NCBI GenBank assembly: GCA_006212045.1
Contig: PZPK01000010.1
Span: forward strand, 55,314-119,313
Direction of reading: 5' to 3'
Length of the DNA stretch: 64,000 nt
Origin: Oleiphilus sp.
GTDB taxonomy: Bacteria; Pseudomonadota; Gammaproteobacteria; Pseudomonadales; Oleiphilaceae
The position numbers were made by a program, and so were the translations under genes. The notes under the pieces were generated by a model, which worked only from the letters and a program-made list of their open reading frames with translations, was not told the origin of the DNA and did not search any database. This document shows positions 1-64,000 of the stretch, piece after piece. Each line of letters starts with the position of its first letter. Position 1 is the stretch's first letter.

Positions 1-265
1 GCCATCGCACACCTCCATGCAGCTTGTTGATTGTCTCCCAGGGTCCCGCCAGAGCGTTTGACAATGTGCAGTCCCTGCAGCACAGAGATACAATGCAATG
101 TTTTCACATAAATTTCCAGCTTTCCTGTGTGCTTGCACCCCTGACCGACAGAAAAAACAGGCAACCCTTTGAACTGATCCCTCTCGGCATAATAGAATTC
201 TGCCTTTTTGCAGGTTAAGGCACTGCAATCTGACACCCTCAAGACATATCAAGGCGAACAGCATC

Positions 266-706
266 ATGAATTATCGAGTATATCTGTCTGGCGAAATCCA
301 TACCGACTGGCGCGACCGCATTGTGGCAGGTTTGAAAGAAGCCAGAATCGAAATCGAAGTCATGTCTCCGGTCACCAATCACGCAGCAAGTGACGATGTA
401 GGCGTCGCGATACTCGGGCCGGAGGAGTCCGGCTTCTGGAAGGACCATAAAAGTGCAAAAATAAACGCCCTGCGAACCAACACCATGATCCGCAAAGCCG
501 ATATTGTGATCGTGCGTTTTGGCGACAAGTACAAACAATGGAATGCCGCTTTTGATGCCGGTATCGCCGTCGGCATGGGCAAACCCATCATTGTGATGCA
601 CGACCCCGAAATCACGCACCCGCTTAAGGAAATTGACGGTGCCGCCCTGGCGGTGACGCAAACACCGGAACAGGTCGTCGAAATTTTGAAATACATCAAC
701 CAATAG
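266..706 (+). CDS. YtoQ family protein (nucleoside 2-deoxyribosyltransferase-like fold)
   Basis: 146-aa ORF. The N-terminus MNYRVYLSGEIHTDWR and the ADIVIVRFG...GKPIIVMH pattern match my recollection of the YtoQ family. Confidence 0.7.
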   Translation: MNYRVYLSGEIHTDWRDRIVAGLKEARIEIEVMSPVTNHAASDDVGVAILGPEESGFWKDHKSAKINALRTNTMIRKADIVIVRFGDKYKQWNAAFDAGIAVGMGKPIIVMHDPEITHPLKEIDGAALAVTQTPEQVVEILKYINQ

Positions 707-820
707 TCTCCCCTGTGCACCTGCATTCCGGGTTATAATGCCGCTCTTTTTTTGGGCGGCTGCCATAGGGATGCGGTAGTATGCGCGCGCAAGTGACAAC
801 CGAAACTGGGTGGTAATACC

Positions 821-1786
821 GTGTCAAACGAAAACAAACCGGATGTAAAAACGTTTCAGGGCCTGATTCTGGCCCTGCAAAATTTTTGGGCCAGTAAAGG
901 CTGTGTGATTCTACAACCATTGGATATGGAAGTAGGTGCCGGCACCTTTCATCCCGCCACTTTTTTACGTTCGATAGGACCGGAGACCTGGAATGCCGCA
1001 TACGTGCAACCAAGCCGACGGCCCACCGATGGCCGCTACGGTGAAAACCCTAACCGCTTGCAGCATTACTATCAGTTCCAGGTGGTGATGAAACCCTCAC
1101 CCCTGGAGATCCAGGAACTGTATCTGGAGTCACTGAAAGCCATGGGCATCGATACAACGGTGCATGATGTGCGTTTTGTTGAGGACAACTGGGAGTCGCC
1201 AACGCTGGGTGCCTGGGGATTGGGCTGGGAAGTCTGGCTCAATGGCATGGAAGTGACGCAATTTACCTATTTTCAGCAAGTCGGAGGACTGGAGTGCTAC
1301 CCGGTCACTGGCGAAATCACTTACGGGCTCGAGCGCATCGCGATGTATCTGCAGGGTGTGGACAGTGTGTATGACCTGGTCTGGACGCGCGGCCCGGATG
1401 GCGACGTCACGTATGGCGATGTGTTCCACCAGAATGAAGTCGAGATGTCGACCTATAATTTTGAACATGCCGATGTGGCATTCCTTTTCAGCGCGTTCGA
1501 CAAATATGAATCCGAAAGCCAGCGCCTCATCGATGCCGGACTTCCCTTACCTGCCTATGAGTTGGTACTGAAAGCGTCTCATACTTTTAATATGCTGGAC
1601 GCCAGGCATGCCATTTCCGTCACAGAGCGCCAACGCTTTATCCTTCGCGTGCGTACGCTGGCACGCGCGGTGGCGCAGACCTATTTTGATAGTCGCAAGG
1701 AGCTTGGTTTCCCACTTGCGCCTCCTGCATTGCGGGATGAAGTATTGGCCCAAAGCAATGATGCCGCGCAAAAAGGAGGCAAGTAA
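821..1786 (+). CDS. glyQ: glycine--tRNA ligase alpha subunit
   Basis: 321 aa. [18 protein letters not shown]...[26 protein letters not shown] is the classic GlyQ core. GTG start. glyS follows immediately. Confidence 0.97.
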
Positions 1787-1787
1787 G

Positions 1788-3860
1788 ATGACTACACAAG
1801 ACTTTCTGGTAGAAATCGGCACCGAAGAATTGCCCCCTAAAGCCCTGAAAACACTTTCTGACGCTTTCAGCAAAGCCGTTCTCGAGGGCCTGAAACAGGC
1901 GGGTCTGAACTTCAGCAGCAGCCAGTCCTTTGCCAGCCCCAGAAGGCTCGCGTTGACAATCAAGGATCTGGAAACCGAGCAGGCAGCCAAGACGGTCGAA
2001 AAGCGAGGCCCCTCCAAAAAAGCCGCGTTTGATGATCAGGGACAGCCCACCCGTGCATTGTCAGGATTTGCCGGCTCACTGGGTATCGAGGTCAGTCAAC
2101 TCGAAGAAATGGAAACACCCAAAGGTACCTGGCTGGTCTATAAGTCCGTGGAAGAAGGACAGCCGGCAACGGCCTTGTTGAACGGCATTATCGAGACTGC
2201 ACTGGGCAAACTTCCGATCCCGAAACGTATGCGCTGGGGCGCCCGTAAAGTTGAATTCGTGCGCCCGGTACAGTGGGTCGTCATGCTGTTTGGCAACGAC
2301 ATCGTGCCGGGAGAAATCCTTGGCATCAAGGTTGGCAGGACCACCCGCGGACATCGATTCCACAGTGAAGGAGAGATCGAAATTCAGGATCTCAACAGCT
2401 ATGAGATGCTGCTGAAGGAACAGGGCCGCGTGATCGCAGATTACAACCTACGCAAGGAAAGTATTCGCCAAGGCGTGATAGAAACCGCCAAAACGGTCGG
2501 CGGAGAAGCCGTCATAGACGAGAATTTACTCGATGAAGTCACCGCGTTAAATGAATGGCCGGTGCCGCTCATCGGCAAGTTTGACGAAGCCTTTCTCGAA
2601 GTGCCTGCCGAGGCCTTGATCTCATCAATGAAAGAACACCAAAAGTATTTCCATGTAGTTGATACCGATCAGGCATTGCTGCCCTACTTCATCACCTTGA
2701 GTAATATCGAAAGTCGGGATCCAGCGCAGGTCATCCAGGGCAACGAACGAGTGATACGCCCTCGCCTGGCCGATGCAGCCTTTTTCTTCGACACGGATAA
2801 AAAGACCAGTCTTGAGCATAAGCGTGAAGCGCTGAAGTCGATCGTTTTCCAGGCAAAACTGGGCACGATTTACGATAAGACGGAGCGCGTTTCAAAGCTG
2901 GCTGCAAAAATTGCAGAGGCGATTGGCAGTGATGCAACACTGGCCCAAAGGGCCGGAGAGCTTTCCAAGTCTGACCTGGTCAGTGAGATGGTGCTGGAGT
3001 TCACTGACTTGCAAGGCCTGATGGGCACGCACTATGCGCGCTTCGATGGCGAGCAGGAAGACGTCGCCAAGGCCCTGGACGAACAGTACATGCCAAAGTA
3101 CGCGGGTGGCCCCTTGCCTTCTACACTGACCGGCTGTGCCCTGTCTTTGGCAGAAAAACTGGACTCTCTGGTCGGCTTATTCGGCATCAATCAGCCGCCG
3201 ACAGGCACTAAAGATCCCTTTGCCCTGCGCAGGGCAGCACTCGGCGTATTGCGCATCATTGTAGAAAAGCAACTCGACCTTGATCTGGAAGATTTGATTT
3301 CCTGGTCTGCCGAACTGCATACCGGCCTTGAAAACACAATGGTCAACAGCGCGCTCGTCGATTATCTTCTGGACCGCTTCAGAGCCTGGTATGAAGACGA
3401 AGGTATCTCAGCCGAAGTCTTCCTTTCGGTCAGTGCCAGACGTCCAACACGCCCCATTGATTTTGACCGTCGCATAAAGGCAGTCAGCGCTTTCTACAAA
3501 CTCGATACAGCAGCAGCCCTATCTGCGGCCAATAAGCGGGTCTCCAATATTCTGGCAAAACAATCTGCGTCCCAATCAACGGATATTGACCAGGCATTGT
3601 TGCAGGAACCTGCAGAGCAGGCCTTGGCTGACGCATTGAGTGAGCAGGAAAGCAGGGTGAATCCCCTGTTTGATGCAGGCGATTATGAGCAGGCGCTGGC
3701 AAGTCTTGCCAGCCTGCAATCGGTGGTTGATCGCTTCTTTGATGAGGTGATGGTGATGGCTGAAGATGAGGCGGTGAAAAATAACCGGCTGGCCTTGCTT
3801 AATCGCCTGCGGGAGTTGTTTCTCAGAGCTGCCGATATTTCCCTGTTATCCGGGAGCTAA
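1788..3860 (+). CDS. glyS: glycine--tRNA ligase beta subunit
   Basis: The ORF is open from 1608, but the ATG at 1788 (MTTQDFLVEIGTEELPPKAL) sits 2 nt after the glyQ stop behind AAAGGAGG. Typical GlyS N-terminus, 690 aa. Confidence 0.95.
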   Translation: MTTQDFLVEIGTEELPPKALKTLSDAFSKAVLEGLKQAGLNFSSSQSFASPRRLALTIKDLETEQAAKTVEKRGPSKKAAFDDQGQPTRALSGFAGSLGIEVSQLEEMETPKGTWLVYKSVEEGQPATALLNGIIETALGKLPIPKRMRWGARKVEFVRPVQWVVMLFGNDIVPGEILGIKVGRTTRGHRFHSEGEIEIQDLNSYEMLLKEQGRVIADYNLRKESIRQGVIETAKTVGGEAVIDENLLDEVTALNEWPVPLIGKFDEAFLEVPAEALISSMKEHQKYFHVVDTDQALLPYFITLSNIESRDPAQVIQGNERVIRPRLADAAFFFDTDKKTSLEHKREALKSIVFQAKLGTIYDKTERVSKLAAKIAEAIGSDATLAQRAGELSKSDLVSEMVLEFTDLQGLMGTHYARFDGEQEDVAKALDEQYMPKYAGGPLPSTLTGCALSLAEKLDSLVGLFGINQPPTGTKDPFALRRAALGVLRIIVEKQLDLDLEDLISWSAELHTGLENTMVNSALVDYLLDRFRAWYEDEGISAEVFLSVSARRPTRPIDFDRRIKAVSAFYKLDTAAALSAANKRVSNILAKQSASQSTDIDQALLQEPAEQALADALSEQESRVNPLFDAGDYEQALASLASLQSVVDRFFDEVMVMAEDEAVKNNRLALLNRLRELFLRAADISLLSGS

Positions 3861-3886
3861 AATTCGCGGCAGGCATCATTCATTCA

Positions 3887-3912
3887 AAAGCCCGCGTTAC
3901 GCGGGCTTTTTT
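3887..3912 (+). terminator. rho-independent terminator after glyS (possibly bidirectional, also serving the convergent desaturase gene)
   Basis: GC stem gcccgcg/cgcgggc with a 3-nt loop, followed by TTTTTT, and flanked upstream by an A-run. Confidence 0.65.
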
Positions 3913-3927
3913 GTGGGCAAAAGAACT

Positions 3928-4902
3928 TCAGGCGGAGGCCGCCAGTCTGACAACTTCAGGGTAACCGCCCTCGACCAGAGCTGCCTCACGGGCATTGTAA
4001 AATCCGCGCTGCTTCATCAAGGCATGCATTTTTGGCAAATGATAGCTGGGTACCGTTGGCATCAAGTGATGCTCACAATGGTAGTTGACGAAATTCGGCG
4101 CAAACAGCAAACGCTCCCACCACCGGGCCATGGTGGTCCTGGTAGTCAAGCGCACGTCCTCCGAGGACAATTGCGGCATGGCACCATGCTCGGCGATTTG
4201 ACGCACACGAATAATAAAAGGATGCGCGGTCAGGTAAGCCAGCCACCAGAGACCGTAAAGCCATGGGTGACCGGAAAACCACAGCAGAGTAAAAAAGGCA
4301 CCATGAAAAATGAACACCTGGACATAGTTCTTAACGCCCATTTTCCAGCCGGCATTTTTACCCACATCTTCTTCATTAACCCCTAAAGACACCGCATTTC
4401 CGGCTCTGCCGGGCAAGACATAAAGGAACAGCGCCAGAGTCGCTTTGAGCCCAGAAAGTCCGACAAAATCGCGTATCATTTTGCGCTTGAAGCTCGCTCT
4501 GGACACCGGATACTGGGCAATATTGCCGACATCAGGGTCATCCTCGTGACCGGTGCGAGTGTGGTGCTTAAAGTGGTAGGGGCGATAAAAATCAATGGGT
4601 ACAAAAATAGCCAGCCCGGCAAACCAGTGCCCCACGCCATCATTGAGCCTTTGGCTGGAGAAAAAAGATCTGTGTGCACATTCATGCAAGAGTATTCCCA
4701 ACCCCAGCTGTCGCCCGCCAAGAATCGTTAATGCGACCAAAAGCGTCAGTAGGTTGGTTTCCCACACCACCAGTGCAAAAGCCACGAAAATCAGGGCCCA
4801 GTTAAAAACGAACATGCCTGCGGCTCTGAGATCGGATGGTGCACGCAACTCCCTGATTTCTTCTTTGCTCAGGAAATCGTGTGCATTGATTTTCTTGTTC
4901 AT
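3928..4902 (-). CDS. membrane fatty acid desaturase family protein
   Basis: Three histidine boxes are present: HECAHRS, HFKHHTRTGHEDDPD and EHHLMP. The start is set at MNKKINAHDF (4902), because the longer ORF to 5025 would overlap the upstream gene. Confidence 0.85.
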   Translation of the reverse strand: MNKKINAHDFLSKEEIRELRAPSDLRAAGMFVFNWALIFVAFALVVWETNLLTLLVALTILGGRQLGLGILLHECAHRSFFSSQRLNDGVGHWFAGLAIFVPIDFYRPYHFKHHTRTGHEDDPDVGNIAQYPVSRASFKRKMIRDFVGLSGLKATLALFLYVLPGRAGNAVSLGVNEEDVGKNAGWKMGVKNYVQVFIFHGAFFTLLWFSGHPWLYGLWWLAYLTAHPFIIRVRQIAEHGAMPQLSSEDVRLTTRTTMARWWERLLFAPNFVNYHCEHHLMPTVPSYHLPKMHALMKQRGFYNAREAALVEGGYPEVVRLAASA

Positions 4903-4978
4903 AACTTTCTGTTCCGTTTGTTTCGGCGCTGAAACTGTTCTCAGGTTGCCCCCCGTCAAATCGATTTGAGAGGCTTCG

Positions 4979-5956
4979 CTAATCCAGCATCCGTGCTTCA
5001 CGATAATAGCGTGCAGCGCCCTCATGCAAAGGTGCTGTCAGGCCGTGGCCCAACATTTCCTTTTTCTTGAGATGGTGAAAAGCAGGATGCAACTGTTTGA
5101 ACGCTTCAAAGTTTTCGAACACCGCCTTGACGACCTCGTAAATCGTATCAGGTGGCAGCTCAGATGAAGTCACAAAGGTTGCCCCAACACCAAAAGTCTT
5201 GGTGGCCACATCATTGCCCCGGTACATTCCGGCCGGGATCTCGACTGCCTGGTAATATTCGTTCTGAGTAATCAGGTCATCAATCACCTTGCCCTGAATC
5301 GGAACCAGACGACTATCACAGGCTGTCGTTGCTTCCTTGATGGAGGCGCTTGGATGCCCCACCATAAATACCATCGCCTCAAATGTACCTTTGCAAAGCT
5401 GTTCGGCCTGATCTGCCGTTTTGAATTCGAACACCTGCTCAAAGTCATCCTTGCCCCAGCCCAGTTTATCCATTAACAGCTCCATGGTGGCGCGGTGACC
5501 AGAGCCGGGGTTCCCGATATTGACCCGTTTGCCTTTCAGGTCCTCAAGCCCTCTGATCGCAGACTCCTTGCGCACCACGACGGTAAAAGGTTCGGCATGA
5601 AGAGAGAACAGCGATCTGAGTCTGGTATCCGGCCCCAACCCCTGAAATTGGCCTGAACCACGCACGGCGTGATAGTGCCAATCGGACTGTACAACCGCCA
5701 AATCCAGATCTCGCTCACGGATTTTCCCCAAATTGTAGATCGACCCCTGGGTACTCTCGACTGCACAGCGAATACCGTGCTGCGGACGTAGCTTATTGAC
5801 CATGCGACAGATCGATCCGCCCGCAGGATAGTAAACGCCGGTCACTCCTCCTGTACCGACAATGGCAAATTTCTGTTCACTCAGACTGCTGGATACCCAG
5901 AATATACTTAATATTATCAATAGGCTACGAGCACATATGGAGGCAAACAGATTCAT
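4979..5956 (-). CDS. TAXI-family TRAP transporter solute-binding protein
   Basis: 325 aa with a signal peptide. GTGGVTGVYYPAGGSICRMVN and the C-terminal LHEGAARYYRE are typical of TAXI receptors. Confidence 0.85.
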   Translation of the reverse strand: MNLFASICARSLLIILSIFWVSSSLSEQKFAIVGTGGVTGVYYPAGGSICRMVNKLRPQHGIRCAVESTQGSIYNLGKIRERDLDLAVVQSDWHYHAVRGSGQFQGLGPDTRLRSLFSLHAEPFTVVVRKESAIRGLEDLKGKRVNIGNPGSGHRATMELLMDKLGWGKDDFEQVFEFKTADQAEQLCKGTFEAMVFMVGHPSASIKEATTACDSRLVPIQGKVIDDLITQNEYYQAVEIPAGMYRGNDVATKTFGVGATFVTSSELPPDTIYEVVKAVFENFEAFKQLHPAFHHLKKKEMLGHGLTAPLHEGAARYYREARMLD

Positions 5957-6160
5957 CTTGGTTCCTGTTGTTATTGGTCAAGTCATGCAAACTATTCGGC
6001 TGAAGCATCACTCCAAATGTCTCAATGGCGCTACCACTCAACAATCCTGCCGGCCCGATGCTGCTTGCACCATATTTAACTCGGAATCGCACAAAAAAAC
6101 TACAGGATGATCAGCATTTTTGGTACAACTTGTTGAGCGAACAGATTCGGGGAAGTCATC

Positions 6161-7369
6161 GTGCCACATGCGTCACATCTGTTATCCGTGAATGCTTTTT
6201 TCAAGCTCGAGTCTGCCAGCGGCATTCTGTTGCTGTTGGCGGCCGTGCTCGCCATGATCTTCGCCAACACCGGTCTGAGCTATTATTACGACCTGCTGCT
6301 GTCAACACCGGTTGAAGTCCGCATTGGTGCCCTTGAAATTGCCAAGCCTCTCTTGCTGTGGATCAATGACGGACTCATGGCTATTTTCTTTTTTCTGGTC
6401 GGACTCGAACTGAAGCGCGAAATACTGGAAGGGGAATTGTCGGATCGACGCAACATCATGCTGCCCGCGTTTGGAGCGGTTGGCGGCATGGCAATCCCGG
6501 CCCTGATTTATGTTCTCCTGAATTATGGCAATGCCGCCGCACTCAACGGCTGGGCGATTCCTTCTGCCACTGACATCGCATTTGCTCTGGGTATTCTAAC
6601 CCTGCTCGGCAAACGCGTACCGGTGTCGTTCAAGATTTTTCTCTCTTCCCTCGCCATTTTCGATGATGTCGGTGCCGTTATTATTATTGCTCTATTTTAT
6701 ACCGATAAAATCTCACTGGAGGCGCTGATGGCGGTTTCGATTTGCCTGCCAATCCTCTTTCTCATGAACCGGAACAACGTGCTATCGCGAGCAGCTTACA
6801 TTTTTATTGGTGCGATTATGTGGATAGCCACGCTGAAATCCGGCGTGCATGCGACGCTTGCTGGCGTCGTGCTGGCCATGTTTATTCCGATTCGCGACAG
6901 GCGTAATCACTGCTTTTCACCACTCAAGGATCTGGAGCATGACCTGCATTCAGCGGTCGCCTATTTCATCCTGCCAATTTTCGCCTTCGCCAATGCAGGC
7001 ATCAGCTTCGAAGGTATAGGACTGGAACAGGCTTTACATAGTGTCCCGGTCGGGATAGCGCTGGGGCTCTTTGCAGGAAAGCAGATTGGCGTCTTTGGAT
7101 TCTGTTGGCTTGCAGTCAAACTGAAACTTGCATCCCTCCCTTCCAAAATGAACTGGAGAACACTGTATGGTATTTCGGCACTCTGCGGTGTGGGCTTTAC
7201 CATGAGCCTGTTTATCGGGGCCCTGGCATTCGAAGATACCGGAGTAAACGTCACTTTCGACGAACGCCTTGGCATTATACTCGGCTCGATAGCTTCAGGA
7301 GTGCTGGGCTATCTTGTACTGAACGCCTGCCTGCCCAGAAAGAAACCGCTCAGGGATGAATGTAACTAG
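6161..7369 (+). CDS. nhaA: Na+/H+ antiporter NhaA
   Basis: 402 aa. [21 protein letters not shown]...[21 protein letters not shown]...ATDIAFALG are NhaA signature segments. GTG start. Confidence 0.93.
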
Positions 7370-7396
7370 TGCCCGACGCCAGAACCAGTCAGGACA

Positions 7397-8053
7397 CTAA
7401 TCTTCGCAATGATTCCATTCACGCACCTGTGACATGACGCTCTGTGCCGTCATTTTCAAGGCAGGCGATATCTTTAGTCCTGCTTGGTGCAAAGCTCTGG
7501 CAGTCCAGTTATTACATGTATTGAAAAGATAGTAAGTACCAACTGCCTCATAAAACTGGCTGTCTCCATAGATGCCCGGACGCGTCGCATGTACATTCAG
7601 ATCCGTGTCTCTGGCAAAGGTCGAAGCAATGAACCCTATCAGGGCCCGCATTTGATCTGGTGTCAGCTGCACAGCAAGCACCTCGCTTTGGCTAAAATAG
7701 TCGCTTGGCTCTGTGTTGAAACCTACCAGGTGCAACACCGTACGCGACGGCCATGCAATTGCTTTCAACACCAGGGAGGCAGTGATGTCCTCAGCCTGAT
7801 AAAACCCCGCATCACCCCAGCCAACTTCAATAAAGCGAACGTTTGGAAATCGGGTCTGAAGTCCATCCACGTGTTCTTTAAGCGTGAGAGCATCAAGCAC
7901 CAGCCCGGTATGCCAGCCATGGTTAGTGACATAGACCCGGTGCAGCGCTTGTTCAGCACAGACGAATTGGTCCTGTGCCAGCACATCAGCGGGACGTGTC
8001 GCACATGCTGCCATAACACTGCACAGAAAGAGCAGAATCAATTTTGCAGCCAT
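7397..8053 (-). CDS. DUF2459/TIGR02117-family lipoprotein
   Basis: The start is set at MAAKLILLFLCSVMAAC (lipobox). VTNHGWHTGLVL...EVGWGD...FNTCNNWTARAL is characteristic of this family. Confidence 0.7.
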   Translation of the reverse strand: MAAKLILLFLCSVMAACATRPADVLAQDQFVCAEQALHRVYVTNHGWHTGLVLDALTLKEHVDGLQTRFPNVRFIEVGWGDAGFYQAEDITASLVLKAIAWPSRTVLHLVGFNTEPSDYFSQSEVLAVQLTPDQMRALIGFIASTFARDTDLNVHATRPGIYGDSQFYEAVGTYYLFNTCNNWTARALHQAGLKISPALKMTAQSVMSQVREWNHCED

Positions 8054-8156
8054 AGAATCCGACTCTCCAATGTTAAGCCAACCTACAGTTAAATCCAGAC
8101 CGGCCGACATACTGAGTATATATCTTGCATGTTCCTTGCAAAAAGGAGGGTGTATT

Positions 8157-8453
8157 ATGCTTCCACATGTAAACTGTCATAGCGACAACGATTCGAAGTT
8201 CGGGGAAACGCCTTGCAGCGTCCTGAACTCCAGTGAGATGGCACTGCTCGACAACTGCTACCAAATGCGTTTTGTTCTTGGACTGCCGACAACCCAGCTG
8301 TTGTCTTCGGTCAAGAGCAACAAGGAAAGGCTGGCACTGGGTGTCGTTGCGCTGCTTGATCTGGACCGCCAAACCTTACAGATGCTGATGCCTCGTGAGC
8401 AGTGGCAATTTGTTGACAACTGTCATCACTATCTCAGACAGCAATGGAAATAA
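8157..8453 (+). CDS. hypothetical protein (98 aa, Cys/His-rich N-terminus)
   Basis: The ATG at 8157 is preceded by a strong AAAGGAGGG Shine-Dalgarno. I recognise no family. Confidence 0.4.
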   Translation: MLPHVNCHSDNDSKFGETPCSVLNSSEMALLDNCYQMRFVLGLPTTQLLSSVKSNKERLALGVVALLDLDRQTLQMLMPREQWQFVDNCHHYLRQQWK

Positions 8454-8537
8454 ACGCATTCAAGCCGTCACAGCTGTTATTGAAAATGACAAAAGCACCG
8501 GAGGTTCGGGCTCGTCTTCCTGCCTCGAACATCCGGA

Positions 8538-9431
8538 CTACTTGATTTGCCGAATCTGATAAGACTTTTGTTCCAGAGCATTCAGTAAGCCCTGTTCACC
8601 CAGAAGATGCCCGGAGCCAACGACGATAAAACAGCCCTCATCCTTAATCACGCAGTCTTCGGCAACCTGCAGCATCTTCGGATGCCTGTCAAAAAACAAG
8701 ACTTGAAAATACGGCTCCAACTCTGGATATTGCTCCAGCGCCGAGCCGATCGTCGCGCGATAAAGCGCCGGACCATCACCCTGTTTCCAGGCGCTCATCG
8801 TGTCTCGCCACTGCTGCTCGTAATCCTGCATATTATCAAAGCTTTGCTGCAACAGCAGGTCTTCCTCGGGCAAGGCTGCCAAAAGCGCCATCTGGGACTC
8901 AAAGGTTTCTATCTGCCTGATTTTCTTTTTGTAACGCGCCTTCTGCATAAAATAGCGATCCAGTCCCTGCTCGGCACTATAACCCAGCTTGGAAGCCTGC
9001 ATCGCGGTCAGACTGGCGGCCAGGAGCCCTGGCCGATAGCTGTCGACAGCCGACAAAGGCACATCAAACTCGGCCAACAGTTTGCGCAGACTGGTGACGG
9101 CTGCAGGGGATAACTCTGTGCTCAGTTTTTTGCCCGTCGGGTACTGGCCATAGCGGGCGATCAAGGCTTGCTGTTCTTCAACGGAAATCAGGCTCTCATC
9201 AACCTCCACCACCAGCACTTGAGAATCGTTATAAGCCTTCATTATTTTCGGCGGAAGCGGATAAAAGCTGCTGTTTGCGAAATGTACAGAGCCGAACAGA
9301 TAACCCACCTTACCAGCCTTTTCATAGGACCATGCCAGCCCCGTCAGCGTCTGCGCCTGCAAGGTTTGCATGCTGAGCAGACAGAGAAGCAGAGTTACCC
9401 GCATAAACATTTTCGCTAACAATGTATCCAT
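8538..9431 (-). CDS. TraB/GumN family protein
   Basis: Signal peptide, then GYLFGSVHFANSSFYPLP...VVEVD and VVGSGHLLGEQGLL motifs typical of TraB/GumN. Confidence 0.8.
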   Translation of the reverse strand: MDTLLAKMFMRVTLLLCLLSMQTLQAQTLTGLAWSYEKAGKVGYLFGSVHFANSSFYPLPPKIMKAYNDSQVLVVEVDESLISVEEQQALIARYGQYPTGKKLSTELSPAAVTSLRKLLAEFDVPLSAVDSYRPGLLAASLTAMQASKLGYSAEQGLDRYFMQKARYKKKIRQIETFESQMALLAALPEEDLLLQQSFDNMQDYEQQWRDTMSAWKQGDGPALYRATIGSALEQYPELEPYFQVLFFDRHPKMLQVAEDCVIKDEGCFIVVGSGHLLGEQGLLNALEQKSYQIRQIK

Positions 9432-9439
9432 GGATTCCC

Positions 9440-10096
9440 TTACTCCTGCAGACTGATGCCGATTGAACTCACGCCGTCATCCATCGCCAGTGTGCGCAGG
9501 TCCCTGATAAAAGCCTCAGCCGGACTTTTTGCCCGCCGCAGCATCTCATCCGCCTCCGCCTGAAATGAAAACTCTCTTTCGATGAGAGGGTGCTGCTCAA
9601 ACAGTTTCACGAGCGCATCGTCACTCAAGCCTTCACCTTCAGAAAACTCTATAAACCCGGTGACTGTATCAAGCGCACGCTGGCTGCTTTCCTGTGCTCT
9701 TTTTCTATCCTGGTTCAAAACCGACAGCAGGGCTTGCTCCCAATTCAGGCAGCAATCCAGAGACGGCGATGCGCCGTAGTTCGAATCATCTACCAGAATG
9801 GACTGAATCGCGCTGATATCGTCCAGTAGTTCGACCACCGTTTCTTCTTCCGGGCTTAACAAGGCCACTCGCCAACTGGCATCCATCAGGCACGCCAGAA
9901 AGGCGACGGCGCCATGCTGGTCCGGATGCTTTTTTTCGCAGCCATCGAAAGCGACGGTCAAATCCGTCAAACCACCTGAGGCCTCCAGATATAGCTGCAG
10001 GCTTGGCAGCGCTCGCTCGGTCAATGCGAGCATAAACGCAGTTTCCCGCCAGCCGCTCAAACTCGTCAAAGACTTCAGAAATTTTTGTCTGTTCAT
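9440..10096 (-). CDS. DUF416 (YjaG) family protein
   Basis: 218 aa. The N-terminus L..LSGWRETAFMLALTERALPSLQLY resembles YjaG-like proteins. Confidence 0.7.
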   Translation of the reverse strand: MNRQKFLKSLTSLSGWRETAFMLALTERALPSLQLYLEASGGLTDLTVAFDGCEKKHPDQHGAVAFLACLMDASWRVALLSPEEETVVELLDDISAIQSILVDDSNYGASPSLDCCLNWEQALLSVLNQDRKRAQESSQRALDTVTGFIEFSEGEGLSDDALVKLFEQHPLIEREFSFQAEADEMLRRAKSPAEAFIRDLRTLAMDDGVSSIGISLQE

Positions 10097-10130
10097 ATCG
10101 ATCAGAATTCCGGAAAAGTAAGCTCTGCCA

Positions 10131-10778
10131 TCACGCCAGAGTCGCTTGTGCCAGTGCGTCAGTTAACACGCGGCTACATTGCTCCAGGCTGTCCGCAGCC
10201 GCTATTACACCGTCTTCATGTCCACCCATCACTAACAGCAAAGCCTGCTTGCGCGCGCGCAAATCTTTTGCTTTCTGAACGATGGCCATAGCCATAGCCG
10301 GTGTGCCATACGCGATGTGCCTGGCAGTGGCTGCCAGCCCAAGCGCCGCCGCCTTTTGCCAGATGAGAGGGCTATGCACATGGATCACCGCCTGCACATC
10401 AGCAAAGGCCCGATAGAAAACAGCATGGCTCATCGCCTCCGAAGACGGCAAGGTCTTGCCCAGGGATGTCAGCCGACTGGCCTGCACATCAACGCCTGTC
10501 ACCAATGCCAGATCCGGACATGCCAGCGCCGTCAAGCGCCCCGTTTGGCTGCCGGTGATCACAAAATTATCCGGGTGGTCCGCCACTCGCATCGACAAGT
10601 TACCGAATCCGGCGCCTTCATAGCGCGCCTTGTCCTGCCCAATCAACCCCAAACGACATAGCTGTGCTCGCACTGCATTCAGCCGTACAAGCGAAGACCC
10701 CGGAATGTGGAAACTGCCGTTCTGATGATCCAGGTCGAATTTGCGAACACCTTCAGCTTCCGTCAAGGCCTGAGACAC
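10131..10778 (-). CDS. class II aldolase/adducin family protein
   Basis: 215 aa. GNLSMR...VITGSQTG...IHVHSP pattern of the class II aldolase fold. Confidence 0.8.
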   Translation of the reverse strand: MSQALTEAEGVRKFDLDHQNGSFHIPGSSLVRLNAVRAQLCRLGLIGQDKARYEGAGFGNLSMRVADHPDNFVITGSQTGRLTALACPDLALVTGVDVQASRLTSLGKTLPSSEAMSHAVFYRAFADVQAVIHVHSPLIWQKAAALGLAATARHIAYGTPAMAMAIVQKAKDLRARKQALLLVMGGHEDGVIAAADSLEQCSRVLTDALAQATLA

Positions 10779-11344
10779 TAGGTCTTGGGCAATGTCACAC
10801 CAACCTGACCCTGATACTTGCCTCCACGATCCCGGTAACTGGTTTCGCAGATCTCATCAGACTCAAAAAACAACATCTGGGCGACCCCTTCATTGGCGTA
10901 TATCTTGGCGGGGAGATTGGTCGTATTCGAGAACTCCAGTGTCACATGCCCCTCCCACTCGGGTTCCAGCGGGGTCACGTTGACGATAATGCCACAACGG
11001 GCATACGTGGATTTGCCCAGACAAACCGTTAATACGCTGCGAGGTATCCGAAAATACTCAACCGTGCGGGCCAGCGCAAAAGAGTTTGGCGGAATAATAC
11101 AGACATCACTGTCGATATCGACAAAACTGGATTCATCAAAGTTTTTTGGATCAACGGTAGCGGAATGCACATTCGTGAATATTTTGAACTCACTACTGCA
11201 ACGCACATCGTATCCATAGCTTGACGTACCATACGAAATAATACGGCCATGATCATCCCGTCGAACCTGCCCCGGTTCGAACGGCTCTATCATCCCGTGT
11301 TCCTGTGCCATTCTTCTTATCCACTTATCGGACTTGATTGTCAT
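10778..11344 (-). CDS. dcd: dCTP deaminase
   Basis: The start is set at [22 protein letters not shown] (11344). SYGYDVRC...[34 protein letters not shown] is canonical Dcd. Confidence 0.95.
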
Positions 11345-11674
11345 TACTTGCCTACTCTTGATATAAATTTTGCGGCCGTGCGCCTGGCGACTTCCGTTTG
11401 CAGCCGACCCCCTGTCTGCCACATAAACCGGGGCGGGCGCTGCGAAAAGCGGTCATCATACATTGACTCCGGGAAGCACAAAAGAGGCGTAAATAAAAGA
11501 ATCAGAAGTGAAAAAAACAACTTCACTCAAATTATCACATTTTGAGACTCGACTACTGGCACATTTGGACTAGTATTTAGAGAATGTGTAGCTGGACCTG
11601 CACGCTGTCACTATGCATGGAAGTAAATCCAAAAAACCGAACATGAACATACATGCATTTCAGGGATTTTTGTC

Positions 11675-13723
11675 TTGCCTATCGTCCGCGAAGTAAACAA
11701 ACGATTTAGATTCAACAAGCTGGGGCATCGCTTGTCGTTCTACTTTATTTCGATCTGTATCGTCTTCACGCTAATCACGGTCTCTTCCTTGCTGATGCGT
11801 CAGTACATTGCCGATCGCGCTACGGTCTTCACCGAAGGCGAAAAAACCATCAAGGCCGTCGAACAGCAACTGGCCAGAAGCCTTTGGAATGTCGATCAGG
11901 ACAGTACCCGCATCCTGCTGGAAGGGATGTATCGGATGCCCTCAATTCACAGCCTGCGTATCGTGGAATCCCTGGGCAACAGCTATGAATACGGCGCCGT
12001 GGACGACGAACCGGATCTAACGACCAATCTGGAATTTAACGGCCAGGGTCTGGGCCGGCTGGAAGTGGACGTAAATGAAAAACTCATCACGGACAACGTG
12101 ATCGACCAAATGAAAGTCATTATCATCAGTACGACCTTAATGATCGGCATGATTGGTTTTGTCTTCAGCATCATCGTTCGCCGCGCGGTGACCAAACATT
12201 TATCCGCCATTCGCGATGCTAACTACGACCCCTCCGGCCTGAACGCCAAGACCTTTGTGCCTATCGAACTGGACCGTCCCGACTACGACGATGAATTAAG
12301 CGATCTTGTCGAAGCGCTGAACGAAGGGCGCAGGCAAACAGTCGAGTTTGCGCTGGCGCGCGAATCCTATGAAAACCAGCTTGAATACCAGGCAAATTTC
12401 GACGTTCTTACCGATCTTCCCAATCGTCGCCATATTGACCGGCACCTCAAGGAAGACATGCGCAACTACGATCACAGTGATCACCGCAGCAAGCTGGCAA
12501 TGTTTTTTATCGACCTGGATGGCTTCAAAGAGGTGAACGACAGTCTGGGCCACAGCGCAGGTGACCGAATCCTGCAGGAGAGTTCCGGCCGACTGAAGGC
12601 CCTGTTCGAAAAGTACGAAGGTTACGTCGCACGCTTCGGCGGGGATGAATTTATCGCCACATTCCAGTGCATTTCGCGCTCCAAAGCGGAAGAAGTTGCG
12701 GAAGAAATCATCAACGTATTCAAGGAAAGTTTCAGCCTGAATGATTCCCAGCTTCAGCTGGGTTGTAGTATCGGGGTAGTCATGTATCCGGAGGATGGCA
12801 AATCCACCGAGGAGCTGATTCGCAAGGCGGATACCGCCATGTACAAGGCCAAAGAGGCCGGTCGAAACACCTACGAGTTCTTCGACCAGACCATGATGCA
12901 CGACATTCTGCTGAACAATACGATCAAAACGAAGCTGCAATCGGCGATCTCGGAGCAGAAGCTTGAGATTTATTACCAGCCATTGATCAACCTCAAAAAC
13001 ATGTCACTGTCCGGTTTTGAGGCGCTGATTCGCTGGGAAGATGACGATCTCGGGAAAGTACGTCCGGATCTGTTTATACCGATCGCAGAGAAAACCGGTT
13101 TGATTTTCGACATTGATACCTGGGTATTCGAAAACTCCATTGAGCAGGTCAGGCAGTGGCGACAGGACTACAAGCAGGACTTCATTATTTCGGTCAATTT
13201 CAGCTCTACCAACTTCCATCACCGCTCGCTTTCCAGCTGGATCAAGGAACATAAAATCTTCTTGCAACGCCTGGATTGGGTAGAACTGGAAGTCACCGAG
13301 CGCCTGGTTCTGGACGACGACCCGACCGTCACCAAGCGGATTGACCAGCTACTGCAGGCGGGTTTGCGCTTCAGCATTGATGACTTTGGAACCGGTTACT
13401 CCTCTTTGGGCTACATCAAGAAATTCAGCCATATTCTGTCGAAAGTGAAAATGGACCGCGTCTTCGTCAACGAGATCATCAACAGCAACTCCGACCGGGC
13501 ACTGGTCAAAAGTATTGTGACACTGGCAGAAAGCCTTTCAATTGAAGTACTGGCAGAAGGTATCGAAACCCGTAAACAGGAAGAAGTGCTGGTCAATCTC
13601 GGATGCGACTATGCTCAGGGTTTCCTTTACGCGAAACCAATGCCGGCCGCCGAGGTGGAAGAGTTCATCAAAACGTGGAATCAAACACCCCATATAGTGT
13701 CGACCAGCGATAAAACAGTTTAG
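11675..13723 (+). CDS. membrane sensor diguanylate cyclase/phosphodiesterase (GGDEF-EAL)
   Basis: 682 aa with two TM segments flanking a periplasmic region. RFGGDEF motif, and EAL domain (FEALIRW, DDFGTGYSS). TTG start. Confidence 0.9.
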   Translation: MPIVREVNKRFRFNKLGHRLSFYFISICIVFTLITVSSLLMRQYIADRATVFTEGEKTIKAVEQQLARSLWNVDQDSTRILLEGMYRMPSIHSLRIVESLGNSYEYGAVDDEPDLTTNLEFNGQGLGRLEVDVNEKLITDNVIDQMKVIIISTTLMIGMIGFVFSIIVRRAVTKHLSAIRDANYDPSGLNAKTFVPIELDRPDYDDELSDLVEALNEGRRQTVEFALARESYENQLEYQANFDVLTDLPNRRHIDRHLKEDMRNYDHSDHRSKLAMFFIDLDGFKEVNDSLGHSAGDRILQESSGRLKALFEKYEGYVARFGGDEFIATFQCISRSKAEEVAEEIINVFKESFSLNDSQLQLGCSIGVVMYPEDGKSTEELIRKADTAMYKAKEAGRNTYEFFDQTMMHDILLNNTIKTKLQSAISEQKLEIYYQPLINLKNMSLSGFEALIRWEDDDLGKVRPDLFIPIAEKTGLIFDIDTWVFENSIEQVRQWRQDYKQDFIISVNFSSTNFHHRSLSSWIKEHKIFLQRLDWVELEVTERLVLDDDPTVTKRIDQLLQAGLRFSIDDFGTGYSSLGYIKKFSHILSKVKMDRVFVNEIINSNSDRALVKSIVTLAESLSIEVLAEGIETRKQEEVLVNLGCDYAQGFLYAKPMPAAEVEEFIKTWNQTPHIVSTSDKTV

Positions 13724-13774
13724 GCCCGCGTTAAACCGGGCCAGTGACACCTTCTGCAATAGGCAACGATCAGA

Positions 13775-14872
13775 TTATTCCTGAGAAACGACAATTTCCG
13801 GAAACGGGCTTCGCCCGTCTTTGGATTGCTCCGCCAGTTGCGCACTCACCTTACGCGCAATATCCCGATACATATGTGCCACTTCACTATCAGGCTCTGC
13901 CACCACCGTTGGCTGTCCGGCGTCTGTCTGCTCCCTGATGGTCTGATGCAATGGCAACTGTCCGAGCAGAAGCGTATCGTAACTTTCAGCAATTCGTTCA
14001 CCACCGCCTTCTCCAAACAGGGGTTCGTGGAATCCACACTGACTGCAAATATGCACACTCATGTTTTCGATGACCCCCAATACAGGAATACTCACCTTGC
14101 GGAACATTTCGATGCCTTTTTTGCAGTCGAGCAAGGCGATGTCCTGAGGCGTAGTCACCACCACCGAGGCGCTAACCGGCACTTTTTGTGACAAGGTCAG
14201 CTGGATGTCTCCCGTACCCGGCGGCATATCGACAATCAAATAATCGAGTTCCCCCCATTTGGTCTGGGTCAACAGTTGCTGCAAGGCTCCACTCACCATG
14301 GGACCGCGCCACACCATGGGCGTTTCCTCAGTCACCAGAAAAGCCATGGACATGGCCTGTACACCATGGGCCTCAAGCGGTACAAAAAACTGGTTATTGA
14401 GGGTCTTGGGACGAGTGCCATCGGCAATTCCCAGCATCATGCCCACGCTGGGCCCATAAATATCCGCATCGAGCACACCTACTCGCGCCCCTTCCTGCGC
14501 CAGGGCCAGAGCCAGGTTGACAGAAGTGGTGCTCTTGCCAACGCCACCTTTACCGGACGCCACCGCAATGATGTTTTTCACCGAATCCAGTGCCGGTACA
14601 TTGTTCGCAGCTTTGGTCGCCGCGATATTTTGCTCCACTTGAATATCGACGCTTTCGACACCTTCAACATTCTCCAGGTTAGTGGACAGAATCTGGCGCA
14701 TCCCACCTTCGATGCCCTTGCTCGCATAGGGCAGCGCTAATGCGAGATGCACAGCGCCGCCATTGGCGTCCAGCTTCTTTACTGCTTTCATACTGAACAG
14801 ATCCTGTTCAAAATAAGGATCTCTGTAATCTTTGACCGCGGCCTCTAGTGCTGACTGGCTAACCTGACCCAT
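13775..14872 (-). CDS. apbC: iron-sulfur cluster carrier protein ApbC/Mrp
   Basis: The start is set at MGQVSQSAL (14872). Walker A ASGKGGVGKST and the CSQCG motif are present. The gene is divergent from metG, as in many gammaproteobacteria. Confidence 0.93.
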   Translation of the reverse strand: MGQVSQSALEAAVKDYRDPYFEQDLFSMKAVKKLDANGGAVHLALALPYASKGIEGGMRQILSTNLENVEGVESVDIQVEQNIAATKAANNVPALDSVKNIIAVASGKGGVGKSTTSVNLALALAQEGARVGVLDADIYGPSVGMMLGIADGTRPKTLNNQFFVPLEAHGVQAMSMAFLVTEETPMVWRGPMVSGALQQLLTQTKWGELDYLIVDMPPGTGDIQLTLSQKVPVSASVVVTTPQDIALLDCKKGIEMFRKVSIPVLGVIENMSVHICSQCGFHEPLFGEGGGERIAESYDTLLLGQLPLHQTIREQTDAGQPTVVAEPDSEVAHMYRDIARKVSAQLAEQSKDGRSPFPEIVVSQE

Positions 14873-15087
14873 AATGACTCCTGCTCGAATGGTGGTGTGC
14901 GACGGATATGTGGTGAACTTGAACGATATGGGGGATAACACGCTATTATCAAGTCGGCTTCCATCGCTACAGGGTGAAAAGTATGCAAATCACAGGTATG
15001 ATAGCGCCGTTTTTTTGAGCGATTAGAAACGTCCCTCATTTCTATCGACATGTCCTGATAATTTCATCCGTTTAAAGAGAGCAACCA

Positions 15088-17118
15088 GTGCGAAAGATTT
15101 TGGTTACCAGTGCCCTGCCCTATGCCAATGGCCCGATACATCTGGGACATTTGCTGGAATATATTCAAACGGACATTTGGGTGCGATTTCAGAAGATGCG
15201 CGGCGAGCAATGCACTTATGTCTGCGCCGATGATGCGCACGGGACGGCCATCATGCTCAGAGCCGAAAAAGAAGGCCTGACGCCGGAGGCCCTCATTGAC
15301 CGCGTCAATCAGGAACATCAAAACGACTTTTCCGATTTCCTGATCCATTTCGACAATTACTACTCCACGCACTCGGAGGAGAACAAGACGCTATCCGCAC
15401 ATATTTACAATGCGTGTAAAGATGCTGGGAAAATAGCGACGCGAACCATCACACAAGCCTTTGACCCGGAAAAACAGCTGTTTCTGGCAGACCGATTCAT
15501 CAAAGGTACCTGCCCGAAATGCAAAACGCCGGATCAATACGGCGACAACTGCGAAGCCTGTGGCGCCACTTATACACCCGGCGAGTTGATCGATCCTGTG
15601 TCAGCCATCTCTGGCGCAACGCCGATCGACAAGGATTCAGAGCATTTTTTCTTCAAGCTTCCCGAATTCCAGGATTTTTTGAAAGAATGGACGCGCAGTG
15701 GCACGCTGCAGCCCCAAATTGCGAATAAACTGTCAGAGTGGCTCGATGCAGGCTTGCAGGAATGGGACATCAGCCGGGACGCGCCCTATTTCGGTTTTGA
15801 GATTCCAGGCCAATCCGGCAAGTATTTTTATGTCTGGCTGGATGCACCGATTGGCTACATGGCCAGCTTTAAAAATCTGTGCGATAAACGTGAAGATCTG
15901 GACTTTGATGCCTACTGGAAGGCTGGATCTGATGCCGAGCTGTACCATTTTATTGGCAAGGATATCATCAACTTCCATGCCCTGTTCTGGCCTGCAATGC
16001 TGAGCTGTGCCAACTTCCGGACCCCCAGCGCGGTATTCGCACACGGTTTTGTCACCGTGAACGGCAAGAAAATGTCCAAGTCACGCGGCACGTTCATTAA
16101 AGCCCGAACCTATCTCGAACACCTCGATCCCGAGTATCTTCGATACTACTTCGCGGCCAAGCTCACCAGCAACGTAGATGATCTGGACCTGAATCTGGAG
16201 GACTTTGCGCAACGTGTGAACTCGGATCTGGTCGGGAAAGTTGTAAATATCGCCAGCCGCTGTGCCGGCTTTATTTCGAAGCGTTTCGACGGCAAGCTCT
16301 CAAGTGATTCGAGCGAACCCGAACTGTTGCAGAAGTTCATCGATGCGGGTGATGCCATTGCTCAGCGCTATGAAGAACGGGAGTTCGGTAAGGCTATCCG
16401 ACTGATTATGGAGTTGGCGGACCAGGCCAATCAATACATCGATGAGCAAGCGCCCTGGGTGGTGGCAAAGCAGGAAGGGCGCGATGCAGAGCTGCAGCAA
16501 ATCTGTTCTAACGGCATCAATATGTTCCGGCAGCTGATGATTTATCTGGCGCCGGTGCTGCCGGCCATGACAGAGAAAGCCGAAGCCTTTCTGAATGAAG
16601 AACTGAGTTGGTCAAGCCGACACACGCTGCTCCTGGGCCATCAAATCAATAAATTCAAAGCGATGATGACCCGAGTCGAAATGCCAAAAATAGATGCCAT
16701 GCTCGAAGCTTCCAAAGAAGCTGTGGTCGAGGAAATGGCATTGAACGCCACAAAAGAGACCCGCAAAGCGCCGGGCGGGGAAAACATTGCCGATGAAATC
16801 GGGTTCGAGGATTTTGCCAAGGTCGACCTGCGTATTGCGCGTATCGTCACGGCGGAACATGTAAAGGGCGCAGACAAGTTACTTAAACTGACCCTGGACC
16901 TGGGCACAGAAACCCGCCAAGTATTTTCGGGAATAAAATCGGCTTACCAGCCGGAAGACCTTGAAGGCAAGCTGACCGTTCTGGTCGCCAATCTGAAACC
17001 CCGGAAGATGAAATTCGGACTGTCCGAAGGGATGGTGCTGGCGGCCGGTCCCGGTGGCAAGGACATCTGGTTACTCGAACCCCATCCAGGTGCTCAACCT
17101 GGCATGCGTATCATGTAG
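15088..17118 (+). CDS. metG: methionine--tRNA ligase
   Basis: 676 aa. It has [11 protein letters not shown] (HIGH), KMSKS and zinc-knuckle CPKC...CEAC motifs, plus a C-terminal tRNA-binding domain. Confidence 0.97.
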
Positions 17119-17134
17119 AGGCCTGATAAGTAGG

Positions 17135-17716
17135 ATGACGGAATATTTACTGATCCTGGTCAGCACCATACTGGTCAACAACTTTGTTCTGGTGCAGTTC
17201 CTCGGCCTGTGCCCGTTCATGGGAGTGTCCAATAAGCTGGATACGGCCATGGGCATGTCACTGGCGACCACGTTTGTGCTGACCTTATCGTCGCTGTGCA
17301 GCTACCTGGTCTACAGCCTGTTGCTGCAACCGCTGGGCATTGAGTATCTGCAAACAATCTCCTTTATTCTGGTCATTGCGGTCGTTGTTCAGTTTACTGA
17401 AATGGTGGTCCGTAAAACGAGCCCGCTACTGTATCGTGTACTGGGTATTTTTCTGCCACTGATCACGACAAACTGCGCGGTACTGGGCGTCGCCCTGCTG
17501 AATATCAAGAAACAGAACGGCTTTGTCGAATCGGTCATCTACGGCTTTGGCGCTGCGCTGGGTTTTTCTCTGGTGCTGGTATTATTTTCAGCCATGCGTG
17601 AACGCATCGCGGTTGCAGACGTCCCTGCACCGTTCAAGGGCTCCGCCATCGGTATGATAACCGCAGGGCTGATGTCTCTGGCATTTATGGGCTTTACAGG
17701 GCTGGTCAGTATCTGA
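17135..17716 (+). CDS. rnfA: electron transport complex subunit RnfA/RsxA
   Basis: The start is set at [30 protein letters not shown]. 193 aa, first gene of the rnfABCDGE cluster. Confidence 0.95.
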
Positions 17717-18312
17717 TGCTTGTATTGACCGCGATCATTACCCTGACCCTGCTGGCCATCGGCTTTGGCGCATTGCTCGGCTTTGCGGCAATTCGCTTCA
17801 AAATGCAGGGCAACCCGGTTGTCGACCAGATCGACAGCCTGTTACCACAGACTCAGTGCGGGCAGTGCGGACATCCAGGCTGTCGACCCTATGCAGAAGC
17901 AATCGCCAATGGCGAGGACATTAATAAGTGCCCTCCCGGAGGTGAAGCCACGATTCAGGCACTGGCAGACCTGCTGGATGTTGAACCCATGGCGCTGGAT
18001 GCCGAGCATGGCCAGGAAAAACCCAAACAGGTCGCCGTGATACGTGAAGATGAATGCATCGGGTGCACCAAGTGTATTCAGGCCTGCCCGGTAGATGCCA
18101 TTTTGGGTGCGGCCAAACACATGCATACCGTGATTGAATCAGAATGCACCGGCTGCGATCTCTGTGTCGAGCCATGCCCGGTCGACTGTATCGACATGGT
18201 CGATGTGGAACATGGACTTTCAGACTGGAAGTGGACCTCACCAGACAGGTCAATGTTAATCGCGACTGACCGCTCATCCACTGAATATGGCCGGAGCACT
18301 AACGCCGCATGA
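17716..18312 (+). CDS. rnfB: electron transport complex subunit RnfB
   Basis: N-terminal TM segment, the [12 protein letters not shown] cluster and two 4Fe-4S ferredoxin motifs ([24 protein letters not shown]). Confidence 0.93.
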
Positions 18313-20360
18313 CTGCGCCTGTATCCAATCCAAACCATCCCAAAAGAGCGGTGCATGCATTTCATGGTGGCATTCATCCGCCCGAGCATAAGGTGGATTC
18401 CAATCAGACACCGATTGCAACATCGCCATTGCCTCCGCGTCTGATCATGCCCTTGCAGCAACATCTGGGCAAAGCTGCCAAGCCGATCGTGGCGGTTGGT
18501 GATCATGTCCTCAAAGGCCAGCGCATTGCAGAGGCAGATGGCGCGATCAGCGCTCATGTGCATGCACCTACTTCAGGTACGATTACCGCCATTGAGGACC
18601 GTGCCATTCCGCACCCTTCAGGCCTAAGCGATCGCTGCATCGAAATCCGGACGGATGGGGAAGATCGCTGGATCGAACTGGAAGCCAACGAACACTATGA
18701 AACACTGTCCGTCGAAGAAATTCGGGACAAAGTCCGTGGGGCAGGCATTGCCGGTATGGGTGGCGCCGGATTTCCGACCGAAATCAAGATGCACCCGCCA
18801 CAGCAGGACAAGGTCAATACCCTGATTATCAACGCCGCGGAATGTGAGCCCTACATCACGGCAGATGACAGACTCATGCGTGAACGCGCCGATGAGCTGG
18901 TGAAGGGTATCGAGATCATGGCTTATGCACTGCAGCCAGGCGAGTGCCTGATCGGCATAGAGGACAATAAACCCGAAGCCATTGAAGCGCTGAAAAGGGC
19001 GGTAGGCGGAACACGCATTGAAGTCGTTGTCGTGCCAACCAAATACCCCTCCGGTGGTGAAAAACAGCTGATTAAACTGCTGACCGACAAAGAAGTCCCG
19101 AGTGGCCGAATTCCTGCCGATATCGGCATTGTTTGTCAGAACGTCGGTACCGCTGTTGCGGTTTTTCGGGCTGTACGTTTCGGCGAGCCACTGATTTCGC
19201 GCATTACCACCTTAACCGGGGATCAGATTTCCCGTAAAGGAAATGTCGAAGTGTTGCTGGGCACCCCTATTCAATGGTTGCTGAATCAGTATGGCTATCA
19301 GGCCGGCAACCCCGAACGAATCATCGTTGGTGGTCCAATGATGGGCTATGCATTGAATGACCCTGATGCGCCAGTTGTCAAAACCACCAACTGCCTTTTG
19401 GCTCCATCTGCCGAGGAGCTGCCACTCGCTGAACCCGCCCAGGCCTGCATACGGTGTGGATTGTGCGCTGAAGCCTGTCCGGCTGAATTGCTGCCGCAGC
19501 AACTGTACTGGTTTGCACGCAGTCAGGAGCATGAAAAAGCCGAGCACCACAACCTGTTCGATTGTATCGAATGCGGTGCCTGCTCCTATGTCTGCCCCAG
19601 TGCGATTCCTTTGGTTCACTATTACCGTCATGCCAAAAGTGAAATCAAACAGCACCGCCAGGAACAGGAAAAGTCAGACCGGGCACGCATTCGCTTTGAA
19701 GCACGACAAGAACGACTGGAACGCGAAAAACAGGAAAAAGAAGCCAAGCGTAAAGCACGCGCAGAAGCCGCCGCCAAAGCACAGGCAGCAAAACAGGCGC
19801 CTGCTGCACCGGCCAAGCCTGTTGAAACAGCGGCTTCAGCACCTGCACAGAATGATCCCAAACAAGCTGCCATTGAGGCCGCGTTGGCCAGAAAACAGTC
19901 TTCGAATCAGGAGGCCGAGGATCCTGAAGCTCTTAAGACGGCCTTGGATAAAGCAATAGCGAAGCTGGACAAGATGCTGGACGCGCTTGAGCAGGCCAAA
20001 CAAGATAACCCGGATCAAGTGGAAAAACTGACCCGGGCAGTGGAAAAGAACCAGGTCAGGGTCAATCAGGCGCGGCAAAATTACGAACGTGCACTTGCCT
20101 CATCCAATACGCAAGCCGCAAACACGACAGCCAAAGCGCCGCCAGAACCGAAAGAGCTGCCCAGTCGCGAGCAACTGGTAACGAACCTGGAAAAGGCCAG
20201 GGCCAAGCTGGAAAAAATGAGCGACGCTTTGGAACAGGCCCAATCCGAACAACCAGAGCAGGTTGAAAAGCTTATTCGGTCGGTCGAAAAAAACCGTATT
20301 CGTGTCGAAGCAGCAGAAAGGGCTTTGGCAGAAGCCGATAAGCAAGAGGATGTTCGCTAA
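18309..20360 (+). CDS. rnfC: electron transport complex subunit RnfC with a long repetitive C-terminal tail
   Basis: [22 protein letters not shown] and two 4Fe-4S motifs ([24 protein letters not shown]). The last ~240 aa are a low-complexity K/E/A/Q tail. Confidence 0.93.
19929..20333 (+). repeat. in-frame tandem duplication (~80-codon period) within the rnfC tail
   Basis: aa 541-597 ([57 protein letters not shown]) align with aa 621-675 ([56 protein letters not shown]). Confidence 0.7.
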
Positions 20361-21412
20361 TGGCATTACTGACTCTGTCTTCCCCGCATGCTAAAGGCAG
20401 TAACCGTACTTCCGATCTGATGCGCTGGGTTATTCTTGCCTGTGTACCAGGGCTGGCCCTGCAAACCTACTTTTTTGGTTGGGGCAATTTACACAACGTC
20501 TTGTGGTGCGCATGTATTGCACTGAGTTGCGAGGCGATCGTACTGAAATTGCGTGGGCGTGCACCCGCTTTTTATCTTAAAGACTACAGCGCGCTGGTGA
20601 CAGCCGTGCTACTGGGACTTGCCTTGCCTCCGTTGGCTCCCTGGTGGATCAGTCTGGTTGCCACCACTTTTGCGATTGTCTTTGCCAAGCATCTTTATGG
20701 CGGCATGGGGTACAACCCCTTCAATCCGGCGATGGCCGGTTACGCACTGGTATTGATTTCATTCCCTGTTGCGATGACGACTAACTGGGCGACACCCTCT
20801 TCAATGCTGGCGGACGGGCAACTCGGGCTAGGGGATACCCTGGCGGTTATCTGGCAACAGAGTCCTCTCCCGGACGGTTTCAGTGGCGCCACCCCTTTGG
20901 ACGTGTACAAGCATGAAATTGCTTACAAGACCGAGGAAACCGTCAGAGCGTTCGCCGTCTTTGGCGAGCATTTCGCGCTTGGCTGGGAATGGGTCAATGT
21001 CGCCTTTCTGCTGGGCGGCCTGGTACTCCTTGGACTTAAGATCATTCCCTGGCAAACGCCGGTAGCTGTTCTCACCGGATTGGCCGTCCCAAGCCTGTTG
21101 CTGGGCTCGGATGCGGATCAGTATACCCCGCTGTCAATTCACCTGCTTGCCGGGGCTACCATGCTTGGCGCATTCTTTATTGCGACAGATCCGGTATCCT
21201 CTTCGACCACGCCTCTGGGAAGACTGGTCTATGGCTTTGGCATTGGACTACTGACCTATATTATACGGACCTGGGGAGGCTACCCTGATGCATTTGCGTT
21301 CGCCGTTCTGCTGATGAATTTTGCTGCGCCGTTGATTGACGTCTATACCCAACCCAGAACATATGGCTTTGCCGGCCCCAAACGCGGACCAAAGTCCCGT
21401 GAAAATCAGTGA
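20360..21412 (+). CDS. rnfD: electron transport complex subunit RnfD
   Basis: 350 aa, polytopic. The SGATPL (FMN-attachment region) and ATDPVSS motifs are present. Confidence 0.95.
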
Positions 21413-21422
21413 TTGAAACACT

Positions 21423-22133
21423 ATGACTGCAACAGACCCGCATCAGACAGATGCACAGCAAACGAACGAACCGGTGGAAACAATGTGGTCCAGCATCGCA
21501 AAATCCGTCACAGGACTGGCGCTGTTCGCGATCATTACCGCCGGCTTGATTGCACTGACGCAAGTCACTACCGCCGACAGAATTGAGCAACAGGTTCGCA
21601 AAGCCAAAGCCAAAGCTCTGCTTGATATCGTGCCCTTAAGCGAACACAACAACGACATGTTAAATGAGGCCTATTCGATTCAGGCCAGTGAACTGGGACT
21701 GGAAGAGCCGGAGCAGGCATTTGTGGCCCGACAGGACGGTTTACCGGTCAGCCTGATTATTCCTTTGGTCGCGCCAGATGGTTATACAGGGCCGATTCGT
21801 ATGCTGATCGGTATCGATATGGCCGGACAAATCAAAGGTGTACGCGTTGTCGAACATAAAGAAACACCGGGTTTGGGTGACAAGATCGAATTACAGAAGT
21901 CTGACTGGATCAGACAATTTGATGGCCGCTCTCTGGACAATACTTCCAGAGATCAATGGAAGGTCAAAAAAGAGGGTGGCGAATTTGATCAGCTTACTGG
22001 TGCCACGATAACGCCTCGCGCTATCGTGCGTGCGGTGCGCAAGGCGCTGGTGTTTTATCGCCAACACCAGTCTGCCCTGCTGGCGACGAAACCCGGCGAG
22101 TCCTTTAGTGACAAAGCAATAGGGAACCCCTAG
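21423..22133 (+). CDS. rnfG: electron transport complex subunit RnfG
   Basis: 236 aa with an N-terminal TM segment. HKETPGLGDK and GATITPRA are FMN-binding domain motifs. Confidence 0.9.
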   Translation: MTATDPHQTDAQQTNEPVETMWSSIAKSVTGLALFAIITAGLIALTQVTTADRIEQQVRKAKAKALLDIVPLSEHNNDMLNEAYSIQASELGLEEPEQAFVARQDGLPVSLIIPLVAPDGYTGPIRMLIGIDMAGQIKGVRVVEHKETPGLGDKIELQKSDWIRQFDGRSLDNTSRDQWKVKKEGGEFDQLTGATITPRAIVRAVRKALVFYRQHQSALLATKPGESFSDKAIGNP

Positions 22134-22136
22134 AAC

Positions 22137-22850
22137 ATGGCTACCAGCAATTTGAATACCATCGTTAAAAACGGCCTCTGGGACAATAACCCGGCGCTGG
22201 TCCAGTTACTGGGACTCTGCCCTTTGCTCGCAGTCACCGGCACCGTAGTGAACGCACTCGGCTTGGGGCTGGCCACGACGATGGTCCTGCTTGGTTCCAA
22301 TATTTCGGTTTCACTGATCCGAAACTTCGTCTCTGAATCCATTCGTTTACCCGCCTTCGTCATGATCATCGCGTCACTCGTGACCTGCGCAGAGCTGCTT
22401 ATGAAGGCATTCACCTACGAGCTGTATCAAATCCTGGGGATTTTTATTCCGCTGATCGTGACCAACTGTGCCATTCTGGGCCGGGCTGATGCATTTGCCT
22501 GCAAGAATCCCATCCTGCCGGCCGCAACCGACGGCTTGATGATGGGACTGGGATTCACCGCCGTACTGATTCTGCTCGGAGGCATGCGCGAAGCCATTGG
22601 ACAAGGCACGCTGTTTGCGGATATGCAGCTGATTTTTGGTCCTGCGGCGGAAAGCTGGAAAATTGTGCTGATAGAAGACTATGCCAACTTCCTGTTTGCG
22701 GTGCTGCCACCAGGGGCATTCGTCGCAATGGGCCTGATCATTGCGCTCAAAAATATCATTGACCAACGTATCGAAAACAAGCGGGCGCTTGCGACTCCAA
22801 AAACCGAAGTCGGCAGTAAACGCGTCAGGGTGACCGGCAAAATTGCTTGA
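22137..22850 (+). CDS. rnfE: electron transport complex subunit RnfE
   Basis: [22 protein letters not shown]...[14 protein letters not shown]. It is a paralogue of RnfA and the last gene of the operon. Confidence 0.95.
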
Positions 22851-23014
22851 ACCTTAAGCCTGCAGACTGTGATAGTTCGTAAATTTTGAATTCACAGACC
22901 GCAGCATGACAACCAATTCACGTATCCTTCATTCGAGACTTGCCGGGTGTCGGGTCTGTTTGTAGCATACGGCTTCTTTACCGAACATTAAGTCCGCGTC
23001 CTATGGAGAACGGA

Positions 23015-23221
23015 ATGAAGAAAATTCTAGTCACTTTGATTGTTGTATCCGGTCTGTTTTTGAATGGATGTCAAAGCTTTCAGAAAGAACGTGATCTTGA
23101 AATGTATATTGTCGGTACAGCTCTGACCTACGCTGCCGCCAAGCATATTTGCAGAAACAGCGTTAACCACGATGAAAAATGCGGTCTTGGTGCGGCTGCC
23201 GCATTCGTTCTTTGGTATTGA
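23015..23221 (+). CDS. small putative lipoprotein (68 aa)
   Basis: The start is set at MKKILVTLIVVSGLFLNGC (lipobox) behind a GGAGAA Shine-Dalgarno. I recognise no family. Confidence 0.5.
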   Translation: MKKILVTLIVVSGLFLNGCQSFQKERDLEMYIVGTALTYAAAKHICRNSVNHDEKCGLGAAAAFVLWY

Positions 23222-23292
23222 TCGCGCCGCTTCGCAGAGCGTAACTGCTCCACATTGCTGACTGAAAGGCTACGATTGCATCCGCGCAGGGC

Positions 23293-24072
23293 TCACGGAC
23301 GAGGTAGCCAACGTTTGATGCTGCTGTCGGGCTTGAGATAAGGCTCAAGTGCCTCATACCAGCTATATATCTGCGCCCGGTAACGCGCTTCGCACTGTTG
23401 CAGGCGCGCCTCCTCCCAAGCCAGTGCTTCCAAGGTTTCCTCGTAAGGCACGTAATCCTTTCCCAACACCGTGCACAAGATCAGTTGGTAGCGACTACGG
23501 TCGAATTCCATTTCAGATTGGCTGCTTCCTTCCTGCAGCGAGTGGCTGGCATCATCCACCACCAGATACTCTTCAGCCGCATCCAACAAATACTGATTAT
23601 CGTAAAGATTCAGAAGCATCAAAGTGGCAAAGCTATCCAGCGCGTATGCTTCCTCACCTCGAATCGGCAAAGCAAACTGGCTGACGAGAATACGCCCAAG
23701 TTCAAACCAGAACATTTGCTCTACCGCAGCACTGTATATTTTTTTCTGAACCCTCTCCCTCGCATAACGGGATTTCACACTGCCGAGAATCTGACGAAGA
23801 GTCGTCACTGGAATGAAAGAGGCATTCTTCCGGCTATCAAAATATCGAACATTGCCGCTATAAATCACAATTTCAACAGGTACCGACAACTGGATAGATT
23901 GCGTCACAAACGATTCGATGCGATCCGGAACACCAGAAGACTCCAATATGGTGCGGATATCCTGTTGGTATGCGTCCGGTTCCAGGTCCCAACGGACACT
24001 CAGGCCCTCTGCTCTGACGCCCAAGCACATGGGCAAGAGCAGTATGCACAGGTTTAACGGTCTAAGAGACAT
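23293..24072 (-). CDS. DUF4344-like protein with a degenerate metallopeptidase motif
   Basis: The start is set at MSLRPLNLCILLLPMCLGVRA (signal peptide), 35 nt downstream of the ppk1 stop. WFELGR occupies the place where I expect HExxH in DUF4344. The family call is from memory. Confidence 0.5.
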   Translation of the reverse strand: MSLRPLNLCILLLPMCLGVRAEGLSVRWDLEPDAYQQDIRTILESSGVPDRIESFVTQSIQLSVPVEIVIYSGNVRYFDSRKNASFIPVTTLRQILGSVKSRYARERVQKKIYSAAVEQMFWFELGRILVSQFALPIRGEEAYALDSFATLMLLNLYDNQYLLDAAEEYLVVDDASHSLQEGSSQSEMEFDRSRYQLILCTVLGKDYVPYEETLEALAWEEARLQQCEARYRAQIYSWYEALEPYLKPDSSIKRWLPRP

Positions 24073-24106
24073 GCCTGAAAAAATTCTTATCGTCTTCACC
24101 GATTGA

Positions 24107-26215
24107 TCATACCAAGGCCAGATTCTCGAGCAAATATTGCTGAGCGCTGAGTCGAGCCTCACCCTCCCCGGGTTGCCGCTGAATATAACTGCCATCACTT
24201 TGCATAATCCAGCTTTGGCAATTGTCATTCAGATAAGCGCCAAGCTCTTCCTGCACACGCTGCATCAGCTTTTTATTCTCTATCGGAAAACAGGTCTCGA
24301 CACGATTCAGGAGGTTACGCACCATCCAGTCGGCGCTGGCCCCATAGATTTCCTCATTGCCATCGTTGTGAAAACAGTAGACACGCGTGTGCTCCAGAAA
24401 TCTACCAATGATCGATCGAACAGTAATATTTTCGGACACCCCCTCTACACCGGGTCGAAGACAGCAAATGCCTCTGACAATCAATTCGATCGGAACGCCC
24501 GCCTGGGACGCTTTGTACAAGGCTCGAATAACTTTGGGCTCGGACAGCGAGTTCACCTTTACGATAATGCCTGAAGGTTTACCTGCGAGCGCGTTTTCAG
24601 CCTCGCGGTCAATCAACTGAATCAAGCGTTCGTGCAGAGTGAAAGGCGCATGAAACAGCTTTTTGATTTTCAGTACTTTCCCCATGCCTGTGAGTTGCTG
24701 AAAGATTTTGTGGACATCCTTGCCCAGCGCATCGTCACTGCTCATAAAGCTGTAGTCTGTATACAAGCGGGCATTCCCGGCATGGTAATTCCCGGTTCCC
24801 AGATGCACGTAATGTTTAAATCCGCTGGCTTCCCGACGAACGATCAGAATCATCTTGGCATGGGTCTTGTACCCGACGACTCCATAAACAACGACTGCAC
24901 CGGCTTCCTGAAGACGGCTGGCCAATTCGATATTTTCCGCTTCGTCAAAGCGTGCGGTCAGCTCAATCACGGCAGTCACTTCCGTCCCTCGTCTTGCTGC
25001 ATCCACGAGCGCAGCAACTACCTCGGAATTTGCACCGGTCCGGTAAAGCGTTTGCTTGATCGCCACCACATCCGGATCTTTTGCAGCTTCTCGCAGCAGG
25101 TCAACCACAGGTGTAAAGCTCTGAAACGGGTGATGCAACAGGATATCGCGCTGCTGCAAGGTACTCATAATGCTTTTACCGCTTTTGAGGAGCTTGGGCA
25201 GTCCCGGGGCAAACCCAGGATAAAGCAGATCTGACCTGTCCAGTAGACCCGGGAGACTCATCAGACGAGCAAGATTGACGGGGCCCTTGACCTGATACAG
25301 CTCGGCCTGGCTTAAACCAAACTGACTCAGGAGAAAGTTCACCAGATGCTCCGGACAGTTGTCCACCAGCTCCAGTCTGACTGCTTCACCAAAACGGCGA
25401 GACAATAGCTCACCTTTCAGTGCGGAAGCCAGGTCCTGCATATCATCATGCTCGATTTCAAAATCCGCATTGCGCGTCAGTCGAAACTGATAACAACCAA
25501 TGACGCTCATACCAGGAAAAAGCTGGTCTGCAAATGCATGGATAACTGAAGACAGGAACACCAGCTCGTCACCATCGGAAACGTCCGGAGGAAGTTTGAC
25601 GATACGCGGCAGTGACTTCGGTGCAGGGACGATTGCCATGCCGGTTTCCCGGCCGAAGGCATCCTTACCATCCAGCTCGACGATAAAATTGAGGCTCTTG
25701 TTCACCAATCTCGGAAAGGGGTGTGAAGGGTCCAGTCCGATCGGATTGATGACTGGCAATATTTCGTGTTCAAAATACGCGCGTAACCAATCAGTCTGCT
25801 GCTCATCCCATTCCGTGCGCCTCAGAAAGCGGATGTTTTGCGCCTCCAACGCAGGCAGAAGCTCGTCATTCAGGATGTCATACTGTTGTTGCACCAGATC
25901 ATGGGTAATGACATCAACTTCCTGCAAGGTCTTCAGCGGTGCTTGCCCATCCGGACCGACTGTTTCACGCCCATACTTGATCTGGTGATTCAGACCGGCC
26001 ACGCGAATCTCGAAAAACTCATCCATATTGCTGCTGAAAATACAGCAAAACTGGAGCCGGTTGAGCAAAGGGTGATTCTGATCCCTGGCCTGTTCCAGAA
26101 CCCGCTTGTTAAACTGCAAATGGCTCAGTTCACGGTTAAAATAGAATTCGTGAGCATGCAGATCAACCTCCGGGGGGGCCTGCTCGTGTTCATCCTTGCT
26201 GATTTCGGTGGTCAC
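24107..26215 (-). CDS. ppk1: polyphosphate kinase 1
   Basis: 702 aa. FFNRELSHLQFNKRVLEQA...LNRLQFCCIFSSNMDEFFEIRV and the HAKMILIVRRE and GTGNYH regions are canonical PPK1. Confidence 0.97.
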   Translation of the reverse strand: MTTEISKDEHEQAPPEVDLHAHEFYFNRELSHLQFNKRVLEQARDQNHPLLNRLQFCCIFSSNMDEFFEIRVAGLNHQIKYGRETVGPDGQAPLKTLQEVDVITHDLVQQQYDILNDELLPALEAQNIRFLRRTEWDEQQTDWLRAYFEHEILPVINPIGLDPSHPFPRLVNKSLNFIVELDGKDAFGRETGMAIVPAPKSLPRIVKLPPDVSDGDELVFLSSVIHAFADQLFPGMSVIGCYQFRLTRNADFEIEHDDMQDLASALKGELLSRRFGEAVRLELVDNCPEHLVNFLLSQFGLSQAELYQVKGPVNLARLMSLPGLLDRSDLLYPGFAPGLPKLLKSGKSIMSTLQQRDILLHHPFQSFTPVVDLLREAAKDPDVVAIKQTLYRTGANSEVVAALVDAARRGTEVTAVIELTARFDEAENIELASRLQEAGAVVVYGVVGYKTHAKMILIVRREASGFKHYVHLGTGNYHAGNARLYTDYSFMSSDDALGKDVHKIFQQLTGMGKVLKIKKLFHAPFTLHERLIQLIDREAENALAGKPSGIIVKVNSLSEPKVIRALYKASQAGVPIELIVRGICCLRPGVEGVSENITVRSIIGRFLEHTRVYCFHNDGNEEIYGASADWMVRNLLNRVETCFPIENKKLMQRVQEELGAYLNDNCQSWIMQSDGSYIQRQPGEGEARLSAQQYLLENLALV

Positions 26216-26242
26216 ACTAGATTGCCTGTAAATGTGGGTAGT

Positions 26243-27274
<1,032 letters not shown>

Positions 27275-27430
27275 TCAATAAATCAACCTCTAAGGTTAGC
27301 CGATTATGACTTCAAAGTCCTGATATACATCAATAATCGGATCAGGGAACTAGTTCTCGCGCTATCATGTCCTATAGTGTCTGTAATGGTCGGCCTTCAG
27401 GTCTCACTCGCCCTCAATCAAGGTTTTATT

Positions 27431-29575
27431 ATGTCGCGTCAAAAACTGCTTATTCTGTCTGTTCTGCTGGTGCTGTTCGGCGGTTTTATCTTTTTCGATA
27501 TCGGGCACTATTTGTCACTCGAGTACTTTCAGGCCCAGAAGAATCATTTTTTCGAGTATCAACAGAACAACCCTGTTCAAAGCGCCGCAATCTATTTTTC
27601 AGTGTACGTTGTGATCACCGCGCTTTCGCTGCCAGCCGCAGCGGTCGTCACCCTCATTGGAGGGGCGCTGTTCGGCCTGCTCTACGGCACGATCCTAGTG
27701 TCTTTTGCCAGTACGCTCGGCGCAACATTGGCATTCTTGTTGGCGCGAACGCTTTTTAGAGACAGTGTACAGAAACGCTTTTCCAGCAGTCTTAAGAAAA
27801 TCAATCAGGGTATCGCGAGAGAAGGAGATTTCTATCTGTTCGGGCTGCGTCTGGTTCCGGTATTTCCATTCTTCGCCGTGAACCTGCTCATGGGGCTAAC
27901 CCACATGCCGGCCACGCGATTTTTTATCGTCAGTCAGATCGGGATGCTACCCGGTACGATTGTCTACGTGAATGCAGGCACCCAGATAGCGCAATTGGAA
28001 TCTCTGTCAGGGATCGCCTCACCCGGACTACTGCTGTCTTTTGCATTATTGGGGCTGCTGCCTTTGGTTTCGAAACGTGTGCTCGACGGACTCAGGGCAA
28101 AACGGGTTTACAGCAATGTTGACAGGCCCAAACAATTTGACACCAACATGGTGGTGATCGGAGCAGGCTCGGGAGGACTGGTCAGTGCTTATATTGCCGC
28201 AGCTACCAAGGCCAAGGTCACACTCATCGAAAAAAACAAGATGGGCGGCGACTGCCTGAATACCGGTTGCGTACCCAGCAAGGCTATTATTCGTTCAGCT
28301 AGCGCGGCTGATCAGGTCCGCAGTGCCGGGCATTTTGGCGTTAAGGCATCGCTCGATCAGGTGGATTTCACGCGGGTCATGCAACGTGTTCATGAGGTCA
28401 TCAAAAAGATTGAGCCACATGACTCGGTTGAGCGGTACACCGAACTCGGTGTCGATTGTGTCCAAGGTGAGGCGCGCATTCTGGATCCGTTCCGCGTGCA
28501 GGTGAATGGGCGTACCATTGCCACTCGCAATATTGTCGTCGCTACCGGAGCACATCCGGCCACACCCCGGATAGATGGCATTGACGGCTGCCCCCACTAT
28601 AACTCGGATACCATCTGGTCACTGAAAGACCAGCCCCGCAAACTGCTGGTGATAGGTTCAGGCCCCATCGGCTGCGAATTGGCACAAAGTTTTCGAAGAC
28701 TGGGGAGCGAAGTTTGCATGGTGAATCGTTCAGACCGCATCCTCGCCAAAGAAGACCCGGAGGTCTCCCAAGTCGTCAGAGATCAATTTATACAGGAGGG
28801 AATCTCACTGTACCTGGGGGCAAACATCCATCAGATTTATTACTGCAAAACGCACAACAGTCATGTATTGGAGCTGGACTATCAGAATGAGGCCCATACG
28901 ATTGAATTCGACTGTCTGTTGACTGCTACCGGCCGAACGCCCAATACCATCGGTTTTGGGCTTGAGGATCTCGGCGTAGAGCTGAATGATAACGGAACGA
29001 TCAAGGTAAATGAGTACTTACAGACCAACTATCCGAATATCTATGCCTGTGGCGATGTCAGCGGCCCCTATCAATTGACCCACGCGGCTTCTCACCAGGC
29101 CTGGTATGTCGCAGTCAACGCGTTATTCGGACGGTTCAAGAAATTCAAAGTGGATTACCGGGTGATTCCATGGTCCACCTTTACGGATCCGGAAGTGGCT
29201 CGTGTCGGACTCAGTGAAACCGAAGCAAAAGCCGAAGGGGTTGAATACGAAGTGACGCGCTACGACCTGGATGATCTTGACCGCGCAATTGCCGACTCAC
29301 ATGACAGTGGCTTTGTAAAAGTGCTGACGGCGAAGGGTTCTGACAAGATTATTGGTGCTTGCATCGTAGGGAAACATGCGGGGGACCTGCTGGCCGAGTT
29401 CGTATTGGCCATGAAGCATGGCCTGGGGCTCAACAAGATCCTAGGAACGATCCACTCCTACCCGACGATGATGGAAGCCAACAAATACCTCGCAGGTGAA
29501 TGGAAACGCAACCATACGCCCGACCTGGCAATGAAGCTGTTGCCACGCTTTCATGCCTGGATGAGGAACCGCTAA
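27431..29575 (+). CDS. fusion protein: TVP38/TMEM64 (DedA-like) membrane domain + class I pyridine nucleotide-disulfide oxidoreductase
   Basis: The N-terminal ~230 aa are polytopic (LVPVFPFFAVNLLMG). The C-terminal ~480 aa carry GAGSGG (FAD), redox-active GGDCLNTGCVPSK, GSGPIGCE (NAD) and a HSYPTMMEA dimer-interface His-Glu. The start is set at MSRQKLL. Confidence 0.85.
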   Translation: MSRQKLLILSVLLVLFGGFIFFDIGHYLSLEYFQAQKNHFFEYQQNNPVQSAAIYFSVYVVITALSLPAAAVVTLIGGALFGLLYGTILVSFASTLGATLAFLLARTLFRDSVQKRFSSSLKKINQGIAREGDFYLFGLRLVPVFPFFAVNLLMGLTHMPATRFFIVSQIGMLPGTIVYVNAGTQIAQLESLSGIASPGLLLSFALLGLLPLVSKRVLDGLRAKRVYSNVDRPKQFDTNMVVIGAGSGGLVSAYIAAATKAKVTLIEKNKMGGDCLNTGCVPSKAIIRSASAADQVRSAGHFGVKASLDQVDFTRVMQRVHEVIKKIEPHDSVERYTELGVDCVQGEARILDPFRVQVNGRTIATRNIVVATGAHPATPRIDGIDGCPHYNSDTIWSLKDQPRKLLVIGSGPIGCELAQSFRRLGSEVCMVNRSDRILAKEDPEVSQVVRDQFIQEGISLYLGANIHQIYYCKTHNSHVLELDYQNEAHTIEFDCLLTATGRTPNTIGFGLEDLGVELNDNGTIKVNEYLQTNYPNIYACGDVSGPYQLTHAASHQAWYVAVNALFGRFKKFKVDYRVIPWSTFTDPEVARVGLSETEAKAEGVEYEVTRYDLDDLDRAIADSHDSGFVKVLTAKGSDKIIGACIVGKHAGDLLAEFVLAMKHGLGLNKILGTIHSYPTMMEANKYLAGEWKRNHTPDLAMKLLPRFHAWMRNR

Positions 29576-29587
29576 CGGAGAGTCGCT

Positions 29588-30301
29588 TCAGACTTGAAGA
29601 AGGGTAAGGTGCAGGACTGGTTTCATCGCCAACACAAACAGCACGCCCGCAACCATCATGCAGAAGGCACCGAAGGCCTGAGAACTGCGAATTTTCAGTT
29701 GCTGCCTTTTATCCATCCAGGCATTTCGCCACTTGCTGCAGGCGGTCGGTTCAAACAGACACAGCTGTGGGCAACCGAATCGGGAATGCTCAAAATCGTT
29801 AATACCCTGAGCGTCCTGATCACGCGTATATAGAATCAGGATGGCAAAACACAAGGCCAGAACAACCGATGCCAGCACAATTTTGATCGTGGAAAGCTCA
29901 AAACTGGAAAATATGGCTGCGCTGATCAGACAGGCGAACAGCAATAATTGAGAGAACACGAGTATGGAAATACTTTTACTGCTTCTTCGTTGACGACGCC
30001 TGGTTTTTGCAACCTTGAGACCCACGCAGTCTCCGACATGAAAACGACCTGAGGTCGCCGGATCGATCACGGTAAACGTCACTGGGCCCGATTCAGACTG
30101 ATACTCCACTACCGGATAGAAACCATTTTTCACATATGGATCTAAAGCATTCTGCGGAACGCAAGGAACAAAGACTTGCTGTATGGAAACAACCTTGGCG
30201 GGAACGGAATAGACACCCAGTAGAAACCTGACATAGTCCTTTATCAGGAAAACACTCGCCGCAGCAAGCGTCAGGCCTACGACAAAAATAAAAATATCCA
30301 T
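29588..30301 (-). CDS. DUF3592-like membrane protein
   Basis: 237 aa. An N-terminal TM segment is followed by a beta-rich segment (YPVVEYQSESGPVTFTV...GDCVGLKV) and further TM helices. The family call is tentative. Confidence 0.55.
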   Translation of the reverse strand: MDIFIFVVGLTLAAASVFLIKDYVRFLLGVYSVPAKVVSIQQVFVPCVPQNALDPYVKNGFYPVVEYQSESGPVTFTVIDPATSGRFHVGDCVGLKVAKTRRRQRRSSKSISILVFSQLLLFACLISAAIFSSFELSTIKIVLASVVLALCFAILILYTRDQDAQGINDFEHSRFGCPQLCLFEPTACSKWRNAWMDKRQQLKIRSSQAFGAFCMMVAGVLFVLAMKPVLHLTLLQV

Positions 30302-30483
30302 TTATTTAGCGGTCCTTGAACAACAAGAATGTACGTTCGTCACAACCAGATGCCAACAAAAGAGCAACACAACAAACCCGACCACGTCACACCTAAAACG
30401 AGAACGAAGTCTCAAAGGAGGCAGGATTATCCCATATTTTCAGGTGCTGACAAGAGATAATTCAGACTTTGTTTATTTTGCGC

Positions 30484-30509
30484 ACAAAAAAAGGCGCTTC
30501 TGCGCCTTT
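30484..30509 (-). terminator. rho-independent terminator of the SutA-like gene
   Basis: Stem aaggcgc/gcgcctt with loop ttct, followed on the minus strand by TTTTTTT. Confidence 0.65.
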
Positions 30510-30587
30510 GTTATCAACTACTCAAACAATAATAGGATGCTGCGAATACTACTAAATGCCAGAACAACTGCTCAGAGATATTCGTGA

Positions 30588-30785
30588 CTAGATGGGCGCA
30601 GATCCGTATGTCATTGAGGGCTTTTTGGGAGGATCAGCTCGAACATTATCAGCTATTTGCTTTACCTGCCCTCCTTTTTTTAGAAAGGACTCAACATCAC
30701 TGGACAACTGCTTGCGAACAGATTCCCGCAATGCAGCCGGCGATTCACTACTACATTCAACGATTACTGAAGCTTGCTTTGACAT
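30588..30785 (-). CDS. SutA-like small RNA polymerase-associated regulator (65 aa)
   Basis: The C-terminal half, ESFLKKGGQVKQIADNVRADPPKKPSMTYGSAPI, matches my recollection of the conserved SutA C-terminus (FL..GG.V..I..NV.ADPPKKP...YGSRPI). A terminator lies downstream. Confidence 0.55.
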   Translation of the reverse strand: MSKQASVIVECSSESPAALRESVRKQLSSDVESFLKKGGQVKQIADNVRADPPKKPSMTYGSAPI

Positions 30786-31063
30786 AATTACACACCTTAC
30801 TTACCAACGGACAGAGACAATCCCCTGAACCGCGCGGTTTTTTTGTTTTACTTCACTTTTCTTTATATAGGCCTGTTTTTCCTGCCCATGACAGCCAGGC
30901 TTTGGTAATGAACCTGCATAAGACAGCAGCACACTGCCGGCAAACAATAAAAGATCCATCAATCTTATATTTAACAGTACGCTAGTCAATAAATATAAAG
31001 CATAATATTAATAAATCAAGGTAATTTATTGGTTTATAACGTATTTTAATTATTATCTGTTTA

Positions 31064-31271
31064 AGTGCGTAAAGACGGCCCATGTGACTCGTGAAGTTTT
31101 GCTAATAAAAGTTGAGAATTGCAAAGTCGGCGGGCACTTTTCAGGATCTTGGCTAGGCTGAATTTATGCGCAATGGAAAATAGCGACAGCGCAAGGTTTT
31201 CTCCAAGGTTATTTTCCAATCCCTAGTTGTTATAGAAACTTTTGGGAATCCATTTTGGATTCCCTTTTTTT
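31064..31271 (+). ncRNA. candidate small RNA (~200 nt) of unknown family
   Basis: Sigma70-like TTGGTT (31029-31034), 16 nt spacer, TATTAT (31051-56). About 200 nt with no ORF over 17 codons. A strong terminator follows: gggaatcc/ggattccc plus T7 (31244-31271). Boundaries are inferred only. Confidence 0.3.
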
Positions 31272-31387
31272 GTTTCTTTTGCAGCCCTTTGCCGTATTTC
31301 GTGTTACATCATGCTGCCCCTTACCGTTTTTGCTCTCACAGGAAATATCCGTAAAATGATTCGCTTTTAAACCATAAAGACCAGACC

Positions 31388-32248
31388 ATGGGTAAACTAG
31401 CCGAACTTAGCCGGGAACTACTGCGTCATTCACCGCAGCTTAACTTTAATGCGATCGAAGTCGGCGCAATGCCGATTCCAGGTCATCCGGAGCCAATACA
31501 TGCATTATTGAACTTGTTCAAAGACAGTACACTCTATGCTTTTGAACCGGATCAGGAAATGTGCGAGCAGCTAAACGCATCCAGCCCTGCCAATATTCGG
31601 TACATTCCGAAAGCCCTGGGTGTATCCAATACGCAGGCGACGCTGTATAAAACAGAAAACAGAAGCTGTTATTCGCTGTATCAACCCAACGAAGCTTTTT
31701 GCGGCTTATACCGGGGCATGGAATCGATGAAGACGATCGGTACTGAAGCCATCGATGTATATACCATGGACAGTCTGCTTGAAACTGGAGATATCGATGA
31801 TCCGGACACGATTAAAATTGATGTTCAGGGAGCCGAGCTGGATATTTTCAAAGGTGCCAATCGGTCACTTGAATCAACCTTGCTTATCGTCGCCGAAGTA
31901 GAGTTTGTTCCTTTATACAAGGAACAACCCCTGTTCGGTGATGTCGCTGGCTATTTAAGGGAGCAGGGCTTTATGTTTCACAAGTTCAGCGGAATCTGTG
32001 GTCGAAACCTTGCGCCGGTGGATCTGGGACAGCACATTAATCAGGGCTCACAGCAGATGTGGTCGGACGCAATTTTTATCCGGGATCTTTCTGAACTGGA
32101 CCGCTTGTCCACTGAAGCGCTGCTCAAGTTGGCACTGTTTTCCATTATTTATCAGAGCCCGGATTTATGTCATTTTTGTCTGGCAAGGGTCGATGAGCGC
32201 GATAACACGAGTTTGGCGGAAAGTTTCATCCGACTTCTAAATGCGTAA
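31388..32248 (+). CDS. FkbM family methyltransferase
   Basis: 286 aa. IKIDVQGAELDIFKGANRSL...VAEVEF is the characteristic FkbM-type SAM methyltransferase core. It is a solitary gene. Confidence 0.8.
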   Translation: MGKLAELSRELLRHSPQLNFNAIEVGAMPIPGHPEPIHALLNLFKDSTLYAFEPDQEMCEQLNASSPANIRYIPKALGVSNTQATLYKTENRSCYSLYQPNEAFCGLYRGMESMKTIGTEAIDVYTMDSLLETGDIDDPDTIKIDVQGAELDIFKGANRSLESTLLIVAEVEFVPLYKEQPLFGDVAGYLREQGFMFHKFSGICGRNLAPVDLGQHINQGSQQMWSDAIFIRDLSELDRLSTEALLKLALFSIIYQSPDLCHFCLARVDERDNTSLAESFIRLLNA

Positions 32249-32272
32249 ACGATACTGCATTGTCGTTGCCTG

Positions 32273-32902
32273 CTACTGATCAGGTTTTTGCAGTGTAATG
32301 TGGCTGATGTCGGGCACGCTGACCGGCACCTCCTCCTTTTCATCCTGAAGGTCGCTGCCAGGAGGCAATATCTCTATGCCGCCTAACTCCTTGAGCTCAA
32401 CCTCTGGCACCGGTTCGGATTCGTCCGAGAGCCTTACACCTACCGGCTCCAGGTCCAGCGCGCTCTTTGAAAGAATGTCGTCGACTTTATCTCCGGCAAT
32501 TCCTGTTTGGTCCTGCGAATCATGCCTGGCCTCAGTATCCTGCCCCATTGGCGCATCCGCGTGATTCCTGTCACTTGCCGGAGGAGATGCCGCCGCTGCT
32601 TGTCGCTCTGTTGAAGGATCGTCCGAAGACATACCCGAAGAGTCCGGATGAAATTCCTGACCGGGTTGACCCATCATTTCAATTTTGCAGACGGCACCTC
32701 TTTTCGCCATAGCGCCGACATATTTTTGCGCCGTTTCATAATCCAGCTTGTTACGTATCACCACCCGATTTCCGGTGAACATTCTTTCGACCTGGTCGAC
32801 CGAGGCCTTGAACATCGCTGCTACATTCTGTTTTACATCAGCCTCGGCAACACCATCGGTCAGTTGTCCGTAAAATGCCAATTCAAGATTATTTGATCCC
32901 AT
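32273..32902 (-). CDS. hypothetical protein: ~80-aa N-terminal globular module plus acidic disordered tail
   Basis: 209-aa ORF with coherent composition. I recognise no family. Confidence 0.5.
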   Translation of the reverse strand: MGSNNLELAFYGQLTDGVAEADVKQNVAAMFKASVDQVERMFTGNRVVIRNKLDYETAQKYVGAMAKRGAVCKIEMMGQPGQEFHPDSSGMSSDDPSTERQAAAASPPASDRNHADAPMGQDTEARHDSQDQTGIAGDKVDDILSKSALDLEPVGVRLSDESEPVPEVELKELGGIEILPPGSDLQDEKEEVPVSVPDISHITLQKPDQ

Positions 32903-32974
32903 GGTTTTCGTAGCTCATTCTTCAACTAAACATCGTCTATTCAGCATAGACTATTCGGCTCTGATCGTACGCCT

Positions 32975-34660
32975 TCAATCCTGCCAAACCCGGAAACAAT
33001 TGCGCCCGGCCTCTTTGGCTTTATAAAGGGCCTGATCGGCACAATCAAACAACACATTGGTATCCTTGCCCTCAGCAAACTCGACCAAACCAAATGAAAT
33101 GGTCACCTGTAATTTTTCATCCCTGAAATGGAATGGCAATCTGGAGATCGTGTCTCGCATCTTTTCTATCACGCCTTTTGCAACGTCCAATTCGGTTTCC
33201 GGAAGAATCAGAACAAACTCTTCTCCACCATAACGCGCTACAAAATCAGTTTGTCGAATTCTGGCCTGCATCTCCTTGGCCAGAATCTGGAGCACCTTGT
33301 CCCCTGACAAGTGTCCGTAATTGTCGTTTATCGCCTTGAAGTGATCCACATCAGCAATCACCAGTGTTGCGGGTTTGCGGTAGCGCTTCCAACGCTCATA
33401 CTCCAGCGAAACACGGTCATCATAAGCCTCCCTGTTGGGCAATTGCGTTAACGCATCAGTTAGAGCCTTGCTGCGCTCCTCCTTCAAACGCTTGCGGAAA
33501 AACCGGGTCTCTTCTTCCAGCGCCTGAAACCTCAAACGCATCGCTTCAAGCTCCTTGGCCTTATTTTCCTCTATCTGACGACCGGTTTCAGAAAACCGAT
33601 CCAGCACCGCTGTAATATTCTCGACTTGGGTGCGAATCGAAGTTTTCAGGGTTTCGACATCATCGGTCTCAACAAGACTGGTAGCCATCGTCGCGATTTG
33701 GCTGCGCATTTGCTGGTCCAGCATCTGCTCTTCATTACGCAGACCATCGTCTGCCTGAATGGTTTCCAGTACAAAATTCTGAATTTTCTGAAGGCGCTCA
33801 TCAATATCAATCAGAAACTGGCCAAATTCCCGCTGACCCCGACCGACCGCCGACAGCACGACACTGGACAGATCATCCAGAGTCGGCCCCAGCTCATACC
33901 AGTTCAATTTTTGCGCAATACGTGTCCGTAAGTCGTCCAGTGCCCTTTGCGAACTTTCGGGGAAGGTCAATTGATCCAGCAAATTGTTCATGGTCGCAGC
34001 AATGTGCGCGGAAATGGCAGAAAACCCGGGAATGACCTCATCTTCCTCGTCCTGTCGCGCGTCGATATCGAGCGCATCATCAAGATTTTCTATCGCTACG
34101 CTTTCTTTTTGCTGCGGCTTATCCGAGCCAAAGAGTCGATCAAGCAAACCCACCTGGCTGGATTCTTCCGTATCCTGGGTTTCCAGAATTGTGCCTTGAA
34201 GCGCGGCATATTCCTCAAGCAAGGGAACAAAACGACCACTGGTCAGGTTTTTAGGAGAGATGGATTTGCTCAGTTTTTTCAGCGCTGAACGCTGGCTTCG
34301 TGGCGGCTTAAGGGCCAACAGCTGGGTAACCAGCTGATCGAAAACCAACACAAACTGTTTCAGATTATTCGCTTTGGTTTCATCAAACTCAGACAAGGCC
34401 CGGTCAATCTCGTTTAACTGCCCGGAAAGCGCGTCCAGACTCAGATCCTTTGATTTTATCTGTTGCCTTAAAACCTCTAGTTCCTGATCAAAAACCCGAC
34501 TCTGCCCTTCAGCAGATAAGCAAATTCTTAGCAGCAATCGCTGCAGGATTGAGCGAAATTCCTGAGCATCATTGACGTCGACATCATAGCTTTCCTGCAG
34601 TGCAAAATACTTGTCTTTCCATCGATCCAGTTCCGTCGCGACATTCTTTGGCCTGTTCAT
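32975..34660 (-). CDS. diguanylate cyclase with a long coiled-coil N-terminal region
   Basis: 561 aa. The C-terminal GGDEF domain has DVDHFKAINDNYGH and RYGGEEF. Confidence 0.9.
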   Translation of the reverse strand: MNRPKNVATELDRWKDKYFALQESYDVDVNDAQEFRSILQRLLLRICLSAEGQSRVFDQELEVLRQQIKSKDLSLDALSGQLNEIDRALSEFDETKANNLKQFVLVFDQLVTQLLALKPPRSQRSALKKLSKSISPKNLTSGRFVPLLEEYAALQGTILETQDTEESSQVGLLDRLFGSDKPQQKESVAIENLDDALDIDARQDEEDEVIPGFSAISAHIAATMNNLLDQLTFPESSQRALDDLRTRIAQKLNWYELGPTLDDLSSVVLSAVGRGQREFGQFLIDIDERLQKIQNFVLETIQADDGLRNEEQMLDQQMRSQIATMATSLVETDDVETLKTSIRTQVENITAVLDRFSETGRQIEENKAKELEAMRLRFQALEEETRFFRKRLKEERSKALTDALTQLPNREAYDDRVSLEYERWKRYRKPATLVIADVDHFKAINDNYGHLSGDKVLQILAKEMQARIRQTDFVARYGGEEFVLILPETELDVAKGVIEKMRDTISRLPFHFRDEKLQVTISFGLVEFAEGKDTNVLFDCADQALYKAKEAGRNCFRVWQD

Positions 34661-34674
34661 GGCACTGCCCCCTG

Positions 34675-35574
34675 TCAGTCTTCAGTATCCGATTTTCGCG
34701 CTCGCGGATGAGCCGAGTCATACACTTCCGCAAGGTGTTTGAAGTCCAGATGAGTATAGACTTGAGTCGTGGAAATATCTGCATGGCCGAGTAATTCCTG
34801 AACCGCGCGCAGATTCTGGCTGGACTCGAGCATGTGACTCGCGAAAGAATGCCTTAAGGTGTGCGGTGAAAGACTGCTGGGAAGACCTTTTTCCTGCGCC
34901 CACAGTTTCAGCCGGGCTTGCACAGTTCTCGCACTAATGCGTCTTCCACGCTGACTGATAAAAAGTGCTTGTTCGTCGACAGCTGGCACATCTGAACGGA
35001 ACAGAAGCCATTCTCGTATCGCCTCGACCGCTTTGCTGCCCACAGGTAAATCACGCTGTTTATTCCCTTTCCCGGTAACTCTGACAGAGGCCTGATCAAG
35101 ATCAATCCGGGGAATATTCAGACCCACAAGTTCCGAGAGCCTTAGCCCTGAAGAATAGAGCAATTCGAACATGGCCCGATCGCGAATACGGTGCCAGTCG
35201 CCCTCGTCGGAATCCACCAAATGAATAGCCTGGTCAACCGCCAGTACGGAGGGCAGTTTTTTGTCGTATTTCGGCGCAGGAATATCGCTGCATGGATTAT
35301 TCTCCAGGCCACTTTCACGCGCAAGATAACGATACAGGCTACGCAGAGATGACAGACTACGCTGAATACTTCGGCCGGACAGACCGGAGCGCTTTAGGCC
35401 AGCCACATACATCCGGATGTGTTCGTTGCGCAGGCTGTGCAGATCATCGTGCGCTTCGCGCTGGCACCAGTCCCGAAAGCGATGGAGATCGCGTGAATAG
35501 GCATCGAGTGTACGCGGTGAAAGCTGACGTTCGGTACTCAGATGATTAAAGAAAGCGTCCAACTCTTGTTCCAC
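34675..35574 (-). CDS. xerC: tyrosine recombinase XerC
   Basis: 299 aa. RHSFASHMLE...LLGHADISTTQVYTH catalytic region. The conserved dapF-DUF484-xerC context supports the call. Confidence 0.93.
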   Translation of the reverse strand: MEQELDAFFNHLSTERQLSPRTLDAYSRDLHRFRDWCQREAHDDLHSLRNEHIRMYVAGLKRSGLSGRSIQRSLSSLRSLYRYLARESGLENNPCSDIPAPKYDKKLPSVLAVDQAIHLVDSDEGDWHRIRDRAMFELLYSSGLRLSELVGLNIPRIDLDQASVRVTGKGNKQRDLPVGSKAVEAIREWLLFRSDVPAVDEQALFISQRGRRISARTVQARLKLWAQEKGLPSSLSPHTLRHSFASHMLESSQNLRAVQELLGHADISTTQVYTHLDFKHLAEVYDSAHPRARKSDTED

Positions 35575-35587
35575 TCGCCAACTCCGG

Positions 35588-36328
35588 CTATTCGAGCAAA
35601 GTAGGGACCGATTCCTGTGTTTTGATGCTGCGGGATTTCAACAGGAGATCAGGCAGAATACGACTAATAAAATCACTGATGTAGGAAAGAAAAAGAGACC
35701 CCATAGAACTGTCGAAATGTTTTGGGTCGGTACTGCCAAGACAGAACATCCCCAGCACTTCGGCATTGCGAAGCGGGATAATAGCCGCTGATGCCACCTT
35801 TTCCCCATCGCTGCCAAACAGACACTTGCGTTGCTGGGTACTGAAGTGCCCGCAGACCGCGGAACTGCTGTCAATCAATGTACCCAGTTGCGATCGGGCT
35901 TCGTCAAATGGAACCAAAGTAATGTCCGAAATCGGATAATCCGTACTATCCCCAAAGACCACAACACTGCCAAAGTCGATTTTTTCATCGTTCCGGAACA
36001 CTTCCTGCACAACGATTTCCACTTCATCCAGTGTCTTGACTTCAAGCAAGTTCAGCAAAAGTCGTTTGCTTTTCTCAAAGTGGCGGTCATTCTCGCGGGC
36101 AACGGCGATCAAATCATTTAACTGCTCGCGCAAGCCATCTCTGTGCTCTCTGAATAACTGCACCTGACGCTCTCCCAGGGAGATCGCACTTCCGCTTTGA
36201 TGCGGAACGGTCAGATCACGTAACAGATACTCATGCTTGACGAAAAAATCCTTGTTACGTTGCAAGTAATCAACAACCTGATCTTCCGATAGCTGGGAAA
36301 GGGCGGAATTTACTGCTTGATCGCTCAT
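35588..36328 (-). CDS. DUF484 family protein
   Basis: 246 aa. The N-terminus VVDYLQRNKDFF and its position between dapF and xerC are typical. Confidence 0.85.
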   Translation of the reverse strand: MSDQAVNSALSQLSEDQVVDYLQRNKDFFVKHEYLLRDLTVPHQSGSAISLGERQVQLFREHRDGLREQLNDLIAVARENDRHFEKSKRLLLNLLEVKTLDEVEIVVQEVFRNDEKIDFGSVVVFGDSTDYPISDITLVPFDEARSQLGTLIDSSSAVCGHFSTQQRKCLFGSDGEKVASAAIIPLRNAEVLGMFCLGSTDPKHFDSSMGSLFLSYISDFISRILPDLLLKSRSIKTQESVPTLLE

Positions 36329-36458
36329 GTTTTTACCAATCTTTTTGGCATAGTGCGTACACCATGCATTTTTATATTGAGGCTCGCCGGAGCATTTCCG
36401 TCCGGAGAGTTTCTTACCCCTTTAGTTAAAGGTAGAACATCACCAGACCTTTGGCCTC

Positions 36459-37289
36459 TTATATTCTGATTTTGCCTTCAAATACTTTAGTCGCCGGCCC
36501 TTCCATCATAACGGGCTCACCCCGTCCCTGCCAGCTAATGTTGAGGTTACCGCCGGGAAGCTTCACCTCAACCGGGCTCTCCAACAACCCTCGCTCAATA
36601 CCGGCAACAACGGCTGCACAGGCGCCGGTACCACAGGCAAGTGTTTCGCCCACCCCTCGTTCAAACACCCGCAAACGAATAAAACGTTTATGGACGACTT
36701 CCATAAAACCCGCATTCACCTGCTCTGGGAACAGCGCATGCTTTGCAATCGCCGGCCCAAGACCTTCAACGTCGGCATCGGCGACCTGGTTGACCAGAAG
36801 CACCGCGTGCGGATTCCCCATGGACAAGGCAGAAAGATTCAGTTTCTTGTTGCCCACTTCGACAGGATACTCCAGAGACTCCTGTTCCACCTGCATCGGA
36901 ATCTCATCGGGAGCGAAACGCGGACACCCCATGTTGACCAATACTCGACCATCGTCTTGCAATAGCAGCTCAATATCGCCATTTTTCGTCTGGACCCGTA
37001 TACGCTTTTTATCCGTCAACTTGCGCTCATGCACAAACACCGCAAAACAGCGGGCACCATTTCCGCACTGCTCCACTTCCGAGCCATCTGCGTTGAATAT
37101 ACGATAGCGGAAGTCCACATCAGGTTTACCCGGAGGTTCTACCAGCAACATCTGGTCAAAACCGATGCCCATCTGCCGGTCTGCCAGTCTGCGAATCTGT
37201 TCCGGCCTGAAATGCGCATGCTGACTAATCAGGTCTACCACCATGAAGTCATTACCCAGCCCGTGCATCTTTGTAAAATTCACAATCAT
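36459..37289 (-). CDS. dapF: diaminopimelate epimerase
   Basis: The start is set at [19 protein letters not shown] (37289). [16 protein letters not shown] and [11 protein letters not shown] catalytic Cys motifs are present. Confidence 0.95.
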
Positions 37290-37299
37290 CGCGACAGCC

Positions 37300-38559
37300 T
37301 TAAAATGCAGTTTCGGGAAGTAGTTGTTCCTGCTGCATCTGCTCCTCCACGGTTTCGCGACGTCGCACAAGGTAACTGTGCTCGCCATCGACCATCACCT
37401 CGGCAGCCCTGTTTCGGGAGTTATAGTTGGAGCTCATGGTAAACCCGTAGGCGCCGGCAGATTTTACTGCCAGCACATCACCAGGAAAAAGTTTCATGGC
37501 TCTGTCCTTGCCAAGGAAATCTCCGGTTTCACAAACCGGGCCAACGATATCATAGGTGCAGGTCTCGCCATCCTCACGCGGCCGGATGGGCACGATGTCC
37601 TGCCATGCGCCATAGAGTGACGGCCTCAACAAGTCATTCATTGCAGCATCAACGATCGCAAAGTGCTTGTCTTCATTGCGCTTCAGGAATTCCACTTGAG
37701 TCAACAATACACCCGCATTGGCAGCAATTGATCGTCCGGGCTCAAGAATCACTTTCAGGTTCGTACCGTGCAGTTTGCGACCAAGCGCCTCGGCATAGTC
37801 TTTTGGCTCCGGGGGCGTTTCATCGCGGTAGCGCACACCCAAACCACCGCCAAGGTCAATATGCTCAATTTGCACTTTCATGGCTCGCAAGCGTTCAATC
37901 AATAAAAGTACGCGATCCAGAGCATCCAGAAATGGCTCGGTTTCGGTCAATTGGGACCCGATATGGCAATCCACACCGATAACGCGCAATCCCGGCAGAC
38001 TGTCAGCAACACCGTATATGCGCTCGGCATCATCAATCGCAACGCCAAACTTGTTATCTTTCAGCCCTGTTGAGATATAGGGATGTGTGCCGGCATCAAC
38101 ATCAGGATTGACACGCAAGGAAACCGGCGCCCGCATTTGCAGCTTCACCGCAACTTCGTTGAGACGATAAAGCTCTGCTTCGGATTCCACATTAAAACAA
38201 TGAACCCCCAGTTCCAGAGCTCGTTGCATCTCGTGAGACTGCTTGCCGACTCCGGAAAATACGATTTTCTCGGGCAAACCACCCGCCTTCAACACGCGCT
38301 CCAGCTCACCGATGGAGACAATATCAAAACCGGCTCCCAGCCTGGCCAACACATTCAGTACCGCAATATTGGAGTTAGCCTTGACGGCGTAGCAAATCAG
38401 GCTGCTTTGGTCTGAAAAAGCGCTGGCATAGGCCTGGTAATGCCTTTCCAGCGTTGCCCGGGAATACACATAACAAGGCGTTCCGTAGGTTTCCGCAATA
38501 TCACGCAGCGGAATATCTTCGGCATATAACTCGTTATTACGATAAGAAAAATGATCCAT
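37300..38559 (-). CDS. lysA: diaminopimelate decarboxylase
   Basis: 419 aa. YAVKANSN (PLP lysine), HIGSQ, GGGLG and ESGD-like CETGD motifs are present. Confidence 0.96.
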
Positions 38560-38615
38560 ATTGACTACTTTTTAACAACTGATTCAGGAGGCCTGCCAAA
38601 CTGCCCAAGGCCCAA

Positions 38616-38807
38616 TTAATATGAGGACTTTCCGGCTTCAGCGCTTTGGTCCTCGGTGTCTGTTTTGCGCTGTTCCGACGCTGCCTGCTTGTCCGGTAAA
38701 TAAAGGCTTTTTTTCTGCCCACACCCCGATAACGATGCCCCTATCAGGCCTATCAGGATAACAGCCAGTAGCCAGTTCCTGTCTTCTGCTACTTCGGTTT
38801 TTTTCAC
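38616..38807 (-). CDS. lptM: LptM (YifL-like) small lipoprotein
   Basis: The GTG at 38807 is preceded by GGAG. Lipobox LSGCGQKKSLYLPD. Located immediately upstream of lysA, as is usual. Confidence 0.7.
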   Translation of the reverse strand: MKKTEVAEDRNWLLAVILIGLIGASLSGCGQKKSLYLPDKQAASEQRKTDTEDQSAEAGKSSY

Positions 38808-38861
38808 ACAACACTCCGGTAAAATTATCGGCGAGAGTATAACCAGATCATCATTCAAACA

Positions 38862-41738
38862 CTAATTCAACAACTGCCATAAACGCATTTCAATGCTTTG
38901 GAACAAGCGGAGGTATTCGAGCAAGCTGCGTGACTGATCGACCTGACTGCGCATCAATACCGGATCACTGGGATAGGACATATCCTGCAGGGAAAGAAAG
39001 GGAAGCTCCGCTTCGCGGCCCTGTTGCCTGAGATAATGCACCAGCGCCTCGACCTGCTGGTTCCCGTACTCGGAAAACGAGAACACGCGGTCTTCGAAAC
39101 TAAGATCAAAACAAATTGCCGGACCGTCGTAAAAGGCCGTCGCCATAAATCCCAGGCCCGGTCTTGGCTCCGGGGGTTGCATAGGCCTGAATTCGTATTT
39201 TTGATCGCTGCGCTGTCCACGGTACCAATTAACGACAGGCATTCCGGCCTGCCCCAGAAGCGCCTGATCAAATTGTCGTCGCTCCAGTATCTTGGTCAGA
39301 AAAGTATCCAGTTTAAGCAAGAACTCGCGTTCTTCCTGCAAGCCCCACACCGTGCGTAACACACTGCCACATTCATCCAGAAAACAGACCTCAATCGCAC
39401 TCCCGGTCAGCTCATAGAATATTTGTATCATGTCTGGTTGGCTGCGCTTGAGCGCCTGCCTCAGCAATGAATCATGCCTGAGCGCATACCGATCAAGTAC
39501 GATCTGACTGTACTCCTGACCTGATTTACCAAGCTGTTGCAGCAAATCATCCACATTGGAGAAGGACGAATACCGGAACTGCTGTGACGCATACTGAACG
39601 ATGTAAAAGCGTTCCTCAATTTCCAGGACGTAGCGTATCGAAGACACTTCTTTCCCGATAAAAAAGGCGTCCGAAACATCCTTGAACAATGTCTCTACCC
39701 GCATTGCAATGGCTTCGGCACGCTGAGAGGTATAGCAGAACACATGCAAACGACACTTGGACTGTCCCATTTGGCTGGCACTCATAAGCAAATAGGCCTG
39801 CAGATTCTGCATCAGCGTTTCGCCCAGTTCATAGCGTCTCGCTGACATTTCGTTCCATGAATTCAAGGCCACCTGGTCAATGGTCTTTACCAGATTGGAG
39901 CGCTGAGAGCTGTAACCCAGAGAATCTGTGCGGTCACTTAGTCTCAGCAAACCATGTTCACTCAATCGCTCCATTGGATCGACGCCGATATTGATAAACA
40001 GGACCAGTGTGTTGACATAGGCAGGGGCCAGAAAACGCTCTTGTCCTCCATCCGCTGAAGGCGAACCGAACGCGCGCTCCAGGGCCGCCATGATACTGCG
40101 CACTTCATGCAGACTGACGCCGCTTGTGCCAGGCACAAGACTCAAACGCGTCGAGCTGCCTGCAATGTCGTTAAAGTGCAACCACGCCAACATCTCGATC
40201 AGATTTGGCGTTTTTTTCAGGCTGGAACAAAAGGCCGCATCGTCGCTGGAGTTGAGATCCCGATACAAATGCCAGGCACTTTGATCCGACTGAAATGGCT
40301 GGCTACTGCCGTGATGCAGAGCCAGGTTCTCTTCACGAATATTAGGCGCGATGCCCGGATTCACTTTTTCAACCTTGCCTGCTTTACGTTCAAAAGTGGC
40401 ATTCAGCTTACGGCCCAAAAGGCTGAGATCTTCAGCCGAAATTGAAGATCCTACTTTGTTCACGCGCGCATAATCCGAAAGAAAACGATAGCTGTTGGTA
40501 AGCTCTGCCAATAGTTGCTGCCGCTCGGATATGACCTGATCAACACGCCACAGGCTACGCTCATCCAATCGCTTGAAATCCTGCTCTCGCCAGGCCCAAT
40601 CTGCGGATAACTCCTGCAACAGCAAGCGTTGCCAGGAAGGACCTTTCGTACCCGCTTTTTTGCTGAGCTTCTTATTCACTTTCAGGTAAAAACTTTTGCG
40701 CACCAGATCAAGGCGCTTAATTTCATTCCGTTCGAGAAGATAGCTTTCCAGACGCCGGTAGATCAGCAAATAGGGGTCAAGCTGCTCAACCTCGGCTTCA
40801 TCTTCGTAGACGGCCTGTTTGAAGATCAGACTCAAACATTTTTTCTCCGGCAGCTCTTGCGCATAGACCTCAGCCAGCAATAGCTTGAGCACAGATTTGT
40901 AGGGCGCATCAATACTCTTGTATAGCTGCCATAAGCCGGCCCCGAGCAGTTCACTTTTAGGAATCTCCGCAATATGGCCAAAATCTATCACTTCATGTTC
41001 TCTGACAAAGCGCTGCCTGATCAGTCGGTCGGCAAGCTGGTCGTACTCATCTTCGAGCCCGGATGGAATCAACCACCAGAGAGGGTAGCGACCGGCCAGT
41101 AAAATCGCCGTACGATAGAATTCATCAAGTAGCAGAAAATGTTGCGCAGAGCCGCTGCTCTCGGAATTCATTTCGGGCGCGGCCTGCCCTTTTTTGAATG
41201 CCTCTGCATCCATTAAAAAAGTATGCAGTTCCAACCCGGCACTATTTGCCCACTCATCGAGCCTGGCAGCCTTTTCTTTCAGGACGGCCAGCGCATCCGC
41301 ATCCATTCCGGGTCGGTAGCAACACCACAAATCAACATCGCTGGATTCCGAGTGTGCCAATGTACCGGTACTTCCCATCATGAACAGGCTGTGTATCTCG
41401 GGTTTGGATCGCCGGTCCTGAGAGAACTTGAAGCTTTGGCTAAAGGATTTGGCTAGGCCAAGTGCCGGTTTGTCGGGCAGGTACCCACTAACGCCCTTGG
41501 GTGCGTCCTGAGCCACATATCCCGGCAGTAATGGGTGGTTCACATGATAGAGCAGGGGCAAAATATCAATAATGTCACGCTGTCTGAGACTCATCGCGTC
41601 TTTCGCACGTGACAAACGGCCGGCATTAATCTTCAGAAAGCGATCGCGTACCTGCTTGAGCAGCTTTCGATCAACCCCTTCTGTAAAATCGGGCGTCAGA
41701 ACCTGTTTAAATTGAGCCATATAGTCAGGAGAAACCAT
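38862..41738 (-). CDS. cyaA: class I adenylate cyclase
   Basis: LPLLYHVNHPLLPGYV, MMGSTGTLAHSESSDVDLWCCY and QHFLLLDEFYRTAILLAGRYPLWW match enterobacterial and Pseudomonas CyaA. The start is uncertain (41738, 41720 or 41876). Confidence 0.88.
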   Translation of the reverse strand: MVSPDYMAQFKQVLTPDFTEGVDRKLLKQVRDRFLKINAGRLSRAKDAMSLRQRDIIDILPLLYHVNHPLLPGYVAQDAPKGVSGYLPDKPALGLAKSFSQSFKFSQDRRSKPEIHSLFMMGSTGTLAHSESSDVDLWCCYRPGMDADALAVLKEKAARLDEWANSAGLELHTFLMDAEAFKKGQAAPEMNSESSGSAQHFLLLDEFYRTAILLAGRYPLWWLIPSGLEDEYDQLADRLIRQRFVREHEVIDFGHIAEIPKSELLGAGLWQLYKSIDAPYKSVLKLLLAEVYAQELPEKKCLSLIFKQAVYEDEAEVEQLDPYLLIYRRLESYLLERNEIKRLDLVRKSFYLKVNKKLSKKAGTKGPSWQRLLLQELSADWAWREQDFKRLDERSLWRVDQVISERQQLLAELTNSYRFLSDYARVNKVGSSISAEDLSLLGRKLNATFERKAGKVEKVNPGIAPNIREENLALHHGSSQPFQSDQSAWHLYRDLNSSDDAAFCSSLKKTPNLIEMLAWLHFNDIAGSSTRLSLVPGTSGVSLHEVRSIMAALERAFGSPSADGGQERFLAPAYVNTLVLFINIGVDPMERLSEHGLLRLSDRTDSLGYSSQRSNLVKTIDQVALNSWNEMSARRYELGETLMQNLQAYLLMSASQMGQSKCRLHVFCYTSQRAEAIAMRVETLFKDVSDAFFIGKEVSSIRYVLEIEERFYIVQYASQQFRYSSFSNVDDLLQQLGKSGQEYSQIVLDRYALRHDSLLRQALKRSQPDMIQIFYELTGSAIEVCFLDECGSVLRTVWGLQEEREFLLKLDTFLTKILERRQFDQALLGQAGMPVVNWYRGQRSDQKYEFRPMQPPEPRPGLGFMATAFYDGPAICFDLSFEDRVFSFSEYGNQQVEALVHYLRQQGREAELPFLSLQDMSYPSDPVLMRSQVDQSRSLLEYLRLFQSIEMRLWQLLN

Positions 41739-42001
41739 CCCGCAGCAACACTTCAACCAGCCTGCGCTGTGCGAAACGGAAGGGAACATGTGAATCCAAA
41801 GAACAGGCCTGGGCCTGCCGTATTTTTCCGACACCTGCCAATCTGTTGATACGACAATCGGAAATGCCTTCGACACTCTGGTTTAAACCAGCATCGATGT
41901 CGCAGGCATATCTATCTCATTTTAGACGATCCCTCGTAATCTGCTGTGCTATCCACAATTATTCAAGACTCGCCACTCCCGATGGCAATGTCCGTTTGAG
42001 C

Positions 42002-43402
42002 TTATCTTTCCGCCAACAGAGCCTGTACGCGCTCACTCGCGGCTTTCACCTGAGCTGGCGCAGTACCGCCGAGGTGGTCACGGGCATTTACCGACCCTTC
42101 CAGCGTAAGCACATCAAAGACATCCTCTGAGATCACCTTGGAAAAGTTCTGTAGTTCTGCCAGCGTCATTTCCGACAAGTCTTTGGACTCTTTAACACCA
42201 TAACCCACCGCTTTCCCTACAACTTCATGGGCATCCCGGAAGGCAAGGCCCTTAACAACCAGATAGTCCGCAAGGTCTGTCGCCGTCGAAAAGCCCTTGA
42301 GCGCTGCGTCACGCATATTATCGGCTTTCACTTCTATCGCAGGCACCATGTCAGCGTATGCACGCAAGCAGGCCTTTACCGTGTCTATCACGTCAAACAG
42401 CGGTTCTTTATCTTCCTGATTGTCCTTGTTGTAAGCCAAAGGCTGCGCTTTCATCAACATAAGCAGAGACATCAGATGACCGGTCACCCGGCCGGCCTTC
42501 CCCCTGACCAGTTCTGGAACATCCGGGTTTTTCTTCTGAGGCATGATGGAGGAGCCGGTACAGAAGCGGTCAGGTAAATCGATAAAGTCAAACTGGGCAG
42601 AAGCCCAAAGTATCAACTCCTCGGAGTAACGCGACAGGTGCGTCATCAGCAGACTTGCAAAAGCACAGAATTCGATCGCAAAATCCCGGTCACTGACAGA
42701 ATCCAGCGAGTTGACACTGGGTCGATCAAAACCAAGCAGCCTGGCAGTCATCTCTCTGTCAATCGGGTAGGTGGTCCCGGCCAGAGCCGCCGCGCCCAAA
42801 GGCATGATATTCACCCGCTTGCGACAATCGAGCAGCCGCTCATAGTCGCGTTGTAACATCTCGTTCCAAGCCAGAACATGGTGCCCGAAAGTCACCGGTT
42901 GCGCGGTCTGTAAATGTGTAAATCCGGGCATGATGGTATCCGCTTCACGCTGTGCCAGATCTGCCAGTCCTTTCTGTAAACGCGTCAGTTCATTTGCGAT
43001 CAGATCGATCTCATCTCTCAGATACAGACGTATATCTGTTGCGACCTGGTCGTTACGTGACCGGCCGGTATGCAGCTTTTTCCCGGTCAGGCCAATTTTT
43101 TCGGTCAATCTGGCCTCGATATTCATGTGTACATCTTCGAGCGTTACAGACCAACGAAACTCCCCTGCCTGAATTTCCTCGCGAATCGCTTCCAATCCTT
43201 CAATGATCTGCTGCTGTTCCGCGTCTGAAAGCACACCAACTTCGGCAAGCATGGTCGCGTGGGCAATCGAACCCTGAATATCGTGGTAATACAGTCGCTG
43301 ATCAAAATCCACTGATGCCGTGAATTGTTCAACAAATGCGTCAGTTGCTTCACTGAAGCGCCCTCCCCACGGTTTTTCGGCTTTACCATCTACTTTGCTC
43401 AT
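42002..43402 (-). CDS. argH: argininosuccinate lyase
   Basis: 466 aa. [15 protein letters not shown] and [12 protein letters not shown] signatures are present. Confidence 0.97.
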
Positions 43403-43535
43403 GCGCTATAACCCATCTACACTCAAACTATGTTGCAACTATTAACGTTCGCTTCTTTGCGACCGGTCTCGGCAAAGACTGCCAGACATTCTAGACATCT
43501 CCTTTCAGCCACCGGTAGCGGCGGCGGAGTATAAC

Positions 43536-44603
43536 ATGAATCCAGGGACTGGCCCGAAACAGACGCTCAAGAGCGATGAAGGACATTCAGCCAACTTCAT
43601 GCCTGACCTGTGTCAGGTCACTGCAGTGCTGTTTTTGCTTCTGAGCACGCAGCTTTTCGCCCTGATCATCACCCTTATCACCAGCAAGAAAGGCCTGATC
43701 GACTGGGAGTTTCTGGGCTTGCTTTCGGTTTATTGTCATTGCATTGTGCTGAGCTGTGCGACTGTCATTTGTCAATCCAGACCCTGGCTTGCCAATCGCT
43801 CAGTCAGACTGGTCGCCGCCTATTGCCTTAGCGCCATCATTGCGGTTTCAGCGCTCTTCAGCTGGATGTTTACGCGCATCATTCCGTCCGGCTCCTTGCC
43901 GCTGGAACAGGATTTTATCCTGCGTAGCGTCCTGATCAGTGCACTGGTCGGCGGCATCCTGCTGCGCTACTTTTATCTGCAACATCAATGGCGCCTTCAG
44001 AAACAGGCCGAATTACGGGCTCGACTGCAAGCATTACAAGCCAGAATCCGGCCGCATTTTTTGTTTAACAGTATGAATTCGATCGCGAGTCTGGTGACCA
44101 TTGACCCCGAAAGAGCGGAAGAAGCCATACTGGACCTGTCGCAATTGTTTCGCGCGACCCTGAATAATCAGAAAATGCTGATTACTGCGGAGGAAGAGCT
44201 CGAACTGTGCAAACGTTATCTGAATATCGAGGGTCTCAGGTTGGGCGAGCGTTTGAAACTGAACTGGCAGGTTTCCGACGATATTAAGGCGGCCAGAATT
44301 CCACCACTATCCCTACAGCCTCTTTTGGAAAATGCCATCTATCACGGTATTCAACCCCTCACCAGCGGAGGTACAATCGATGTCAAAGCATTCTGCAAGG
44401 ATAATTCAGCTTACATCATGATCAGCAATCCTTTCGTTCCAGGCCCATCAAAATCCCAGGGTAATCAGATTGCGCTTGACAACATAAGGAGCAGATTTTC
44501 AGCAATTTTCGGACAGGACGCGATCATCAAAACCAGTCAGCTGGATGACTGCTTTACTGTGACATTACGTTTCCCAAAAAAGATCCGCTATGACTCAGAC
44601 TAA
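43536..44603 (+). CDS. algZ: LytS-type sensor histidine kinase (AlgZ/FimS-like)
   Basis: 355 aa with four TM helices, then the RIRPHFLFNSMNSIASL His-kinase motif and an ATPase domain. It overlaps the downstream LytTR regulator by 14 nt. Confidence 0.85.
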   Translation: MNPGTGPKQTLKSDEGHSANFMPDLCQVTAVLFLLLSTQLFALIITLITSKKGLIDWEFLGLLSVYCHCIVLSCATVICQSRPWLANRSVRLVAAYCLSAIIAVSALFSWMFTRIIPSGSLPLEQDFILRSVLISALVGGILLRYFYLQHQWRLQKQAELRARLQALQARIRPHFLFNSMNSIASLVTIDPERAEEAILDLSQLFRATLNNQKMLITAEEELELCKRYLNIEGLRLGERLKLNWQVSDDIKAARIPPLSLQPLLENAIYHGIQPLTSGGTIDVKAFCKDNSAYIMISNPFVPGPSKSQGNQIALDNIRSRFSAIFGQDAIIKTSQLDDCFTVTLRFPKKIRYDSD

Positions 44604-45339
44604 GACCATATCCGTATTGCTGGTGGACGATGAAGTGCTGGCCCGCGAGCGCCTCAAGAGGCTGCTGCAGGATGAGCGTAATTATCATATCTGTGGTGAG
44701 GCCGAGAATGGAGAACAGGCGATCTCTCGCATCAGTGAGCTACGTCCTGACCTGGCGATTCTGGACATCCGCATGCCAGGCATTGATGGACTGCAGGTTG
44801 CCGAACATATTTGTACGATGACCCCGGCTCCCGCAATCATTTTCTGCACTGCATATGACGAATACGCAATCAAAGCCTTCCAGTATCAGGCCATCGCCTA
44901 CCTGCTTAAACCGATCCGCAAAGAGGATCTCCTCAGCGCGCTTAAAAGTGCGGGCAAACTGAGCCAACTGCAGATCAAGCAATTACAGGAGCAAACAGAC
45001 AGCAACGAACAAAGCCCGACATTTATTGCCCGGACCTGGCAAGGGATGGAAGTGATTCACATGGAAGATGTTTTTTATTTTCGGGCCGACCACAAGTATG
45101 TCACGCTTGTTCACAAAGGTGGAGAAACCCTGACAGACCAAAGCCTGAAACAAATCGAAGATGAATACCCCGATCAGCTCCTCAGAACGCACCGCAACAC
45201 TATCGTTAACAGGTTTCATATCAAATCGATGCAAAGAAACAGTGCCGGACACTATCTGCTGAACTTAAGTGAACAACACCAGGTTCAAGTCAGTAGGCGC
45301 ATGGTCAGCGAGGTGAAAGAGGCGCTCAATAAACTCTAG
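44590..45339 (+). CDS. algR: LytR/AlgR family response regulator
   Basis: 249 aa. Receiver domain (LLVDDE...DLAILDIRMPG) plus a C-terminal LytTR domain. The argH-algZ-algR-hemC synteny matches Pseudomonas. Confidence 0.9.
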   Translation: MTQTKTISVLLVDDEVLARERLKRLLQDERNYHICGEAENGEQAISRISELRPDLAILDIRMPGIDGLQVAEHICTMTPAPAIIFCTAYDEYAIKAFQYQAIAYLLKPIRKEDLLSALKSAGKLSQLQIKQLQEQTDSNEQSPTFIARTWQGMEVIHMEDVFYFRADHKYVTLVHKGGETLTDQSLKQIEDEYPDQLLRTHRNTIVNRFHIKSMQRNSAGHYLLNLSEQHQVQVSRRMVSEVKEALNKL

Positions 45340-45524
45340 TTTCCGGGAAGCAATTCACGCTTTTCACTCGCGATGAACCAACATTCATAATTTTGCACTA
45401 CTTCCAGATTTTTTGAGACACGCTTCTACCTTTGCACAATCGATAACCAAAGTTAACAGATCTCTGTGCCGGATTGTCATATAGTAAATTCCAGTCCACA
45501 GAGTTTTGCCATGAGGAGTATTGC

Positions 45525-45863
45525 ATGCTGAAACAGGTCACAAAATCGTTATTCGGGTTTCCGACTATACTACTAGCGGCATCCTTGACTGGCGCCCCTG
45601 CATTGAGCCAAGCGGCTTATCAATATGAAGACGAAGATACCATTCTGGTAGAAAAACAACCGTCTACCAAAATCCCTTATTCCAAAATTGTGCGCAAAAT
45701 CGGTAAGCGGCTGTTTAGCTTCGATACGCATAAAATCACTCATTTCGGCAAAGGCAAACGCGCCGGGGTTGTCAGAAACTTTCGGGACTATCTGGATCGC
45801 AGCAAATATCGCGTTCATCTAAAGGAAGACAAGGTCTCGCTGAAATTCACCTTGAATTTTTAG
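45525..45863 (+). CDS. hypothetical secreted protein (112 aa)
   Basis: The start is set at MLKQVTKSLFGFPTILLAASLTGAPALSQA (signal peptide). I recognise no family. Confidence 0.45.
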   Translation: MLKQVTKSLFGFPTILLAASLTGAPALSQAAYQYEDEDTILVEKQPSTKIPYSKIVRKIGKRLFSFDTHKITHFGKGKRAGVVRNFRDYLDRSKYRVHLKEDKVSLKFTLNF

Positions 45864-45996
45864 GCCCGGCTACCCTGCTCCGTAAGCATTGCTGCTTTTT
45901 GCGCCTGGCGGCGCTGCCACATAAAGCGGATTAACTCTCCCGACAGACTCCGCTATAATCTGCGCTTTCACCAATCCTTTGCGCGGACACCTTTTC

Positions 45997-46944
45997 ATGC
46001 CCCCATCCGGTTCTATCACACGTATTAAAATTGCCTCAAGAGAAAGTGCCCTGGCGCTTTGGCAAAGTCAGCATATCAAGCAGCGTCTTGAAACACTTGC
46101 CCCCGGCATTGAGGTCGAGATTGTAGGCATGACGACAAAGGGTGACCAGATCCTGGATGTCCCTCTCGCCAAAATCGGCGGAAAAGGACTGTTTGTGAAA
46201 GAGCTCGAATCCTCACTACTGGATGGCGACACAGATATTGCGGTGCACTCCATGAAGGATGTACCGATGCACTTCCCGGAAGGCCTGGAACTTGCCTGCA
46301 TTTGTAAACGTGAAAGCCCGTTTGATGCCTTCGTGAGTAACACTTATTCCAGTATTGATGACTTGCCCCAAGGTGCGGTTGTCGGGACAGCAAGCCTGCG
46401 CCGTCAATCGCAAATATCGGCGCGTCGGCCGGACCTTGTGATAAAAACACTGCGCGGAAATGTAAATACCCGTCTTGCAAAACTGGATAATGGTGAATTT
46501 GATGCCATTATCCTGGCCGAGTCAGGGCTACGGCGCCTGGGTTTTGATAAGCGCATCCGCATGAGCATCCCTGCTGAAGTATCGCTCCCTGCGGTCGGGC
46601 AAGGCGCTTTGGGCATCGAGTGCCGTAGCACCGATACTGAACTTATTGCACTATTACGCGCGCTCAGCGACGCTGATACCGAATCCTGTGTCACTGCCGA
46701 ACGCGCAATGAACAGACGACTGGAGGGGGGCTGTCAGGTGCCGATAGCCGGGTTTGCGACGCTCCAGAACGGGGAAATCACACTGAAAGCCATGGTCGCC
46801 AGTGTCGATGGTAAGCAGCAGCTCAAATATGAAGACTCAGCCCCGGTCAGCGCATCTGAAGCGCTCGGAATCCGCGTTGCAGAAAACCTGTTGTCGCAAG
46901 GTGCAGGCAAAATTCTGTCAGAGATTTACCAGCCTGGAGCGTAA
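45997..46944 (+). CDS. hemC: hydroxymethylbilane synthase
   Basis: [15 protein letters not shown]..., [21 protein letters not shown] and GGCQVPI motifs. The start is set at the ATG at 45997. Confidence 0.96.
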
Positions 46945-46950
46945 GTTCAT

Positions 46951-47724
46951 TTGATTCAGACATTGCTCAACAAGGAAAGAATTCTGGTATGCCGGCCCGA
47001 GCCTGCCGCCGGCGAACTCGTTCAGGTTCTGAACAGTGTCGGTGCCGACGCCGCAGCACTGCCCTGCATACAGATCAAAAAACTGCCACTGGATGAAGTT
47101 TCAAAATCCAGAATCATGGAGCTGGACCGTTACTCGCATGTTGTGGTGGTCAGCCAGCACGCAGCCACCATTGGCCTGGACTGGATTGCAGACTACTGGC
47201 CCCAATTTCCATCAGGACAGCAATGGCACGCGATCGGACGTCAGACGGCAAAGCAGCTACCAACACAGGAATTGGCCATTTCCCTGCCTAATGCTGATCT
47301 GACATCGGAAAAACTACTGCAGCAGGAAGCCTTTCGAAATCTCAAAAACCAGCGTTTACTGATTCTGAAAGGAAAGAATGGGCGCACTATGCTGGAAGAA
47401 CAGTTCAAGCGCCGCGGTGCGCTGGTGGATACCATTGAACTCTATGAGCGTATACACCCTGCGTATGATGATGACACATTACGCTCTAAGCTGGTCGAGT
47501 TTGATCCGGAATTTTTTATCGCCCTGAGCGCGGAAACCCTGCACAATCTTATCTCCTGCTTTGATCAGATTCACTACGATGCCAAAGCAAAGTCCTTTAT
47601 TCTTTCCAGTCAGAGAGTGGCCAATATTGCCATGGAGCAGGGATTCCATTTAACCTATGTGCCAGAGAATCTGATGCCCATCGACATAATCCGCTGCCTT
47701 GCAAAACTGAGGCGAACAGAATAA
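46951..47724 (+). CDS. hemD: uroporphyrinogen-III synthase
   Basis: 257 aa. Position in hemCDXY and weak HemD-like pattern (ILVCRPEP...). The TTG start is uncertain. Confidence 0.82.
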   Translation: MIQTLLNKERILVCRPEPAAGELVQVLNSVGADAAALPCIQIKKLPLDEVSKSRIMELDRYSHVVVVSQHAATIGLDWIADYWPQFPSGQQWHAIGRQTAKQLPTQELAISLPNADLTSEKLLQQEAFRNLKNQRLLILKGKNGRTMLEEQFKRRGALVDTIELYERIHPAYDDDTLRSKLVEFDPEFFIALSAETLHNLISCFDQIHYDAKAKSFILSSQRVANIAMEQGFHLTYVPENLMPIDIIRCLAKLRRTE

Positions 47725-47767
47725 ACCGTGCCAAACCTCAGAGCCAATACCAAAAACAGGAACACAC

Positions 47768-48865
47768 GTGACTGATTCAATGAGCGAATTGCCCCCACCT
47801 CCAAACGCCCGAAAGTCTTCCGCCCCGGCGCTTGCTGTTTATATACTGGCCTGGCTTCTTCTGGTCGTCATTGTTACGGCGGGTGCCTACTATTTCTGGC
47901 AGCAACAAGAAGAACTGGCGGACAGGCTCGACGCACAAAGTTCGAAACTTGGCAGTCTGCAAACAACGCAAACCGGCAATCTGAATCGACTGGAACGTCA
48001 TGTTGAGCGCCTGAAAAGCACAAGTGAAACACTCGTGCAGCAAGTACAAAAGTCACTCGAAGACCAGGCGTTTCATGCTCAGAAGTTAGCACAGCTCGGT
48101 GGCGGCAATCGCAGCGACTGGCTGTTGGCAGAAGCCGAATATTTGCTCAGACTGGCCAACCAGCGACTGTTACTGGAACATGACATCAAAGGCTCAGAGC
48201 TGGTTCTGAGCGCGGCAGATTCAGTGTTACAGGAAATTGATGACCCCGCGCTCTTACCCGCAAGAGTGGCGCTGGCAGAAGAAATACTGGCGCTGCAAAC
48301 CCTGCCAAACTCTGACATTCAGGGCGCCTATGCAAGAATCAGCTCCCTGACCCGCGCCGTCGATACGCTTCCGGAAAAATTTGCCCCTTCTGAGATCACG
48401 ACGCCAGAGATGCAAGATACCGGATCATCGTCTCAGCAAGAACAGGGCAAGCTCTGGAATCAGCTGATGTCCGAGCTGAAGAAGTCCCTTGTCATCCGAA
48501 GGGAAGGCGAAGCGGTCACGCCCCTGATGAGGCCGGAGGAATACTATTATCTCAAACATAATCTGCGTTTGATGTATGAACAATCGGTACTTGCCCTGCT
48601 TGCGCGCGACGAAGATATATTCAAAGACAGTCTCGCCAAGGCACAGGACTGGCTAAAACGATACTTTGACACCCAACATCCAAGTGTTGCAGCACAACTT
48701 GAAACACTGGGGGCACTGTCACAAATATCACTGAAGGTGGAATTACCGGATATTTCCCGCTCACTGAAGCTGGTTAAGGCCCGGATCGAGGCCCTGTACC
48801 GTAATCATACGCTGGACAAAGAGACTCCGGCACAGGATAAAATCACTGAGGCTCCAGCCCAATGA
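47768..48865 (+). CDS. hemX: HemX family protein (uroporphyrinogen-III C-methyltransferase-like annotation)
   Basis: An N-terminal TM helix, a coiled coil, then SDWLLAEAEYLLRLANQRL, which is typical of HemX. GTG start behind AGGA. Confidence 0.8.
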   Translation: MTDSMSELPPPPNARKSSAPALAVYILAWLLLVVIVTAGAYYFWQQQEELADRLDAQSSKLGSLQTTQTGNLNRLERHVERLKSTSETLVQQVQKSLEDQAFHAQKLAQLGGGNRSDWLLAEAEYLLRLANQRLLLEHDIKGSELVLSAADSVLQEIDDPALLPARVALAEEILALQTLPNSDIQGAYARISSLTRAVDTLPEKFAPSEITTPEMQDTGSSSQQEQGKLWNQLMSELKKSLVIRREGEAVTPLMRPEEYYYLKHNLRLMYEQSVLALLARDEDIFKDSLAKAQDWLKRYFDTQHPSVAAQLETLGALSQISLKVELPDISRSLKLVKARIEALYRNHTLDKETPAQDKITEAPAQ

Positions 48866-50115
48866 AGCTTCTCTATCTGTTGATTCTCGCTGGCATTGCT
48901 GTTGCCATGCTGGTCTATATCGGGCTCCAGATCGACCCCGGTTTTGTCAGAATTTCAGTCGGCCACTGGATTGTCGACACTAATCTGTTCGTGCTTGCCA
49001 TTGCCAACATACTGCTGGTATGTAGCATTCTGCTGGTTCTCTCCCTGATCAAGCACCTGCTGTTTTCACATCGCTACTTTCGCCGCTGGCTCAACGAGTC
49101 TTCACAAAGCAAAGCGACCCGAAACACCAATGCAGGCCTACTTGCATTCCTGGAAGGCAACTGGGGCGAAGCGGCCAAACTACTCAAGCGAAGTGCTACC
49201 AAGTCAGCGACCCCAATCGTCAATTACCTTGCGGCTGCGCACGCCGAAAACGAGCAAGGCAATAACAGGGAAGCTGAACGCTTGTTGCAGAAAGCCTATG
49301 AGAATACCGATGACTCTGACTTTGCTGTCGGCATTGCAAAAGCCCAAATGGAACTTGATCAGAATCAGCTGGAATCCTGCCTGGCAACGCTGGTTCGACT
49401 TAAACAGCAGAAACCGCATCATCCGTTCGTGCTTAAACTGTTGCGAAGCGTCTACATCAAACTGGAAGACTGGCAACAACTGATTCAGCTGGTACCCGAG
49501 TTAAAAAGGCTACCGAACGCGGACAAAGCAAAACTGACCGAGCTGGAAGAACAGGCATGGAGAGCGCTGTTTACCAACAAGGCCGATGAACTGCAGCGCA
49601 GCCAGCAATATCAACGAGCGGCAGAGGATTTGGCCGATCTCTGGAAACAGTTGCCAGAAAGTATTCGCTTTGATGCTTCGGTCATTCTGAACTATTCCGA
49701 GCAATTGATACGATTGAAAAACGAGCATGAAGCAGAAGCCCTGATTCGAACCGTGCTCAACAAACACTGGAACGATGCTTTGGTCGAAAAATATGGCCGC
49801 ATCAAGGGGATAGACCCGGCCGAACAACTTATATCCGCCGAAACATGGCTGAAATCCCGCCCCAACAATCCAGGCCTGCTATTAACATTGGGACGGCTTT
49901 CCCTGCAAAATGAGTTGTGGGGGAAAGCGCTGGAATATTTTGAAGCCAGTAATGCGCTGCAAAGTAACAGGGAATGTCTGGGTGAGCTATGCAGACTGGA
50001 ACAGCATCTTGATCGGGGCAAGGAGGAGGCCGGCCCCTCCACAAACTTAACACGTCTGATTCAGACGCTTGCGCTTCCGGACTTGCCACTTCCTAAGATA
50101 AACAGCCGCCACTGA
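48862..50115 (+). CDS. hemY: HemY N-terminal domain protein (TPR-containing)
   Basis: 417 aa with two N-terminal TM helices and LLAFLEGNWGEAAKLL TPR-like repeats. It overlaps hemX by 4 nt. Confidence 0.85.
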   Translation: MKLLYLLILAGIAVAMLVYIGLQIDPGFVRISVGHWIVDTNLFVLAIANILLVCSILLVLSLIKHLLFSHRYFRRWLNESSQSKATRNTNAGLLAFLEGNWGEAAKLLKRSATKSATPIVNYLAAAHAENEQGNNREAERLLQKAYENTDDSDFAVGIAKAQMELDQNQLESCLATLVRLKQQKPHHPFVLKLLRSVYIKLEDWQQLIQLVPELKRLPNADKAKLTELEEQAWRALFTNKADELQRSQQYQRAAEDLADLWKQLPESIRFDASVILNYSEQLIRLKNEHEAEALIRTVLNKHWNDALVEKYGRIKGIDPAEQLISAETWLKSRPNNPGLLLTLGRLSLQNELWGKALEYFEASNALQSNRECLGELCRLEQHLDRGKEEAGPSTNLTRLIQTLALPDLPLPKINSRH

Positions 50116-50160
50116 TACAAAACAGAAGCACCGGGTGGGCCTGCATACGCGGCGACCGGG

Positions 50161-51192
50161 TTATTTTTCGGGAGGCGCTGTATACTCCAATACATCTGAG
50201 AAAAAGCTGGAACGCTTCAGCCCTGCCTCTTCAAGTCGTTCCAGCGTTGAGAACACCAGCGTAGGCGAGCCACTCACGAATACCTGACTGTGCTTCAGAT
50301 CATGGCTGTGCGCACAAATCGCATTGGCCATTTGATCGTGATGCCGCGTGCAGACATCATCGATCGCTTCGGAAACCAAAGGTACAAACCTGAAATTGGG
50401 GTAGTCTCGTTCCCAGCTATCGGCGAGCTGACGGAGGTACATATCCTTCTCCTGCCGCACCCCCCAGTAAAGCGATACCGGCTTGTCGAACCCTCGTGAA
50501 AGTGTGTCTTCGACGATGCTCTTCATCTGCGCAAAGCCGGTCCCGGCTGCCGCCAGAATGAGCTCGGAATCGGCTGACCCTGACATGCAGGCTTTTCCGA
50601 AAGGTAGTTTAACTTTAACACTATTTGCCTGCTGCAAGTGCTCCACGATTTCCAACGCTTTCGCCAAATGCGGGTCTGCCTGTATATGCAGCTCAATCTC
50701 TCTGCCACCTGGCGCACTCGCAATCGAAAAAAAGCTCCCCTCTGCATCGTCAGGCAAATGTAGGGATAAATACTGGCCGGCAAAAAATTCGGGGATCTTG
50801 CCAGCGCTGAAAGACAAGCGAACCTCGTATACGTGTCCGCCTAACTGTTTCACGCCCGACACCTGACATACAACTTCTTTCACCGGTAATTCGCCTCGCG
50901 CATAGACATTTTCCACATTTATCTCACAATCACTCTTTGGCCACGTCTGGCACAGCAGCACTTCCTGCACCCTATCCGCTCCAACACTTACTTTCAAACC
51001 CGACACCGATGTTTCCACCTGCCCCCGCGTCAATATGCCTTTGCAAATATGACACACACCATTCCGGCAGCTAACAGGCATGCGCACTTGCTGTCTGGAC
51101 GCAGCTTCATAAACAGACTCACCTTCGCGCACTGCCAGGAGAATGTTTTTCGGCAATAGACGTACGCAGTATTCCCTAGAGCCCAAGCTCAT
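50161..51192 (-). CDS. 2Fe-2S ferredoxin-fused FNR-like NAD(P)H oxidoreductase (CDP-6-deoxy-delta-3,4-glucoseen reductase-like)
   Basis: [11 protein letters not shown] 2Fe-2S motif, an FAD-binding beta-barrel, and the NAD-binding [13 protein letters not shown]. The start is set at MSLGSREY (51192), overlapping the ubiD 3' end by 17 nt. Confidence 0.8.
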
Positions 51193-52639
51193 CCCAGATA
51201 TCATCGATTCGCTTCTTAACAGAGGCATCCATGGAAATCGCTGTCCCCCACTCCCGCTGCGTTTCTCCGGGCCATTTATTGGTTGCGTCCAGGCCCATTT
51301 TTGAACCCAGCCCTGATACCGGTGATGCAAAATCAAGATAGTCGATCGGGGTATTTTCAACCAGCGTCGTATCCCGGGCCGGATCCATCCGTGTGGTCAT
51401 CGCCCAAATCACATCATTCCAGTCCCGTGCGTTCACATCATCATCGGTCACAATCACGAATTTTGTATACATGAACTGCCTCAGAAATGACCACACACCC
51501 ATCATTACCCGCTTGGCATGTCCGGGATACTGTTTTTTCATCGTGACAACCGCCAAACGGTAGGAGCACCCTTCGGGCGGCAGATAAAAGTCGACGATTT
51601 CAGGAAACTGCTTCTTGAGTATCGGGATAAACACTTCATTCAGCGCCACACCCAGGATCGCAGGCTCGTCCGGTGGGCGACCAGTATAGGTGCTGTGATA
51701 GATCGGAGACTTTCGGTGAGTGATGCGTTCAACGGTAAATACCGGGAAGGTTTCGACCTCATTGTAATAACCTGTATGGTCACCAAAAGGTCCCTCGGGA
51801 GCCTCGTCGCCGGGATAAATAAACCCCTCCAACACGAACTCGGCACTGGCCGGCACCTGAAGGTCACTGAGTGTTGCCTTCACAACTTCGGTTTTGCCTC
51901 CCCGCAACAAGCCCGCAAATGCATACTCGGACAGACTATCGGGCACCGGCGTGACAGCCCCCAGGATCGTCGCCGGATCCGCACCCAGCGCAACTGCAAT
52001 CGGAAATGGCTGATCAGGATATTTGGCGCACCATTCTTTAAAATCAAGCGCACCACCACGATGTGATAACCAGCGCATGATCAACCGATTCCTGCCGATC
52101 ACCTGCTGCCGGTATATGCCCAAATTCTGACGTTCTTTTTCAGGTCCCCGTGTGATCACCAAAGGCCAGGTAATCAAGGGCCCTGCATCTCCCGGCCAAC
52201 AGGTTTGAACCGGCAGCGATTGCAGGTCGATTTCCTCTCCCTTGAGGCTGACCTGCTGGCATTCTGCACTGCGCACCTCCTTGGGGCCCATATGCATCAC
52301 CTGCTTGAAAATCGGCAGTTTTTCCCAGGCATCTTTCAAGCCCTTCGGCGGATCCGGCTCCTTCAGAAAAGCCAGTAGTTCACCAATTTCGCGCAGCGCC
52401 GAGACATCTTCCTTGCCCATCCCCATCGCCACTCTTTTAGCGGTTCCGAACAGATTCGCCAGTACCGGAATTGTGCTGCCTTTTGGCCGTTCGAACAAAA
52501 GAGCGGGGCCACCTTTCTTCAGGGTACGATCACAGATCTCCGTCATCTCGAGGGCCGGATCCACTTCCTGTGAAATACGAACCAGCTCCCCTTTCGCTTC
52601 GAGCTGCGCGATAAAGTCTCTGAGATCTTTGTACTTCAT
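51176..52639 (-). CDS. ubiD: 4-hydroxy-3-polyprenylbenzoate decarboxylase
   Basis: 487 aa. [22 protein letters not shown]..., [14 protein letters not shown] and [10 protein letters not shown] are canonical UbiD. Confidence 0.96.
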
Positions 52640-52671
52640 TCGGACGTTCCTGATATTTTCTCAATGATTGA

Positions 52672-52701
52672 TAACAAAAAGCCGGTATCGAAACCGGCTT
52701 G
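52672..52701 (-). terminator. rho-independent terminator downstream of rho
   Basis: Stem gccggt/accggc with a 6-nt loop, followed on the minus strand by CTTTTTG. It lies between the rho stop (52726) and the ubiD start (52639). Confidence 0.65.
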
Positions 52702-52725
52702 TTTACATTGGCTATCGCGCTGAAG

Positions 52726-53988
52726 CTAGCGTTTTTTCATTGCCAGGAAAAACTCGTCATTCGTTTTAGTATCTTTCAGCTTATCCAGCAGAAACTCGAT
52801 CGCGGCCGTATCATCATCCATATTGTGCAACAGTTTTCGGAGTATCCAGACACGTTGCAAGGCTTCATCGCTCATCAACAGATCTTCCCGGCGCGTACCG
52901 GAACGGCGAATATTGATAGCCGGATAAGTACGTTTCTCTGCGATACGTCGATCCAGATGCACCTCCATATTACCGGTCCCCTTGAATTCCTCGTAGATGA
53001 CTTCATCCATCTTGGAGCCGGTATCCACCAGAGCCGTTGCAATGATGGTCAGGCTCCCGCCTTCCTCAACGTTACGAGCAGCGCCGAAGAAGCGTTTTGG
53101 TCGCTCAAGTGCATGCGCATCGACACCACCGGTCAATACTTTACCGGAGGAAGGAATAATCGTGTTGTAAGCTCGTGCCAAACGGGTGATTGAATCGAGG
53201 ATAATCACCACATCCTGTTTATGCTCGACCAGTCGCTTGGCTTTTTCAATAACCATTTCGGCGACCTGTACGTGACGGGCAGGCGGCTCATCAAAGGTAC
53301 TGGCGACCACTTCTCCGCGCACGGAACGCTGCATTTCGGTGACTTCTTCAGGTCGCTCATCAATCAACAGCACCATCAAATGACATTCCGGATTATTGCG
53401 GACAACGGATTGTGCAATGTTCTGCATCATCAGCGTCTTTCCCGCCTTTGGTGGTGAAACCACCAGACCACGCTGTCCTTTTCCGATCGGCGCGACCAGA
53501 TCCAGAATCCGGCCTGACAGGTCTTCGGTACTGCCATTGCCCTGCTCCAACACCAGTCGCTGGTCCGGAAACAGTGGGGTCAGATTTTCAAACAGGATTT
53601 TATTCTTGGAACTTTCCGGACGATCGAAGTTGATTTCACTCACTTTCAATAAAGCGAAATACCGCTCGCCATCCTTGGGGGGGCGGATCTTGCCGGAAAT
53701 GGTATCGCCGGTTCGCAGATTGAATCTGCGGATCTGGCTGGGCGAAACATAAATATCGTCGGGCCCTGCCAGGTAAGAGCCTTCGGCAGAACGCAAAAAG
53801 CCGAATCCGTCCTGCAGGATTTCCAGAACACCGTCGCCATATATATCCTCACCACTTTTGGCATGGCGTTTCAGGATGGTAAAAATCACATCCTGTTTAC
53901 GGGAGCGGGCGAGGTTATCAAGGCCCATTTCTGAGGCAATTTCGAGGAGTTCGGGAACAGCTTTTTTCTTAAGTTCGGTCAGATTCAT
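52726..53988 (-). CDS. rho: transcription termination factor Rho
   Basis: 420 aa. MNLTELKKK...[16 protein letters not shown], Walker A PPKAGKT and the conserved C-terminus are present. Confidence 0.98.
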
Positions 53989-54226
53989 AGCACAAAGTTT
54001 TTATAGATTGCAGAGAGATTCTCTGTTGAAGAGATTGAGTTGGATTTCGATCGGAAAGAATCCCGGGAAGAGGTCCGGGGTCCTACAAATTGGGTATTTC
54101 AATAAAGATAGAACACATTATACTCAATATCCAGAACTTTGCTAACAGAAGTTCCAAATTGCGTTCGGAAGCCCTTTTTGAAGGTGATATTGAATCCGAA
54201 CCGGTCTCTCTTCCAACGACTATCAA

Positions 54227-55486
54227 GTGGTAACCATGGTCAACACTTCACCCAGCTCCGACTGCAGCGCCAAACAGGTTCTGCAGTCTGTCGACAAGGT
54301 CGTTTCCCTTTTATCGGATGTACCGGTCAGGAAAGGAAAGATCCGGTCATATGCGCTAAAAGATGCCCTGAACAAAGCTCTGGCGGAAGACATCTACTCC
54401 GGGATTAACGTACCCCCAAGTGCCAATAGCGCCGTTGATGGTTATGCATTGCGCCTTGAAGACTGGCAAGCCGGCCTTTCCCTCCCGGTTTCCGACAGGA
54501 TTACTGCAGGAGCAGCTCCTGGGCCGTTGAAACCGGGCACCGTAGCCAGGATTTTTACCGGCGCCACAATACCCGAAGGCGCCGATGCTGTGGTAATGCA
54601 GGAATATACGCTGACCACAGAAGACTCGCAGATTAACATTGAACAGGCTCCCCAGCGACAGGACAATATTCGGCCCGAAGGGCAGGATGTTGCGGAAGGA
54701 GACCTGATCCTGAACAAAGGCCAGATCCTGTCACCACATCGACTTGGCCTTCTGGCTTCAATCGGCCAGGCCAACGTTAAGGCATATGCCCCGCTCACAG
54801 TCGCAATGATGTCAACCGGAGACGAATTACTGGAACCCGGACAAGCGGCAGCACCAGGGCAAATCTACAATTCCAACCGCTATCTGCTGGACGGTTTGCT
54901 GCAAAGCCTGGGCTTCACTGTTCTGGATCTTGGGGTTGTCCCGGATAATGCAGACGCCACCAGAAGCGCACTTCAGAGCGCGGCGCAACAGGCCGATGTC
55001 ATACTGACCACAGGTGGCGCATCTGTTGGGGAAGAGGATCACATCCGTGCAGCCATCTCGGATCTCGGGCAGGTGGACCTTTGGCGTGTCGCGATCAAAC
55101 CCGGCAAACCGTTCATGTTCGGCAATATCCAGGGCGTGCCGGTCTGTGGCTTGCCTGGCAATCCCGGCGCCGTGCTGATTACATTTCTGATGCTTGTGAA
55201 ACCTTTTTTGCTTAAGCAACAGGGCTTTCAATCCTGTCGGGAACAGGGCATGCAATTACAGCTGGGCTTCGGGCTTCATAAACCGGGCCCTCGGCGAGAG
55301 TATCTTCGGGTGATGGTTGGTGACGATGGGCGTCTCATTCGGCACCCCAATCAAAGCTCAGGGATGCTGAGTTCTGCCAGCTGGGCGCAGGGACTGGCCA
55401 TCATCCCGGAGCATCAGCTCTGCAAGGAAAATGACGTCGTCACCTACCTTCCATTTTCAAGCCTGCTGCACCTGCCAGCAGTTTGA
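54227..55486 (+). CDS. moeA: molybdopterin molybdotransferase
   Basis: VPPSANSAVDGYA, STGDEL and TTGGASVGEEDH motifs. The start is either GTG 54227 or ATG 54236. Confidence 0.93.
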   Translation: MVTMVNTSPSSDCSAKQVLQSVDKVVSLLSDVPVRKGKIRSYALKDALNKALAEDIYSGINVPPSANSAVDGYALRLEDWQAGLSLPVSDRITAGAAPGPLKPGTVARIFTGATIPEGADAVVMQEYTLTTEDSQINIEQAPQRQDNIRPEGQDVAEGDLILNKGQILSPHRLGLLASIGQANVKAYAPLTVAMMSTGDELLEPGQAAAPGQIYNSNRYLLDGLLQSLGFTVLDLGVVPDNADATRSALQSAAQQADVILTTGGASVGEEDHIRAAISDLGQVDLWRVAIKPGKPFMFGNIQGVPVCGLPGNPGAVLITFLMLVKPFLLKQQGFQSCREQGMQLQLGFGLHKPGPRREYLRVMVGDDGRLIRHPNQSSGMLSSASWAQGLAIIPEHQLCKENDVVTYLPFSSLLHLPAV

Positions 55487-55514
55487 TCCGAGCATAAGAA
55501 TCAGGGTAAGTACC

Positions 55515-55769
55515 ATGAAAGTTCTGTTTTTCGCCAGTTTTAGAGAACAACTCAAATGCGACCAGTTGGTCCTCGATACGCTCGAAACCGAGCCTCCGGA
55601 GACGGTGGGCGACGTTCTGGACCTGCTGCGGCAGCGAGGCGAGCCATGGTCAGCAACCCTATTACCTGACAAGACGCTGGCGGCTATCAACCAGGAAATA
55701 GCGCCTCTGGACGCCACCGTTAGCCCCGAAGACGAAATCGCATTCTTTCCACCGGTCACAGGAGGCTAG
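55515..55769 (+). CDS. moaD: molybdopterin synthase sulfur carrier subunit
   Basis: 84 aa starting MKVLFFASFREQL and ending FFPPVTGG (ubiquitin-like GG terminus). Confidence 0.88.
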   Translation: MKVLFFASFREQLKCDQLVLDTLETEPPETVGDVLDLLRQRGEPWSATLLPDKTLAAINQEIAPLDATVSPEDEIAFFPPVTGG

Positions 55770-55771
55770 CG

Positions 55772-56233
55772 GTGATCAGAATCCAGCAGCAGGACTTCTC
55801 CATGTCGGAAGAATACCAGTCACTGCGTGACCGGGCGGGCAGTGAGTGCGGAGCGATTGCCACCTTTACCGGCCTGGTCAGGGATTTCGGGGACCAGAAC
55901 GGTGTCACAGCCATCACACTCGAACATTATGAAGGCATGACACAAAAATGCCTGCAAAGCATTGTTGACCAGGCCAGATCCCGCTGGGCCTTGATTGAGG
56001 TCAGCGTCATTCACCGTGTTGGCCGTTTGGCACTTGGCGATCAGATTGTCTACGTTGGCGTGGCATCAGCACACCGCAAGGATGCCTTTGAAGCCTGCCA
56101 GTTCATTATGGACTATCTGAAGTCCGAGGCTCCCATCTGGAAAAAAGAATGTTCCGAATCCTCTGAACGCTGGGTTGAAGCCAAAGACAGCGACCGAAAA
56201 AGTGCACAACGCTGGGCGCAAAAAAAACACTGA
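55772..56233 (+). CDS. moaE: molybdopterin synthase catalytic subunit
   Basis: 153 aa. GAIATFTGLVRD...LEHYEGMT...APIWKKE pattern. GTG start 2 nt after the moaD stop. Confidence 0.93.
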   Translation: MIRIQQQDFSMSEEYQSLRDRAGSECGAIATFTGLVRDFGDQNGVTAITLEHYEGMTQKCLQSIVDQARSRWALIEVSVIHRVGRLALGDQIVYVGVASAHRKDAFEACQFIMDYLKSEAPIWKKECSESSERWVEAKDSDRKSAQRWAQKKH

Positions 56234-56311
56234 ATCCGGACGAACATGCTATGCTTCCTTATGTCTGATCTGGCAAGTTAAACTCGCCGAGGCAAGCAGA
56301 GGAGAGAAGCG

Positions 56312-56764
56312 ATGCAGTCCATAAAAGTACGTGACTACATGAGTCCCAACGTCATGACCTTCAAGCCTGAAGACAGCGTAATCGATGCCTTGAGACGACT
56401 CATCAAAAATGGCCGTTCCGGTGCGCCGGTGATCGACAACCAGGGCAGGCTTGTTGGTATTCTTTCGGAGCTTGACTGCCTGAAGGAAGCCCTGATGGGT
56501 GGTTATTTTCAGGAAGCCGGAGACCGGGTGGCCGACCACATGACTGGCAATCCGGACGCCGTCCAGCAGGATGACAATATTCTGGTCACCTCAGAGCTGT
56601 TTCTGAAAGGTAGGCGGCGCCTGCCGGTTCTGGATGGCGAAACACTGGTTGGTATCATCACACGACAGGATTTCGGTCGTGCCCTGATCGAAACCATTGA
56701 CCATCCTGCGCATGGTGAGATTGTTTACCATGGCGCTCACGTGCACACTGACGGCGTGGTCTGA
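56312..56764 (+). CDS. CBS domain-containing protein
   Basis: 150 aa with two CBS repeats (VRDYMSPNVMTF...GAPVIDNQGRLVGILSE; VADHMTGNPDAV...RLPVLDGETLVGIITRQD). Confidence 0.8.
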   Translation: MQSIKVRDYMSPNVMTFKPEDSVIDALRRLIKNGRSGAPVIDNQGRLVGILSELDCLKEALMGGYFQEAGDRVADHMTGNPDAVQQDDNILVTSELFLKGRRRLPVLDGETLVGIITRQDFGRALIETIDHPAHGEIVYHGAHVHTDGVV

Positions 56765-56771
56765 AGCACCC

Positions 56772-58604
56772 CTATTTACCGTTTGTGGGCTCTTCTGCGG
56801 GCTCCTGAGCTTTAACAAGGCTCAGGACCTCCCAACCTTCCACGGGTATCACACTGCCTTCCCCTCCGAGCGGCAACACCTTGCGTTGCGGACTAATGGC
56901 CAATAACGGCGTCACCCGACTGCCATTCTGCGCAAGATAATCCTGATACCCGAACTCCGCTGAAAGCTGCGTCACTTTTACCGTTGCGCCTTTACTCAAC
57001 AGGCTTGCCAGCTTGGCGTAGGTCACCGAGTTATCAAACTGACTCCGAGTGCGTTTGAATTTTTCGGCAGATTGGTGACTTGCACGGGCATCCTGCTCAC
57101 CTTCAGAAAGGCCATACACATTATCTGAACCCATCAGGTCCATGTAATGATAGGTCGCCAAGGTGTTCAACTGGCGGTAAGGGGAAATCGCAATGGTCGT
57201 ACCGATGCCTGTCAGATCCAGATTATTCTCGGCATGTTCGGATACCGGATTGCCATAATAAACACGCAGATTATCCATCCGCGCAGCACGAACGTTCTCC
57301 CAACTGGTATCGGTCAACACCACCGGAATATCCTTGATCGACAGGGCTTTCGCTACTTCCCGCGCAACGGCGTTGGCGCCGATAAAGAGCATACCGTTGC
57401 TGGCCACCTCGCGTACCTTCAAAACTGTTGCGAGCGCTGAAGAGGTCAGGCTTTGCAGTATGACTGTGACCACAATGACCAAAAATACCAGCGGCACCAA
57501 TGCACTTGCATCGGCATAACCGGCCGCTTCCAGTTTAAAAGCAAATAACGCCGATACCGCCGCAGCCACGATACCGCGCGGGGCAACCCAGCTCAGGAAA
57601 GTTTTTTCCTGCCAGCTCAGGTCTGTGCCGATAGCCGCCAACCAGACTGAAACCGGGCGTGCGACCAGAATCAGGGTCAGAATTACCCAAACCGGCCCCA
57701 TGCCCAGAGAGGTCAGTGAACCGAGATCAATACGTGCCGCCAGCAGAATAAACAGACCGGATATCAGCAAGACGCTGAGTGACTCCTTGAACTCCAGAAT
57801 TTCATCGACCGGAACGCCTTTCATGTTTGCCAACCAGATCCCCATAATCGTGATCGTCAGCAGACCCGATTCATGGACCATAAAGTTCGAGTAAGCATAA
57901 ACGCCCAGCATAAAGGTAAGCGTCGCGGCGTTTTGCAGGAATTGGGGAATCCAACGTCCACGCAATGCGGCTCCCAGCACATACCCGGCCGCAACGCCCA
58001 AGGTGGTTGAAAGAATCAGGGTCGCGCCAAAGATCATGAAGGTTTGGCTCAGGGCATTGCCTTCACCGGCACTGGAACTTGAAAGTACAAACTCGAATAC
58101 CAATACCGCCAGCAAAGCGCCAAGCGGGTCAATAACGATGCCTTCCCATTTTAGGATATTACCGATACGACCATTCGGGCGAATCGCCCGCAATAAGGGC
58201 ATGATCACAGTAGGCCCGGTCACCACAACGATGGCGCCAAACAAAGCAGCCACTTCCCAGGAAAGGTCGATGGCCAGATAGGCCGCAATCGCGCCCACTA
58301 TCCAGGTGGTAAAAGCCCCCGTAAACAGCAGATTGCGCACCATTTTCCCGTGTTCCTGCATCTCGGAAAACTTAAGCGTCAGACTCCCCTCGAAGAGGAT
58401 CACTGCAACAGCCAGAGAAACAATCGGAAACAGCAGATCGCCAAACAGCAGGTCAGGATCGAGATAACCAATACCGGGCCCCATCACAATACCCGCAATC
58501 AGCAGGAACAGAATCGCTGGCAGTCTTAGGCGCCAGGCTACCCACTGACAAATGAGAGAAACAACACCAATACTGGCCAGAGAAATAAGTTGAAGTTCAA
58601 CCAT
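56772..58604 (-). CDS. cation:proton antiporter (CPA1-type Na+/H+ exchanger) with a C-terminal RCK/TrkA-like domain
   Basis: The start is set at MVELQLISLASIG. About 400 aa are polytopic, with the FEGSL motif. A soluble domain (MLFIGANAVAREVAKAL...) follows. Confidence 0.88.
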   Translation of the reverse strand: MVELQLISLASIGVVSLICQWVAWRLRLPAILFLLIAGIVMGPGIGYLDPDLLFGDLLFPIVSLAVAVILFEGSLTLKFSEMQEHGKMVRNLLFTGAFTTWIVGAIAAYLAIDLSWEVAALFGAIVVVTGPTVIMPLLRAIRPNGRIGNILKWEGIVIDPLGALLAVLVFEFVLSSSSAGEGNALSQTFMIFGATLILSTTLGVAAGYVLGAALRGRWIPQFLQNAATLTFMLGVYAYSNFMVHESGLLTITIMGIWLANMKGVPVDEILEFKESLSVLLISGLFILLAARIDLGSLTSLGMGPVWVILTLILVARPVSVWLAAIGTDLSWQEKTFLSWVAPRGIVAAAVSALFAFKLEAAGYADASALVPLVFLVIVVTVILQSLTSSALATVLKVREVASNGMLFIGANAVAREVAKALSIKDIPVVLTDTSWENVRAARMDNLRVYYGNPVSEHAENNLDLTGIGTTIAISPYRQLNTLATYHYMDLMGSDNVYGLSEGEQDARASHQSAEKFKRTRSQFDNSVTYAKLASLLSKGATVKVTQLSAEFGYQDYLAQNGSRVTPLLAISPQRKVLPLGGEGSVIPVEGWEVLSLVKAQEPAEEPTNGK

Positions 58605-58724
58605 CGGAATTTGGAACAGCCTTATCTTTGAAAAGATCCTGTGTTTCGGACCTCTAGTTGTATTAAAACCAGAGTGAAGCGAGTCCACACTGCCATATTC
58701 AGTGTTGCCAACCTCCAGTCTAGA

Positions 58725-59537
58725 CTAGTTTGTACTTTTTTGATCGGATGCCAGCCTCGAAAGTATCCTTGAAACCGCCACGAAACCAAACGTCGCCGTC
58801 ACGTGTGTCGCAGCACCAAAACCGGACGCGCAGTCCAGTTTAACAGGCCCGGCCGTTTCCGGGCGCGTTTGGCATACCGTCCCGTCCCCCTGATCATAAC
58901 GGACCGGTTCGCTGGAATATACAGCATCGACACGAAATCGGCGCTTGGGATTACGGGTAAAACCGTGATGGCGACGAAGGTTGTTTCGCACCTTTGCCAA
59001 TAAGGGGTCCTGCAGGGTTTTACTGAGATCCGTCACGGCAATACGTGTCGGATCCAGTTGGCCTCCGGCCCCGCCTGAAGTAATCATTTTGATTTTATGG
59101 CGACAACAGTGCGCGATCATCGCGGTTTTAGCGCCAACGCTATCGGTGGCATCAAAAACAAAATCAAAGCGCTGGTCCAGTTTATCCAGGACATTTTTTT
59201 CGGTCACAAAACAAAACTCGGGCGTGACCTCGGCATCAGGATTTATTTCACGCAGACGGGCGGCCATCGATTCGACTTTGGTTTTGCCGACGGTACTGCT
59301 CAACGCATGGATCTGGCGATTGGTATTGGACACGCAGATATCGTCCATATCAAACAGACTGATGCGGCCAATCCCGGATCGAGCCAACGCTTCGGCCGCC
59401 CAGGACCCGACACCACCAATGCCGATGATCGCAATATGGCTTTGATGAAAACGCGCCAGTGCGGCCTGGCCATAAAGCCTGGCAATCCCGCCAAATCGCT
59501 GCTGATATTCCGGTGACATCATTGTGCTAGTCTCCAA
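58725..59537 (-). CDS. tcdA: tRNA cyclic N6-threonylcarbamoyladenosine(37) synthase
   Basis: 270 aa. QRFGGIARLYG...IIGIGGVGSW is an E1-like ThiF-fold N-terminus, as in TcdA/CsdL. Confidence 0.9.
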   Translation of the reverse strand: METSTMMSPEYQQRFGGIARLYGQAALARFHQSHIAIIGIGGVGSWAAEALARSGIGRISLFDMDDICVSNTNRQIHALSSTVGKTKVESMAARLREINPDAEVTPEFCFVTEKNVLDKLDQRFDFVFDATDSVGAKTAMIAHCCRHKIKMITSGGAGGQLDPTRIAVTDLSKTLQDPLLAKVRNNLRRHHGFTRNPKRRFRVDAVYSSEPVRYDQGDGTVCQTRPETAGPVKLDCASGFGAATHVTATFGFVAVSRILSRLASDQKSTN

Positions 59538-59542
59538 ACGGC

Positions 59543-61294
59543 TTATCCGGTGGCCGTTTTATCTGATTCTACCCGGTATGAAGACAAACCATAGCGCCTG
59601 CGCTTGGACGGCAATAGCTGTTCGATGTCCACGACAACCAAACCGTCAATGCAATCATTAAAACCCGGATCAACGTTGAAGCTATGGAACGTCACACCAC
59701 CAGGCGAGCATAACCCAGTATATTGCTTGTACAGCACCGGTACCCCGTAGGACATTTGTCCAAGCCCCTGCTTCAACGCCAGAAAGCCCTGTTTGGTATC
59801 CAGGCCATTAAAATATTCCTGCAGTTCCGTTGCCGGTTCCGGACCAACCCTGAAAGGGCGCAAACCTGTCGCAATGGGCTGAGGCGCGCCATAGTAATGG
59901 GTATAGTAGTAGACCAGCATCTCCTGCGCGGCCTGTGAAAATGAATTGCTGATACTGACGGCACCGAGCAGGTACCTGTAATAGGGGCGCGTACGCAAGA
60001 ATGCAGCAATGCCCAACCATAGGTAGTCCAGACTGCGCGAGCCCCAATACTTCGCCTGCACGAAACTACGCCCCAACTCCAGCCCCTGATCGAGCACGTT
60101 GGCCGCCTGCTCGTTATATTTGAACAAGGTTTGCGTATACAGATGCGTGCGCGAAACGGTCGGTTTCAGACGGTAAGCACCGACAATTTCCTTGTTTTTC
60201 TCATTCCAGAGCACGATGTGCAGGTAATCTTCGTCAAAGTCATCCAGGTCACAGGCTTCACCTGTCCCCTCACCTACCAAGCGAAAGGATTCTTCCCGTA
60301 AACGGCCAATTTCCGGCATCACGGCATCACCGGGCGTATAACGATACAGCACGATCTTCATGCCATCAGGCGACTCACCAAGCACCTCACAGGTGGCCAA
60401 GCCGTTTTCCAGCGCAAATTTTTGTTGCGGGGCAACAATATGCTCGGGATGCCTGAACAATGAGGGCTTGTTTTTCGCAACACGATACAACTGTTTTCTG
60501 AACAACTTCGCCTTGGTGGGGCGGGATACTGCAAGGGACGTGTAACAATCCGCGGTGATCGGCTCACCGATTCGCAAGCAAACCTGGCGCGAAGCCATAT
60601 TGAAAATTCTTGCGGCCGCCGTCAGCTTTCGGAAAGGCAGGGTCGCCAAGGAGATACCGTAGTAAATCAGAAAAGGCCTGATATCGAGGTATACCGGAAT
60701 AATCGTTGCACGGGATGTCTCTGCCCAGGAGACAAAACGGCTTTTCCATCGACCATCTTTCAGGTTAGCCAGCTCCACTCGGGAAAGGCCATTAGCCGGG
60801 AAAGCCAGTATAGAGGTATCACCAATCAAATAGGGAGGGTGACTGGCCTCTTCATCCGGCCCATCGGCTTCGATCAGTGCAGGATCAAGCATCTTCTCCT
60901 TGAGCAAATCCAGATGCTGAACCAACGGAATCCTTACCAGCTTCAGATCACCACGGACTTTGGCGAGCAAGTGATAAAGGGCAAGCACTTCCAGAGCACC
61001 GACCGGATGGTTGGCGACAAAAATTACCGGCCCACGGGAAACGATACGTTGCTTCTCATCCTGCCGGAAACGGATTTCCGGATACCCTTGCCGGACAGCC
61101 TCCTGCAATACGCTTTCTACTGATTCCCCTTGCTCCAACGACAAGCGGGTGGGCGGCGCACCGGAGACCAGGGTATCCAGAAGTGCATCAACAGGTCTGC
61201 GAGCCGACAACAAGGCACGCAGCCCTTTGCCTCGCTCTTTTCGCTCAGTTCGACTGTCAGTCTTCAACAACGACCCCCTGGCAGTGGACAGCAA
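59543..61294 (-). CDS. bifunctional acyltransferase: PlsC-like O-acyltransferase N-domain + OlsB-like GNAT N-acyltransferase C-domain (OlsF-like)
   Basis: 583 aa. The N-half has the VANHPVGALE acyltransferase box. The C-half (EESFRLVGEGTGEACDLDDFDEDYLHIVLW...LELGRSFVQAKYWG) resembles OlsB/hemolysin-like GNAT acyltransferases. Confidence 0.65.
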   Translation of the reverse strand: MLSTARGSLLKTDSRTERKERGKGLRALLSARRPVDALLDTLVSGAPPTRLSLEQGESVESVLQEAVRQGYPEIRFRQDEKQRIVSRGPVIFVANHPVGALEVLALYHLLAKVRGDLKLVRIPLVQHLDLLKEKMLDPALIEADGPDEEASHPPYLIGDTSILAFPANGLSRVELANLKDGRWKSRFVSWAETSRATIIPVYLDIRPFLIYYGISLATLPFRKLTAAARIFNMASRQVCLRIGEPITADCYTSLAVSRPTKAKLFRKQLYRVAKNKPSLFRHPEHIVAPQQKFALENGLATCEVLGESPDGMKIVLYRYTPGDAVMPEIGRLREESFRLVGEGTGEACDLDDFDEDYLHIVLWNEKNKEIVGAYRLKPTVSRTHLYTQTLFKYNEQAANVLDQGLELGRSFVQAKYWGSRSLDYLWLGIAAFLRTRPYYRYLLGAVSISNSFSQAAQEMLVYYYTHYYGAPQPIATGLRPFRVGPEPATELQEYFNGLDTKQGFLALKQGLGQMSYGVPVLYKQYTGLCSPGGVTFHSFNVDPGFNDCIDGLVVVDIEQLLPSKRRRYGLSSYRVESDKTATG

Positions 61295-61297
61295 TTA

Positions 61298-62005
61298 TCA
61301 CGCTTGTGTGTCGTATTTTTCAAATACCAGATCCCAGACACCATGCCCCAGTGATACTCCACGTCGTTCAAACTTGGTCTCGGGGCGATACGCCGGCTTT
61401 TTGCTGTAACACCCCTTTCCGGCTGTATTGCGGAAAGCACGGCTGTCTTCAAGCACCGACATCATATGTTCTGCGTAGGGTTCCCAGTCTGTTGCCATAT
61501 GCAGTTGACCGCCCACTTGCAGAAGTGGTTCCAGTCGACGAACGAATTCAGGCTGAACAAGCCGCCGTTTGTGATGCCGCTTCTTGTGCCAGGGGTCGGG
61601 GAAATACAACTGCAACCGATGCAGGGAATTTTCCGGCAGCATCTTATCGATAAGCAGGTTGGCATCACAGCAGGCCAGTTTCAGGTTTTTCAGGCCGGCG
61701 TCACCCGCCTGCGCCAGCAAGGCGCCAACTCCGGGGCGATGTACTTCAACACCCAGAAAATTCTGTTCCGGATTAGCCACCGCCATGTCATAAAGCGACG
61801 CGCCCATCCCGAAGCCGATCTCGAATACCACCGGATTGGAATTGCCGAACAGTGACTCAAAATCCAGCGCTGTCTCAGAGGACTCCAGCCCGAAGGACGA
61901 CCAGTATTCGTCCCAGCCCCTTTTTTGCCCCACAGTCATACGGCTACTGCGAACGACAAAGCTTTTGATACGGCGCAAGTGTTCTTTACTATCGATATCT
62001 GGCAT
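61298..62005 (-). CDS. trmB: tRNA (guanine46-N7)-methyltransferase
   Basis: The start is set at MPDIDSKEHLRRIKSFV (62005). VFEIGFGMG and LYFPDPWHKKRHHKRR motifs are present. Confidence 0.93.
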   Translation of the reverse strand: MPDIDSKEHLRRIKSFVVRSSRMTVGQKRGWDEYWSSFGLESSETALDFESLFGNSNPVVFEIGFGMGASLYDMAVANPEQNFLGVEVHRPGVGALLAQAGDAGLKNLKLACCDANLLIDKMLPENSLHRLQLYFPDPWHKKRHHKRRLVQPEFVRRLEPLLQVGGQLHMATDWEPYAEHMMSVLEDSRAFRNTAGKGCYSKKPAYRPETKFERRGVSLGHGVWDLVFEKYDTQA

Positions 62006-62296
62006 TCGGAACGTCCGGCTCAGGCGGTGCCTGCTGATATAGTGGATGCTTAAAAACGGCGCATGATAGGAACCCATGTCTGAAATAGCAAGTACCCGCC
62101 AGCGTGGTAACAGCGCGGGATCAACGGATGGATTCCCGAGACCAACTGGCACAAAGCGACCTTGCAACAACACAGGATGCCAAATTCAACACACACCATG
62201 CGTGAGCACCCGCACAAACTGGTCATTATTTAACCAGCTGTTACACATTTGATCATTTATTAAACAGATTTAATGTTTGATAGGCGTATACTAATT

Positions 62297-62382
62297 GAAC
62301 AGGTCACGAAGAAGCGATCGTGATTTGTCTTCCTTGAAGAAACCCCTGTTGATAGGAGCCAAACTTTGGCTCCTCTTTTTTT
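62297..62382 (+). ncRNA. candidate structured small RNA ending in an orphan plus-strand terminator
   Basis: A closing stem gaacagg/cctgtt (62297-303 / 62345-350) encloses two hairpins (tcacga/tcgtga and tcttc/gaaga). A terminator ggagcca/tggctcc plus TCTTTTTTTT (62355-62382) follows. There is no plus-strand ORF upstream. Confidence 0.25.
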
Positions 62383-62435
62383 GTCTTCTGTTTTTTGCCA
62401 TCTGGCCCGGTTGTCCCCCATCCATGCACTCACAC

Positions 62436-63038
62436 TTATTGTGAGCGCTGCCGATCAAGCGATCTGTAAGCCACGGCTTCTGCCAGATGCGATGACTGGA
62501 TATCCGCATCACCGGCAAGATCTGCAATCGTCCTGGCTAAGCGGATGATCCGGTGCGCTGCACGCGCAGACAGTGCCAGTTTTTCCATCACACTCTCCAG
62601 CCACCGGTTCAAGTCAGGAGAAAGTGGACAATAACGCTGCAAATCACCGGGATCGAGGCGGCTATTGGCTTTGCCTTGCCGCTGCGACTGCCGTTCTCGG
62701 GCATCAATCACACGCTGTTTTACCTGCGCACTGCTTTCCTGCGCTTTATCGTTGCTCAACAGAACATCGCCGGACTGGTAACCGACTTCAACATGCATAT
62801 CAAAACGGTCCAGCAGAGGACCGGAAAGCTTTCGGCGGTAATGTTGAATCTGCTGGGGTGAATCCTGACAATCAATTTTGGGGTGCCCCAGATACCCGCA
62901 TGGACAGGGGTTCATCGCCGCCACCAGTTGGAAACTGGCCGGAAACCGGACACTCCGGTTGGCACGTGCAATCATGACATGGCCGCTTTCAATGGGTTCT
63001 CTTAACATTTCCAACGCTTTCCGGTCGTATTCTGACAA
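62436..63038 (-). pseudogene. comM: 3' fragment of comM/yifB (Mg-chelatase-like AAA+ competence protein), truncated by a transposon insertion
   Basis: Only the C-terminal ~200 aa are present (LSEYDRKALEMLREPIESG...AAMNPCPCGYLG...SARAAHRIIRLARTIADLAG). Full-length ComM is ~500 aa. Family similarity stops near 63038, and the ORF's first 16 codons read into AT-rich element DNA. Confidence 0.85.
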
Positions 63039-63042
63039 ACCC

Positions 63043-63164
63043 CAAATTAAATGAGAATATAAAGCCACAGAATGGGCTATCTCAAGCAATTTACGTCTAA
63101 ATAAAAGAGAATGATCCCCACATTATTTGAGAACAGGTTACAATAAATCACATTAAATGAGAAT
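63043..63164 (+). repeat. four direct ~16-bp repeats, putative TnsB-binding sites of the transposon end
   Basis: caaattaaatgagaat (63043-58), ctaaataaaagagaat (63097-112), cacattatttgagaac (63119-134) and cacattaaatgagaat (63149-164). All have the same orientation, and all lie between the comM junction and the tnsA start. Confidence 0.6.
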
Positions 63165-63176
63165 GGATTCAGAGGC

Positions 63177-63839
63177 ATGCCAGTACGCGAAATAAAAGCC
63201 GGATATTCGAACGTCACCGGAAAATACCCAAGCATCAAAATGAACCGTGCCATTAGCTTTGAATCGACGCTTGAGCGAGATTTCTATCTACTTTTGGACC
63301 ATGAGAATTCCGTTGATTTTTACGAAGAACAGCCTCGAACAATAAAATACAAGCATCTAAGTAAAAACAGGACCTATACGCCGGATACGTTGGTACGGAG
63401 GCTGTCTGAGTCTCAAGAAGACTACACGCTGTACGAAATCAAATATCGATCGGACCTTTTTTCAAACTGGATGAAGCTAAAACCCAAATTCAAAGCAGCC
63501 ATCCGCTTCTGCAACGAGCAGAACTGGAAGTTCAAAATAATGACTGAAGTTGAGATTCGTACCCCAAGGCTTAAGAATCTGGAGTTTCTAGATCACTTCA
63601 GAAGTACCGTATCCCAAAATGAGGATGCGATCAGGCAAGCCCTCCTGGAATCCATGCTGAGCCTGCAAAAGGCAACTCCTCAAGAACTCATCGCTGTAAC
63701 ATTTAGTGATTTTTCAAATCGCGCAGAAGCACTTCCAGTCCTATGGAGAATGATTGTTGAAGGAGGTATAGGTGTAAACCTTGATTGTCCTTTGGATATG
63801 AACAGCCCTCTTTTCCTGGAAGATTCCGAATATGCGTAG
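63177..63839 (+). CDS. tnsA: Tn7-like transposition protein TnsA (endonuclease)
   Basis: 220 aa. FESTLERDF, YTPDTLV and YEIKYRSDL correspond to the E-D-K catalytic residues of the TnsA restriction-endonuclease fold. A C-terminal winged-helix-like region follows. Confidence 0.88.
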   Translation: MPVREIKAGYSNVTGKYPSIKMNRAISFESTLERDFYLLLDHENSVDFYEEQPRTIKYKHLSKNRTYTPDTLVRRLSESQEDYTLYEIKYRSDLFSNWMKLKPKFKAAIRFCNEQNWKFKIMTEVEIRTPRLKNLEFLDHFRSTVSQNEDAIRQALLESMLSLQKATPQELIAVTFSDFSNRAEALPVLWRMIVEGGIGVNLDCPLDMNSPLFLEDSEYA

Positions 63840-64000
63840 CTTTACGATCTCTCCCGAAGAAGTGCTCATGTGGCGAGGGCTCAAGTATCGCGTTACTCGA
63901 ATCCTAGATCTCGAGCATGTACTCGCAGTCAACTTGCACACAGGAGAGCTGGACAAAATACGCACAGATGAGCTTCAACCAGAGTTTTCGTCGTCTGGTT
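63832..64000 (+). CDS. tnsB: Tn7-like transposase TnsB, N-terminal fragment (runs off the window)
   Basis: The ATG at 63832 overlaps the tnsA stop (ATGCGTAG). The frame MRSFTISPEEVLMWRGLKYRVTRILDLEHVLAVNLHTGELDKIRTDELQP... stays open to the window edge. Position and N-terminal pattern fit TnsB. This frame is not in the ORF track because it has no stop. Confidence 0.6.
   Translation, partial: MRSFTISPEEVLMWRGLKYRVTRILDLEHVLAVNLHTGELDKIRTDELQPEFSSSG

What the first reader, a model, noticed from the sequence alone, without database searches (positions are those of the whole stretch)
62436..64000. Tn7-like transposon inserted in comM; only its tnsA-proximal edge is visible and the cargo lies beyond the window
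The minus-strand ORF 62436..63089 carries only the C-terminal ~200 aa of the ~500-aa ComM/YifB AAA+ protein. Family similarity begins abruptly at ...LSEYDRKALEMLREPIESG (about 63038).

The preceding 16 codons (MLEIAHSVALYSHLIW) are read from AT-rich DNA that does not look like comM. Within 140 bp of that point come four direct repeats, tnsA and an overlapping tnsB.

comM is an established attachment site for one Tn7-like lineage, the Tn6022/AbaR-type islands of Acinetobacter. Tn7-like elements routinely carry defence, resistance or CRISPR-guided targeting cargo. If this region holds an undescribed system, it is most likely inside this element, downstream of 64000.

The tnsA-proximal end faces the retained 3' part of comM. 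By analogy with Tn7 and glmS, the target selector probably recognises the highly conserved coding sequence just left of the junction.
Basis: partly seen in the sequence, partly recalled or inferred. Interest (0 to 1): 0.85.

Follow-up and report, generated by a model that had tools for sequence, protein, structure and literature searches.

The report
Active Tn7-like transposon splitting comM
The window ends in the first 968 bases of a complete 28.2-kb Tn7-like transposon that has split the competence gene comM; it is a known kind of element, but it inserts about 70 bp from the site used by the well-studied Tn6022 and lacks Tn6022's extra targeting protein TnsF.

Summary
Window 62436-63032 (-) is the 3' third of comM. 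The transposon end starts at 63033 and holds four 16-bp repeats, followed by tnsA and the start of tnsB.

Contigs 100% identical to the window, from the same samples, give the rest. The element is 28,208 bp and carries tnsA-tnsB-tnsC-tniQ. A convergent 577-aa gene follows, probably a distant tnsE. About 21 kb of cargo comes next, then an inverted distal end. A 5-bp duplication (TATTC) flanks the element, and the missing 917-nt comM 5' part lies beyond it in the same orientation.

The same element also occurs in a second, non-comM site with its own duplication (GTTGT). It therefore moved recently.

It is not Tn6022 proper. No TnsF homologue is present. The insertion lies just 3' of the Walker B codons, about 70 bp from the Tn6022 site. 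Four genomes (Endozoicomonas, two Pseudoalteromonas, Pleionea) carry relatives at exactly this position and orientation.

The most likely selector is TniQ itself (about 0.55, inferred, not shown).

Verdict: a new variant of a known kind, of moderate interest.

The parts
62436..63032 (-). 3' part of comM/yifB: codons 305-502 plus the stop codon. It is cut off from its 5' 917 nt by the insertion.
   Evidence: TIGR00368 304-499/499 and Pfam Mg_chelatase + Mg_chelatase_C. tblastn with E. coli YifB. Joining it to the 5' part on L009 restores an intact 1509-nt ORF.
63028..63032 (.). Target-site duplication, copy next to the tnsA-proximal end (TATTC on +, GAATA on the comM strand; comM nt 913-917).
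   Evidence: The same 5 nt follow the distal terminus on L009 4711-4715. The bases on either side of them differ.
63033..63176 (+). tnsA-proximal transposon end. The terminus is 5'-TGACAAACC. Four putative TnsB-binding repeats lie at 63043-63058, 63097-63112, 63119-63134 and 63149-63164.
   Evidence: Repeat family. 20 of 26 nt form an imperfect inverted repeat with the distal terminus. Identity between the two insertion contexts starts exactly at 63033. Relatives L013 and L014 share the TGACA terminus and similar spacing of the first sites; L012 and L071 share the TGACA terminus.
63039..63089 (-). Spurious 5' extension of the comM-fragment ORF. Together with 63033-63038 it gives 19 codons read from transposon-end DNA.
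   Evidence: The native ComM sequence here is ..LDELPEY (L009); the window reads ..HLIWGLS|EY.
63177..63839 (+). tnsA (220 aa), the endonuclease subunit of the heteromeric transposase.
   Evidence: PF08722 + PF08721. NF033179, below its cut-off. 2346 relatives at E<=1e-3. PD..ExK motif invariant.
63832..64000 (+). First 56 codons of tnsB (621 aa in full), overlapping tnsA by 8 nt.
   Evidence: The full gene on L001 1775-3640 has Mu-transpos_C and rve hits, and the DDE motifs QIDHT / YADNG / HVERL can be read in the sequence.

Best explanation
This is the tnsA-proximal end of an intact, recently mobile, 28,208-bp Tn7-like transposon with a heteromeric TnsA/TnsB transposase. It is inserted site- and orientation-specifically in comM of an Oleiphilus sp. 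genome. The junction lies between codons P304 and E305, 4-8 bp 3' of the Walker B Asp-Glu codons, and carries a 5-bp duplication.

Shown:
- The element's boundaries, duplication and gene order.
- The split comM.
- A second insertion site.
- Four relatives in other genera at the identical comM position and orientation.

Gene order, in window-equivalent coordinates (window = L003 + 62978):
- tnsA 63177-63839
- tnsB 63832-65697
- tnsC 65694-66569
- tniQ 66536-67783
- a 577-aa gene, 67761-69494 (-)
- a GHKL-ATPase / 350-aa / 261-aa / Eco57I-like methyltransferase module, 69808-75710
- a 441-aa gene (-)
- a 1473-aa RTX-like protein with its type I secretion genes (277 aa, HlyD-like, C39-ABC)
- five small genes, one of them CsrA-like
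- distal end at 91240

Inferred mechanism:
- TnsB binds the repeated 16-bp sites in both ends, and TnsA and TnsB cut the element out.
- TniQ (415 aa; 374-391 aa in relatives) binds the conserved comM sequence on the tnsA-proximal side of the insertion point. This is roughly the codons for ALEMLREPIESG, window about 62975-63015.
- TniQ recruits TnsC, which positions the transposase one fixed distance away. This would be the Tn7/TnsD-glmS logic without the TnsF adaptor that Tn6022 needs. I put this step at about 0.55.
- The convergent 577-aa protein is most likely a distant TnsE analogue. It would direct the alternative, non-comM insertions such as the second site seen here (about 0.5).

The insertion inactivates comM. 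ComM is a helicase that promotes recombination of transformed DNA, by established knowledge.
For: Identity of the extension to the window:
- L001 and L002 are 100% identical to the window over 1943 and 4682 nt.
- The proteins carry consecutive NCBI locus tags C9356_09175..09235 on one 140-kb Oleiphilus MAG contig.

Core genes:
- Pfam TnsA_N/C, Mu-transpos_C/rve, TniB/AAA_22 and TniQ.
- Walker A/B of TnsC and the DDE of TnsB can be read in the sequence.

Ends:
- Inverted copies of the repeat lie at L007 66-101, and the termini share 20 of 26 nt.
- TSD TATTC lies on both sides, and the comM 5' part (312-aa ORF, ChlI + Mg_chelatase) is in the same orientation.
- The restored comM is an intact 1509-nt ORF.

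Mobility and exact boundaries:
- ENA scaffold_2615 holds the same 28,208 bp. The stretches of the element that the comM-context contigs cover (its first 14,917 nt and last 5,656 nt) are 100% identical to it.
- There it is flanked by unrelated DNA with its own TSD, GTTGT. The two flanks join into one continuous ORF.
- Identity to the comM-context contigs stops exactly at the termini.

Family:
- 80 loci from genome representatives carry TnsA relatives.
- L012, L013, L014 and L071 have the comM 3' fragment next to tnsA, starting at the same codon, with a TGACA terminus and a duplication on the same E-Y/F codons.
- Their TniQs cluster in a neighbour-joining tree and share a conserved C-terminal ~70 aa.

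No TnsF: tblastn with three candidate TnsF-like ORFs found nothing in the 28.3-kb scaffold at E<=1e-3. Two of these ORFs, L041_520 and L090_482, are homologous to each other.

No cas genes, CRISPR array or Rfam RNA.

577-aa family:
- It occurs in 22 of the 80 related loci, in comM and non-comM elements alike.
- hhalign against Tn7 TnsE is colinear, with E 4.6e-4 and probability 33%.
- One member touches Pfam TnsE_C.
- The literature states that TnsE homologues are almost universal in comM-targeting Tn7-like elements (PMC11406308).
Against: - No experiment or structure links TniQ to comM DNA.
- Class B TniQs (374-415 aa) are in the size range that Faure et al. (PMC10293859) regard as possibly too short to select targets alone.
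- Pfam finds no HTH in the C-terminal region.
- hhalign to Tn7 TnsD covers only the N-terminal core.
- AlphaFold models of TniQ and of the 577-aa protein were unusable (pLDDT 34 and 43).
- The TniQ tree may simply mirror the phylogeny of the elements.
- The link of the 577-aa protein to TnsE is weak.
- Everything beyond 64000 rests on metagenome contigs, not on the window itself.
- The proximal terminus is TGA rather than the canonical TGT, although CA-3' is kept on both transferred strands.
Confidence: 0.85

Rival explanations
1. comM is recognised not by TniQ but by the conserved ~550-670-aa protein next to tniQ (the 577-aa gene here). It would act as a TnsF-like adaptor bound to TniQ, a functional analogue of Tn6022 TnsF that is unrelated in sequence.
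For: It sits directly after tniQ in the three closest relatives. In L012 and L013 it is co-oriented with tniQ, with short gaps that look operon-like. It has no confident family assignment. The TniQs are short.
Against: The same family occurs in elements with other comM positions and in eight elements with no comM nearby (L020, L024, L026, L030-32, L036, L046). It was not found within 7 kb of tnsC in the class B locus L071. There is a weak colinear match to Tn7 TnsE. The literature expects a TnsE in such elements (PMC11406308, PMC11014353).
Confidence: 0.2
2. The element is a Tn6022 derivative that lost tnsF. It depends on a selector supplied in trans, or it reached comM before the loss and is now only passively inherited.
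For: It shares the target gene with Tn6022. Its TnsB falls with the Tn5053/Tn6022 group (33-36% identity to plasmid TniA). Faure et al. note many elements with a short TniQ and no visible partner, which might use selectors in trans (PMC10293859).
Against: The insertion position differs from the Tn6022 site by about 70 bp, and four independent relatives that also lack TnsF use exactly this position. The end sequences differ (TGACAAACC.. versus TGTCATTTACAG..). Two insertion sites carry copies with no difference found over the stretches available for comparison, which argues for current mobility.
Confidence: 0.1
3. The second, non-comM context is an assembly chimera at the tips of ENA scaffold_2615. 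On this view there is no evidence of recent movement.
For: Only 54-55 nt of alternative flank are present at each end, about one assembler k-mer. The flank was found in no other sequence held.
Against: The two independent tips carry the same 5 nt (GTTGT) directly at the termini. Joined, they give one uninterrupted reading frame. Another scaffold (L010) breaks exactly at the distal terminus, as expected if the flanks differ within the population.
Confidence: 0.07

Closest known systems
Tn6022 / AbaR-type Tn7-like transposons of Acinetobacter
   Same: Both have a heteromeric TnsA/TnsB, a TniB-type TnsC and a short TniQ. Both insert in comM in one orientation with a 5-bp duplication, with the tnsA-proximal end facing the comM 3' part, and probably carry a TnsE-like gene. 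Both inactivate comM. The TnsA proteins are about 34% identical (L090).
   Different: - Tn6022 requires TnsF (about 480-500 aa, zinc fingers plus an inactivated tyrosine recombinase), encoded just after tniQ (PMC10293859, PMC11014353). No homologue is present here.
- I place the Tn6022 duplication ACCGC (PMC11014353) on the GGG codons about 70 bp 5' of this site, by analogy with the TnsF-bearing locus L041.
- The ends differ.
Prototypic Tn7 (TnsABC+D at glmS, TnsE pathway)
   Same: Both share the five-function logic, multiple TnsB sites in both ends and a 5-bp duplication. In both, the tnsA-proximal end faces the sequence thought to be bound by the selector. Both have a second pathway to non-att sites.
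   Different: Here the target lies inside, and destroys, a non-essential gene, rather than downstream of an essential one. TniQ is 415 aa against TnsD's 508 aa and aligns only over the N-terminal core. TnsC is the short TniB type (291 aa). The candidate TnsE is barely recognisable.
Other comM-homing elements: Tsy tyrosine-recombinase transposons and type I-B1 CASTs with a comM spacer
   Same: All converge on comM as an integration site (PMC10293859, PMC9881144).
   Different: This element has no tyrosine recombinase, no cas genes and no CRISPR array.
TnsF-less comM-inserted relatives in genome collections (classes A, A' and C of this report)
   Same: They share the TnsA family and gene order, and usually the ~600-aa accessory gene. 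All split comM.
   Different: They use other positions: the GGG codons near aa 280 in either orientation, or near aa 359. Class B (this element) uses codons 304/305. I found no description of these classes in the papers I could search.

Membership tests
Tn7-like transposons (heteromeric TnsA/TnsB transposase) | TnsA endonuclease gene next to a TnsB DDE transposase gene | tested here: met
   PF08722/PF08721 for tnsA. Mu-transpos_C and rve hits, plus DDE motifs, for the 621-aa TnsB. The genes overlap by 8 nt.
Tn7-like transposons (heteromeric TnsA/TnsB transposase) | AAA+ regulator TnsC/TniB and a TniQ/TnsD-family protein | tested here: met
   PF05621 TniB at 7e-56; PF06527 TniQ at 1.5e-24. hhalign of the TniQ alignment to Tn7 TnsD: probability 82% over the core.
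Tn7-like transposons (heteromeric TnsA/TnsB transposase) | Inverted ends with several internal transposase-binding repeats and 5'-TG..CA-3' termini | tested here: met
   Four repeats at the proximal end and at least two inverted repeats at the distal end. The termini are TGACAAACC.. and ..TTTTTTACA. The third base of the proximal end is A, not T.
Tn7-like transposons (heteromeric TnsA/TnsB transposase) | 5-bp target-site duplication | tested here: met
   TATTC at the comM site and GTTGT at the second site.
Tn7-like transposons (heteromeric TnsA/TnsB transposase) | Site- and orientation-specific insertion at a conserved attachment site | tested here: met
   Five elements in five genomes share the same comM codon and orientation.
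Tn6022 / AbaR family sensu stricto | tnsF (orf3/tniE) encoded with tniQ and required for comM targeting | tested here: not met
   No tblastn match at E<=1e-3 to the TnsF-like proteins of L041 and L090 in the whole 28.3-kb scaffold. The gene after tniQ is convergent and unrelated.
Tn6022 / AbaR family sensu stricto | Insertion at the Tn6022 position in comM (duplication ACCGC) | tested here: not met
   The duplication here is comM nt 913-917 (E305/Y306). The TnsF-bearing locus L041 and 22 other loci break at the GGG codons near aa 280. ACCGC is from PMC11014353. Placing it on the GGG codons is my inference.
Tn6022 / AbaR family sensu stricto | Distant TnsE homologue in the element | tested here: inconclusive
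   hhalign of the 577-aa family against Tn7 TnsE: E 4.6e-4, probability 33%. One of 17 members hits TnsE_C at 0.015. The structure model was too poor to use.
CRISPR-associated transposons (CAST) | cas effector genes and a CRISPR array inside the element | tested here: not met
   No Cas Pfam or NCBIfam hits among the element's proteins, no tandem arrays and no Rfam match.
Tn5053/Tn402 (TniABQR) | No TnsA; res-site hunting with a TniR resolvase | tested here: not met
   TnsA is present and no resolvase gene was found. TnsB is 33-36% identical to plasmid TniA, so the two are related but distinct.

The most novel reading that the evidence does not exclude
Class B elements (this one plus the relatives in Endozoicomonas, Pseudoalteromonas and Pleionea) would be an independent, TnsF-free solution to homing into comM. 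A compact TniQ of about 375-415 aa, with a conserved C-terminal region that looks helix-turn-helix-like, would read the LREPxExG-coding segment directly and place the insertion just 3' of the Walker B codons.

Together with classes A, A' and C, this would make one ~250-bp stretch of comM a hotspot where related Tn7-like lineages have repeatedly evolved new selector specificities and orientations.

Separately, the cargo's four-gene unit (GHKL-ATPase, 350-aa, 261-aa, methyltransferase) could be an undescribed defence system related to restriction-modification.
Probability: 0.45. Interest if true: 0.6.

Novelty: new variant of a known kind. Interest (0 to 1): 0.45.

Why it matters
Tn7-like elements that home into comM are known from Tn6022/AbaR, the main resistance island of Acinetobacter baumannii. 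In Tn6022, targeting needs the extra protein TnsF.

This element, and a small clade of marine relatives, reach a different fixed position in the same gene without TnsF. The element appears to be moving now.

If TniQ alone does the targeting, this is a simpler four-protein, sequence-specific insertion system aimed at a gene conserved across bacteria. It would also show how Tn7 selectors re-evolve specificity within one target gene.

The element also carries a widely distributed four-gene methyltransferase/GHKL module that current defence catalogues do not name.

In practical terms, the finding tells annotators that the 217-codon ORF at 62436-63089 is a truncated comM and that this genome is probably impaired in natural transformation.

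Tried and rejected
- Genome-collection scan with the N-terminus of the RTX-like protein, to extend the contig. Nothing was found; the source MAG is not a species representative.
- Look-up of the NCBI version of the RTX-like protein (P0241): not on record. The ENA version, obtained through the cluster listing, worked.
- TniQ could not be sent to the representative-protein search, so TnsA was used instead.
- TnsA alignments of 41 and 7 sequences were too divergent for the locus scan. A 5-sequence alignment worked.
- Identity of the 577-aa protein:
  - Pfam, NCBIfam, PADLOC, and PDB sequence searches (single sequence and profile) gave nothing usable.
  - An AlphaFold model with 9 sequences had pLDDT 43, so no fold search was run.
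- TniQ C-terminal domain: no Pfam HTH. A single-sequence AlphaFold model had pLDDT 34.
- Search for the empty alternative site in JGI metagenomes: no match. It is not in the window or in any fetched locus either.
- I considered, and rejected, that L007 1-55 showed a missing comM 5' part or a rearrangement. It is a second insertion site.
- L090 (Acinetobacter, Tn6022-type ends plus a TnsF-like gene) could not serve as a reference for the Tn6022 site, because its flank is not comM.
- Peters et al. 2014 (Mol Microbiol), which may list comM elements outside Acinetobacter, is not held. Prior description of TnsF-less comM elements therefore cannot be excluded.
Full report
**Observation**

- ORF 62436-63089 (-) matches only the C-terminal 40% of ComM/YifB: TIGR00368 positions 304-499 of 499, and Pfam Mg_chelatase 115-201 plus Mg_chelatase_C. 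It aligns to E. coli YifB from about residue 303.
- Four direct copies of a 16-bp motif, CAhATTAAATGAGAAT, lie at 63043, 63097, 63119 and 63149. This is far more than chance: 0.12 expected per window at up to 2 mismatches, and 7 against 0.9 at up to 3 mismatches, with 0 of 200 shuffles reaching 7.
- tnsA (63177-63839) hits both TnsA Pfam domains. An overlapping ORF from 63832 is the start of tnsB.

**Extension beyond the window**

An exact-protein look-up of TnsA returned Logan contigs from SRR6144754 and SRR6144761. They are 100% identical to the window over 1943 and 4682 nt.

Further look-ups, using the GHKL protein, the RTX-like protein and a 203-aa protein, returned an ENA scaffold of 28,317 bp and a Logan contig that spans the far junction.

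The encoded proteins are annotated on an Oleiphilus sp. MAG. They carry consecutive locus tags C9356_09175-09235 on a 140-kb contig. The distal genes (C9356_19380-19400) sit on a 17.6-kb contig. The MAG assembly breaks inside a long internal repeat of the RTX-like gene.

**Anatomy**

Window-equivalent coordinates use window = L003 + 62978 = 91296 - L007.

The element spans 63033-91240, which is 28,208 bp. Its GC content is 39-50% over most of its length (the two secretion genes reach 52-55%), against 50-54% for the host.

Genes in order:

- tnsA (220 aa)
- tnsB (621 aa; Mu-transpos_C/rve, DDE motifs visible)
- tnsC (291 aa; TniB, Walker A/B visible)
- tniQ (415 aa)
- a convergent 577-aa gene
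- a GHKL ATPase (773 aa), a 350-aa gene, a 261-aa gene and an Eco57I-like N6-methyltransferase (561 aa)
- a 441-aa gene (-)
- a 1473-aa RTX-like protein, with a 277-aa gene, a HlyD-like gene and a C39-peptidase ABC exporter (all -)
- genes of 459 and 93 aa (-)
- a CsrA-like gene and genes of 279 and 203 aa (+)

The distal end carries two inverted copies of the repeat. Its terminus..ATTCTCATTTATTGTGGTTTTTTACA, shares 20 of 26 nt with the inverted proximal terminus, TGACAAACCCCAAATTAAATGAGAAT.

There are no cas genes, CRISPR arrays or Rfam RNAs.

**Junctions**

On L009 the distal terminus is followed by TATTC and then by the comM 5' part. This is a 312-aa ORF on the minus strand with ChlI and Mg_chelatase domains, ending ..GVLYLDELPEY.

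In the window the proximal terminus is preceded by the same TATTC (63028-63032). Removing the element and one copy of the duplication restores an intact 1509-nt comM reading ..LYLDELPEYDRKALEMLREPIESG... The duplication is comM nt 913-917 (E305 plus two bases of Y306). That places it 4-8 bp 3' of the Walker B Asp-Glu codons.

The residues G-L-S before EYDRK are encoded by the transposon end.

**A second insertion site**

ENA scaffold_2615 contains the whole element, but its 54-55 nt tips are not comM.

- The proximal flank ends ..GGCTGTTGT.
- The distal flank begins GTTGTTTGAAG...
- A different 5-bp duplication, GTTGT, therefore flanks the element.
- The two flanks join into one continuous reading frame..SGQRLLFEELINSD...

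The comM-context contigs cover the element's first 14,917 nt and its last 5,656 nt. Over these stretches they are 100% identical to the scaffold, and identity ends exactly at the termini. Another scaffold stops exactly at the distal terminus.

This fixes the boundaries independently. It also shows that the element transposed recently within this sample set. The replicon that carries the second site is unknown.

**Comparison with Tn6022**

Two papers show that Tn6022 needs TnsABC, a short TniQ (369 aa) and TnsF. TnsF is about 480-500 aa, has zinc fingers plus an inactivated tyrosine-recombinase fold, and is encoded just after tniQ. It binds the Walker B-coding region of comM. Tn6022 also encodes a distant TnsE (PMC10293859, PMC11014353). 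The Tn6022/AbaR duplication is ACCGC (PMC11014353).

A locus scan of 185,579 species-representative genomes with a TnsA alignment returned 80 loci. tblastn with this element's proteins and the restored ComM sorted them by flank.

| Class | Loci | Position of the break in comM |
|---|---|---|
| A | 23 | GGG codons, about aa 280; tnsA faces the comM 3' part. Includes L041, which encodes a TnsF-like protein. Its flank GCCGC matches ACCGC at 4 of 5 positions. |
| A' | 6 | Same region, opposite orientation |
| C | 5 | About aa 359 |
| B | 4 (L012 Endozoicomonas, L013 and L014 Pseudoalteromonas, L071 Pleionea) | Exactly the codon used here |
| none | remaining 42 | No comM fragment adjacent to tnsA |

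The class B loci share this element's orientation, its TGACA terminus and a duplication on the same E-Y/F codons. L013 and L014 also have similarly spaced first sites; the site pattern found one site in L071 and none in L012. Three of the four (L012-L014) are also the closest relatives by TnsB (51-56%) and TnsC (53-61%); L071 is more distant (TnsB 34%, TnsC 47%).

TnsF homologues were found only in L041, L083 and L090. They were not found in this element or in the other loci.

By gene content, position and ends, the element is therefore not Tn6022 sensu stricto. It is a related lineage with its own attachment point, about 70 bp further 3' in comM.

**Which protein selects the target**

Only two genes beyond tnsABC are shared within class B: tniQ and the ~600-aa gene.

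*tniQ.* Class B TniQs cluster together in a neighbour-joining tree. They share conserved residues to the C-terminus, including E-F-x-S-A-I..L..Y..S..N-I-G-x-x-L-G-x-D-R-S. To my eye this resembles a helix-turn-helix. Pfam does not confirm that, and the single-sequence model was useless.

*The ~600-aa gene.* This family occurs in 22 of the 80 related loci, across all classes, including eight elements with no comM nearby. It gives a weak colinear hhalign match to Tn7 TnsE (E 4.6e-4, probability 33%). One member touches Pfam TnsE_C. The literature states that TnsE homologues are almost universal in comM-targeting elements (PMC11406308).

In Tn7 and its relatives, the tnsA-proximal end faces the selector's binding site; this is established knowledge of Tn7/attTn7 and the CASTs. 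Here that side is the comM 3' part. Its first 60 nt encode the strongly conserved (A/V)L(E/D)xLREPxExG segment and keep many invariant bases across the five hosts.

I therefore favour direct recognition of this segment by TniQ (about 0.55). The ~600-aa protein would act as a TnsE-like selector for other targets. That could explain the second insertion site.

**Cargo**

The GHKL / 350-aa / 261-aa / methyltransferase unit recurs with the same four genes in an unrelated MAG and in Vibrio parahaemolyticus integrase islands. In the MAG the order and orientation are the same; in the Vibrio islands the methyltransferase gene is inverted. There it sits beside other defence-like genes. Methyltransferase-GHKL pairs are also cargo of other Tn7-like relatives.

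The GHKL protein's N-terminus resembles that of BbrUII/HgiDII-type restriction enzymes. Its C-terminus is a histidine-kinase-type ATPase. PADLOC-DB v2 names no system.

This is a candidate undescribed module related to restriction-modification. I did not pursue it further.

**Verdict**

The kind of element is known. The variant appears not to be described in the literature I could search, although Peters et al. 2014 was not available. What marks the variant is the absence of TnsF, a distinct fixed position in comM, a small marine clade, and apparent current mobility. Interest is moderate.

Noticed in passing
L003 6830-12732 (window-equivalent 69808-75710); also L093 8001-13985, L094/L095 8001-13979: A conserved four-gene unit: a GHKL ATPase with a restriction-enzyme-like N-terminus and a histidine-kinase-type C-terminus, genes of about 350 and 260 aa, and an Eco57I-like N6-methyltransferase. 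It recurs in an unrelated MAG and in Vibrio parahaemolyticus integrase islands. PADLOC-DB v2 does not name it. It is a candidate undescribed defence module.
   Followed up: partly
L003 1-54 and L007 1-55 (tips of ENA scaffold_2615): The same 28,208-bp element sits in a second, non-comM site with its own 5-bp duplication, GTTGT. The joined flanks form one ORF (..SGQRLLFEELINSDISAIEEELA..) of unknown identity and replicon.
   Followed up: partly
L012-L091 (80 loci from species-representative genomes): Relatives of this TnsA split comM at three or more distinct positions: about aa 280 in both orientations, aa 304/305, and about aa 359. Almost all lack a TnsF homologue. comM looks like a hotspot for repeated evolution of Tn7-like target specificity.
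   Followed up: partly
L096 355-8449 and L097 244-8338: Two consecutive tnsA-tnsB-tnsC sets, the nearer one followed by a 338-aa tniQ, lie next to a 203-aa comM 3' fragment. This is a tandem array of Tn7-like elements at comM in a metagenome contig.
   Followed up: no
L090 9840-16094 (Acinetobacter sp. 161) and L083: These are Tn6022-type elements: end TGTCATTTACAG.., a 380-aa TniQ and a 482-aa TnsF-like protein. In L090 the flank next to tnsA is not comM; only a 41-aa comM tail lies about 650 bp away. In L083 no ComM-like reading was seen in the 252 nt upstream of tnsA.
   Followed up: no
L003 14572-18993 and L007 4625-13746 (window-equivalent 77550-86671): The cargo encodes a 1473-aa RTX-like calcium-binding protein with a long exact internal repeat, which breaks the Logan and NCBI assemblies. 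Next to it lie a 277-aa gene, a HlyD-like protein and a C39-peptidase ABC exporter. Together they look like a type I secretion or bacteriocin-like export set.
   Followed up: no
L086 3066-3743 and 9203-9874: Two comM 3' fragments lie 6 kb apart on one strand in a Sediminibacterium MAG. This suggests a duplicated or re-targeted attachment site.
   Followed up: no
window 62355-62390: A GC-rich hairpin, GGAGCCAAACTTTGGCTCC, followed by a T-run on the + strand lies just beyond the comM stop codon. It looks like an intrinsic terminator. I did not assign it to a transcript.
   Followed up: no
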